64,000 nt of DNA from Syncephalis fuscata S228. Taxonomy: Eukaryota > Fungi > Zoopagomycota. A program made the translations under genes and the position numbers. A model generated the notes under the pieces. That model was not told the DNA's origin, made no database searches, and saw only the letters and a list, made by a program, of their open reading frames with translations. Each line of letters begins with the position of its first letter. Within the stretch, counting starts at the first letter, position 1. Location of the stretch: assembly GCA_025786725.1 (NCBI GenBank), contig JAHLTZ010000006.1, forward strand, positions 682,001 through 746,000, given 5' to 3'. Below, one piece after another: positions 1-64,000 of the stretch.

Positions 1-169
1 CTCCGTATTTATTTTGTCATTTTGATCAATCAAATCAATGATATTCCACTGTCAATTGCATTCAATAATATTCTAACATTTATCAAACAAAAACATGATT
101 AATTATACTGACTAGATCTTTAATAATACATTTAACAAAATGTATTAACAATTATATTTATATGATCCA

Positions 170-1637
170 TTAGGATCGATAGTCAGCATTAATGCTGACA
201 TAATCATGCGAAAAATCGCATGTCCACATGGTGGCTTCCTCTTGGCCAAGACCAAGATCGACGTGGATTTCGATATCCTCGTTTTTAAGTAGCTGTGCAG
301 CAAAAAATTCATCGACTGGCACTGGCTCACCCTTGCTTAGCACAGCAAGTGGCTGTTCAGGCTGAGCGGTGGCCTTAAACGTAACACTGACTCGTTCTGG
401 TTTAATGGTTGTTTCGCTGCCTGGAGCATAGCCAATGGCACAAAGTACACGTCCCCAGTTAGCATCTTGGCCATAAAGTGCCGTTTTTACTAAAGCACTT
501 GTGCAAATAGTCGAGGCGATTGTCTTTGCTTGGTTAAAATCTTGCGCATTCTATTGATAATAATACCAAGTATCGTATTAGTTGCATTGCTATGATAATT
601 TAATATACACCTGCCTTTACGCTAACGGTAACAAATTTTGTAGCACCTTCACCATCACGGACAACGAGCTGAGCAAGTTCAGCAGAGAACTCGGTCAATT
701 GGTCACGGAATGCAAGGTAGTCGGCGCTATCGGGTGTAATTACTGCTTGTCGATCACCATTACCGGTCCATGCCGCGCCATTGGCCAGTAGAGCAACTGT
801 ATCATTAGTGCTAGTATCGCCATCGATTGTAATTGCGTTAAAGGATCGATCAACAGCATGGCTAAGTGCTTTTTGTAGCGCATCAGCTCTAACTGCAGCA
901 TCAGTACAAACAAAGCTTAGCATGGTCGCCATATTTGGATGAATCATGCCGGCACCTTTGGCCATACCAGCCATACGATACTCTTTTCCAGACGGTAGTT
1001 GATAAACACGACTACGCAACTTAGGAAAAGTATCAGTGGTACAAATACCCCGGGCTGCTGTTAACCAATTTGTATGACTGTCACCAAGGTGATTTTGATA
1101 AACCTCAGGCACACCAGTACGAATGCATTGCATTGGTAATGGCTGACCAATAACACCAGTCGACATGACGAGTGTTGCATCGGTTGACGGTGCGTTTGAC
1201 GATAATAGCTCGTTAACCGATGCTGCCATTGCTGCCGCGTCCTTATCGCCTTGCGTGCCAGTAACCGCGTTGGCACAGCCAGCGTTAATTAAAATGGCGC
1301 GTATGGGCCGGCCACTTGGGTCGGCACGGTGACGAGCCAAAAGGGCACGGTCGAATTGCACGGGTGCAGCGGGAAATGCATTACGCGTAAATACCGCGGC
1401 TCCTGTGCATGGCTGGTCCGCCACCAGTAATGTAAGGTCGAGTCCAGACTTTTTTATACCGCAATGAACTGCGCCTAGTCGATAGCCAAGTGGATACGTA
1501 CCGTCAGTTGGTATAAAACGGTCTTTTGACGCTGATGTTGTGTAGTGTCGGCTATAGGCGGCACGATAGGTGCTTCTTGGCGCCAAACGAGAAACAGCTG
1601 CAGCGGTAGCTTGGAACCAAGACTTAGTCAACAGCAT
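170..1637 (-). CDS. ARG7: Mitochondrial ornithine acetyltransferase / ArgJ family bifunctional protein (2 exons: 1637-615, 550-170)
   Basis: ArgJ motifs [53 protein letters not shown]. Exon 2 has [15 protein letters not shown] and ends [18 protein letters not shown]. The intron 614-551 is GC-AG. The N-terminus looks like a mitochondrial presequence. Confidence 0.95.
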
Positions 1638-2218
1638 AGTAGAAAAAGGTAACTAACTAGAGTAAAAACGAAAAAAATGATTTGTATTTAATATTGGTCC
1701 TGTTTTCTGGATGTCGCCGTAATTGTATTATAGACGTTTACAATTGAAGCTTATACAAATTTGATGTAAATCTTTATCAAGAGAAGGAAAGATAATATCT
1801 TTTTAGAGATGTAAAAATAATAATCTCAAAAAAAAAGATCAATCACATGGAGAAAGATGAATGATCATTTGGCTTTTAAATTATACTAATAGCTAATAAA
1901 TTGCTCAATAAAAATTAACTGCTGAATGAAAATCATAAATAATTTGCAACAGTTGATCAAATATAGTTAAAGTAAGATAATATGTTTATTACTACAAATT
2001 TGAATAGCTGAATAAACACAACTAAATTCGGTCTTGTTGGTAATATAGTAGCAAGATTGTTTAAAAGTTGAATAGGCTGGAGCATTGGCTGGACTTGGTA
2101 TATAAGTGAACTAACTTCTGTTGCTTGAGAGTTTTGCTTTTTGCCAAATATATACCTAGCTGTATTAAACTAGCATTCGATCAAACTACCAATACTAATG
2201 TCCTGGAAGCGCCGGTTA

Positions 2219-3133
2219 TTCTATTTCTAAAAAATATACAACACATGCCATATAATTAGTGTATAGGCTAGAATTATAAAATCCCACTTACAAACTATTA
2301 TTATGAGTTATTGTACACAGTGTACAAAGTGTAATCAGTGTATTGTTACTAAATATATAATTTTACTTACGACCTATTGATAAAATTGTTAAATCCACAC
2401 GGTTTATGGCATATGATTAGCGTATAAATGATTGATATATAATGTCAGTTACTGCCTAATAATACAAGTTATCAAATGTACACGGTTTATAGCGTATGTT
2501 TAGCGTGTGTGTATGATTAATTATACGTATTTTTACTTACTAACTATTAATATTGAATTGTTGATATACATTACACAACATTCAATTAGCGTACTATTAC
2601 TAAACATATAATGTTACTTACCAACTATTGATATTAATTTGTTAAGTACATGCGATGCACAAAATATGCTAGTGCATTGTTAGATAACATAAAATGCTAC
2701 TTACGTCCTATTGATACAAATTATTAGAAGCACAAAGTAAATGGTGCTGATTTAATACACAATTACTTGTTATACGATTCTATTTACCTTCTATTAGTGT
2801 CAAATTAGTAAGCACATAAATATATTATGCAATCAGCGTGTGTGTTTATTCAAATAAAATAGCACTTACGACCTATCAATAAAAGTTGTTAAAGCACGGT
2901 GCATGTAATATGAAATCAGCGTATTGTTAATTAATATACACTATTACTTACGACCTAATTCATACATCCCATTAAACAAACACAATATATGACATATGAT
3001 CAGTGTATAGCCAGTTAACTCATTTTAGTTGGAACATACCACGACGAACTAAAATTGGCTTAGCATCCACTGTGACCATATTGGCTACAAAAGCAATGGC
3101 TACAATGCAGGCAATGGCGATAGAAAGCTTCAT
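2219..3133 (-). CDS. Micro-exon-encoded secreted prepropeptide, paralog A (exon 1 3133-3040, nine 3-nt exons, terminal exon from ~2220): MKLSIAIACIVAIAFVANMVTVDAKPILVRR-GRQGLVSSL*
   Basis: Signal-peptide exon followed by a GTATGT donor, then ten 71-85-nt GT..TAG introns. The intervening triplets are GTC(2952-54), GTC(2870-72), AAG(2788-90), GAC(2705-07), TTG(2622-24), TTA(2541-43), GCA(2453-55), GTC(2371-73), TTT(2292-94). Exon 1 and the terminal exon are homologous to the gene at 58.8-63.8 kb. Confidence 0.75.
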
Positions 3134-4741
3134 GGTGATATAGATTTGTTAAAACAAAAAGTAAAATAAAAAATGCAGATGCTTGCGATGAAGTAGATAG
3201 TAACAGTGGTTTGTGCAGAAAGTAAAATGCAATGATAATACCATTAGTTATTTGCACGCATTTTGTGAACTATTTAAGTCTACGGTTGTGCTGGAATACC
3301 AAAGGTATGTATTTTGTAGAATATACCACTGAAATGCAATGCCAATTAATTAAACAAATTTACGTCATGACTTAAAGCACGCGTATATAGATAGATTAAT
3401 GCATCATAGTATGCGATTTAGTTCTTTGTTTTAACTTTGCACTTACAAGAATACTGCAACAATGGCAATTACCTGGTGCATATTTAATTTGAACATGCAT
3501 GTCAACCTTTGGTTGTATTTTTTGCACAATTCAGCAAAGCCATAACAAAGAACATGCTAGATTTATACGAACAATGATAATGGTGCCTTTATGTCTTTGT
3601 TCTCACTTTTTTGAAAAAACTGCAAAGGCTAATACTTGCTTTTACTTCAAAAAAATGCTACACCACAGCAAATTTATACATCAGAATACTATTTCTGCAT
3701 AGAATGGCAGAATCTTGTGCATAAACCATTGTAGTTTCTTGAAATACAGCAATATACTAATTTAATAATGTAGTTATTGTTATAAAAATGCATAATTACA
3801 CATGTCATTATATGCGTTGTATCATTGTTGACATATCGCGTAACAGAACTTTTGATAGCAATGTTTGTATGTAAGTCACTAGTTTATCAAAAAATTGTTT
3901 AGTCGTTCGCTTATTATGCGATGAACTACATCCATAACTATTAAATATATACTATGCTGTTTACATATAATAGAAAATAACAACTATAATGCTGCAATGC
4001 AATAAAATCATTGCAAACTGCTGCAAAAATACACTGGTTGCAATAATTGCTAGTAAAAACGTCTATTATGAATATATGACAAGTAAATACTTGTTATTTG
4101 TAAACATAAGAACGTTTTATTAATTAAATGATTGCTATTACTTTTTAACGCATATTCATTGAACGTTTACCGTTTGATGACACTGAACGCACTCTTTCTA
4201 TACTGCTGCATATTATCATAGCATTAACTCAATGATTTTGCGTTTAAATTTACAAGCCAACACTCTGTTGGTATTCAAAGTACTAGAAACGGAAATACGT
4301 TATTTTTGCTACAATCATATTATTATGCATAAGATATTACATTTTACAATAATTATATGCGTTAAAAATAACAAATAATGCAATACAATTTATCTATTGC
4401 ATGCTAAATACAGTATTGAATAAAAAAAAACAGAATGCAGAATTGCAAAATATAAACAAATAGTCTATTTGCTAAACTATACTTTATTATTAAAAGCGGC
4501 GATTACTATTAACTGCATGATTATCAACACATATAGGCATTACCGATACTTTTATCGGTGGGTGCCAATAGCTACATGGCAGACATTAGCATGCCGTATA
4601 CCTACACGTCCTACCGGTGTGATGATTACATTTGATGCACACACCATTATGTCAATAAAGCAGACATACACATAAATAACACATCGTTATAAAATGCGTA
4701 ATCAATGATTTATCTGTGCATACCACTGTACTATTGTACAC

Positions 4742-4947
4742 TTCATTATGCCACATAATCTTGGAGTGTCGGCACATATAAATTACGTGTTTTTGAAAAA
4801 TCGTGAGAGTGCTACAAATAGAAATGGCAATATAATCGTGAGAAATGACATTTTCAAACACGTTTTGGTTGCTAGCACTTTCTCATGATTATCAAAAGCA
4901 CGTAATTTATATGTGCCGACGCTCCAAGATTATGTGGTCATAATGAA
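4742..4947. repeat. Imperfect inverted repeat / fold-back (MITE-like)
   Basis: ~73-bp arms: ttcattatgccacataatcttggagtgtcggcacatataaattacgtg... pairs with ...cacgtaatttatatgtgccgacgctccaagattatgtggtcataatgaa. The loop is ~58 bp. Confidence 0.8.
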
Positions 4948-5979
4948 TGATATTACGTATCTCTAGTTATATTATTAATTGAACTACAAATCGGTAAGAA
5001 TTGCCTGATTTATCCAAAAAAGCAGTAATGGTTTTTATTTGCCATTTTGCCATTATAACCGCACACAATACCAATCGAAAGTGTATTAAATATTTAACTA
5101 ACTAATTGCAGTAAACAGTCGCTTGTATGTTGGCAACATTGATTGATGTAGCAATAACTGGCCATTGCTAGTTAGTGTACATACATTACCATCCATTATT
5201 AGCGTTGATCATGTGTCCGTGTTGTCTGGCTAGTACACTAATAGTATAGCTGGCCTATTAAGCTATATTAGTAGCATATGAATAGCATTGAGTATTGATA
5301 CTATTTAATATATAATGGCTATTGGCACGCATTTTGATCACAATCATTGCATGGCACTACTATTATTTTGTGATTATAACAATCGTATTAATCGTTGGTA
5401 TTGTGTGCGCACTAACATATATTTCACGTTGTTGTAATTGCTCAACTGCATGTTTGCTAGTACTGCATCCATATGTGCATATTGCTGACGTATATTGACA
5501 CTGATCGCCATCCATGCCAGTTGAATGTTATCGACAGGTCTGCAACTATAACAAGCAGTGGTTGCTGTTTTTATATCCGCTAACAAACATGATCATTGCT
5601 GTTGCTTTCGTGTATCATTGGATGTATGTATATATGGATGTCAACTGTTTAGTATGATATTTATATTGTAATGTTGATTTCCATCATGGTACTATGCCTA
5701 CCTTGTTTACAAATAATATCAAATACAGCCACTTTCTTATAGCTACTCTAACATCTAGCATATTTAAATTGTAACTTTATTATAAAAGCAATACTAATAG
5801 AATCTTCAGTAGTTTGGTATGTCATTATCACATTATGATTTATTATTTTATTTGGCTGTCTTATTTGTGTTAGTTTATTGCATTACTATTAAATAATTTA
5901 ATGTAATTTGGTAGCTAAATAATTAAATTTGATGCTAACAGCTCAATTGAGCTACACATCTACTTTATTGAACATAGAT

Positions 5980-8900
5980 CCGGGTGATGAATGACACCAG
6001 TCATTAACTACTTATTATTATATATTTACAATTTAGTATGCATATATACTCCATCCACCAATAGCATTACCACGGTATCCCATACTATCATATATTATTT
6101 TAGCATATATTGGCTACATTATATTTGTTACAAATTTCGAGTATATCTAGTTTGATGAACAAAAATAAAAATAACATTGAATAGAGGGAAGGCTGGACGA
6201 TTATAAAATGATATATAGAATGAAAAATGTATGGTGAGAAGACATATAAAATAATATTAAAGTTATATTGCATATAACGCATTGAGTGGAGTGTGTTAGT
6301 GTATATAATGAATTGGCAATGAAAGACATAAATAAAATAACTAAATGAATCATTGGTGTTGCTGTTTAAATAAATCGTGTACATTTGTGTAATATGTAAT
6401 TATAATCTAGCTATTTAAAAAATAATAAACTTTTAAACAAATATATGGACAATAGTAATAAAACCTTTATTATAATATCACGTTATCTTAATAAATACAC
6501 CACACACCTCCTTATTCAAGCCATTATATATAATTATTATTCTCTCTTTACAACCATAGCCACTTTATTTACTCAACCAATGCACTTAATAAATATGCAA
6601 TACCAATACCAATTGACACCTGACTTGATAAAAAATCAAATAAATATATATTTTCCTCCATTTGGAAAACTATGCCAAGTAATAGCATCAACAACAATGT
6701 ATCATACTACTGTTGATACTTGTGCCAATGAAGGCAATCATTGGTATTGTAAATCGCATACAAAAACGATGGCCTACAATGACAAATGCAGTTTAGATAT
6801 ACTTGTTGATCCGGCACCAATGCTTGAATAGCTATAATAAAAGTGCATTAGTATTGTTTAGTAGTAATAAAATAATTATGTCTAGCTGATTGTTGTTTGT
6901 ATATAAGTTATAAAATACATTTAAGATAATTCTTTTGCTGTTTGGATATTGTCATTATTTGTTATACAATACTATAAATAAATGTAAAAGTTGTTAAAAG
7001 TTGCTAATCATGATGATCAGCTAATATAGAAACTATGCGTCCACCTGGAATACTGGCAATACTACGACTTGGGCGTAAGTAACAGTTGTCAGAAGCACAT
7101 AGCCCTATACTAGCTTCCTATCAAGATGACAATACGGTTTATTAAACGATATGATATGCAGTAATAAACATCACTGGACTACTGGTTCACCCAATTGTAG
7201 CTAGTGTGTAAAGCTAAGTGTATAAACACCACTGCATACTACGATTAAAACGGATATTGCCAAATGCTGCTGCATTATTAAATGGTCACAGCATAACCAT
7301 AGTGGTATATCATCTAGCATACCGCGCTGTTGCATGCGAGCCCGAGGGGTCGTTACATTTTTCCGTGACTGGCGACACGGCGTTTAAATGATATGATACT
7401 AATGAAGTTATACTGTGATTCATTTAACAACACCTACAAGTAAACAGTATAGATATACGTTCGCCTATTACAGGCGTTCACATACCACATCCGGTCTAGT
7501 GTGTTATGGTAGTATTCAGCAAGTTAAATTCTACCCCACACCTCCAGCGCGCGCTCAATGCAAATAGGCACTAGTATATGGCCACCCATTACAGGCGCAC
7601 CGCCTTAACATGAGGTGAAGCACAGCAAAACTACCCAACTTGCTAAATAATGTTGCAGCCACTCCCAATTTCCACATGCATCCGCACTACACTAGTATAC
7701 AACCGCCTATTACAGGCAACTGTATAATACCGATCCAGTATAATATAATAGTCTGCAATATTATATTACACACACAATATAGCCCACAAGCAAAAACACA
7801 GTATCTCACGATCAACCAGCAAGGGGATCATATGCCGCCGGATGTAGCTACTAAACCTGATGGTATACCATTAACAAGCGGTTTATAGCACATTAACAAC
7901 TAGAAACAGAAGAAGGCGAGATAACGAGCAAAAGTAAGCTCAACACAACCTTATAAACTTACTTTAAAATATATCTACCAATTAGAATGGATAATATTGG
8001 TAAATAGTATGTGGCAACTGTTCATTGGCGTATTGCAACTGACTGAAACCTTCTAATGCCAGATACCATCTTATCAGTAAATTGGATTATAATCCCTTCC
8101 TTATTTCCATATTTGCTCACTTTTTGCCTTCCATTTGCCGGTCATTTCCGCGCATAATCAGCATATCTATACTGGCTAGTTGAATCAATTGGCCAATGCA
8201 ACTGAAACATAGCCAAATGCGACCATTCTTAATCAGTTGTACCACTATAATAGCGGTTCTTTCCGATGCTATCAATATTGTCAGGGCTTAGCAGGTATTT
8301 TCACTTTTTCTCAAGTATTCTTGCCATTCGCACACAATTAAATCAGTCGATCCACACAATTTATTACTGTATTAGTTAAATAAAATGACTACTTTTCTTT
8401 AGAAATATGGTCTATAACATAATTCACCGATTGAGTTTCAATGCTACTAAATAGAATAAAATACACGCTGTTCATATTACATTACAAAGTCCGTTAAAGT
8501 TATGAAGTAAAAACAGGAATAAACACGTAACCATATCGACTGCAAAGGCCAACATGAAAACCAGTATGATGTAGCACATGCATGCTTAGCCAAGTGACTA
8601 TATAAAATACCAATATGCACAATAGTTTGCTATACACTTAGGACTGAGCTATAGCATCAGTAAGCAGAACATACTACAAGTATAATGCTATTAATTGTAC
8701 AATAAAGTATTATTGTTTTATTACCATCAATACTGACTGATATTGTAATATTGTGTGTTTTTAAATTTATGAATGTCGCAATAAACAGAATCTTTTGCTT
8801 TACTTTTTGTTACCACTTCATTTTCAACGCTTACTTTTACTTTGAAGCTTTATTCATTGAACATCCGTACTTAACATCGTTATCACCATGACATCTTTGA

Positions 8901-11900
8901 ACTTTGATCAAATATCCATTTCTATTCCTACCTCCTTTGTCTTTACGGGGGGCTCGATCCCACATACTCCGACGGCAGTTCCCGTAGAACTGCCATCAGA
9001 TCTTTTAAGTGATGAAGATCTGATGTATTCAAACATTCCAAGTTGCTGGAATGTTTTATCTGAAGAAGAGCGTACCGGTATAACTGCTTGGGCTGAAGTA
9101 TACGAGGCAGGGTCTAAGAGTAAGTTGAGTTTATGATGAGCATATAGTTGGCTAATGATAGTCGTTAAGCAAACATATTGTTAAAAAGCAAATATTACAC
9201 CATTGGAGCTAGTAATTGCTGGTAACTATTCAGCAGTATGAAATCTATAAAGAAATAAGCTGACATTATATGTGTATTACTAGTGACTATTGTTTAACTG
9301 CAGTTCCTATGCCAGATCGCTGTTTTGAAATCTTAGTGGTAAGTACAGCATATACTTTCATAAACTGTTTTTAATGGTGTATTGATATAGAACAATGGCA
9401 CTGTTAGCTGTACAGTAAGTAAATGACTATTTACCACATTCATTACTAACTAGCAATCTAGAATGTTGGACTGCCAGTATTAATAGGCTAGTTTAGATAG
9501 TAATATCAACAAAGTTGCTAACATTTGGTTTAGTTGATGGAATTGGATTATTTGCTAATGATTCACAAACAATTACTGGAGATTGTACCATTGGAACACC
9601 CAATGGTGAAAGTAAGTAGTAAATATCATTTATTATTATTGCTTCTAATACTGTATAATAGTAACGCTTAATGTTCATGTCATTGAACGTTGCCTACCTA
9701 TGAAAATAGAAGAAGGCGAAGAATACGAAGAGGTAAGTTTATAAGCCTATTTAAATATTACTAATATGCCAATTTTATCAATACCATAGGTGTTGAATAA
9801 ATGGGTGATGATTACAAACGATCAGCCCCTTGGGGAGTAAGTAATTAAATTAGGCAAATCAATCAACTAACTATTCATTTATAACAGGGGCAGTTTTGGC
9901 GAAGTGAAGCTTGGGATAGACCGCAAGACGCGCGAGCGTGTTGCGGTGAAGGTCTCACTGCATTGCCATGACTTTAAGAATTACAAAAGAGAGGTCCGCG
10001 CTTTACACGCGGTTGGAAACCACTCTCTTTTTGTACGGGGTCTACGAGGAGGGATCACCAGCCTGAACACGTACTTGGTGATCCAGTACATGGCAGGCGG
10101 TGATCTCTTTCATTACGTTAATCGCCACCTTCCCCTTCCAGAGATGGAAATAAAATATATCTTCAAGCAACTACTTGAAGGCGCGAAGGTAAGTATTACT
10201 AAAGTTTACTAATCAAAATACTAACATTACAATAGTTTTTGCATGAAAATAATATCGTGCACCGCGGCAAGTATATTTAATTATTTGCTAATACATTTAC
10301 TAATTATCATTATCATTATTATTAACTATCTAATTAGATATTAAGGTAATTTATTAAATTAATATCAAGCATTGTGCTAACTACTAATTAGCTGGATAAC
10401 ATCATGTTATCTGAGGATTGCCCATATCCCAAGGTCAAATATACTGACTTTGGGATGGCTCACTTCATAGAGCCTTCCTCCGAGTGGCCCACTTGCTGTG
10501 GCTCCGTACCATACATGGCGCCTGAAGCGTCATTATGGTCCAATCAACGGCACCAGTTGCTGGAGCGTGCCAAAGCAGTTCCAGGAATGCACCGGCAATT
10601 AACCTCGGCGCCGTTTGACGTCAATGGGTACGGCAAACCCATTGACATGTGGGGCTTGGGGGTCATGCTCTACGTAATGCTACGGGGTAAGTACAAACAA
10701 AAATAAAAACAAAATACTAACTATTCTATATTATAAATAGGTAAATTTCCCTATAGCAATTCAAATGATACACTGGTTTGTCTTGAACGTATATTAGACA
10801 ATCCAGTTGATTTTGAACAAGAGCTAAGCCAATTCAGCCGTGAAGGTAAGTAAAGCATTTATTTATTAACAATAGCTAATATTGCATAGCAATTGACTTA
10901 GTGAAGGGGCTACTTGATGTCGACAGTAGCACGCGCTACACCGCTGAGAGTGCGCTAAACTGTGGCTGGTTTAACAGCGAAGAACAAATAGATACAGATG
11001 TACCACTTGAAGAAGCCTCCACAAGTCAAATAGGTCCAACAACATCAGTAGCATTAATACCAGTAGCATCAACAACACCAGTGGCAACAACGCCTACACC
11101 TGCTCCAACAACACCAGTGGCATCAACACCAGTGGCATCAACAACAACACCAACAACAACGCTTACACCTGCTCCAGCAACAGTAGCTGCACCAGCCACG
11201 CCAACGGTGCCTACAATTAGTACTGCGTCACCAGCATCACCAGTACTAGCAGCTACAACTACATTTACAACTATAGCTACACCAACTGTAAAGAAGCGGT
11301 GGTGGCCGTCGCTTACGTTTAAACGACGATGCCAACCAAAACGCCATTGCTACTCTAAGTACAAGACACAAGGCGTAGCCAAACGGGTGCTTTCCATCCG
11401 AAAGTGCCGTCTCAACAAGAAGGCGCTTTAAAAGGTAAGAACTCACTAATGATTATACAAACCATAATACTAACCATCTATGTACTTAGCTGTTTCATTT
11501 CGTCTATTCATTGCTTTGTTTGCGTGTTATCAATAAATAATGTAAATGCTCTTTTATTTAGTATATAAATTATTGCTCTATCTTCTATAATGCGGTGAGA
11601 ATTGGTATGTTTTATTTTAATGGTTTTTGGTGTCAAATGACTTTTATTCTTTTAATACATTCGCCATTATACTGAATATATGTTCTATAATAATGAGTAG
11701 TTTTGGGGGTAAATAACTTTTATTCTTGATGCATTTATTCATTTACTATTAATCTGTTCTATGATGTACTGACATGTTGGGTAGATTGACTTTTATTATT
11801 TCACACTCCATTTATTAATGAATTAAACTCGCTGTTTATAAATATTGACTGACAGGTTTACATCTCACAATCTACGTCATCACACTTCCTTTCTCTTTCT

Positions 11901-12155
11901 TTACACTTGATAGCATATATCCATTGCATATACTTGTACACTCTATATGTATTATATAGATAGTGTCAGTAGTTGACTGACTACTAGTTATGTGCAAACA
12001 CCTTCTACACTATGTACTTGCATTGCTCTTTTGTAATCTGACCTTTTTTGCAAATCACTTTCCTTGCTCTGATCGTTGCTTTTGGCAGCTTTATTGACAC
12101 GGTAAGTGCATTCCTGGCTTGTTTTATGTTATTTTGAGCATATGCTGTGAAGTCT
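5980..12155. repeat. Segmental tandem duplication, copy 1 (kinase plus flanks); left boundary approximate
   Basis: Homologous to ~12600-18180. The blocks 7870-8225 vs 14268-14620 and 11636-12155 vs 17660-18180 are near-identical. Confidence 0.8.
8888..11431 (+). CDS. Multi-exon Ser/Thr protein kinase (CAMK-group, Chk2/Mek1-like) with degenerate FHA-like N-terminus and Thr/Pro-rich, basic tail
   Basis: GSFGEVK, VAVK, HRDIKLDN (split over an 8-nt exon 10338-10345), DFG, YMAPE, DMWGLG. Many short GT-AG introns. Confidence 0.85.
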
Positions 12156-12231
12156 CGTTGTATACCTTGTTTATGCTATGGATCATTGCAAATTACGCTA
12201 TTGTATATGCACAACTGCCAGTACGACGAAT

Positions 12232-12470
12232 GTAGCGACCATATGCTGCCAAAGCTACTGTATGCCTTGATTTGCTATAGATGGCCACTATAGATTGTGC
12301 TGGTAATAGCATATACAGTAGCGACAGTAGTAGATTGCACTGTATGGTACTGAAATGTTATTCAGTGGCCGTACTAAAAGTGCAATCTACTACTACTTCT
12401 AAAACGACTGCAGCGGTGATCTATGGCAAACCAAAGCATGCAGTGAGTTTAGTAGCATGATGATTGTACT
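12232..12470. repeat. Degenerate palindrome (MITE-like); related fragment at ~18280-18345
   Basis: agtagtagattgcact ... agtgcaatctactact inner arms around ~12360. Outer arms: atatgctgccaaag..tttgctatagat vs atctatggcaaa..tttagtagcat. The sequence ctttggcagcatatagccactac at ~18320 is the reverse complement of the left arm. Confidence 0.55.
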
Positions 12471-12599
12471 GCTATGCACCAATAACTTCCCAAAGATAGA
12501 ATAATATATGTTAGTCTGAGTATATAATAAAAATCTATATGTATACTGAATATATGCATACTGGATAATGAATCTACAACGATAAGTATTTGATGATTG

Positions 12600-15500
12600 A
12601 TGTCACTCACCACCCATCATCATGTTCAATAGATTGATGTTATTAAATGCAGCCATTTGACCACCGGATCATGTTAAATGACAATAAATAAGACAGTAAT
12701 AAATAAATCATTGGCACTATTATTAAAATAGTTGGTGTAGATGCAGTATTGAATGTAGCTACTTGTAATCTAGCTATTCAAGTATCAGTGACTTTAATTG
12801 AATACATGTACCAGTATTTTAGTTTTATTAAACAGAATAAGCACAACTTTAGACAAACTAGTAATGGAGTCACAGTGTTATGTCGATTCAGCAAACACCT
12901 CATGCGCTTCTTTATTAAATCTACCATTTCAATGTAATATATGTGTAATGCCCACCACCTCCCTCTTTATTACCACCACTTCAATCAAACCAAAGCATTT
13001 AGCAGATGCGCAATAGCAATGCCAGTTAGTGTTGGGTAATATAAACCAGATAAGTATATGTCCCATTTAGAATCCAGCCCAAACAATAGTACCAACGACA
13101 GTATACAGTATTGTTGTCGATGCTTGTGCCAACGAATTCTATAGTTGGTATTGTAAGTTGCATGCAAAATATTTGTGCCCGATAACAAATGCAGTTCAGA
13201 TATACTTGTTGATCCAGCGCCAATGGTTGAATAGCTATAATAAAAGTGCGTTAGTATTGTTTAGTAGTAATAAGCACCTACATCTAGTTGATTGTTCCTT
13301 GCGTATAGTTTATAGTGTACACGAGTGTAGTTGTTTGTGTATTGTTGTTATTTGTTATACAAATAAACTAGAAATGTTGTTAAAAGTTGCTAAACAAGAT
13401 AGCAGCTAATATAGCAACTATACGTCCACCTGGAGTACCGACAATAATACGACTTGGGCGTAAGTAATATTTGTCGGATGCGTACAGCTCTATATTAGCT
13501 GCTATCTTGATGGCGATGCTGTTCAATAAATGTTATAAGATGTCATGGCAATTCAAGCGTAGCAATAAGCTGCACCAAACTATGGATTCACCCATTTGTA
13601 GTTGGTGTCTAGAGCTGAACACATGAACACCACAACATATTACAACTAAACAGCACGTTTCATATGCTGATGCACTATTAAGGTCTCAATATAGCATTAA
13701 TACCAAGCTTCATTTATAAAATCCCGTGCTAATAACGCTAGCACAGCGCATCATACACTATAGCCTGTTGCCAGGGAACGGGCATTTAAATGATTTGATA
13801 CTAGTGCTATATTACAATTTATAACCTGTGCCCACAAGTAAACAATAGGTGATATATGGATACATCCACCCAGATAAACCACATATCTCATCAATCCAGT
13901 GTGTGATGGCAGTGTTCAGCAAGTTGAACAATACCAACACACCTCCAGCGCGCGTTACAAACAGGTGAGCACTAACATATGGTTACCCATCACAGGTCGC
14001 CGCATCCACATGAGGGGAGCGTGCAGCAATACTGACTTGCTAAACACAGTGCTGCACACCCTGTTATCCCACATGTCTCCGCACTACACTAGTATACAGC
14101 CGCCTATTACGGGCAGCCATATAATTGTTGAGCCAGTATAATACAGCAGTCTGCAAATACTGTATTGCACATTCAACACAGCTCAAAAGCAAGAACACAG
14201 TATATCGTGATCAACCAACAAGGGGACCCCACACCACTGGATGTAACTACTAGATTTAATGCTAACCATTAACAAACGGTTTACAGCACATTAACAACTA
14301 GAAACAGGAGAAGGCGAGATAATGAGCAAAAGTAAGCTCAACACAACCTTATAAACTTCAAAACATATCTACCAATTAGAATAAATAATATTGGTAAATA
14401 GTACGTGGTAGTTGCTCATTGGCGTATTGCACCTGACTGAAACCTTCTAATGTCAGATACCATCTTATCAGTAAATCGGATTATAATCCCTTCCTTGTTT
14501 CCATATTTGCTCACTTTTTGCCTTCCATTTGCCAATCATTTCTGTGCATAATCAGCATATCTACACTGGCTAGTTGAATCAATTGGCCAATGCAACTGAA
14601 ACATCACCTAATCGACCATATCAGCGGTATTTTCCGGCACTAGCGGATACGCCCTTTTTTCAAAATGCTTTTATCATTTTGCACGCCATTAAATTGAATA
14701 ATCCACACACAAATTTATTACTTTATTAGATAAATAAAATGATTTGCCTTTTAAAATATGGTATATCACATAATTAACCAATTGAGTTTTAATGCTTTAA
14801 ATAAAATAAAATAATTTATACGATATTACAAAATACATTAAAGTTAATTGAATGAAAACCGGAATAGATACGTAATCATATTACTTTCAAATGTCTATAT
14901 AAAAACCGGAATAATGTAGCACATGCATGCATGACCAAGTAATTATCTAAAATACCAATAAACATGACAGCTTGCTATACAATTTGTGAACCGTATTGTA
15001 ATATCAACAAATATACTAGGCTATGACAGATGTAGTATTAACATATTTGTAAAATAAAGTGTTATTATAAACAGATTATTTTCATACTGATTGACATTGT
15101 AATACTGTACGTTCGTTTAAATACATGCACGACGCAGTACATTGAGGCTTTTTGTTTTACTTGTTTCTTTATTCAACTTTTAACACGCTCTTTTATTGAA
15201 CAACTGTTTATCGCCTTTTCTTGAAACTCAAAACGCCATGAGTTCAACTATTAAAACACTCTCCAATGCTACTCCTACGATTGTTGCTCCTACGCCACAG
15301 CCAGACGCTCCTGCTGCGGCTGTAGCTCCTGCCACATTGCCACAAAATCCTTTAAGGGATGATGGCATGTTTTATTCAAGGCTTCCAGCTTGCTGGGATG
15401 CTTTATCAGAAGAAGAGCGCCAGAGCGCCACTGGCTGGGTTGAGGTGTATGGTATTACATCACAAGGTATGTTAAAGTTATATTAAGTGTATATTCATTT

Positions 15501-18180
15501 AAACAATAATTACTTAGAATTTATGTTAACTGCTGATCAAGAATTCCTTGTTGGAGCCAGTCAACACTGGTAAGTGACATCAATGTTCATATACAGCACT
15601 TAATTAACAATATGTCATATGTCAAATAGTGATTATCAACTGGATGCGGACGATATTCCACAGTCTTGTTTTAAAGTATCGGCAGTAAGTGAGCTATATA
15701 CACTGATGAACTAGACTAACCATAAACTAATACAGAACAACGATACTGTTATATGCACAGTAAGTGAATGGCAATTTAATTTTTTTATTACTAATCATTA
15801 GTTTAGAACATCAATGTGCCAAAGCTTATAGGTTAGTTTTTATAAGTAATAGCTAGTAAATTACTAACATTTGATTTAGTCAATAACGCTAGACTAAGCA
15901 GAAATGTTGTAGAGCAACATAACGACAGTTGCTTTATTACAATCCCCGGTTGTAAAAGTAAGTAATAACTATTTATTATTATTATTATTAACCACGAGTT
16001 GTAGCAACCTTTACCGTTCATAAACTCAAACTTACTGGCTCAACACCAATAGAAGATAATATTCAATATGAACGAGTAAGTATATAAATATAGCTAAATA
16101 TTAAAATAACATATTTATTAATATTATAGGTCATTCGCCCACGCTATATCATCCTTAATGGATTTATTGGCGAGTAAGTATTAAAACTAAATGAAACAAC
16201 TGACTGATTAATTTATTGAAATAGTGGCCAATTTGGTATAGTTCGTATTGGACTAGACCGCAACACGTTAGAGCGTGTTGCGGTCAAAATTTCGCCGTGC
16301 AATCGCGGCTATAGAAGCTTCAGAAGAGAGCTTCGCACCTTGAAAGAGGTGGGCGACCATCCACATGTCGTAAAACTGTTAGGGGAGGGAGCCACCGACC
16401 TAAATACGTACTTGTTTATTGAGTACGCAGCAGGCGGTGATCTGGGCAGCTATATTGAGCAGCACTTCCCCCTTCCAGAAATGGAAGTAAAATATATTTT
16501 CAAACAATTGCTTAAGGGAATTAAGGTAAGTATTTTTATAATTTAATAATTAAAACACTAACATTGTATTAGCATTTACATGACAAAGATATCATTCACG
16601 GTGGTAAGTAAGCTTTTATTAATTAATACAATTACTAACTATTATTATTATTAATTAGACATTAAGGTGGTTATTTATTTAACTAATATTATACATCATT
16701 ACTAACAATTAAATAGCCCGAGAATATATTATTGGCGGCACACCATGAGTGGCCCAGAGTCATGCTTACTGACTTTGGGACAGCTCAGGTGGTGGGTTCC
16801 TCGGTGCGGCCCATATTTTGCGGCACCATCCCGTACATGGCGCCAGAAATGGTGCTATGTAGCGACCAGCGGGGTGATATGCTGGAACGCGCTAAAGCGT
16901 TTCCAGCTATTCACCGCCAACTAACATCGCCGCCATTCGATGTTAATGGATATGGTGTATCCATTGACATGTGGAGTTTGGGCGCCACATTATACGCGAT
17001 GTTAACAAGTAAGTACAAATAAAATAAAATAACTATACTAACTATTCTATAATACAATTAGAACAATTTCCCTATGGTCGACCAAGGGATTTCTTTATTT
17101 ATATCAAGACCGTATTTACGGCACAGCTCAATTTTGGGCAAGAAGCAGAACAAATAAGCAATGAAGGTAAGTCAACTACATATTTATTAGCAATAACTAA
17201 CATTGCGCAGCGGTCGATCTAGTGAAGCGTCTACTGGACATCGACAGTAAAACACGCTTCACTGCGGATCAAGCATTAGACCACGACTGGTTTAAGGAAG
17301 AAGTACAAGAAGTAGTGCCAGCGGTAGAAGTAGAAGTTCCGCTGGAAGAAGAAGCACAAGAAGAAGTTGTGCCGGCAACAGAAACAGTACCAGTTGCAGA
17401 AGTGCAACAGCAGCCGGTATCTAAAAAACGGGTGCAGCCAGATCGTCAGGCTCGTCACGGCAAAAAGTATTATAGATAAAAGGTAAGTAATTACTAACAA
17501 TTAAACAAATCATTATACTAATTATTTAAATACCTAGATGACAGTATATTACTCGCTTATTACTCGTTTGTTTATTTGAACAAATATATTATTTTTTATT
17601 TAGTATATAAATCATCGTTTCATTTTCTATAATGCAATAAAAATAACATGCTTCATTTTAATGACTTTTATTCTTTTAATACATTCGCCATTATACTGAA
17701 TATATGTTCTATAATAATGAGTAGTTTTGGGGGTAAATAACTTTTATTCTTGATGCATTTATTCATTTACTATTAATCTGTTCTATGATGTACTGACATG
17801 TTGGGTAGATTGACTTTTATTATTTCACACTCCATTTATTAATGAATTAAACTCGGCTGTTTATAAATATTGACTGACAGGTTTACATCTCACAATCTAC
17901 GTCATCACACTTCCTTTCTCTTTCTTTACACTTGATAGCATATATCCATTGCATATACTTGTACACTCTATATATACCATCTAAATAGTGTCAGTAGTTG
18001 ACTGACTACTATTTATGTACAAACACTATTTACACTATGTACTTGCATTGCTTTTTGTAATCTAACCTTTTTTGCAAATCACTTTCCTTGCTCTGATCGT
18101 TGCTTTTGGCAGCTTTATTGACACGGTAAGTGCATTCCTGGCTTGTTTTATGTTATTTTGAGCATATGCTGTGAAATCTC
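12600..18180. repeat. Segmental tandem duplication, copy 2; left boundary approximate
   Basis: Shares blocks with copy 1, e.g. gatatacttgttgatcc..gaatagctataataaaagtgc, cgtccacctgga..tacgacttgggcgtaagt and the near-identical downstream ~520 bp. Confidence 0.8.
15238..17479 (+). CDS. Paralogous Ser/Thr protein kinase, non-RD catalytic loop (HGDIKPEN)
   Basis: Same exon structure as 8888-11431: GQFGIVR, VAVK, HGD|IK|PEN with 8-nt exon 16659-16666, DFG, YMAPE, DMWSLG. Acidic then basic tail. Confidence 0.85.
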
Positions 18181-18958
18181 ACTATATGTTTTATTTTTAT
18201 TATAGATTGCAATTGCAGGTTATCTAACAGCAAATTTGCGAACAGCTACTGTTGAGACTGTGCAGTCTATTATTAGCATGATATGCAGTGGCAATCTATG
18301 GTAAATTAAATTATAAATAACTTTGGCAGCATATAGCCACTACAATAACCGTAATAGCTATACAAGTTGTTACTTCTTCATTTCTTTCTGGTATGTAGTC
18401 ATTAGTGACTCTACAGAACTGCATTGACCTTACCAATATTGTTTTGTTTTTCTGAACCAGCATTATGACTGGCATGAAAATTTATGTTTAGTTGTTATAA
18501 ATTCTCTCATTAGTTGCCTATTAATATACATTTAAAGCAAATACCATCCCTCTAGATTCGTAGGTAAGCAATACTACATTTTATTGAATTTGCATATTAT
18601 TAGCAGACGTAAGCAATGCAACGTAAATAGTCGTTGAAGTGTCCATCGCCCATTGTTTAACAAGAATATAGACAGTTAAAACTATATTGTTGTTATAAAT
18701 GACTGAAAATACCACACAATAAAAGTTTATTTTTTATACATCAATCTATCGTCTATACAGCTATCACTCTATGTGTGCGCTGTTGTATAAATTTAACGAT
18801 AAAATATTACTATTTGTGTCTATATTTGCTTTGGTCTTAAAAATAAATAAATAAAATGATTATTATTCATCAATATACACTAATTACAAATAGTACACGA
18901 TATAGTAAATTTGAATACGTATTGTTTATCCTTAGATTAGCCAATATTACGAGCAATA

Positions 18959-21900
18959 CTAGTCTTTGACAATATGAGCAATAAGGTCGCCTGCTACCAA
19001 TGAGTCATTTGCTGCAACCAAAATACGTTCAACTCGGCCGGATACTGGAGCAGAAACAACGGTTTCCATCTTCATGGCGCTTAATACACAGATAGGATCA
19101 CCGTCATTAACATGGACGCCCTCTGTATTATATTACAACTGTATCAATAACGGCAATCATAAAATACTATTGATTAACTTACCTTTCACGCGTACTTCAA
19201 CAACAACACCCGACATTGGACAGCCAATATCTCCTGGCTCATTAGCACTGGCCTTTTCGCGCTGTACATGCTCAATCGCTATTGTAATAATGTCAGTCGA
19301 TCATCAATATATAAACATGAATAATGTATTCAACTTACCGGCATTCTTATCATCAATACCAACGACACGGGTCTCACCGTTTAATTCAAAGAATACGTCA
19401 CGTAATCCAGTATGGGAGTTAAGTGGGCCGATGGCTAATAGCTTAATAATAATAATCTTGCCCGGCTCAAGTTCGACTTCAAATTCTTCGTTGATATGTG
19501 GCTTGGCCAAAAAGTATTGCGTTGGCAGTAGAGAAAGATCGCCATACTTTTCAACAACCTCTTGGAATTCATCGTATACTTTAGGATAGAGTGCAGCACT
19601 AATCACATCAACATCACGCACATGTCGTCCATTATGGGCCTTTTCAAGCTTGACTTTTAATGATTCAAAGTCAAATGGCGCCATAGATTCGCCGGGACGA
19701 CCTTCAATAGGTGGCAAGTTTTTAATGATCTATAGACATAGTATATTAGATTAGATTAGCCAAGTGTATACTCATTGATTTGTATAATAAATACTTACAT
19801 TTGAACGAAGTGGTTCAGGGAATCCACCAACTGGCTGGCCCAATTGACCCTGGAAGAATTCAACAACTGAAGTAGGGAACGATAAACTACGTGCTTTCTC
19901 CTTGACTTGCTCAGCTGTCAACTTGTTTGACACCATAAACTGAGCCAAATCACCAACCACCTTAGATGATGGCGTGACCTTAACAATATCACCACAGAGG
20001 TCATTGGCCGCACAGTATGACTTCTTTACTTCTTCCCATTGTTCACCAAGACCAAGAGACTGAGCCTGGAAAAGTAGATTCGTATATTGTCCGCCCGGCA
20101 TTTCATGCTCATAGACACCTGAATCGTTACTCTTTAGTCCAGGATCAAAGCAGCTGTAGAGCATGCGGATCTGTTCCCAATAAGCATTGATAGCCTGTGT
20201 ATCGGCATGTCTAATACCAGTATCAAGGGAGGTGCCTTGCAACGCAGCAACAATTGCTCCCATAGATGGCTGCGATGTTAAACCAGACATGCCTAATTGA
20301 TAAATTAATAAATAACTTATTATATTGTATTACATTCAAGTGACGACTTACTATCAACGGCCACATCAACAACATCGGCGCCAGCTTCGGCAGCAGCCAA
20401 CATACTGGCCACACCTGTACCAGCCGTGTCGTGTGTATGTACATGAATTGGCAAGTCAGGGAACTTTTCACGAATGGCCTTTACTAGCATGGTAGCAGCT
20501 CGTGGTTTTAATAAACCGGCCATATCCTTAATACCCAATACATGAGCACCCTCCTTGACAAGTTGTGCCGTTAAATCAAGATAGTAATCAAGATTGTACT
20601 TTGTCTTTTGTGGATTAGATACATCACCTATAAAACATTAATAATAAGTATAGCAATAGTAATAATTGATTAGTCAAATTAATCATAATTCAAGTGATTA
20701 ACGTACCAGTGTAGCAAATAACTGCTTCAATAACACCGCCTGCTTGTCGTACAGCATCCATACCAAGTTTGAGATTTTCCATATAATTCAAGCTGTCGAA
20801 CACACGGAATACATCAATACCGTATGATCGGGCCTTTTTACAGAATTCATAGGTCACATTATCGGGATAGGATGTGTAGCCGACTGCATTGGCGCCACGT
20901 AGTAACATTTGGAATGGAATGTTTGGGCAAAGTGCACGTAACTTCTTTAGACGATCCCATGGATCTTCATAAAGGAACCGCATAGCTACGTCAAATGTCG
21001 CACCGCCCCACATTTCCATACTAAAGGCATTCTTAAAGGCATGGGAAGAAACGGCAGCTACACGGGCAATGTCAATTGTACGGAGTCGTGTGGCCAGTAA
21101 ACTTTGATGTGCATCACGCCACGTTGTATCCATAATCAATGTACCCGGGTGCTTTCGAATGGCTTGAGCAAATGCTTCAGGTCCATTTTCAAGCAGTATT
21201 TTACGCCAACCTTCTGCGCATGGCTTTGTCGTATCGGGCAAAAGATCATTAGGACCACTGCTGCATGGTGGCGGCAACACAGGGATTCTTAACTTTTCTC
21301 TATAAGTAGGTTCGCCCTATTAATAGCTGATTAATAAGCGGACCATATGTTAATAAAATTAAGCTGCTAGAACCTACCATTTGTCCTTTAATACTGCTAC
21401 CATTGACGGCAAGATCGCCAAGGTAGGCAAGTAAACGCTGGGCACGGTTAAGATTGGGAACAAGGTCGAATAGTTCCGGTGTATCATCGATAAACGTCGT
21501 CCAACAAATACGCTCACGGAATGTTTCGTGCTGAATAAGTTGTTGTAAAAATGAAATGTTGGATTTAACACCACGAATACGAAACTCGGTTAAGGCACGG
21601 AAGACACGGTCTACAGTTGTTGAATAGTCCATGCCACGGCAGGTCAACTTGACCAACAACGAGTCATAGTGTGGCGTGATTATACTGCCGGCAAAGCCAC
21701 TTGCACCATCAAGTCGAACACCTGGACCGCCTGCCGATCGAATATACCTCAATTCGTCCAGTATCTGGCTGGAAGTTTTGCTGCGGATCTTCAGTCGTAA
21801 TACGACATTGAATAGCATAGCCGCGTAGTTGGATTGATTCTTGAGTTAAATTTAATTCAGGCAATGTCACGCCAAAGGCGATTCGCAATTGAGCAGCAAC

Positions 21901-23202
21901 AATATCAATGCCAGTAATTTCCTCTACACACATTATATTAATTCATTGATAACATATCTATATTGTTCACTTTATACCCCTTACCAGTAATGGTATGTTC
22001 CACTTGAATACGTGGATTAATTTCGATGAAATAATGGCGGCCATTTTGGTCAAGTAGAAACTCGGCTGTGCCAGCATTTCGATAATTAACATAACGAGCC
22101 ATTTTAACGGCATCGTCTAGAATGGCTTGGCGTATTTTTTCCTATTAATTATAAATTGTATTGGTGTCTATTAATTAATAAAGCACATCTTTTGGCTTAG
22201 CGTAAATACTATTCTACTTACATCAAGGAATCGAGCTGGAGCAATTTCAACTACTTTTTGATGACGACGTTGAACGGAACAGTCACGTTCAAATAAGTGA
22301 ATTACGTTGCCGGCACTATCGGCCAATAGTTGTACTTCGATATGACGTGGCCGTTCAAGGAATCGCTCAATGAACACAGTACCATCGCCAAATGCGGCCA
22401 GTGCCTCGCTTTGAGCCCGTTCAAATGCATCTGCTAATTCAGACTGGGCATTAACTACACGCATACCGCGACCACCACCGCCCATAGCAGCCTTGATGAT
22501 GATAGGAAAGCCATGTTCGGCACAAAATAACTCGGCTTCCTTTAATGATTTTAGGGGTCCTGGTGTACCTGGAATAACCGGCACACCACACTCGATAGCT
22601 ATTCAAATATCATCAACGTGCAAATTAGTACTTAGTTGGATCTATATCCCGTTGGTGTATTGATAACATAAATATTTCCCATTTCATTAAGCTTTTAAAA
22701 ATAGCCCGGAACACACTTGCCGCTTTCCGTTATCAGGTCCGCAGACCAATCAACGTGCGGCTTGTCATAGCTTCTTACCAATTTGACGAGCTCGTGTTTT
22801 ATCGCCTAGCTTCTCGATGACATCAGCCGGTGGCCCGGCAAATGCAATACCGGCTTGCTCGACCTTTCGTGCAAACTCGGCGTTTTCTGACAGAAAGCCA
22901 TAGCCTGGATGGATAACATCGACGCCCTGTTGCAAGGCAATACGAATAATTTCGTCCTGTGCTAGATAGGCACCTACTGGACTAAGCTCTCCTGGCTTGC
23001 TAATCATGAAGCCGCCATCAGCGTGCGAACGATGTAGCGAAAAGCGATCCTCATAACTGAATATCGCTACAGTGCGCAGACCAATCTCGTGAGCAGACCG
23101 GAAAACGCGTGTGGCAATTTCACCTCGATTTGCAACTAGTACTTTAGAGTTTACGCTAGCACCACTGCTACGTCGACGAATACTTTCCACGGTCGGTTGC
23201 AT
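18959..23202 (-). CDS. PYC: Pyruvate carboxylase (multi-exon; apparent +1 indel near 21741)
   Basis: [78 protein letters not shown], and the biotinyl AMKM motif at ~19070. Confidence 0.97.
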
Positions 23203-23982
23203 GTTAATGGCGCGCGTTATTCCTGAGATAGACGGACTAGACCAAGCTAATGGTAAAAGACAATCCTTATTAGTAACCGTGGCTATTATGCAGGCTAAAG
23301 AGTCGCTACAAGAAAGTAGAGACCGCTATATACCACGTTGAAAGAGTAGAGAAGAGATGAAGGAATACAAGTAGTGGTAGAGAAGAGATAGCGGTTGAAA
23401 CGGGTGGTTTAGAAAGTAAAGAGAAAAGAAGCAGTAACAAGCCTTCTAGACGTGGCAATATATTGTATCATGTGACCATGACGTTGCCATGATTGAATCC
23501 AAGTTGTTCCAGCTAATTTATATTAGCTAAATACAACTTATTGACAACTAACTGATTAATGATAATATATAATATATAATCAAGTTGGTGAAGCTACTAT
23601 TGATTAAATCTTATTACTAATTACAAGTTTGAGTAGATGGGAATTTTATTAGGTGCAGCTATTTAATATTACTCCAAATCTATTGTGATGATTTAAATTC
23701 TCTTTTATAATACATATAAACATGTACAGTATATCTATGTAATTTATAAGCTATAGAATCTATTTATTAGCTTAGTATCATACTTTATTGATACTTTTAA
23801 ATAAAACTAGCAAATATATATGGATTAATTTGCATTATTGCTATTACCAAATGCATGTTAAAATGCAGTGCACAATTAAAATTACAGATTTTGGCCAATT
23901 AAAAGATTTCATCGATCTCACCTGCCTTTCTTTCAATTGTCTACACTTTTACTCTTGTTTGATACACATAGTCTATCTAGCA

Positions 23983-25951
23983 ATGGCTGACTCTCAATCA
24001 GCGTCTACCGCTACTAAATCGGAAACGACTACCACGTAAGTTGATCAGAATGTAGCTATTAACGGCACACCTACTGAACTGTGGTGAAAATTCAGCACGG
24101 CGAAAGAACATGAACAAGTTGTCACGCCCTGGGATGTAAGTAGAATTTGCGTGGTATATTTAAATCTGTAATAATCTCTTTATTATACTGGGAGTATAGG
24201 TTGAAGGCGCTGTAGTGGATGGCCAGGCACAAGCAATTGATTATGACAAACTGGTTATTCAGTTTGGTACTCGTTCAATTGATGCTGCTTTGCTAGAACG
24301 CTTTGAGAAGTTGACTGGTAAAGCGCCACATATGTTTTTACGCCGTGGTATCTTTTTTTCTCATCGGCAAGTATTGCTTGATAAGCACATTTGTCATTTT
24401 TATATTAATTTTTTATTATTGTTATTATTAACAATAGTGAATTGACTCGTGTATTGGATCGATATGAACAGGGCAAACCATTCTACTTGTATACAGGTCG
24501 TGGTCCAAGCAGTGCTTCAATGCATCTTGGTCATATGATTCCATTCATATTTTGTAAATGGTTACAGGATGTTTTTGATGTGCCACTTGTTATTCAGCTA
24601 ACTGGTAAATATACAGTTTATAATTAATATGAGCTTAGTAATAAGCTGTTCTAATAGATGACGAAAAGTTTTTGTTTAAGAACAATCTGACTATTGAGGC
24701 ATGCTTACAATATTCACGAGATAATGCCAAGGATATTATTGCCGTAGGATTTGATCCAAAGAAAACATTTATCTTTTCCAATTTATCACATGTTGGGTAA
24801 GTAGAATATTAATAGATTAATAGATTAATAATAATGGTAATTAGTGGTGCATTTTATCATAATGTTGTCAAGGTATCTCGTTGTATTACATCCAGTGCCT
24901 CAAAAGCGACATTTGGATTTACGGATAGGTAGAATAAATGAGCGATTGTTTATATAAATACTAATTATTTGATTTTATTAGCGATTGTGTAGGCAAACTG
25001 CACTTTGTGGCTGTTCAAGCTACACCATCATTTTCCAATTCATTCCCTCATATCTTTGGCGAAAAGAAGGATATTCCATGCCTTATTCCATGTGCTATTG
25101 ATCAGGTAGATATTCTATAATAATGTATTCAATAGACAGTTACTAACTAGAAAATAGGATCCATACTTTAGATTGACTCGAGATGTGGCACCTCGACTAA
25201 AATATCAAAAGCCTGCTTTGATTCATGCCAAATTCTTCCCGTCATTAAAGGTTGGCACTTTAATGATATCCAAATATACTGAATCTAATATTATTATTAT
25301 TACTACTATTAGGGACCACAATCTAAAATGAGTGCATCTGATGATTCATCCGCCATTTTCATGAGTGATACACCTGCCAAGATTAAGAACAAAGTAGCTT
25401 ATTAATAGTAATTACTCATATTGTGTTATTAATAATGTATTGTAGATTAACCGATATGCATTCTCCGGTGGCGGTGACACCATTGAATTACATCGTGAAC
25501 ACGGTGGTAATCCCGATGTTGATGTGGCTTACCAATTCCTTGGCATGTTTTTGGATGATGATGCCGAATTAAAACAAATTCACGATGTAACTAGCTGAAA
25601 TCAATTACTAATCACAATGTAGCTTACATGAAAACTGTAGACTTATCGTACCGGCGAATTGTCCACCAGTGAATTAAAGAAACGCTGTATCGAAGTGCTT
25701 CAAGGCATTGTTGGCGATTTCCAAGAGGCAAGAGGCAACAAATACATCATCTACATTATAAACTAATACATTTGCTTACTCTACAGAAAAAGGCCCAAAT
25801 TACCGATGCAGTAATTAGTCAGTTTATGGATGCATCTAAACAGATGGAATGGTCCGTTGCCAAAGCAGCTGCCAGCACTGCCCCAACCAGCGTAAACACT
25901 GCTTCGGATAGCACGAATCTTGAAACGGAAATCAAAGTTATTGCATCTTAG
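23983..25951 (+). CDS. WRS1: Cytosolic tryptophanyl-tRNA synthetase (multi-exon)
   Basis: [53 protein letters not shown]. Confidence 0.96.
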
Positions 25952-26181
25952 CTGACAATAAATGAACATGACTCATTATTCGCACGTTCGGAGAAATTCT
26001 GGATGCCGAGTGTATAAAATTGATCGATTTGATTCCTACAAATTCTACACAAATAAATACATTCATTACAACGCGGTACACATCACATTCTATTGTTATT
26101 TTTCACTTTTCCAGATCTCACTTTTGAATTGCATTTAGCAATCGCTGCTACTACTACCACTACTACCACTACACATTCAGT

Positions 26182-26764
26182 ATGGCTCGTCGTCGCTCCG
26201 CCCCTATGCAGCAGCGCCGTTCGGCATCTACTATGGCTGCGCCAGCTCGTGCTGCACCTGCACCTCCTCCACCAGCTAGATCGGCTGCTGTAGCTCCACC
26301 GGCACCGACCGCACCCACTGCTACTGCCGCCGCACCTTCTCAAGGTCCAGGTCTTTTTGCTCAGGTAAGATTCATTGATGATCGTTATTAGTCATAATAA
26401 TGACACAGCATGAAAATTCAAAACTTACTCTATTGATCTTGCGCGATGACGTATTTAGATGGCATCGACAGCGGCTGGTGTTGCCGTAGGTTCGGCAGTT
26501 GGCCATACCCTTGGTGCCGGTCTTACCGGTATGTTTAGCGGCAGTGGTAGCGAGGCAGCTCCCGCTCCAGCGGCCGAACAGCCTGCTCCTCAGCCATACT
26601 ACGCACAAGCCAACACGACAACATCGTCGGTAGGCGCTACTTGCGAGGCAGATGCACGCGCTTTTACGCGCTGTATCGAACAAAACAACGGTGATATGAA
26701 TTCCTGTCAGTTCTATTTTGATATGCTTCGCCAATGCCAGCAATTCCAGGCCAATAGCATGTAA
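26182..26764 (+). CDS. MIX17: CHCHD2/CHCHD10-like mitochondrial twin CX9C protein (2 exons, intron 26365-26458)
   Basis: GPGLFAQ|MASTAAGVAVGSAVGH motif and C-terminal CX9C-X9-CX9C. Confidence 0.93.
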
Positions 26765-27689
26765 TTGTCGAGCTCATCACGACTGATAATAAAGAAAATC
26801 AATGCATTAATTTTATTATAGATTTAGCGCATATAAAACTAAAATACTTTGTAATTAGCTTAATTTATAGTGTATTACTGTGGAATTTTTTATCAGTGTT
26901 TAATTCAAATATAACAAAACATAGTTACTATTCCACTGTTTAAGTATAATAAGCAAAACAAATAGATTTGTAATTATGAACTTGCCTAGAGTAATAGTTG
27001 CTTTGTATTAATAATACTAAAAATATTGTTCTATAAAATACATTGAAATAATATTTAGGTCAGCACTGTGTCTACTCAACTAGCTATTCAGATGAATAAG
27101 TAGATGTAATTGTTGGTATAGTAATATGGATTAGATATTGATAAACACAAACTTATTGTGTGCAAATGAAACGACCATATTTATAGCTCATGTAAATTGT
27201 TTGTATGCATTTGACGATTGTAAAATAATAACAATATTAAATTCTACAAATAGCATGTAGCAGAGTGGTAGATTTGATAGTAACTTTAATTATACTGAGG
27301 CTATAATTAAATTAATATATTAATTTTATTTGCATATTACCGATGTTTTATTATTTATATTATCGCTAGCATATAGTATACAAGTTTGAATTTAAAATTA
27401 ATAATGCGATAGTAAAAGCACAATATGTGCATTATTTAGTATTTTTATAAGCTGCTATAATAATTTGATTCAACACTAGCGCATATTCATCCATTAGTAT
27501 TATTTTGCGCTATACTTTGATTTACGTAATGGAAAAATAAAATGGCCAGTCGCGTAATTATAGTTTTAAACAAATTGCTTAAAAATGGCGTCAATAACAG
27601 TAATAATTATCAATCAATAATACTAGTTATAATAATACTAGTGTTTTAATATAAATGGCAATAGCATATTGTACAATGAATAGTAGATG

Positions 27690-28686
27690 TTAGTTATCAG
27701 CTAGTGAAAATTCATTGGCAGTCTCAGTTTGTGGGATATTTGGCGTATGAGTGGTTTTTGGACAGCTGGACAAAGTGGCTCTTCGCGTACCATTACAATG
27801 CCGTATTAGAATAGTTGAGGAAGTTACCCTAGTTAGAGTTAGTATTGCCATTCTACTAGCAAAATTATTAACGTTCTTACCAATCAACAAGGACAAATAT
27901 TTCGGATAAATCTCCAAATGCATCAAAAATAATAATTGCTCCACAAACTAGTTTGCATAACATCGCTAAACACATTACTTGAATGCCTTCACGTGCCAGC
28001 CTTCTCCAGGCGTCCGAGCCGAACATCCTGTACTGTTGGTGTGCAACGTAGGCAAAGATAGTTGTAAACATCAACTGGCTTGGTGCTTCAATGCCCATCC
28101 AGATCCATGGAAGATAGTATGGGTAGTAAAAGGTACACCCACGCTTTAGGTCGATGAGTATCGGACAAATTGCCCACGTAATTATAGAAATTATTATTTG
28201 TGGCAAAATAAATATTATTCCAACTATAAGAACCCATCGTTTTCGAAGTAGAATTAAGTATGCCTTTTGTAGTATTATAGCACTGTTGCACATCGAAGAA
28301 ATGGCAAGACCAAATGCCAAATACCAAATCGCCATTCGACAAGTAAGATATATATAGGACATTGCTAACATAACACACATGACCCAGGTAATACCAAATA
28401 TCGGCGATATGATACAAAACCAGCCTGAAAGCACGCGTGGGCGGCTTTTGATCATTTTAAAGGCAATGCCTAGATTATTGAAGAATATCCAGGCAAGAAC
28501 GATATTAATGAGTACCTGTCTTTGTAAGCCTTCAAGGCAGTCTTTTGGCGTCTTGGTTTGTGACTCTCGCTCTATTAGAACCGAAGGATCTATCTCACCG
28601 AGCGGATGCAGCGGAATACCAAGCACATATGTGGCGTTTACTAGCCATTTTGTACCGAGCTGGTCGTTATTGTAAAAGACGGGCAT
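27690..28686 (-). CDS. Putative multi-pass (7TM-like, GPCR-like) membrane protein; short 3' intron
   Basis: 269-aa ORF with about 6-7 hydrophobic segments and Cys in a loop (CPILIDLKRGC). It ends at a GTAAG donor near 27880 and continues in the ORF ending at 27690. Confidence 0.7.
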
Positions 28687-30049
28687 AGAATTAAAAACAA
28701 ATGCAAATTTAAGGGCTAGAAAGTTGAGCTTGAAACAGAATTAATGTATATATGTGCCAGATAACTAACAAAATGTAAAAATACAAGGTTAAGTCTCAAG
28801 TTGCTAAGTAGTGCAACATGTAACTACCTCAGGCGCTACCATCTCAATACAACGGTTGGTAATTAAATCAAGTACCTCGCATATTGGAGATATTCATTTA
28901 TTTGGGGATACGCTAAGGCGAGACGCCCTATGCCTGCATTTGGTTCATCATGCACGAGGCCACCAGTTGGATAATAGACATGCGTAGCCGATAAAACGAT
29001 ATCATAATTTGTACTGCATAAATGTCGACACCATTTAACATCAAAACAGGAGTGTAGCACAGATAAATTAACGAACGCTTTTGGACAAAAACCATTACTG
29101 CAGTTACCGACTTTAATCGATTTTACTGAGCAGAAAGTGAATATTTCAGTATATCATTTACCGCTTATTCTTTGCATTGTACATTAAATGAAGCAATATG
29201 CATCCGCCATGCTACAGACATATACAGAAGTGGTGGGCATGCTGCAGTAGCCAACCCTGCAAAAGGCTGAATTGGAAGTATAGGACTGTATTGCAGTGTG
29301 AAGACTAAGCGGCATATTCATTATGAAAATAGGCGAATCACAAAGATAACAAAGAAATTGCTGCAAGGATGCAAGATCGGTACTGATAACCACATGGACA
29401 GGCAGAAACTGTACCACCAATGAGGTCTAGACCAAACAGATAGTTTTGTTTGTAGTTTTAAATAATTGCCCTTCATTAGTTTACAAGCTATGAACAACAG
29501 TCCATTGGTGGCAGGAATAATGCCGATAAACTTTGTCAATGGTACTAAAAATAAGCACCTTAGTTTGATCGGCATGCGCAATGTAACAACAATACATTGT
29601 AGTTATAGATTATTGCTAAATAAAGCAGGTTTATATATATATGTAATAGTAATATGGTCTATTTAAATCGTTAATTGTAACTTAATAATAATAACAAACA
29701 ATTTTTTGTCACAAATATCACATACGTAGTATTAGTTATTGCTCACAAGACATTATTCTTGAAAGTAATAAGTTTATATATTATGCAAAATATTGTAAAT
29801 AGAAATTTCTTGGGTGGCAGTTCACCATAAATGCATGTTGATGCTTTGCAATACACGATCTAGCAAATGCTTGTGCAAATATTTCTAGCAATTATACGGT
29901 GCTACTGCAAACTACCGCATGATCTATAGATATAGACTGCCAAATAAAGTAATGCTGTATTGCGACAAGCACACATAATTGTAAGCTAGAATTTAGATAT
30001 TATCCGTTAACTGAATAGATTCTGCGTAAGAATTTGATATGGTATTAGT

Positions 30050-31554
30050 TTATTTACTTTTACACAAGCATGATGGAGTTTTCCCGAGTATGCCGGCACA
30101 AAGATTTTCAACTGCTGTAACTGCCATTGCATTGCGTGTCTCATGCGTTGCACTAGCAATGTGTGGTACAACAATGCAGTTTTTTAGTAATAGTAATTCG
30201 TGATTTGCTGGCAATGGTTCGGGCACAGCTACATCCAAACCGGCACCGTATAACCGGTTTTCTTTCAGTGCTCGCACAAGTCCATCTTGATCAATAACAC
30301 CGCCACGTGCTGTATTTACCAATATTGATGACGATTTCATTGCGCAGAATTCATTGTAGCCAAGTATATTGCGTGTTGTATTATTAAGACTACAGCAAAC
30401 ACAGAGAATGTCCGATTCTTTTAACAATGTATCCAGCGACACAAATTCGCCATTGACCTCGTCTGCTTCTGGACGCGGCGAGTTACCGTGATACAGAATA
30501 CGACCTACGTTGAATGCACGCAATCGTTTTGCCGTAGCCAAACCAATGCGTCCCATGCCAAGAATGCCGACAGTCTTGCCTCCGATGTGCATTCCTGATC
30601 ATTTTTTCAGTTAATTTAATATTATATAAATTTAATTGCACTAACCTCGTATCCAACTCTGTAGCCATACTCCTTCCTTATAGTAATATTAATAACTGCA
30701 AACATCAACCCATTTAAAAAATACCTTTTCCATTCGTGCCGCATCAATGGCCTATTGCCAATGCATCAATAATAGGAATTGTGAACATATCATTTTCCTA
30801 CCTCATTGAGCCTTCGAGCAACTGCCAATACCAGGGTAACAGTAAGATCAGCACTGGCGTCAGTAAGCGCATCAGGTGTATTACATACGGTAATACCGTG
30901 AGTTTGAGCTGTTTCTACATCAATATGATCAAAGCCGGCCGACATGGTTGATACAATCTAAATAAGCGTTAATCCAGCTATTTTCTAGCGTATTGTACTA
31001 ATCAGCATACTTTTAAGCTGGTTCCTTATTATTTAAAAAGTATGTTTGGTATTAGTGATAATGTTTAGATCAAACAATATGATGGAGCTGCGTACCTGCA
31101 TATGTAAGTACTTCTTTATTGATCGGCAAATCTACTTTGCATAGTATACCGTTTACGCCTGTAAGTAACAAGGCCATTAAATTAGATCTACGTATATGAT
31201 GCGCTAATAAAAGCACGCTACCTTTTTTTAACAGTTCATAAAATGTTTGCTGTGAAATAATTTGTTCATGCTCCCATTGCTCAATGATCCATCCGTATTT
31301 CCTATTTATTTGTTAATAATGGTAATAATTCATTTATATTCTTACCTTGCCCTCTCATTCAGCAGTTTCTGTCCTTCATGTGGAAGCGGAAATGTAACTA
31401 CTATCCGCTGTGTATTTTGAATTGGCGATCGTTTAATTCTTGATGATTTACAATTTGTAAGTGATCTGCTAAAAGGTACGAGTATATCGCGTGCCAGAAG
31501 AATGTTTGATTGACCGAAAGTACCGGTGATTTGCTTGGTGCTTATTTCTTCCAT
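30050..31554 (-). CDS. Glyoxylate reductase / D-2-hydroxyacid dehydrogenase family, copy A
   Basis: GILGMGRIG Rossmann motif, VNTARG, AGLDV, PEPL, PHIAS. Multi-exon N-terminus. Confidence 0.88.
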
Positions 31555-32152
31555 TTTAAAGAGTTATAATAGTAATATTGTGTATTAAATTGCTGATCTG
31601 AACGGTAAGAAAATTATGCTAAAGCGTAGACGTAGACAAAACTCCACATACCTAACTGCTTTTAAATTAATCTCATCAATAAATAGCCTCTTTGCATTAA
31701 GCATATGCGCGAGATATCCAATGCCTCAGGGGCAATACCAAGTCTATGTAAACTAAGGCTTCGCTAGGGGGTAGCGTTAAGGAGATTGATTGTCTGATAT
31801 TGTGGCGTACCAAATCACAGTCATTAAAATTTGACTATACGGGTGTGTAGTTTAATGCATTCTATTGTTATGCAGTAGTGACCATTAATCGAATATAAAA
31901 GCATTTACATTACATTGCATGTATTTATTTAGCAATGCTTTAAAAATGGCCAATTGTTTTATTGAACATTACATAATGTTTGCAATGGTTTTTATGCAAA
32001 TTTGTCTACTAACATATGCAAAAATGCTAACAATATTTATTTAAATAATAGTATAGATAGTTAGAATAATAGCTAAATAATAAAATCATATACTCAATGA
32101 AATTATTAAACTTTTAAATGGTTTATAATAAAACATATGTACATGGCATTGA

Positions 32153-33607
32153 TTACAATGAATAAGGTAATGGTTTTGCCATTAATCCAGCGCAAAGATT
32201 TTCAACAGCAGTAACCGCCATTGTGTTGCGTGTCTCGTGCGTTGCACTAGCAATGTGCGGTACAACAATGCAATTTTTTAACGACAATAACTCATGATTT
32301 GCCGGCAATGGCTCAGGTATTGCTACATCTAGACCGGCACCGCATATCTGGTCTTCTTTCAGTGCTCGTACAAGTCCATCTTGATCAATAACACCGCCAC
32401 GTGCTGTATTTACCAATATTGATGACGATTTCATTGCGCAGAATTCATTGTAGCCAAGTATATTGCGTGTTGTATTATTAAGACTACAGCAAACACAGAG
32501 AATGTCCGATTCTTTTAACAATGTATCCAGCGACACAAATTCGCCATTGACCTCGTCTGCTTCTGGACGCGGCGAATTACCGTGATACAAAATACGACCT
32601 ACGTTGAATGCACGCAAGCGTTTTGCCGTAGCCAAACCAATGCGTCCCATGCCAAGAATGCCGACGGTTTTGCCTCCGATGTGTGTTCCTATTTAATGAA
32701 TATTAGTTATGTTACAGCATCACTAAATTTTCATACCCAAAATCCAGCTTTGCTCCCAAGTTCCTGGCTAAGTTATTTAAAAAAATGTTAAAAGCGGTGT
32801 AAAATAATTACAGTTGTATACTTACTCTGCCTTCACGCACAGCATCAATGGCCTGAATGATAATGACAGTTAATGTATATTTTAGTTACTTTTTATTATT
32901 ACCTCGTTTAGTCTGCGTGCAGTAGCCAATACTAGCGTCACTGTCATATCTGCGCTGGCATCTGTAAGAGCGTCGGGAGTGTATCCTACTTGGATGTTAC
33001 GCTTTTTGGCAGCTTTTAGATCAATATGATCATAACCGACCGACATGGTCGAAACCACCTATTGATTAGCCAATTTAGCTAGCCTACACTTTATTGAACG
33101 TGCTTCGAATCTATTATACCTTCAGTTCGTTTCCTGCATTGACGTCAATAGGAAGAAACCAAGCTATATAAAAAACACTTACCTGCCTCGTAAAACATAT
33201 CGTTTCCAATAGGTACGCCTAGTTTACAAATAATTCCATTTGGTTTACTTGCAGACAGGGCAAGTAAAAGATTGCAGGGAATCGTTGTATCTTTTCTCCA
33301 TTGTATCAGAGACCAGCCATGCTGCCTATCACTACTGTTAGCATAACTAGATTATCGAGTATTTTGGCACTTGCTTCACTCTGTCCTCCAAAACACGCTG
33401 GCCATCAGGTGGAAGGTAGTAAGTGGCTAGAATGCGCGGGCTACTGGGTTTACTTCCGGGCGTAACATGAACATATTTGGACAAATCCTCAGCTTGAAGT
33501 AGCAGATCTGGTGGTGTTGCAATATGCGCAATAGATAGCTCTTTGGTCGTTATGTCATGCTGTAAAATGATATCGAGAACGCTTGGTGTTTGTGTTGTGT
33601 GCTTCAT
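32153..33607 (-). CDS. Glyoxylate reductase / D-2-hydroxyacid dehydrogenase family, copy B
   Basis: [35 protein letters not shown]. Confidence 0.88.
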
Positions 33608-33943
33608 ATTGGTGAAATATATTACCACTGAACGATGTGTTTGCAAAAAAACAGCTAAACGCTTTCGCAAATTTATACTAAAGCTTTTGCAATAACTTAT
33701 TTTAAATATGAAGGCTTAGTAACCATTGCCAAGTTATACAAAATATAGATAACGCTGATACTCATGTTATTTAAATTTATTGGCTCGGCAATTTACACGA
33801 AATTAAATAAATTTAGTATTTGCCAGCAATAAGTTGGGCTGAAGTAAAAGCCGGTCTATTTAGTTTCGCTTGGTTTATAAAATAATTACAACGTTTTTAA
33901 ATTGTATCAATTTTGCCTTGATATAGGCTTATTGGCGGTTTAT

Positions 33944-35184
33944 TATAGCCGACATATTAATGAGCTCCAGAAACACCAGCACAGAGATTCTCCACAGTTA
34001 GTATAGCCATTTCATTATAAGTTTCAACAGTGGCACTACCAATATGTGAAAGTACTGTGCAATTTTAAGACTTAGTAGGGGATAATTGGGCGGCAATGGC
34101 TCGGGAGTGGTGATGTCCAAGCCAGCCGCAGCAATACTCAACTCCTTAAGTACGCGCAATAGTCCATCCTGTTCAATGATGCCACCACGGGCTGTATTCA
34201 CAATGATAGATGTTGATTTTATTTAGCAGAAATTATTTTAGCAGCTGCTTATACAAAACAATTTCACTATTCATTTCAGTTACTTCAGGCCATGGTGCGC
34301 AATTATAATAAATAATACGGTTTATTCCAAATGTTCCCATTTCTTTGCTGTTGCCAAACTAATACGGCCATACTAAATACACTTAAAGTTTTGCCGCCAA
34401 GATCTATTCCTATGGCGATAGTTAGAACAGATGCTATTCACACTAGATGACGTACCAAGAAGCCATGTTGCATTTCCTAAGACCCACGACAATCGGCTTA
34501 CAAATTAACTATTATTAATAAATTGGATTACAAATGACTTACTGTTCCATTTTTCACGGCATCGATTGCCTATCATTTACAAATAATTGTCACCATCTTG
34601 GTATTAGCTGTATTAGTGTAATCACCTTATCCAAGCGATGAGACACGGCTAATGCCAATGTCACGAGCAGATTGGCCGTAGCATCAGTCAGTACATCTGG
34701 TGTATGGCCAACTTAAATACCGCATTGTTTCACATACTCAAAATTAATGTTCATAGCCCACGGCTATTGTAGATATCACCTAAAATAGCATGTGAAGTAG
34801 CAGCATCTTACAGTTAATTGATATTCTGACCTTTAATCGCTCACTTATATCTACTCTATTAGCTATTATAGCAGTTTATATTCTACTGCCTACCAGCAAG
34901 TTTAATTAACTTTTTATCAATAGTATTTGCTCCTCTGTATACTATTTCATCAACTCATTAAAACTATATTAAAATCAGCACAAAGATACACATATATTAT
35001 TTGCCTGGTGTCACTACGTTGAATAATTTTTTACAAGTCATTGGTGTTGCATTTTGAATTGGTTCCCAGCCATGTTCACTATTCAATGATTAAATGGTTT
35101 TTTAGCGTAAATGTCACTTGCATATTTTTCACGCATTTTCTGCCCAGCCTATGCTAAAATAGAATTTGCTACGATACGTATCAT
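33944..35184 (-). pseudogene. Decayed glyoxylate-reductase copy C
   Basis: Colinear with copy D but carries in-frame stops (MIRIVANSILA*), deletions around 34230-34300 and several frameshifts. There are too many lesions for sequencing error alone. Confidence 0.8.
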
Positions 35185-35550
35185 TGTTGCTAGTTTGCAG
35201 ATATATGAAAGTAAAAGCAAAGAGATATAAGTTTTACAATAGTTAAACCAATGCAAATATTTTATTTAAAGTAACGCTGTAATTCAATAGTGGCTGCTAC
35301 ACGAATTACAGTTTTGAAGCAGGTAAAGCAACAAAGCAACGCTTATAAATAAATACAACTTTTTTAAAAATATGCTAAAACTTATTATTTTCTATCTAAA
35401 TGCAAAATAGCGTTTGGAATATGGCAAAGTTTAGAATATGAAGCTGAATGTAAGAAAAGTTAATAATTACTAAATATAATAATAACTATATTAACAAAAT
35501 ATGTTGTGATAAGATCTAGCTAAATGCTAATAAAAATCATTAACAGTTTA

Positions 35551-36875
35551 TTATAGTCCACGTATTACTGGGGATCCAGAAACACCGGCACAGAGATTCT
35601 CCACAGTTAGTATAGCCATTTCATTGCGAGTTTCAACAGTGGCACTACCAATATGTGGCAATACTATGCAATTTTTGAGACTTAGTAGGGGATGACTGGG
35701 CGACAATGGCTCGGGAGTGGTGACGTCCAAGCCTGCTGCACCAATCTTCTTTTCTTCAAGTGCACGCACCAATCCATCCTGCTCAATAATGCCACCACGA
35801 GCTGTATTCACAACGATAGATGTTGATTTCATCTGACAGAATTGTTCGTAGCCTAGCATGTGCTTGGTACTTTCAGTGAGACTGCAGCAAATACACAGAA
35901 TATCCGATTGTTTTAGTAGCTGCTCAAACGAAACAAGTTCGCCATCCACCTCCGCTGCATAGGAACTTGATGAGCGATTATAGTAAATAACACGATTCAT
36001 GCCAAATGCCTTCAGCCTTTTTGCTGTTGCCAAACCAATACGCCCCATACCAAGTATGCCTAGTGTTTTGCCACGAAGTTCCATTCCTATGGCAATAGTT
36101 AGGATAGATGCTATTTATAATAGGTAGCATACCAAGAAGCCATGTTGGATCCCATGTCGTCCACTGCAGTCAGCTTGTAGATTAATTGCTATTAATAAGT
36201 TGGATTACAAATGACTTACTGTTCCATTTCTCACGGCATCAATTGCCTATCATTTACAATTGTTATTATTTGATAATAGCTATACTAACACACTTACCTC
36301 GCCCAAGCGGCGACATATAGCCAGTGTCAATGCCACGGTCAGATCGGCCGTAGCATCAGTCAGCACATCTGGTGTATGGCCAACTTGAACACCGCACTGT
36401 TTTGCATACTCAAGATCAATGTGATCATAGCCCACACTAAGTGTAGCTATAACCTAAAGTACGATGTAAAACAAAAAGCATTCCACAATCGACCAATACA
36501 CTAACCTTTAGTTGTTGACCTATATTCGTCTTATTAATTATAATAGCAACTTTATATCCTACTACTCACCAGCAAGGTCTATAATCTTTTTATCAATAGT
36601 ATTTGATGATTTGCACACTATTCCATCGACTCCTTAAGTTCATACTGAGATCAATACATACAAATAGAAAAAGATATACATATTATTTACCTAAAGCCAC
36701 TGCTTCAGCTATTCGTTCATAAGTCATTGCAGTGCTGTCTTGAATTACTTCCCAGTTGCGTTCACTATTCAATAGTTAAACAGTTTTCTTAGTAAAATGT
36801 CACTTACCTTGCATATTTTTCAAACAACTCCTGTCCAGCTGGGGGCAGTATATAAGTTGCTACGACGCGAACCAT
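35551..36875 (-). CDS. Glyoxylate reductase / D-2-hydroxyacid dehydrogenase family, copy D
   Basis: MVRVVATY start, [50 protein letters not shown]. Confidence 0.9.
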
Positions 36876-37232
36876 TGTCGGTAATATGTTGGTATGTGAA
36901 AATAGAAAATAGAAAATGTTACGACAATTAAATCAATAAACGTACGTCATCGTTTACATTTAGTTCAAGATGGTGCTACATATAATTCGTATGACATTTG
37001 CTGTTGATGCAAATTAAATATAGATGCAAGAGTCGTACTTTGTTCTTGTTATTGCCGTAGAAAAGCATCGAATGTGTATATTAGCTATAGATTATATTGT
37101 ATTTTCATGTTAAACAGTCAGCAAACCACTGTATCATCTGTTATTTTGCAATCATTTCTTATAAATATAATTCACTGTAACATCAAACATTTAAAATTTA
37201 CTAATACATAAAAAAGATAGTGCTGTAGCCGT

Positions 37233-38495
37233 TTATTTGCCGATAATGCCTGCAGAGAATCCTGTTTGGAATTTAAAAATAACACCCGGCCAGCACCAGC
37301 CAGCAGTAGGCAACAGTGCTAGCACGGATGGTAATATAATACGTATATCCATTGTTATAAAAGTATGTATTGGGTCAACATGGGCCAATATGAGATGATA
37401 GGCAACAATAGGCAATATGCTAATTATATTTGCCAATAATATCTTGATTTGTAGCCTTTTTCTCTCTACAATATCGCCTCGTATAGCCCAGACGTTACTG
37501 TAATCGACAATCATCCATATACATATCGTCAATCCGGTCAGCAGACAAATTGTAACCAGCCAAGCACCAATCATTTGCATTAACGAAGCATCCAATGTAT
37601 ACACCGTGCCGAGTGTTCCTTGCGAAGCCGCAAGTGCAATTTTTCGAATTAGTAACGCGGTGCCACTGATGTACAGTATTGTGCCAATTAAAGTTACCGG
37701 CAAGGCAGCGTAGTAAAGGCCCTTAGCCGCTGCATAAACTCTACTGGATAGCTCATCTTTAGTCGATAGCGCCCTAATTGATAAATTATATTAGCTATTT
37801 ATTAAGTTAGAATTAAGCAACCTACCACCAACGTAATAGTAGTAAATTAAGAAGTACAAGCAATGACGTAGATAGCTGCTGTATAGCATCCGACCATTCT
37901 ACCATCGGAACTATTTGTACTTCTTTTTTGCCATTGTTTTGTGTATTGCTATCATACATTGGTGGAGTAACAGTTGGTTTGATAATTGGATGAAGGGTCA
38001 ATACTTTGGTTGGGGGTGGTTGTACCGCTGGATTAACTGCATTATCGAACTGACGTCGTACGAATTGAGGCTGCCAGGTGTCTTTTGACGATAAAGTTTC
38101 ATCCAGTTTCAATCGGGATGCGCCCTTGGCTGATGCCAACTGAAAACTATCTGTATTTCTCAAAATCTTATTGACGATTGCTGGCGGTTTTTGTTCACTT
38201 GAAAGGGCCGGATCTGCAAAATTTGATTTTGCTTCCGCGTTAGCTACAGCATTCGGACTTGCGTTAATATCCGTAAACAGTACAATAACTGACGCCGTAA
38301 TACGAGCTAGATGAATAAAACTGTATTAGTAAAAAAGATTGCATTATTGCTTGCTAGTAATTATTTACCAAATATCAGTAGTGCTAATAATAAATAGACA
38401 TACAGTTTTTTATGTCGGTAGAAATAGCATATGGGCAGAGCCAATAATGCCGTGTAGATGCACGTTGCCACCAATGGAACAATGTTGAGGGCCAT
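37233..38495 (-). CDS. Hypothetical multi-pass membrane protein (3 exons)
   Basis: Hydrophobic first exon MALNIVPLVATCIY..., a hydrophilic loop exon and a hydrophobic last exon, joined by short GT-AG introns. Confidence 0.6.
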
Positions 38496-40900
38496 TTGTA
38501 GCAAGTGTTTTTAGTACGTAAATATCGTTAATATGGCTTAGATGGAAGAGTAATAATATGTGCTAGTTAATTGATATCGCCTTGGTTTAAATCATAAAGT
38601 AATTGCCGCGGCTGTCTGGGCCTCCACACAGTAGCACCCGTGGATAAAATTGCGTAATGTTTTATCGTAAAAAATAAAAAAGATATTGTTGAATACGAGA
38701 CGGAAAAGGAAAGAAAAACGTGCACACTGCACCTAACTGAATGGAAAGTGGAAAGCTGGCGAGAGCGCTATCTACGTGGCGTAAAGAAAGGAGAGTGTGA
38801 GAATTTGACTTGAACTTCCAGCCGGAGGTGTTCTTGCTGATTATATATCATCAAAGTGCAACAGGAGATGGTAGCACGTTATTGAGAATCCATTGCCTTT
38901 TTCCGGCAAAAAATATATTTTTTAGGAGTTGTATAGTATATATGTAAATGTACACGTGTAACTAATTTAAAACAGATGGAAACTGGCCAATTCGCTTGAT
39001 ATTTACCATTAGTAGCACGGCAATCAAAAAAAGCAACAAGGCAACAGTCCTTAGAACTATTTTAGTACAGGGACAGCTTTAAAACACCGTAGAAATCGAT
39101 AGATAGTTTGTGTATTACATGATGTCATGATTTAATCAATAACAACACTATAAATCGTCGTTACATATAAATAAATTTATATTTCAATCACAGCTTATCT
39201 AGATTGAATTAATGGAAAGCATAAGTACCATTTCAGTTATTAAAAAACATGTTAGTGACTGCGAAATCTTATGGTTTATCTTGACCCCCATATTAACTTG
39301 TTAAATTAATTGAATTTATTAGCTATTTATTATCATTTTGAGGATTGCGTAATTATTTAATGGCATTCGTTTTATTGAACATGATGGCGGGTGGTGAATG
39401 ACATTAGTTATCAAAATACTTATCTTTAATTATCCAGTACGTATATATCCTATATATCTATATTGTTATGCCTATACTACTATATATCATTTTATGCCAT
39501 GTGTAGAAAGATTAATCAAATATTAATAAAAGCCATTGATTGCGATTCCATATCGTTCCGCAGTTGTTATTGTTGTTACTAAGTAGAGTGTGGTTTTTTC
39601 TATTTTCCAATCTTCTACCGTTGCATTTTGGGCATATCTACAATGTAAGATACTTGTCTATGATGGCAGGAAGGTAGGACGACTAACATTTCTGATATTC
39701 ACCATTCTCTTAAGCATTCTTAGTATTAACTTGGTAGGCACAGTTTATTTGTCTACCATTGATGAAGCAAATGGCCTCCACCATATGCAATAATGATAGG
39801 TTGAGTGTCTTCACCAGGAAGATCTTGTGGCGACAGTTGTAACTAGAATATACGGCATGCCGTTGAGGTTACTTGAACAGATGTTAATGTAAAATAAGAG
39901 AAATAAAGCCTAGAGACTGAATAACGTTCTTTATTAATGTTCAAATATGCATGTTACTTATATTGTTATATTCGGCATTATTATATAATATATTACCGAA
40001 TAGAACAATAAATAGTAATAAAAAATGGTGAAAGGAGTAAATAAAAGATATGGAAGGCAAAGTACAGTAAAACCATTAAGTCTATTTAATACCAAAAGCC
40101 GTTGTTATAAAACATACTATCAATAAACTACTAAGTGTAATAAAAATGCAATCAAGCCAATGTTTCTTAAAGACAAGTGTAGTCATAGAAGGTGTCATTA
40201 TTAAAATAATGAAATATAGTCATATTATAGACGATGAAGCAATAGACCAATGATTTATATGAATGAATAAATAATGCGATGTTAATACCAGCAGAAACAT
40301 GCACTGTATATTCAGTACAATGGCCAGTGGTGAACCAAGGTCTTCTAATTTCTTACTATCTATTAGTATAAGAAATCAAACTGACACTGTTGCATCAACA
40401 TTACAATCAAATGTAGCATTTTATTGTAAGTAGCATGGAATACTATTTAACATTTATTAACACTAATATTAAGTATAGAAAATAGTGCAGATTAATTAAA
40501 ACTTTGATTAATTCAATCGGAGTTGATATGGCACTGCTTCAACAAACCACTTCTCAGTAGTAAAAGCTGATTGACGATTTAATATTCAAATTATTGATCT
40601 CTTTGTCCCAGTTTAAAGCTAGGGGCTCAAAGTAAAATAGTTTTATAATTAATAATGATTACTGTCCCCACACACACCAACGATAACACTATTGGTGTTA
40701 TGATGTTTTTACTAAAGGCCAGCTGCAGTATAGCCTTAGTGCATGGATTTCATGACAGTCGTGATAGCTTTTGGCCCCATGTATTGATGTCCTTCCTATT
40801 TGCCCTCTATCTTTGTCCTTAGTTTCTGACATTTGGTAGGGTGGTTTTACAGTATATTTTTAGTCAATTAAATAGCCTTACTCTAACAAGCAATACACCA

Positions 40901-42630
40901 ATGGATACCAGTCAATGGACGAGACAAACAAACGTCACACCGACAGTCTCTTCTTTTTCGCAAGCATCGCATAACAGCAACCTTGACCGCCGCAACATAG
41001 GGGAAACAGCTAGCACAGGTGGCTATAGCGCTTTATCTAGCTCGGGTACCGCTTATGCTAATCAACAAACGGCGGCAGTTGTAGCTCCGTCGTGTTTATT
41101 TGGTAGAAATACAAGGGCATCCGTAGGATCACATTTGCCAGATACTTACGCCATGAATACATTTGAATCAGTAGCGCCGCGTGAATCATATCGCTCGACC
41201 GATACACGCGCGATACCATCAACGCCAGCTAATATTGCTAATGCCGCTGCTATGGCACACGTACAGCTTTTACTACGCATATCAACCGTTTATTGCTATA
41301 CGGTGATTGATGAGCGTTACTATCATTTGGCCTCTGGTCGACTTCTACTCCACCGTATTGCTATACCCAACGTAAACGAGTCCAATGCCCCGCCCCTTTA
41401 TGATATTGTATTTTTAACGATAGGCGACGGATTACAGCTGCCGCTGCAGCATGACGGTCGTGCATGGCAAAGCGACCAAATGTGCTGGGTAGTACCAATA
41501 GCCGGCCGCTGCTCCAACGTGCATATCCGTTTTAATTTGCAGTAAGTAGCAGACATGGGAGAAGCCAATAATAGCATCGGCTAACTAAGCCTAATAGAAC
41601 ACCACAGATAAGGATTGATGAATGGCAGACATTATTAAGTCGATATACAATTTACGAATTGGATTCATGGTCCCATTATGAATTTGATGAGGATTGGCTA
41701 TTTCCCACGACCCTGCTAGAACCGCTACCTACCTATGAATACGTTGTAAGTGAGTATATATTTAACTAGCATTACTGATCAGCTGGTATACCAGCTATTG
41801 GAGAAAAGTTTCCAATGGCGTTTAGCCGGATGGGCTGGAGATTGGCTGGTTGGCACGTCTAACACAATTGCCAATCGAATGCGCCAAATAGGGGATACAG
41901 TGGGCATGTTCGCGTATCTGTAAGCTATTTAAAGCAATCATGAGGCTTTATTAACCGAATACACCCATTTGCAGTATGACAAGACAAACAAAACAAAACA
42001 GATCGATCCATGCTAGACCCGAGTTACATGGGCATCAAAACCACCATACTAATCACCATCAAGTAAACGAGCATAGCTGTTTAGATATTGAATCTGCTTC
42101 AGTAGAGTCAAATACGTCTTTTTATATCTCGCCTAGTACTCGTGATTACACACTAGCTATTGCTCGTCAAACTGGACAGATTACCCAAGGTATTTTATTA
42201 TATTTGTATAAAATAGATTTTAACTGTGCTTTAGCTGTATTTTCATTTGGTCATGGCACGCTAAAGTGTATATCAGAATCGGTATTTGGAATACAGCGTG
42301 AAACTATAGTAAGATTTTATTAACTATTGGTTATTTTATAGCTAACAGTAAACTAGATGTATTCCTCGTCACTCGAGCGTATACGTGGCCAAATGGGCGA
42401 GGCTTTGAACGTTTTATGGAAAGGCATGGAAGAAGGGACACAATCGGCAACTAGCAGTATTTTCAATAGCGCCGTCGACTTATTAGAACAAAGGTAATGA
42501 ATATATCTATATATCGTTTTATGTCTATATAATAATTTAAAATACTAATAGATACGGCCCAAATGCCAGTCGATTCCTAAAAGAAACTGTTACAGCCTTT
42601 TTACAAGAAAAAGTACTAGAAAATACATAG
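40901..42630 (+). CDS. Senescence/spartin-domain-like protein (multi-exon)
   Basis: Long first exon. C-terminal helical region ALNVLWKGMEEG...AVDLLEQRYGPNA resembles the senescence domain (recognised from memory, no search run). Confidence 0.6.
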
Positions 42631-42947
42631 CATAGCATAATTGTGCATAATTTAAAGAAATGCCACATTTATATAATTTAATATCAATTATTTATTTTAG
42701 AATAATTATCTAATTTATTTGTCTAATAAAACCATTGTTCATAATTGATGCCATTTTATTTAATGTACTAACAATACATTTTAAATAGCTAGCATTACTT
42801 AAGCTACAACACAACTATATAGTAACCAACACAATAGTCTATGCAAACATTACACTTATTATTAATACGCATACTTTTGATAGTACTAATAAACAATCTA
42901 GTAGTATTTATTGAATATAAATTTGTATAAGTATATATATCTCTCTT

Positions 42948-45900
42948 CTACCATAGTGTATGAGTTGTTTCAAACTGCCGTTTCTCTCGTGCCTCCCAGT
43001 AACCACCGGTATATTGCCAGCAATCCTCTTTGCAGTTGGGATGTTTCTTCAGCTCGAACCATTGCGTCTGCCAGGTACGACCTTCCGCTTCCATTTGACG
43101 ACGGCGCTGTCGTTGCTCATCCTCGAGTTTAACCTTAATCACGTCGGCCTCATCAACCTGACCCTCTTCATAGGCTCGTTGATCAGGACGCAGACGTGTA
43201 TCGGTGATGGGCAACACACCAGGCACTTTGACATCTGGGGTCATTTCATTTAATTGCACTGTAAATGTAGTAAAGCCATACTGTGATTCGTGATTTGTTG
43301 GTGGTGGCTGTGCTCGCCATAGCACATTAAGTTGATTCTTTTCTCGTTCGTGGTACATAATCTCTGTCCATCGTCCATTAATGGTATGTACCTAGATATA
43401 ACCATAATAAAATAGTTAGCCATCTTATTTATTTACTTACAAATCAGTATTATTACCTTTTTGCCTTTGGCATTATAGGCCACGCCAATAACTTCATTAG
43501 TACTAGCACTAAACATGCCTCCTTCTTTAAAGTTCAATAAACAGTATTCGCCAGTTGTATGATTCTGTACGCGTACTTCGCCAGAATGTTCCAAGTACCG
43601 ATTACCAGCTAACATATTACGCATCCAAGTTGCTGGTTTGCAATATGTATATTCTTCATTCCATTTGGGCAGTGTAATATGAACTGTACCACTTGGACTC
43701 AGTTCCATTGATTTGCCTATAAATCTATTAGTATTCACATTTTTAGTCCCAAAACATAAATTAACTTACCCCAAAATTTACTCTTTAGTTTGGAATCTTG
43801 ATGGAAAATAAAGTTATCCGATTCGGCATGACACTGGTAATAGACAATTTTATTAGTCAAATCAATCAAATAGCTAATTAGTGTTACTTACAGCCATTAC
43901 AGGTGGATTATGACTAACTTTTTCAGATATAAATTTAAATCCTATTCAACAGAAATTAATACTAATAAATAATATACTAAAGCTGGTATTTACCTTTATC
44001 CTCGCGTACACATTCGTACGTCTCGCCGTGAAGTGGATTAAACGGTTTGCGTGTACTACGATACTGAGTTGAAGCATAACCGGATACAACAAACGCCGAA
44101 ACGAATAAAAGACGCTCTAATGAGTCGGTTTGTTGACTCGCTTGATCCAATAGTTCACTATACTCTAATTCTTCACATAGCTTTTGCAGTAGATTAATCG
44201 GTTCATTAAGAGCTACCGGCATAGCAATAGTCGATAAATCCTTGCCAATATTCTTCCTTAATAGCGATAAGAAACTAATCTCTGTTTCACAAGTTGGTGC
44301 TGGCAATTGGGATCGTCTTTCAAATGACACTACTTCATTACTACTATCATCAATGATCGTTGCAGTTGCACTAGCCGTATCCGATGTAGTATTGTCGCCT
44401 AATGTGGCACCAACACCACCATCAATAGGTGATTCGCTTACACTATCAGATGCTAATACATTGCCATGACTATCGGCAAATATACGTGATGCACGTTGTC
44501 GTTGCTGTTTCTGTTTAATTGTATCTCTACTCTGTTCAGAAATAGCCACACTAGAACGACGACCAACAATAGTGCCACCTGTAGTGGCAACCACACCAAC
44601 AATCGCTTCTTCAACCTGTTCAATAATGCCTTCATCGTCGTCATCGTCATTATCAATATCGCTTAATTGGAATGTAGCATTGGACGCTTCTTTATCGCCA
44701 TCGCCACTACCATCTGCCTCATCTTCTGAATCAGAGTCAGAGTCATTCGCTAGTATAATGTCTTCTGAAGCATCAAAGAAGATATCAGATGCCTTTGACG
44801 CTGTACTCATAATAGATATTCTACGAGATACTGTACTGGTCAAATAGTCAGCAGTCGATTCATTGCCATTTATAGTACTGATATTGGTTGGCATCGTTGT
44901 ATTCCAGGTAGATTCTGGATCAAATATGGTTGAGGCATTGTTATCACTGGCTGATGGTTCAAGGGCTTCTTTGCCTAATTGAGCCCGTAGCTCGTTAATC
45001 TCGGCACGGTAAGTGTTGATTTCATTTTGGGCCAGTAATCGCCATTGATATCCTTGTTGTAACAGTTCACATTGATGCCTATTTTCACGTCGAATTAAAT
45101 CAAGCGACACTTTGAGTTTGTCTAGTAGCATACTAGAAAGTACAAGTGTACCCTCAGTATCATTGGGAATGCCTGTTGTATTGGCACTGGTTGCCGTATC
45201 CCCATTACCAGCACTTTCACGTTTATCTAATCATTATATAGAATATATATTATTATTCTGTCATCTTTATTATTATACTAGTGGTAGTAGTAACTTACCT
45301 CGATTAGGTGTAAAAGAGAATCGTAATTTACCGCCTGATTTGGCCGTTTGACCTTGTTTTATCGATGTATTAGAAATTGATGGCGATGTACGATGTTGAT
45401 TAACAACATTAATACCGTTTGCTGCCCCACTGGCCACTAATGACGATTCATCCAAAGAAGCCCGTGCTGATGCTGTTAACATAACAAGAATGTTTTCCAG
45501 TTCCAAATCAATTGGAGATGTAAAGGCACCTGATTCATGTGGTGCCATGCCTGCTAATAATGCAGTTTGTTGTGACTTTAATGTAGCTACACGTAAATCA
45601 TTCGACGATATTGACGAACTTGTATGATGGTGCTGGTGATGACTAGACGATGGTCCTTCTGTTAAGTCGCCTTCTGCTGGCATATAATTGGAAAGTGACT
45701 TGTAACGCCGTAAAGCATCCACACATTGTTTAAAGTTCTCGTCGTTGATTGCTTTCATATGATAGGTGGAAGTACCCGAATCAATATGAATTGTTCGATG
45801 TTGTGGCATCACCGAAATAGTGGATAGCACAATACGAACTGATCCACGCCATGTACTATGTGGATATTTACCATAAGATAGAACACCATCTTCAATTTGT

Positions 45901-47222
45901 ACCCATCTCTTTGCCCATCCTATTAATAGATTTAATATATTTAATATATTTAATATATTTAATAGATTTAGTAACATTATTACAATTATTATATTTTGTA
46001 TTTTGTATTTACCTTGCATCATTTTACGCTTCTTTTTCAACACCCATCCTGCATAATCTAGTTTAGCCGTTGATTCTGATGGACCTATTATACATTATTA
46101 ATAACTATACACTATTTAAATGGCTAGCTATTCTATTTACCATCTTTGGCCGCCACAAAGAACGTTAAACGCTTTGTAGTATTCCACGAGAAAGAATTAT
46201 CTAATTGGCATTATCAATATGCTATTAGCTGTATATATCTACATATTAATTAACTGTAACTTACCGAAAATAAATACATACGTGCCCGGTTCTTTTACTT
46301 CATACTGGCCTTGAATTGTACGTCTTGATGATTCGCATACTTCAACAGGAAGTAACTCCTGCATACGTGGATCCTTGGGACGGAAATTAGTGCGCTGACG
46401 ACTACGCATCGTCGGTGTAGGCGGTGGTGGCGGTAAATTCGATGGACTCGTATTATTCAATGGTGCAATAACACCAGAAGCTGAAATAATCGATGCAGCC
46501 GGTGAAGCTGACTGTGGTATTGTTGGCGTGCCAGTTTGTGCCAAATGTACACTTTGTGGTGAACTGCTTAGAACAGATACTGGTGCAGTTGCGACCGCTG
46601 TGGCCGCCAACAATGGATCCATAGGCAGCATTGGAGAACCGCCTGCGGTTACAACACTCCCATCCAACACTGTACCGGCCGGTAAAGACGATCTCACCAA
46701 TCCAGCCGGATTCATCATAGCGCTATTTTGGTCGACTAGATTCGGCGAATTGGGAAAATGGTTGCCATCAGCCATTGGATAGGCACCATTACCACCACCC
46801 AGACTAGCGGCCATTGAAGAGACACTAGAACCACTACGACGGTTACGTGCTTTCATTTGAAACGTTATTGCCCCACCCGCTGTCGTTGCCGCCATTGGCT
46901 CGTCCGTCTCAGTGTTGGGCAGTGTTACAGAGACCGACCGACCCATGCGAGCTGCCGTCGGTATTAACATACGATTACCATCAGTATTCGGTGTTGCATT
47001 ACCGGACAAGTCCGACCCGCTACTTGGACTAGCCGCCACCGACGAGTCGGGTTTTAACTCGGCCTTCACTTGTGCGCCTTCAACATGGCCCGGTAGATAA
47101 TAAAGACCAAAAGCGATGTTATGCCGCTTTGTGTTAAACCACCAAAGTAGATTACGCTCTGGTCTATCTACATAGACATAGTGCGCGAATGTATCACGCG
47201 GTGGTACCTCCACTTCTTGCAT
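42948..47222 (-). CDS. OSH3: Oxysterol-binding protein, OSH3-like (GOLD-like + PH + FFAT + ORD)
   Basis: MQEVEV...WWF GOLD-like start, LKKKRKMMQGWAKRW PH domain, DIFFDASE FFAT, KPFNPLHGETYE, EKVSHNPP, TDTRLRPDQR. Confidence 0.9.
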
Positions 47223-47267
47223 GATATAGTATAGAACTAACGAGATAGAACAGAGTCACGAACCAAT

Positions 47268-47292
47268 AGATAGATAGATAGATAGATAGATA
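47268..47292. repeat. (GATA)n microsatellite
   Basis: agatagatagatagatagatagata run. Confidence 0.85.
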
Positions 47293-48084
47293 GCAACTAG
47301 ATAAAAGTGAATACTACTAAATGAATACCAATTCTGGTTGATAAATAGTAGAGTGTCTACAACTTTAGTATAGATAAGTAGACGTGAATAAGATGAAAGT
47401 GCTGTGGACAAGAAACAGAGATGGCGCGGCCGAGGCGTTTAAGTTGAGTCTCGTCGCAATGTGTGAGAGTGAGTAGGTGAGTGCTGTACTATGCACTGTT
47501 GTTACAACAACAACAATGTGTGACCGGAGAAAGTAAGTAGTACCTCAATAATAGGTCGATATAGATGTGTGGATATGCGTGGGTGTTTTAAACGACAACT
47601 TGTACAAATAAGCGGAGTTTGGCGATTTTCTTTCAATTATTTCCATTAAATGAATCTGTCTTTAAATAAATAGAATATAGATTGAATCAATGGATGCGTG
47701 TCTATGTGTATACACAATGGTTGGGGCAATAACTATCATTGTATAGAGTAATATGACAGATGATGTGCGCGTGTTCAGTCACATTATAGGTCATTTGGCA
47801 GTATCATGATGGTGATGATGATGATCATGATAAGTATGGCCTGATGTATTTGATTTAACTATTAGAAACTGTGTTAATTACCATTATACAGTTTTAACTA
47901 TGAACATGAACATGAACATAATATTTACTTAATATTTAATATTGATCTTTTGAATTCACAATTTACATTCAAACTATTGACGTTGATTCACGCGCGTGTA
48001 TATTGATGTGCTTTGTACACACACGCTATATCTATAGAAACTAAGAGATCACTATTTATACCGCATACTATATTAGTAGTAACA

Positions 48085-49576
48085 ATGGCGACCTCACATG
48101 TCGACACGCTCTATCGCTTCATTCAACAACATCCCGATGTAAGCTATCATGCGATCTGGCACGTGGCATTGATAAAGGCGCGCCTTCTACTTGCTATCGT
48201 GCCTTGTATTAAACATACGATATGGTATACAAGTACTGACTTGTATATTGATACACTTTGTAGGGAATACCCACCAAGGATGTTGATACGGCCATGGGCC
48301 AGATACCCGATATGCAACGGGTAGAAGCAATCAATTTAATGATTCGACGTGTAAGCTGTAATGTAATATGTAACATATAATATGTAACATGTAATATGAT
48401 AGGGCATGATTCAACTATTGCAACATCAAGATTCGTTTGCATATAAAGCTGTGCAACTTGATACCATGAGTAAGTAAGTAGCCATACATAAATATATATA
48501 CATATATATATATATATTATTGTTTAATAACCATCTATTTAGAATGGCCAATCTTAATGGTGACGAACGACTTGTCTATCACAAATTATGAATGCCGATA
48601 ATGAAGGTAATATATATAGATTAGATATGTATATAAATATAAATATAAGTATTCATAGCTAAATACTGATTATTAATAATATATTAAGGCATTTGGACAA
48701 AAACTATTAAAATAAGGACAAATCTACATCAACAAGTGGTGGCACGTTGTATTAAGACATTGGAACAAAAGAATTTAATTAAATCCGTAAAATCAGTTAA
48801 AGTAAGCTACTAAAAGTAACTATTAAATAAATTAACTTTGATTAGAATCCAACCCGTAAATTATATATGTTAATTGAATTAACACCATCCACTGAAGTAA
48901 CTGGTGGTCCATGGTTTACTGATCAAGAATGGATGTTGATTTTATTGAAACACTATCAAGTCAATGTTACAAGTATATCTATTCACGTGTAAGTTACATA
49001 TAATACATTATTATAGCATTTATTTATATGGAATGTAGAGCTTTCCACGTCAACCTCCTGATGCCATCTATCCAAGTAACTATTCAGGCTATCCATCAGT
49101 CCGTGAAATTGCCAAATTCATTGCCGATAGACAGATCAGTAATGTGGCACTTGGTATGGATGATATCGAGTGTCTATTGGATGTACTTGTTCTAGATGGC
49201 AAGATTGAAAAAGTGTCCTCTCATGGTATATTCTCTGAAATGTTAATGTCATCCAACGATGACCATAACAATAACAGTAATACACCGTCACTAGATCATG
49301 CAATGTCTATAGCATCATCATCATTATCTGACAATAATAATAATAGTAATAAGCCAGGACGAGTTGATTGGTCTTATAAAGCAATAAGAGATAGACAAGT
49401 CACAGGTAATCCATGGACCAATACACCTTGTGGTAAATGTCCAGTAAGTGGATTAGATAGATCATATTAATATATTAGTAATTAAAACTATTTATTAGAT
49501 TTTCTCATTTTGTACGGAAGATGGTCCCATTTCACCTAATAATTGTGATTACTACACTCGTTGGTTACAATACTAA
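48085..49576 (+). CDS. RPC34: RNA polymerase III subunit RPC34/RPC6 (two apparent 1-nt deletions near 48580 and 48930)
   Basis: GIWTKTIK, LIKSVKSVK, NPTRKLYML, EVTGGPWFTD, C-terminal PCGKCP...C...ISPNNC Fe-S motif. Confidence 0.92.
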
Positions 49577-49675
49577 CAACAAGTGTATTGATGTATCACT
49601 TTTCTCTCTCTCTCTTCTATTATAGCCTTCTTATTCTTATGCACCATAGACGTGTAATAGATGAAAGTATTCGGT

Positions 49676-52600
49676 TTAAATGAAACAGTCAAGTTCATGT
49701 CTTACATAATAGTTACGTTCATCATCATCTAGACGTGGATAATAAGCAACCAATGCATCTTGTGATCCAATGTACATGTTATTGTAAACCTTCCAATAAA
49801 TCTCTCGTACACGACGTGCTGGATGGAATAGACCCTATAGTTATTATAAGAATAAGAATAAAGCGATTATAGCAGTCAATAAGCAATTAAACTAGTTCAT
49901 ATAGATCCACTTACTTGAAGTACATATTGCATAATAGTACATGGTCCCACTGACATACGAATACCTTCAACTGCTTCCAATACAGCATTAATAACATGAG
50001 GAGATGTTTCAAATATATTAGGCCAGACATGGTTCAATAAATGAACAAGTGCATCCTCACAGCCTAAACCATAAACACCAAGGGCCAAATCTATAGAAAT
50101 ATATAGAGATATATAGTATTAGTGTTAATATATAGTATATATTATATAGTAATGAATATTACTATTCAGTACTTACGTTTAACAGTAGCACAGGCTGTTT
50201 GACGATGAACAAGATCTCGATCAATAAGTGCATCTTCAAGTAAAGGTGTAACAGCATAGACATAATCTTTACCCATTTCTCCAATATATTCAAACATAAA
50301 TGACAATGACTAATAAAATAGTTAATAGTTAATTAATTAATTAATAAATGAATAGTATTTACCTTTAATACACCATTTTGAACATTTAATTCAGGTACTC
50401 GGTATTCATTCATGAGTGCTGGTAATACGGTGAAGGGTGAACATGTTTCTGCCACAATAGCTACATATACAATATTAATACGGCTATTACTCATCTATTG
50501 CCCTGTTACTTACCAATAGCAATGGTAGTACAGATACGATTTTGACGCTCTTGTACTTTAAGATTGTTTAATAGAGTGGCCAGTACATCTTGTGGTCCAA
50601 TCGCTTTAGCAATATAACCAAATGTATTGACAGATGCACGTCGAATAGCCTTTTTATGTGCTCGTAATAGATCTAACAACTCGAAACAGACCCGCATCCA
50701 TTCACGAGCACTAACAAATTCAGCACCTCTATCGGCAATACGACCAATAATATCCTAAATAGATCATCATTAATACAGTACACGGTAGCTATTTAGCTAT
50801 TAGTGATCGTTCAACTTACCACAACGTTTTCTTGTACTCGTTCGTGTCTATTCTTAAGAATAGGCGTTAATCGCGGTAATAGATCCTTAATCGGTGGGGT
50901 CATATTCGTCATACCAATAACATTGACAATGCCTTTAAGACCGGCAATGATCGATGCCAATACTTCGGGATACTCTTCGCCCAAGTATTCATATAATACA
51001 ACACCTAAATGACTCATCAACTTCTCTTCACCACATGTCTTCATGACAATGGCAATGCGCGAGATAAGATCAGCCGCTTGTTGGCGTACTTTGGCCGATT
51101 TGTTATTAAGTCGCCAGAGAATGGTGGAACAGATCTGTGGTAGGTATGGCTTCACTCTTAGACCAAGCGCGTTCACGACAACACCAAATCCATTAAGCAT
51201 AACCACATCTTCAACGGTTTGTTCTTGGAAAGCGTATAGAATACCGTCAATAAGTACTTCCTCCAAACGTTGATCAATATCGGTGGCCCCTAGTTCAGAT
51301 ACAACTTTCTCTATGGTTTCCATGGCCATTTTACGGAATGGTTCGGATTCATCTTTTAGACCATCGACAATACGCGTAACAATATCGGCTACACCGACTT
51401 TCTGAGCCAATTCCACCGTGGTTTCAACCAATTGACGGTAATTACGTCGATCCAGGGCCATACGACGTACCCAAAAGTTCTTAAAGTACTCGGGTAGAAT
51501 CTCTTCACGTAGATAATCGGCACGTACACCATCGGTAGCCGCACATTGCTTCACCACTTTAAGAACAATCTTCTTCATTTCTTCATCTGGTGATTGAAAT
51601 TCTCGTACTAGAATCTTCATTAAATTCTGTGTATACATATTGGCATCTTCGGCATTCATCAGTGGTGTAATGAATCCAACTGCCTTTAGAAATGCGGCCA
51701 ATCCTTTGCCTCGATGTTTATGAATACCGCCCCATAATGGCTCGAGAACGGTACCAAACGATTCAATACCGTAGGGGGAGGCTGCTTCAGCTAATGCTGC
51801 TAGAGCTAAAGCAGTAATCGTGCGTACCTTTTGCTGTTCATCGGTAAGACCATGCCCAATACATTCGACTAGATTGGTTAGGTGAGGTAGAACGGAACAG
51901 CCCATAAGAATGGCAATCTGTTGAATGATCTTAATACCTGTATGACGTGCTTGCCATGACTTTTTACTCTTACAAACAGCGCGTAAGAACGGTAATAGAG
52001 CTGGAATACCTAATGCTGATGCGACGACTGAAAAGGCACGGGCTGTCGTATTACGTACATATTCATCGACATTATCGATATCTGGCCGCATAGTAGCAAT
52101 CATAGTAGCTAGACCGGCCGCTTTACTAAGATTACTGATAATCTCTCGTCCTTCAACACGAGCATAATAGTCTTCATCGATTAACATAGGCTCAATAACC
52201 ACCAGTATTTTATGGACAAATGGTCGAACAAGATCGTCAAGTTTGTACATAATACGATCGATGACCTTGACTAGTAAATGGCGTTCTTGATCCTCAAGTG
52301 ACGTCGACATTAAAAGTGGCAGAATTTGGTTAAATAAAGAACCAGCACCAAATTCACGTGCCTTATCCGTAATTTGTCGAAGTGATGTTTTACGCATGGC
52401 CGGCGTACCATTCTTAATTTTAAGTAATAGACGCATGATTTTACGCTCTTTTAATTCTTCAATCGATAAATCGGCATCTTCCCGATTATCAAGTAACTTG
52501 CCAAAGTACTGTTTATCTTCAGCTTTAAACACTGGTAATTCGCCAACACCGGGAATATCACTCATGGGTATATCTGGTCTAGGTGTCATGCCTTCTTCAA

Positions 52601-53822
52601 GCATAAGGAAGCCACCGGCATCGCCCATAGGTGTAGGTGTAGCGGTAAGTTTACGGGCTGGTGTGTGAATAGGTACATATGAGCTGGGTGGTTCTAAAAT
52701 CTTGTAACCAGTCGATGGCAGTATTGAATTCAATTCTTCATCACTCATAGGACGGTTACGATCATCCAATTCACGTTCCCATCGTAGTTGTTGGGCTAAT
52801 TCAGGCGCTACACCTGCCATAGAACCAGCAATAGGTGTGGCCATAACGTTAACACCTGATGGTGTGGCACCCAATCCACCTAATCCACCGGCATTTACCA
52901 TAGGTGTCTCATCCCATCGAGAACGTTTAGGTGTTGCGCCTACCATTTGCGGTGTAGCATCCCATCGAGAAGCGCGTGGTGTTGCTTCTACACCAAGACC
53001 AACTCGCGGTGTTTCGTCCCATCGCGACCGCTTTCGTCCTTCACCAGCATCGGCGCGTGGAGTCTCATCCCAACGACTACGGCTTTCTTTAGCTCGTCTA
53101 TTAGCGCTCATTTCCTCCTCGTCGTCCTCGTCCCATTCTGACTTCTTTTGTGCACCAACTGCCGGCATAGCTTCGGGTGCCGTGCCATTTTGTAGCGCTT
53201 CAGCTCTTTCTTGCTCTTTTGCTGCAATCTTACGACGTAATTCTTGTTCTTCCCGTTCTAGTTGAGTCTGTCGCATAACCTCGGCATACGAGCGTGATTC
53301 GCCGCCATCTGTCTCGGCTTCATTGCTTCCTTTGGCGAATGCATCCCGACGTTCCGGTGATAGTGCGCGTTGATAACGACGTCGATGATAGTCGGTCTCG
53401 CGATCACTAATCTTTGATCGGCCACTACCGGCCATAGGATCAAAGTTACTTTCCTCGGCATCTCGTTCAATCTCATCGCGGTATTCACGCGGTGCAGTAA
53501 TAGACGAGAAGCCACGTCGAGAAGAGGCGTACTTGTCGGTCATCATGACGTCAAGTTCATCGCTACGACCGCCTCCACCCACTGCGATCGAGCGATCGTA
53601 GCCTTCAAAGCGATCTCCCGAGCCATATAGATCTTGATCGTAAGAGATCTTGCCAACTAACGCGGCACGTTTGGATTCCTGCTGTTCACGCAGAATCTCT
53701 TCCCGTTGGGCTTGTTGTGCCTTGATCTGCGCCTCAATGTCAATTTGTGTGCCTTAATAGCAGTATCAGTTATACGTGTTCATAATTTACATGTTGATCT
53801 ATTGCAACTTACCGTTAGACAT
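49676..53822 (-). CDS. SF3B1: U2 snRNP splicing factor 3B subunit 1
   Basis: RWDETP repeats, [14 protein letters not shown] repeats ([42 protein letters not shown]). Confidence 0.98.
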
Positions 53823-54021
53823 GATTGATTATAAACTCAATGAAAAACTAAATGCACAGTATAGAAATTAAGATGTGAGAGAAGATAATATGGATTGTTT
53901 AAATAATAGCAAGTCTATTATTTAATTATTTGTTAATTAATCAGCTAATTAATTAAATTTTATTTATTTATCTTTTCACGCTTCCTAATAAATATACGTA
54001 ATAAATTTATAGCTTTATTAT

Positions 54022-57000
54022 TTATAAAGGAGTAACTGTTGTATTAGAAGAAGATAGCGCTACTGCTGCTCGACGTAATAGCTCAAGAAGTTCGGCCATT
54101 CGACCTGCTCTAACAAATTCTGTATAGAGACCATATTCAACATTGGCCACTAAATGGCTTAGATTCAAACTCTTTTCCATCGATCTACATGCAAATAGAT
54201 TAGCGTATATTCAATTGCTATTAATACGTATTACTTACCCAGGTAGAATCTCTTCACTTTCATAGAGAATCATAAATAGCTGAATAGTCAACTCGGTTAG
54301 ATAGAGTTCTCGTATTTTACCACATTCTTGTCGTCGTTGTTCAGCTGTAGTAATCATGATAAGCATTGATTAGTATGACATCTATTATATATATGTACAT
54401 CATTAATAGTTACCTGAAGGACTAAATGGATCCAGTTGACTTTCTTCAATATCCACGACTAGCCATTCGGTAATTAACAATTGATTGGCTAGCCTTTCCA
54501 TATCATTGACCAAAGTCTAATTAAATAATAAATAAATATAGCAATATATTAAGACCTGTACATGATATTACCTTCACTTTAACTAGTAGGTCATATTCGT
54601 TTTTACTATCGCTACTGTAACGATTAAATAGTGTTATTAATCAGTTATTATTAATACATTATTATAATTACTTACATGGCATGTGACTCTTTTGTGAATA
54701 GTGCCCATTCAGCAAACTTATCCTCAAATAAGCATAGATTGGCATAACCAGATATTTCACGTACAGCCACTGATAGTGCATCTGTTTGGTCAACCACTTC
54801 ATCAGTTGAGTGAACAGCACGTATATCACTTGGAATACTGTCCAAAAGCACTTTAACTGCATTCAATTTACCCAATACTATAATAATAACATTGTTATTA
54901 ATACGAATATAAATATTTAATACTAGTATCGCTATTATTTACCTAAAAAGCGACGGGCTAAATGACTTGCTTGAATGATGGCATCTTTAGATTGACTTGG
55001 TTCAAAGAAAAGCCATTCAAGTGCTCTTATTTGTTCTTGATCATTCTCTTCGACTGCACTATGGATTAATGTTAAGCTAACCGATCTATTACTAAACATT
55101 AAACTGGCATCCGTCTAAATTAAATAAATATTAGACTGTTGTTGTTATAATTAAATATATACTAACCGATGACTTGTAGGCTTCCAGTATCATTTGTACC
55201 ACTTGTACAGTGATGGCTTGTACATTCATATGACAATCCCGTGCCTTTTGCAAGTATTTGTATCGCTCATCCTTTGATACTTGTTCCAATGCTATTATCA
55301 TGGTTATTCTATATCTTTACTGATTATATAGATATATAGATATATTACTTACTACGTAGAAATGAGGCATAAGCATGTATTTGTAATGACTCAGGCAATA
55401 GAGCACAGTATTGTGCTACTAGATTATTCTAATATCCATATAAATAAATAAATAACAATTAATTAATACAGCTATTTATCTATTTACCTTCTTAATGGCT
55501 ATTAATAAATCTACATAGCATCGTACAATCTGATCACCAGCTGCATGATCAAATGGTAGTGCCTTTAATTGACGCATAACAATTACCCAATGTGCTGCAA
55601 ATCTTAATACGTGCTGCATACTAAATATAATAGACTAGTCAGTTGTCACTAATAGCTATATATATAATAGACACTTACTTTTCATCAAAATCATTTAATT
55701 CAGTGAAGTTGCTTGATAATGCACCAGCCAATGTATCTAGTTGATCTTGTATTACTAGTGATTGAATATAATGGAAAGGCTCCACCGAAGATGCACTATA
55801 GCAGATCCATTAATATACATATACATATACACCTTATTTCTCTTTAATTACCGAATATCTGGTTGATCTGATTTTGATAACCGATCAAATATTTCTTCAG
55901 GTGTCCATGATTTTAACATTTCTTGATATTTGCCTCGTTTTTGTGCCAAATGCTATTCAATTTAGTTATTATTTAATTGCTTGTATTTTATTCTATCTTA
56001 ATCTATTTACTTGATCCAATTCAGTCTCAATCATAGCATTATAATAGGCAAATAAATAATCTTCCCAATTTTGCGACACCATTAATAGCTATAGAAAGTT
56101 AGCTAATTAACCAACTATTAATGTTATCATTTATATAATAGTTACCGGTTCAACTTCTCCTACTAATAGCGCGTACATGGCTCGTTCATAAATATCGGCA
56201 TCCATCTAGTTAATATAAATTTATTATTTAATAACAATTAGCAATATATAATGACTGAATAGCTTACATTTTTTGATAATTGTCGACACATTGACTTCCA
56301 TAGTAAACGACGCGGATTACCTTGAGGTCCTTTTTGCCTCTTGGTTGGTGGTAACATTTCTTCATCTTGATCCCCTCTATCGACTACATCATACAAATAT
56401 GCATAAGTACAAATCTTATCAGTATAGCTTATTAGTTACCTAATGAATCATCAGAGTACATTGTACTGCCTGAAATGCTTGCTGCTCTCCAGGATTGATC
56501 TGATTTACGACAAAGATCCATAGCTTGATTAACTTGGCCGCGTCTTAAATACTCGTATAAAGTACGCATTAGATATTTATCAAATTCCTATTTTACATAT
56601 TAATACATTATATTTTACTCCATCAATTAGTAGTTACCTGATCTTCTGAGCAAGTAAACGCTTCTCACGACTAGGTGCGTCTGGATCCAAATGATGCACA
56701 ATCTTGGTTGCTTCTGGATCAGCCAGACTGCCCGTAGCTGCTACTCCATTAAATCGGCTGGTGTAGAACCAGTAACCGGCCCGTGGACCCACTGGTTGGA
56801 ATCTAGGTGCTACTTCTTGTAACCAATTTTTAACAATAACATATTCACGTAATGCAGTATGGCCACTACCCATAGTAAATAGTGGTGTAAATATTTGTAC
56901 ATCAGTAGCGAGTGTTGGGTCAGATGGATTCATTGGCATATCAGTGTTATTATTTGCCAATTCTTTTTTATGACAAATACGTTCTCTATAAATACACATA

Positions 57001-57572
57001 TTGATTAATTGTTATTTTTAATTTTAATTAACTTACTGATACATAGCAAATAATAAACGCCATGTACTCCATTCTCGCTCCCAGTTAGTCAGTGTTGTAT
57101 CGGTGTCTGTATTATTTTGATAACGCGTATTATTCTGCTGATCGCGTAATTCTTCCAAACTAACATATTTTTAACAACTACTTCGCTAGACTTTTCTATA
57201 ATTAACTTACTGACTCATCGATATCGCGCTAAATTGCTCTAATAAATAGAGTGCTGCTTCAACAGCTCTGCTATTACCTTCACCATCGTTATATTCCATA
57301 GTCTCTTCCTCTCTCTCCTCCTCCTCCTCCTCCGCTCCATGGTTAGCTGTAGTAAGTTGTGCACTATCTGCTTTGGACAGCCAGTAGGCAAATTCTGCAT
57401 AAGGATCGCCGCTACGGCTATCGTCATTGCCAGCTCCTCTTCCTAGTACGCCTAGGCCGCCATTGATACCATTATTACCGGCCGCGATGCTACCTGAAAT
57501 AAATGCAGCCAAATCACTACGCGTAACACGTCTCGGCAGGTTGATCTCATTCAACAGCGATGGAGACGACAT
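54022..57572 (-). CDS. NUP107: Nucleoporin Nup107/Nup84 (many exons)
   Basis: REWSTWRLL, VKNWLQE, HLDPDAPSRE, YEYLRRGQ, QSWRAAS, RLLWKSMC, ERAMYALL, WEDYLFAY, LRFAAH. Confidence 0.85.
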
Positions 57573-58882
57573 TATTCTTTCAATATCGTTGGTTGACGCG
57601 ACAATAGTAAACAAAGAAAAAGAAAAGTGCCTTTAGATTCATATAACACGATTCACTTCGTGCAATAGTGATAACTCAAGTACAAGTTTTGTCAAAGTGG
57701 TTTGAAATAAAGCACGTGATTATTGTAATGATCCACAGTATTATGGTCATGTGATTATCTACCATGCAATTGACTCATGACGCCCACCATGTAATCGAAC
57801 AACATGCTAACGATAACATATAAGTAGTCGCAACGACAATATACTAAATACTAGTACTAACAATTATAAACAAACAGCCATCCAAGGACATAACCAGTAA
57901 ACACTTGTTATTTACTGACATATAATCAACCATATGAACAAGATTTAAATTCTATTAGCAATGATGTTTACCATGAAATACTAGCTTTATTGGAATTATA
58001 ATAAACATATCAACATCTTTGATTTTTATATTTTTTTGTTTGCTTCAGTTGTGTTATTCCGTTACTAAAAGCCTAACTGTGGTAATTAATAATTAAAAGG
58101 ATAATTATTTATTGCTTATTTTATAATAGCATCAGGCTCATGTTATACTAAAGTAAGCTATCAATTAGTGGCTACTAATGTTTAGATGATAAAAGTAAGC
58201 ATAAACAAGACGGTAGCCATTAAGTTGCTAATTGTTACAGTGTAGTGCTAAGTTGTTAAAAATCAACGATTATTCGTATATCAATGCCAGTGCAATGTCA
58301 TTTCATTATATGATAGTGATAGATTTGTTAATATTCATAGTATATCTACAAATAAGCACAGTCACCTTTATTGCCAATATATATCACTACAATATTCACA
58401 TTTAACATTGATATATTCATATTAGCCTATGCTTATAGCTAATACAATACAATTATAGACTTTTTGTTAATTTAACTATTTGATTAATAGTTGTCAATTG
58501 TTGGATGCAAATAGAACATGAATATAGATATAGCAATTTGATTGTATATAATTAAGATGGAACCATAGGTTTATTACTATAAGCTTGCACAGTTGAATAG
58601 AAACAACTAGCTGCAAGCTTGTTAATAAAATAACGATTCCATTGATTAAAGACTGGATAAACCGGAGCATTGGCCAAAACTTGATATATAATAGACTGGA
58701 CGGCGTAGTTGTCAAATGGTCTTGCTTTTCACCGAATATATACCTAAAGTGTATTGGAATAGTGACTTGATTGCACTACCAATGCTAATGTCTTGAAACC
58801 ATTGATTATGCTGCATTTACAAATAAAGATATTATATGCCATAAATTAATTTATAAATCATCAATATACAATAGCACTTACG

Positions 58883-61800
58883 TTCTATTAATATTAAATT
58901 ATTTATACACATGGTATATAGCATGTGATTAGTGAGTAATCAATTAATATACAATACGACTTACAGCCTATTAGTATTAAATAATTGGTACAATCAGCAA
59001 ATAGCATAGTTAATGTATAGTTAGTTAATATACAATATCACTTACAGCCTATTAATATTAAATAATTGGTACAATCAGCAAATGGCATGGTTAATGTATA
59101 ATCAGTTAATATACAATATCACTTACGATCTATTAATATTAAATAATTGGTACAATCAGCAAATAGCATAGTTAATGTATAGTCAGTTAATACATAATAT
59201 AACTTACAGCCTATTAGTATTAAATAATTGGTACAATCAGCAAATAGTATAGTTAATGTATAGTCCGTTAATATGCAATATAACTTACGTTCTATTAATA
59301 TTAAATAATTGGTACAATCAATAAATAGCATGGTTAATGTATAGTCAGTTAATATATAATATAACTTACGCCCTATTAATATTAAATAATTGGTACAATC
59401 AGCAAATAGCATAGTTAGTGTATAGTTAATTAATACAAAAATACAACTTACCCGCTATTAATATTAAATAATTGGTACAAGCAGTAAATGGCGCGATTAA
59501 TGTATAGTTAATTAACATACAATACAACTTACGCTCTATTGATATTAAATAGTTGGTACAATCAGCAAATAGTATAGTTAATGTATAGTCCGTTAATATG
59601 CAATACACCTTACGAGCTATTAATATTAAATAATTGGTACAATCAGCAAATAGCATAGTTAATGTATAGTCAGTTAATACACAATATCACTTACCATCTA
59701 TTAATATTAAACAGTTGGTACAATCAGCGAATAGCATGGTTAATGTATAGTCCGTTAATATGCAATACAACTTACGTTCTATTAATATTAAATAATTGGT
59801 ACAATCAGCAAATAGCGTAGTTAATGTATAGTCCGTTAATATGCAATACAACTTACCCCCTATTAATATTAAACAGTTGGTACAATCAGTGCATAGTATA
59901 GTCAATGTATAATCAGTTAATATGCAATACAACTTACGAGCTATTAATATTAAATAATTGGTACAATCAGCAAATAGCGTAGTTAATGTATAGTCCGTTA
60001 ATATGCAATACAACTTACCCCTATTAATATTAAACAGTTGGTACAATCAGTGCATAGTATAGTCAATGTATAATCAGTTAATATACAATACAACTTACAT
60101 CCTATTAATATTAAATAATTGGTACAATCAGCAAATAGCGTAGTTAATGTATAGTCCGTTAATATGCAATACAACTTACTGCCTATTAATATTAAATAGT
60201 TGGTACAATCAGCAAATAGCGTAGTTAATGTATAGTCCGTTAATATGCAATACGACTTACACTCTATTAATATTAGATAATCAGTACAATCAGCAAATAG
60301 CATAGTTAATGTATAATCAGTTAATACACAATATAAAGGTGGACGTTGCTAGCCCAGTAGGATAAGGCAGCGTCTTTTGAGCTGTAAGGCTCCGGGTTTA
60401 AACTTTAGTTCAAATCAATCCTTAAGTAAACCCCCTCCCAGTTTTTTAGTTAACAAAATTGCAAACCAGAACCCAATAAGTAGGTCCGGAAACAAGACCT
60501 TGGCCAGAATAGTCAAGGAAAAATAATTGGGATTAACTTTAAAAAATAGTGCTACACAGCACTATTCAAAAGAAGATGGTCCCGCGTGGAATCTACATGA
60601 ACCAGATTTGCGCAAAAACGTGGCAGTCCATTTGTTAATTTAGAAAAAGCCCAAAATAGTGGGGAGCAGCGCAAACTAAAATTATGCGCAGCGGGCGCTC
60701 ATAATCCCTTCTAATAAATAAATAAATAATACACAATGCAACTTACGTTCTATTAATATTAAACAGTTGGTACAATCAATAAATAGCATGGTTAATGTAT
60801 AGCCAGTTAATACACAATACTACTTACCGTCTATTAATATTAAATAATCAGTACAATCAGCAAATAGCATAGTTAATGTATAGTCAGTTAATACATAATA
60901 TAACTTACAGACTATTAATATTAAATAATTGGTACAATCAATAAATAGCATGGTTAATGCATAGTCAGTTAATACACAATACCACTTACCGTCTATTAAT
61001 ATTAAATAAATGGTACAATTAATAAATAGCATAGTTAATGTATGTCAGTTAATACATAATATAGCTTACTGCCTATTAATATTAAATAATTGGTACAATC
61101 AGCAAATAGCATAGTTAATGTATAGTCAGTTAATACATAATATAACTTACAATCTATTAATATTAAATAATTGGTACAATCAGCAAATAGCATAGTTAAT
61201 GTATAGTCAGTTAATACACAATATCACTTACCGTCTATTAATATTAGATAATCAGTACAATCAGCAAATAGCATAGTTAATGTATAGTCAGTTAATACAC
61301 AATATCACTTACCGTCTATTAATATTAGATAATCAGTACAATCAGCAAATAGCATAGTTAATGTATAGTTAGTTAATATACAATACGACTTACCACCTAT
61401 TGATATTAAACAATTGGTAAAATTAGTGCATAATATAGTCAATGTATAGTTATTTAATATACAATATCACTTACAATCTATTAATATTAATAATTGGTAC
61501 AATCAGCAAATGGCATGGTTAATGTATAGTCAGTTACTATACAATATCACTTACGATCTATTAATATTAAACAGTTGGTACAATCAGTAAATGGCATAGT
61601 TGATGTATAGTTAGTTAATACATAATATAACTTACCGGCTATTAACATTAAACAATTGGTACAATCAGCAAATAGTATAGTTAATGTATAGTCAATTAAT
61701 ATACAATATCACTTACTCCCTATTAATATTAAATAATTGGTACAATCAATAAATAGCATGGTTAATGTATAGTCAGTTAATATACAATATCACTTACTCC

Positions 61801-63825
61801 CTATTAACATTAAAAAATTGGTACAATCAGCAAATAGCATGGTTGATATAAAGCCAGTTAATAAATAATACAACTTACAGCCTATTGATATTAAGTTATT
61901 GATACACACAATACACGATATATAATTAGTCAGTGGTCAGTTAATATATGATGCTACAGCATTTCCCGAGCTAAAGGCTCCAAGTCCAAACCTCAGTTTG
62001 AATCAATCCTTAAGTGGAAATCCCCCCAGTTTTTTTAGTTAACAAATTGCAAACCAAAACCAAAACCAAACAAGTAGATCCGGAAACAAGACCTTGGCCA
62101 GAATAGTCGAGGAAAACCAATTGGGGCCAACTTCAAAAAATAGTGATGTGTAGCATCATTCAAAAGAAGATGGCCCCGCGTGAAATTTATATAGGTGTAT
62201 TTTACGCAAAAACGTGGCAGTCCATTCGTTAATTTGGAAAACTCCAAATATAGTGGAGAGCAGCGCAAATTAGCAAAATTATGCGCAGTGGGGCTCACAA
62301 GCTCTTCGAAATAAAATATAATGCTACTTACATACTGTTATAATATTAATTTGATACAAACAGTACATGGATATAATCAGCAAGTAGTTAGTTCATATAC
62401 AATACAACTTACTAGCTAGTAATATTAAATTATTAATGCACACGCAATACATGGATGTAATTAGTGTATAGTCAGTTAATATGGAATATTACTTGCCATC
62501 TATTCCATTAAGTTATTGATACACATAGTGCACGATATATGATTAATTTATAAATTATCAACATATAATACAACTTACAGCCTATTAATATTAAGTTATT
62601 GATATACACAGCACATAATATATAATTAGCCAATGCTTAATTGATATACAATATAACTTACATTCTATTAATATTGAGTTTTTGATAAACATGATGCATA
62701 ACATGTGATTAGTGCATAATCAACTAATATACAACACAACCTACTTTCCGCTAATATTAAGTTGTTGATAAATACAGTACATAATATATAATTAGTATAT
62801 ATTTAGTTAATATATAATATCATCGCCAACCAAAAGAAATAAGGAATGGCGGAGATGACGAATGATTGAGGAAAAGAGATGCTGTTAGAAAACAAACGAT
62901 TAATATCAGTAGAAAAAGAAAAAGATGTACAGATTCCAAGTCAAAAAATAACAGAAAACAGAGACAAAAGTTATATGACGATGGAAGACGTGGGAATAAC
63001 AGTTACAAAAAGCAACCAAACAAAAGAGGATGGTGCAGGCAAGTATAGGCGCGTCTGCAATCAGCAGTCCAAGAATTAAAGTAATGGGCACAGCGCAGAG
63101 TAAATGGAATCAGACACAAAAATACAGCCAGAAACAATGATAGTATTAAGAAAAACAAAGAAAATAAAATGAGATAATGACAATCATGTAGGCAATAATA
63201 GCCAATAAGAACAAGTATAATGATTTCAGATAGCCAGCTCATACCGGACGCAGTAGAAAGAGGCGGAAATGCGAAGCAGAGACTGAAAAGTGAAAAAAAC
63301 GAGTATGACAGAAAGGAAAGCCATGACGAAATTGAAACAGCAATAGCCAGTAATTAGGTATCCTCAAGTGTTAAAGAAGTTCTGTAACAAAGGCCAAAGC
63401 CAGTAGAGCCATAGGCAAATAATACATCCAAGATTATATCAAATGGAGCTTTGGCAGAGCGTCAGTTAATATAACGGCCTTAGTGTGAAATTAATAGAAC
63501 TCAGCTTCACGCAAAAACGTGGCGGTCTACTTAGTTTTAAAAACGCTGTACATTTAGCAGAAACGGAGAAGCAATGCAAATTCTCAATTATATGTAATAG
63601 GGATTCACAAGCTTTTCAAAATAAAAATAAAATAAATACAATACCACTTACTATCTATTATAATTATTGTTTAGAAATACTATTAGTAAATAAAATGCTA
63701 TGCCATATTTATTGATATTGCAACATACCACCACGACGAACTAAGGCTGGTTTAGCATCAACCATGGATGTACTAGCTACAAGCGCAACGGCAATGGTGC
63801 AAACGACGGCAATGGAAAGCTTCAT
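58883..63825 (-). CDS. Micro-exon-encoded secreted Cys-rich prepropeptide, paralog B (exon 1 63825-63729, 40 micro-exons, non-coding terminal exon from 58810): MKLSIAVVCTIAVALVASTSMVDAKPALVRRG-DTEKCYAICWRTDHCDDDCNVYEQCRWAREHAQPGQRYRC*
   Basis: Manual splicing at every YAG|NNN|GT (one GC donor) gives an open phase-1 frame with 6 Cys. The stop comes directly after the last Cys, in the last micro-exon. This needs the 2-nt exon at 60019-60020 (GG) to be GGG. Confidence 0.8.
60337..60726 (+). mobile_element. Putative tRNA-derived SINE, apparently full length
   Basis: A-box-like TAGCCCAGTAGG (60350-61), B-box-like GGTTTAAAC (60395-403) and a (TAAA)n tail. Imperfect ~15-bp TSD TAATACACAATATAA / TAATACACAATGCAA. 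Confidence 0.7.
61958..62315 (+). mobile_element. 5'-truncated second copy of the same SINE-like element
   Basis: Colinear with 60370-60720 (aatcaatccttaagt, tccggaaacaagaccttggccagaatagtc, cgcaaaaacgtggcagtccatt). TSD ATATGATGCTAC / ATATAATGCTAC. Confidence 0.75.
62823..63632 (+). mobile_element. Decayed non-LTR (LINE-like) 3' fragment sharing its tail with the SINE
   Basis: Purine-rich broken-ORF sequence. The last ~130 bp (cgcaaaaacgtggc...tcacaagct...aaaataaaaataaaataaa) match the SINE 3' end. Possible TSD ata(t/c)aata(t/c)ca. No RT motif was recognised. Confidence 0.5.
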
Positions 63826-64000
63826 GGTGATATTGATTTGTTAAGACAAACAACTAAAAGAGATAGTAGAATGTGGCTGGTATAGAGTGGTAGGTAGTGG
63901 GTGTATAGCAAGAAGTAAAGTGTGATTGGTATAAAGTGGAGAGTAGTGTGTGTTTAGAAGAAAGTAGAGTGTGATGATGATATCGCAGTTGGTTGTGTAT

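Follow-up and report, generated by a model that had tools for sequence, protein, structure and literature searches.

Can a coding sequence be written one codon per exon, with nine such exons in a row, or is DNA of this appearance merely a degenerate repeat? The question is raised by the locus described here (the focal locus), a minus-strand gene within positions 3222-2075 of the 64,000-nt stretch of genomic DNA that was analysed (hereafter the window). The window originates from Syncephalis fuscata, a zoopagalean parasite of other fungi, and the neighbouring ArgJ reading frame (positions 600-1637) is 100% identical to a protein of this species. To our knowledge, exons of 3 nt have so far turned up singly and as rare curiosities only, and internal exons of this size are expected to tax the recognition of splice sites.

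All features of the locus are given as read on the minus strand. Exon 1 (3040..3222) is composed of a 5'UTR (3222-3134) and a coding part of 94 nt, which runs from the ATG at 3133 to 3040 and ends in phase 1; it encodes the leader MKLSIAIACIVAIAFVANMVTVDAKPILVRR, i.e. 31 aa ending in RR, plus one G of the next codon. A TATA-like box, TTAAATAG (3270..3277), precedes the 5' end of the RNA contig described below by about 50 nt and may serve as a promoter element. The GTATGT donor begins at 3039 and opens intron 1 (2955..3039; 85 nt, GTATGT...TTAG), which is followed by the micro-exon array (2292..2954), built of nine 3-nt exons and eight homologous introns of 76-85 nt each. The exons are, in order, GTC (2954-2952), GTC (2872-2870), AAG (2790-2788), GAC (2707-2705), TTG (2624-2622), TTA (2543-2541), GCA (2455-2453), GTC (2373-2371) and TTT (2294-2292), and the introns between them occupy positions 2951-2873, 2869-2791, 2787-2708, 2704-2625, 2621-2544, 2540-2456, 2452-2374 and 2370-2295. 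Each of the micro-exons (9/9) is preceded by TAG, and the sequence that follows them is GTAAGT in seven cases, GTAAAT in one and GTAACT in one. Intron 10 (2227..2291; 65 nt, GTAAGT...TTTTTTAG) leads to the terminal exon (2075..2226), whose first two bases (AA, 2226-2225) complete the TAA stop codon begun by the T at 2292, the remainder being 3'UTR. The lengths of the ten introns are thus 85, 79, 79, 80, 80, 78, 85, 79, 76 and 65 nt (786 nt in total), and the joined exons encode a 40-aa prepropeptide ending RR-GRQGL(V/I)SSL, with V in the genome.

The first-pass annotation of this DNA had already proposed the leader, the phase-1 GTATGT donor, the nine micro-exons and a product ending GRQGLVSSL-stop, and all of these were verified at the level of coordinates. 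Its intron range of 71-85 nt holds for the upper end, as does the reported divergence of the introns, but the last intron is shorter (65 nt). A regular-expression scan of the minus strand found nine TAG-NNN-GTAA sites downstream of the leader, spaced by about 79-84 nt, and the same scan of the plus strand of the locus gave no comparable run. The other frames of both strands between positions 1985 and 3300 contain only chance ORFs of 42-65 aa. Tandem Repeats Finder did not detect the diverged array of the focal locus, and ARAGORN recognised no tRNA, SINE-like inserts included.

The evidence on splicing comes from the only public run that matches this locus, which we used in the form of contigs. 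That the run represents RNA was a guess until splicing of ArgJ was considered: a contig of the same run is devoid of the 64-nt GT..AG intron of this neighbouring gene, which identifies the run as RNA. The share of sampled words of the focal locus that are present in this run (0.20) is about that expected from the exons alone. Within positions 1-6000 of the window, a contig of 385 nt and depth 55.9 has two aligned pieces, 3222-3038, covering exon 1, and 2226-2075, covering the terminal exon, with 0 mismatches in 337 nt. Between the two aligned pieces the contig carries 25 letters which, together with 2 bases absorbed by the aligner, constitute the nine micro-exons joined in order (26/27 bases). 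All ten introns are missing from it, and the junctions fall at the predicted bases; the acceptor of intron 10, for example, matches the contig joint at 2226 exactly. Spliced RNA was the evidence on which the earlier reading could have fallen, and the contig holds the predicted string of nine micro-exons with one base different. At this base, position 2622 in micro-exon 5, the genome has G and the RNA has A (TTG to TTA, Val to Ile); the change is not in the direction of A-to-I editing, and we take it for a difference between strains or alleles. A second, weak joint (2266 to 3033) has a depth of 6 and non-canonical ends.

Should the region be an unspliced degenerate minisatellite with splice-like motifs, the joined contig would have to be an assembly artefact or a processed DNA copy. 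The region does resemble repeat DNA, the RNA nature of the run was at first only guessed, and the data are contigs, not reads. However, 25 bridging letters equal to nine dispersed trinucleotides are not something that an assembler can make up, and their recovery between perfectly matching flanks cannot be due to chance. Moreover, the assembly contains a single copy identical (100%) to the leader of the focal locus, and a processed DNA copy is therefore unlikely. Taking into account also the splicing of ArgJ in the same run and the complete lack of matches to reversed control patterns in the genome (see below), the minisatellite reading is largely refuted already, and we regard it as barely credible. 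The focal locus is a real gene: it is expressed, and its RNA is spliced just as predicted across nine 3-nt exons in succession. Another 80 or so contigs of the same run are 90-99% identical to the leader region; many paralogues are therefore transcribed, although contig depth cannot rank them.

The introns themselves are of an ordinary kind. Introns 2-9 of the focal locus show homology to one another, with a mean pairwise identity that has fallen to 0.63, and in their alignment GT..AG is invariant, as it is in a wider set of 154 array introns from 11 loci. The conserved elements comprise the donor, an ACRCTRAT box some 40-45 nt before the 3' splice site, and an AATAG acceptor; an exact CTRAY sequence, resembling a branch point, is present in 97 of the 154 introns. 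The ordinary intron of ArgJ carries signals of the same style, its likeness to the array introns being limited to these splice signals. With GT..AG termini, a CTRAY-like box and precise removal from RNA, the introns of the focal locus are of the U2 type. Across the family introduced below, the donor of the first intron is invariably of the GTATGT type, that of the array introns of the GTAAGT type. In the focal locus, none of the 20 splice sites and none of the 3-nt spacings has been lost despite intron divergence of about 37% and drift in length, which supports the action of selection on splicing, as had been argued from the intact signals and exact 3-nt spacers in the first-pass annotation.

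The focal locus does not stand alone. In the 29.4-Mb assembly a pattern of three units occurs 1787 times and a pattern of two units (adjacent pairs) at least 2756 times, compared with 0 occurrences of the reversed control patterns, which is well outside what chance would give; at least 150 scored matches to the leader were found among 294 candidates. The other leader-plus-array loci that had been expected elsewhere in the genome thus exist, as leaders numbering at least 150 and as units numbering thousands. The leader opens with MK, a hydrophobic core of 15 residues and VDA, an arrangement that is conserved in 19 loci and, as judged by eye, is signal-like. Alignment of these 19 leaders revealed a mean column identity of 83%, with M1, K2, S4, I5, C9, A14, V22, A24, P26 and R30-R31 being invariant; the dibasic RR at positions 30-31 represents a putative Kex2-type processing site, recognised from its sequence.

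Conservation extends to both sides of the coding region. The aligned upstream regions of 26 family members contain the conserved sequences TTAAATAG, GATATCATCATCACACTCTAC and TTTTAACAAATCAATATCACCATG, i.e. the TATA-like box and a 5'UTR block. The 3' exon is also common to the family: all complete models (the focal locus, L051, L055 and the C1 loci) encounter an in-frame TAA among its first bases, and the 3'UTR in the terminal exon is conserved (AACCGG...AGGACATTAGTATTGGTAGT). The sister locus at 58.8-63.8 kb of the window (locus A) has the same 5' context as the focal locus (aacaaatc.atatcaccATG), and the 3' exons of the two are about 66% identical over about 210 nt; these alignments agree with the common 5' context and 3' exon originally noted for the pair.

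Family statistics were obtained from the window and from loci L001-L060, most of them with only 1.5 kb of sequence downstream of the leader. Arrays are found behind approximately half of the sampled leaders; others lead directly, in a single exon, into small peptides, cysteine-rich ones among them. The micro-exons are mostly 3 nt long, occasionally 6, 9 or 15 nt, and all intron copies examined are situated in arrays behind the family leader. A profile of the leader, compared with 1.84 billion protein representatives, matched 19 proteins, all of S. fuscata, and a word-based search agrees with this result; the focal locus has no public protein model among these hits. In a Pfam search with seven one-exon paralogues, nothing rose above noise. 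The public annotation misses the arrays: its model of locus A, for instance, joins the leader to an unrelated reading. The focal locus is a member of a very large, unannotated, species-specific family of peptides that are presumably secreted.

Do the joined micro-exons encode anything? When ten cleanly modelled loci were spliced in silico, their 155 post-leader codons contained 0 stops in the leader frame, compared with 12 in frame +2; models mis-joined at introns with inserted elements (locus A, L033 and L060) were excluded from this count. With the exons in shuffled order, a stop-free frame was obtained in just 0.5% of trials. T occupies the second position of the micro-exon, which in phase 1 is the third base of the codon, in 57% of cases and is seldom found at the first codon base; this bias by codon position is a coding signature. 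The spliced payloads include a 34-aa product with seven cysteines and a proline-rich product (PRPPRPAPPRP), and some of them resemble the peptides of one-exon paralogues (e.g. ..PAKCEEC..C versus ..PAKCKEC..C, or AVAPLAKR versus AVEPLAKR). The idea of a constant prepro leader followed by a payload variable in length and sequence is therefore borne out by the spliced loci of the family. With transcript-level splicing, an open frame and a codon-position bias, the focal locus does not fall under non-genic satellite DNA.

Locus A, which contains 25 units of exactly 81 nt, bears on the origin of such arrays. The three exon positions of this unit are its three most variable (diversity 0.65-0.76, compared with an intron mean of 0.12). 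This pattern fits a recent duplication or homogenisation of units with diversifying exons; it would also fit the insertion of young introns into an older coding sequence. The focal locus is, by comparison, an old and diverged array. Two further family members are instructive: in L053 (with micro-exons) and L043 (with one exon) the coding DNA for ..RR-AV.PLAKR is the same (25/28 bases), and the family has therefore gained or lost introns spaced 3 nt apart. The proposal that payloads change by gain or loss of intron-plus-codon units is plausible, and a recent duplication of units is evident in locus A, but the existence of this intron-bearing and intronless pair means that it is not the sole route. 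The original reading is refined in two other respects as well, since some micro-exons are 6, 9 or 15 nt long and the leader also heads one-exon peptides.

The strong conservation of the introns of locus A relative to its exons might be taken to indicate that the excised introns are the functional products, as in the snoRNA hosts SNORD115/116, and that the tiny exons are mere leftovers. Host genes with tandem introns are known, and the introns of the arrays do have conserved internal boxes in common. These boxes coincide with splice signals, however, and there are no evident C/D or H/ACA boxes. An Rfam scan of the whole window matched no family, and a consensus-fold analysis of the ten introns of the focal locus gave no conserved pairs. 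Functional introns would also leave the open frame, the codon-position bias and the homology of payloads to one-exon peptides unaccounted for, and we find this explanation very improbable.

We consider it highly probable that the focal locus, one of a family of 150 loci or more, is a functional micro-exon gene for a secreted peptide, presumably processed by a Kex2-type protease. A transcript of about 1.15 kb is produced from the minus strand, and removal of its ten ordinary U2-type introns (65-85 nt) yields an mRNA of about 360 nt made up of the leader exon, the nine 3-nt exons and the terminal exon, as is directly visible in the RNA. Since a 3-nt exon cannot plausibly hold the 3'- and 5'-splice-site factors together, the introns are probably recognised singly, by intron definition, and removed sequentially, with each splice making the next micro-exon the end of a normal-sized exon. 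The signal-like leader would be cut after VDA and the pro-piece KPILVRR after its dibasic RR by a Kex2-type protease, and the 9-aa peptide GRQGL(V/I)SSL would then be released outside the cell. Putative promoter, leader, first intron and 3' exon form the constant frame of the family, within which the payload varies. The likely role of the product is that of a secreted effector, an antimicrobial peptide or a signal in the parasitism of other fungi; this is the weakest step of the proposal. No fold or family can be recognised for a linear peptide of 9 aa.

The locus could, on the other hand, be spliced exactly as described and still carry a payload without function, its units being a selfish or neutral tandem repeat, growing and shrinking in the tolerant tail of a family of secreted-peptide genes, and its 9-aa product decaying or incidental. 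The peptide is indeed very short, unrelated to those of other members and devoid of the cysteines typical of many paralogues, the introns of the locus are old and diverged, and the single difference between RNA and genome is nonsynonymous. The depth of its contig is unremarkable while leader-matching contigs stack very deep, although depth cannot rank genes. Against this stand the survival of 20/20 splice sites and of the 3-nt spacings through about 37% intron divergence, a frame that is open to the conserved TAA, and the presence of the transcript. A functionless payload therefore seems improbable to us, and a functional peptide gene remains the preferred interpretation.

Are such arrays confined to S. 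fuscata? A scan of metagenomes with a three-donor unit pattern identified at least 12 contigs with genuine arrays, as recognised in DNA alone, with introns of 70-83 nt and variable 3-nt spacers. Most of the 120 metagenome loci were rejected as simple repeats of the (GTAA)n type from termite-gut samples, and one (L117) as a CRISPR array of bacterial origin, TAGGGAGTAAGT being part of its repeat. In three cases (L150 and L115; L155 as judged by eye) the metagenome array follows an unrelated signal-like exon in phase 0, and joining leaves the frame open. Another observation concerns a 519-kb contig, on which the gene neighbouring the array encodes an ascomycete-type HeLo/DUF7580 protein. The occurrence of environmental arrays behind unrelated putative signal peptides, one of them in an ascomycete-like setting, may point to independent origins or an ancient spread. 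It is quite possible, although we put this forward only tentatively, that one codon per exon is a general and overlooked way of writing fungal secreted peptides. Thousands of 3-nt exons would then be spliced routinely, and movable intron-plus-codon cassettes would form arrays that lengthen, shorten and become homogenised by unequal exchange while their exon bases diversify. Peptides would in this way change unusually fast in length and sequence, and exon skipping might add further variants.

With nine 3-nt exons joined in a row and thousands of them in the genome, S. fuscata offers a natural system for studying the sequential use of splice sites located three bases apart. The greater variability of exons than introns in locus A and the L053/L043 pair bear on the origin of introns and of new coding sequence. 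Furthermore, a large expressed peptide family of a mycoparasite, most probably secreted, is invisible to current annotation; genes of this class resemble repeat DNA and are passed over by gene finders. Because public gene models skip the arrays, catalogues of effectors and peptides of such fungi are incomplete, and, given the metagenome matches, those of other fungi probably are as well.

Literature searches of open-access papers and bioRxiv turned up no account of consecutive arrays of 3-nt exons, nor any of micro-exon genes from Zoopagomycota, Syncephalis included, and the focal locus can best be placed by comparison with several known systems. In the recursive splicing of Drosophila and vertebrates, zero-length exons (ratchet points, AG|GTAAGT) subdivide very long introns and leave nothing in the mRNA. 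In both cases a 3' splice site adjoins a regenerated 5' splice site, implying stepwise removal, whereas in the focal locus each step, in a probable stepwise order, deposits three coding nucleotides and the introns are only about 80 nt long.

Precursors processed by Kex2 in fungi (of the alpha-factor type, or the KEP repeat proteins) usually contain tandem peptide repeats within one exon. The S. fuscata family has in common with them a dibasic site (RR, or KR in some paralogues such as ..PLAKR), after which cleavage is presumed, and, putatively, a signal peptide and a short pro-region. In conotoxins and amphibian skin peptides, a conserved signal and pro region precedes a hypervariable mature peptide contained in one ordinary exon. 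The resemblance to such superfamilies lies in the conserved prepro leader (83%), placed before peptides that vary in length, cysteines and sequence, and in the predicted release at a dibasic site; the difference is that many S. fuscata members spell the mature peptide one codon per exon.

With regard to their introns, the arrays may be compared with introner-like elements and with intron gain by tandem duplication in fungi, which produce near-identical short introns within one genome (PMC4974935, PMC4457414). As in those cases, a duplicated segment with splice signals makes new introns (PMC4974935, PMC4457414). Introner-like elements, however, are dispersed singly in unrelated genes, whereas the introns described here are arranged head to tail within one family, exactly one codon apart.

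The closest known kind of gene is the micro-exon gene (MEG) of Schistosoma, whose exons of 3-81 bp are separated by long, unrelated introns of up to 5 kb (PMC10526429, PMC5825161). MEGs have secreted products, a first exon encoding a signal peptide and a last exon with the stop codon and 3'UTR (PMC10526429, PMC5825161), an organisation that is mirrored in the S. fuscata family, where secretion is likely. In both groups, most of the coding sequence resides in symmetric micro-exons (multiples of three), and both represent lineage-specific, fast-evolving families of parasites. No sequence homology between them is seen with the leader profile, which matches proteins of S. fuscata only, or with Pfam in the one-exon paralogues. 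Here the organism is a fungus, the internal exons are nearly all exactly 3 nt long, and the introns (65-85 nt) are mutually homologous and tandemly duplicated: the focal locus is an extreme form of the micro-exon gene.

Two close paralogues of the S. fuscata family, L043 (1501-1833) and L053 (minus strand, with the conserved prepro leader at 1501-1593), have in common the coding DNA for the stretch ..RR-AV.PLAKR, which is a single exon in L043 and is interrupted by introns after 1, 4 and 7 bases in L053. Because the same coding DNA occurs in both uncut and cut form, we conclude that introns have been gained or lost at 3-nt spacing. Entire micro-exon genes are also repeated in the genome assembly (G000) as near-identical segmental duplicates lying tens of kb apart, in inverted orientation (C1:476-478 kb and C1:531-534 kb; C1:575 kb and C1:610 kb) or in direct orientation (C2:226-228 kb and C2:245-248 kb).

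The array introns host a SINE-like element, approx. 370 nt long and bearing a tail of (AAAT)n, which lies in antisense orientation and in every case directly after GTAAGTnnnATTGTATATT. Such inserts are present in the window at 60340-60710 (flanked, on inspection by eye, by a short target-site duplication), 61955-62320 and 63460-63630, and in five further family loci (L040, L052, L053, L059 and L060). Neither ARAGORN nor Rfam found a tRNA head in the element.

In the deposited gene models P0123 (locus A, the sister family locus in the window) and P0124 (the L059 locus), the leader is retained and then spliced to unrelated readings, the micro-exon arrays being passed over. The annotation includes no more than about 19 leader proteins, versus at least 150 leader loci.

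A contig of 1259 nt with very high word depth aligns, with gaps, over 440 nt to the minus strand of the window at 5267-5701, a region that has no convincing reading frame; it could represent a repeat or a non-coding RNA. At the main locus, a weak second joint (2266 to 3033; depth 6, side 20) with non-canonical ends connects the last intron with the start of intron 1; either a minor isoform or an artefact of the alignment may account for it.

Analogous arrays, composed of 70-83-nt GTAAGT..TAG introns and variable 3-nt spacers, were identified on environmental contigs of the Ga0210392 (L138, L150, L115, L125, L156) and Ga0307512/4 (L135, L174, L111, L067) sets, and at L148, L155 and L146. Some of them are located downstream of unrelated signal-like exons, in phase 0, and the gene adjoining the L135 array is of ascomycete type. 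Most termite-gut matches to the unit pattern were rejected as (GTAA)n repeats. L117 (JAESGN010000035.1) is likewise a false match: it is a bacterial CRISPR array of 33 units with the spacer GGA in all, and its repeat by chance includes TAGGGAGTAAGT.

The 25 units of locus A (58800-63700), each exactly 81 nt long, were compared position by position. The most variable sites of the unit are its three exon positions (diversity 0.65-0.76, versus an intron mean of 0.12), i.e. the opposite of the normal pattern of exon and intron conservation.
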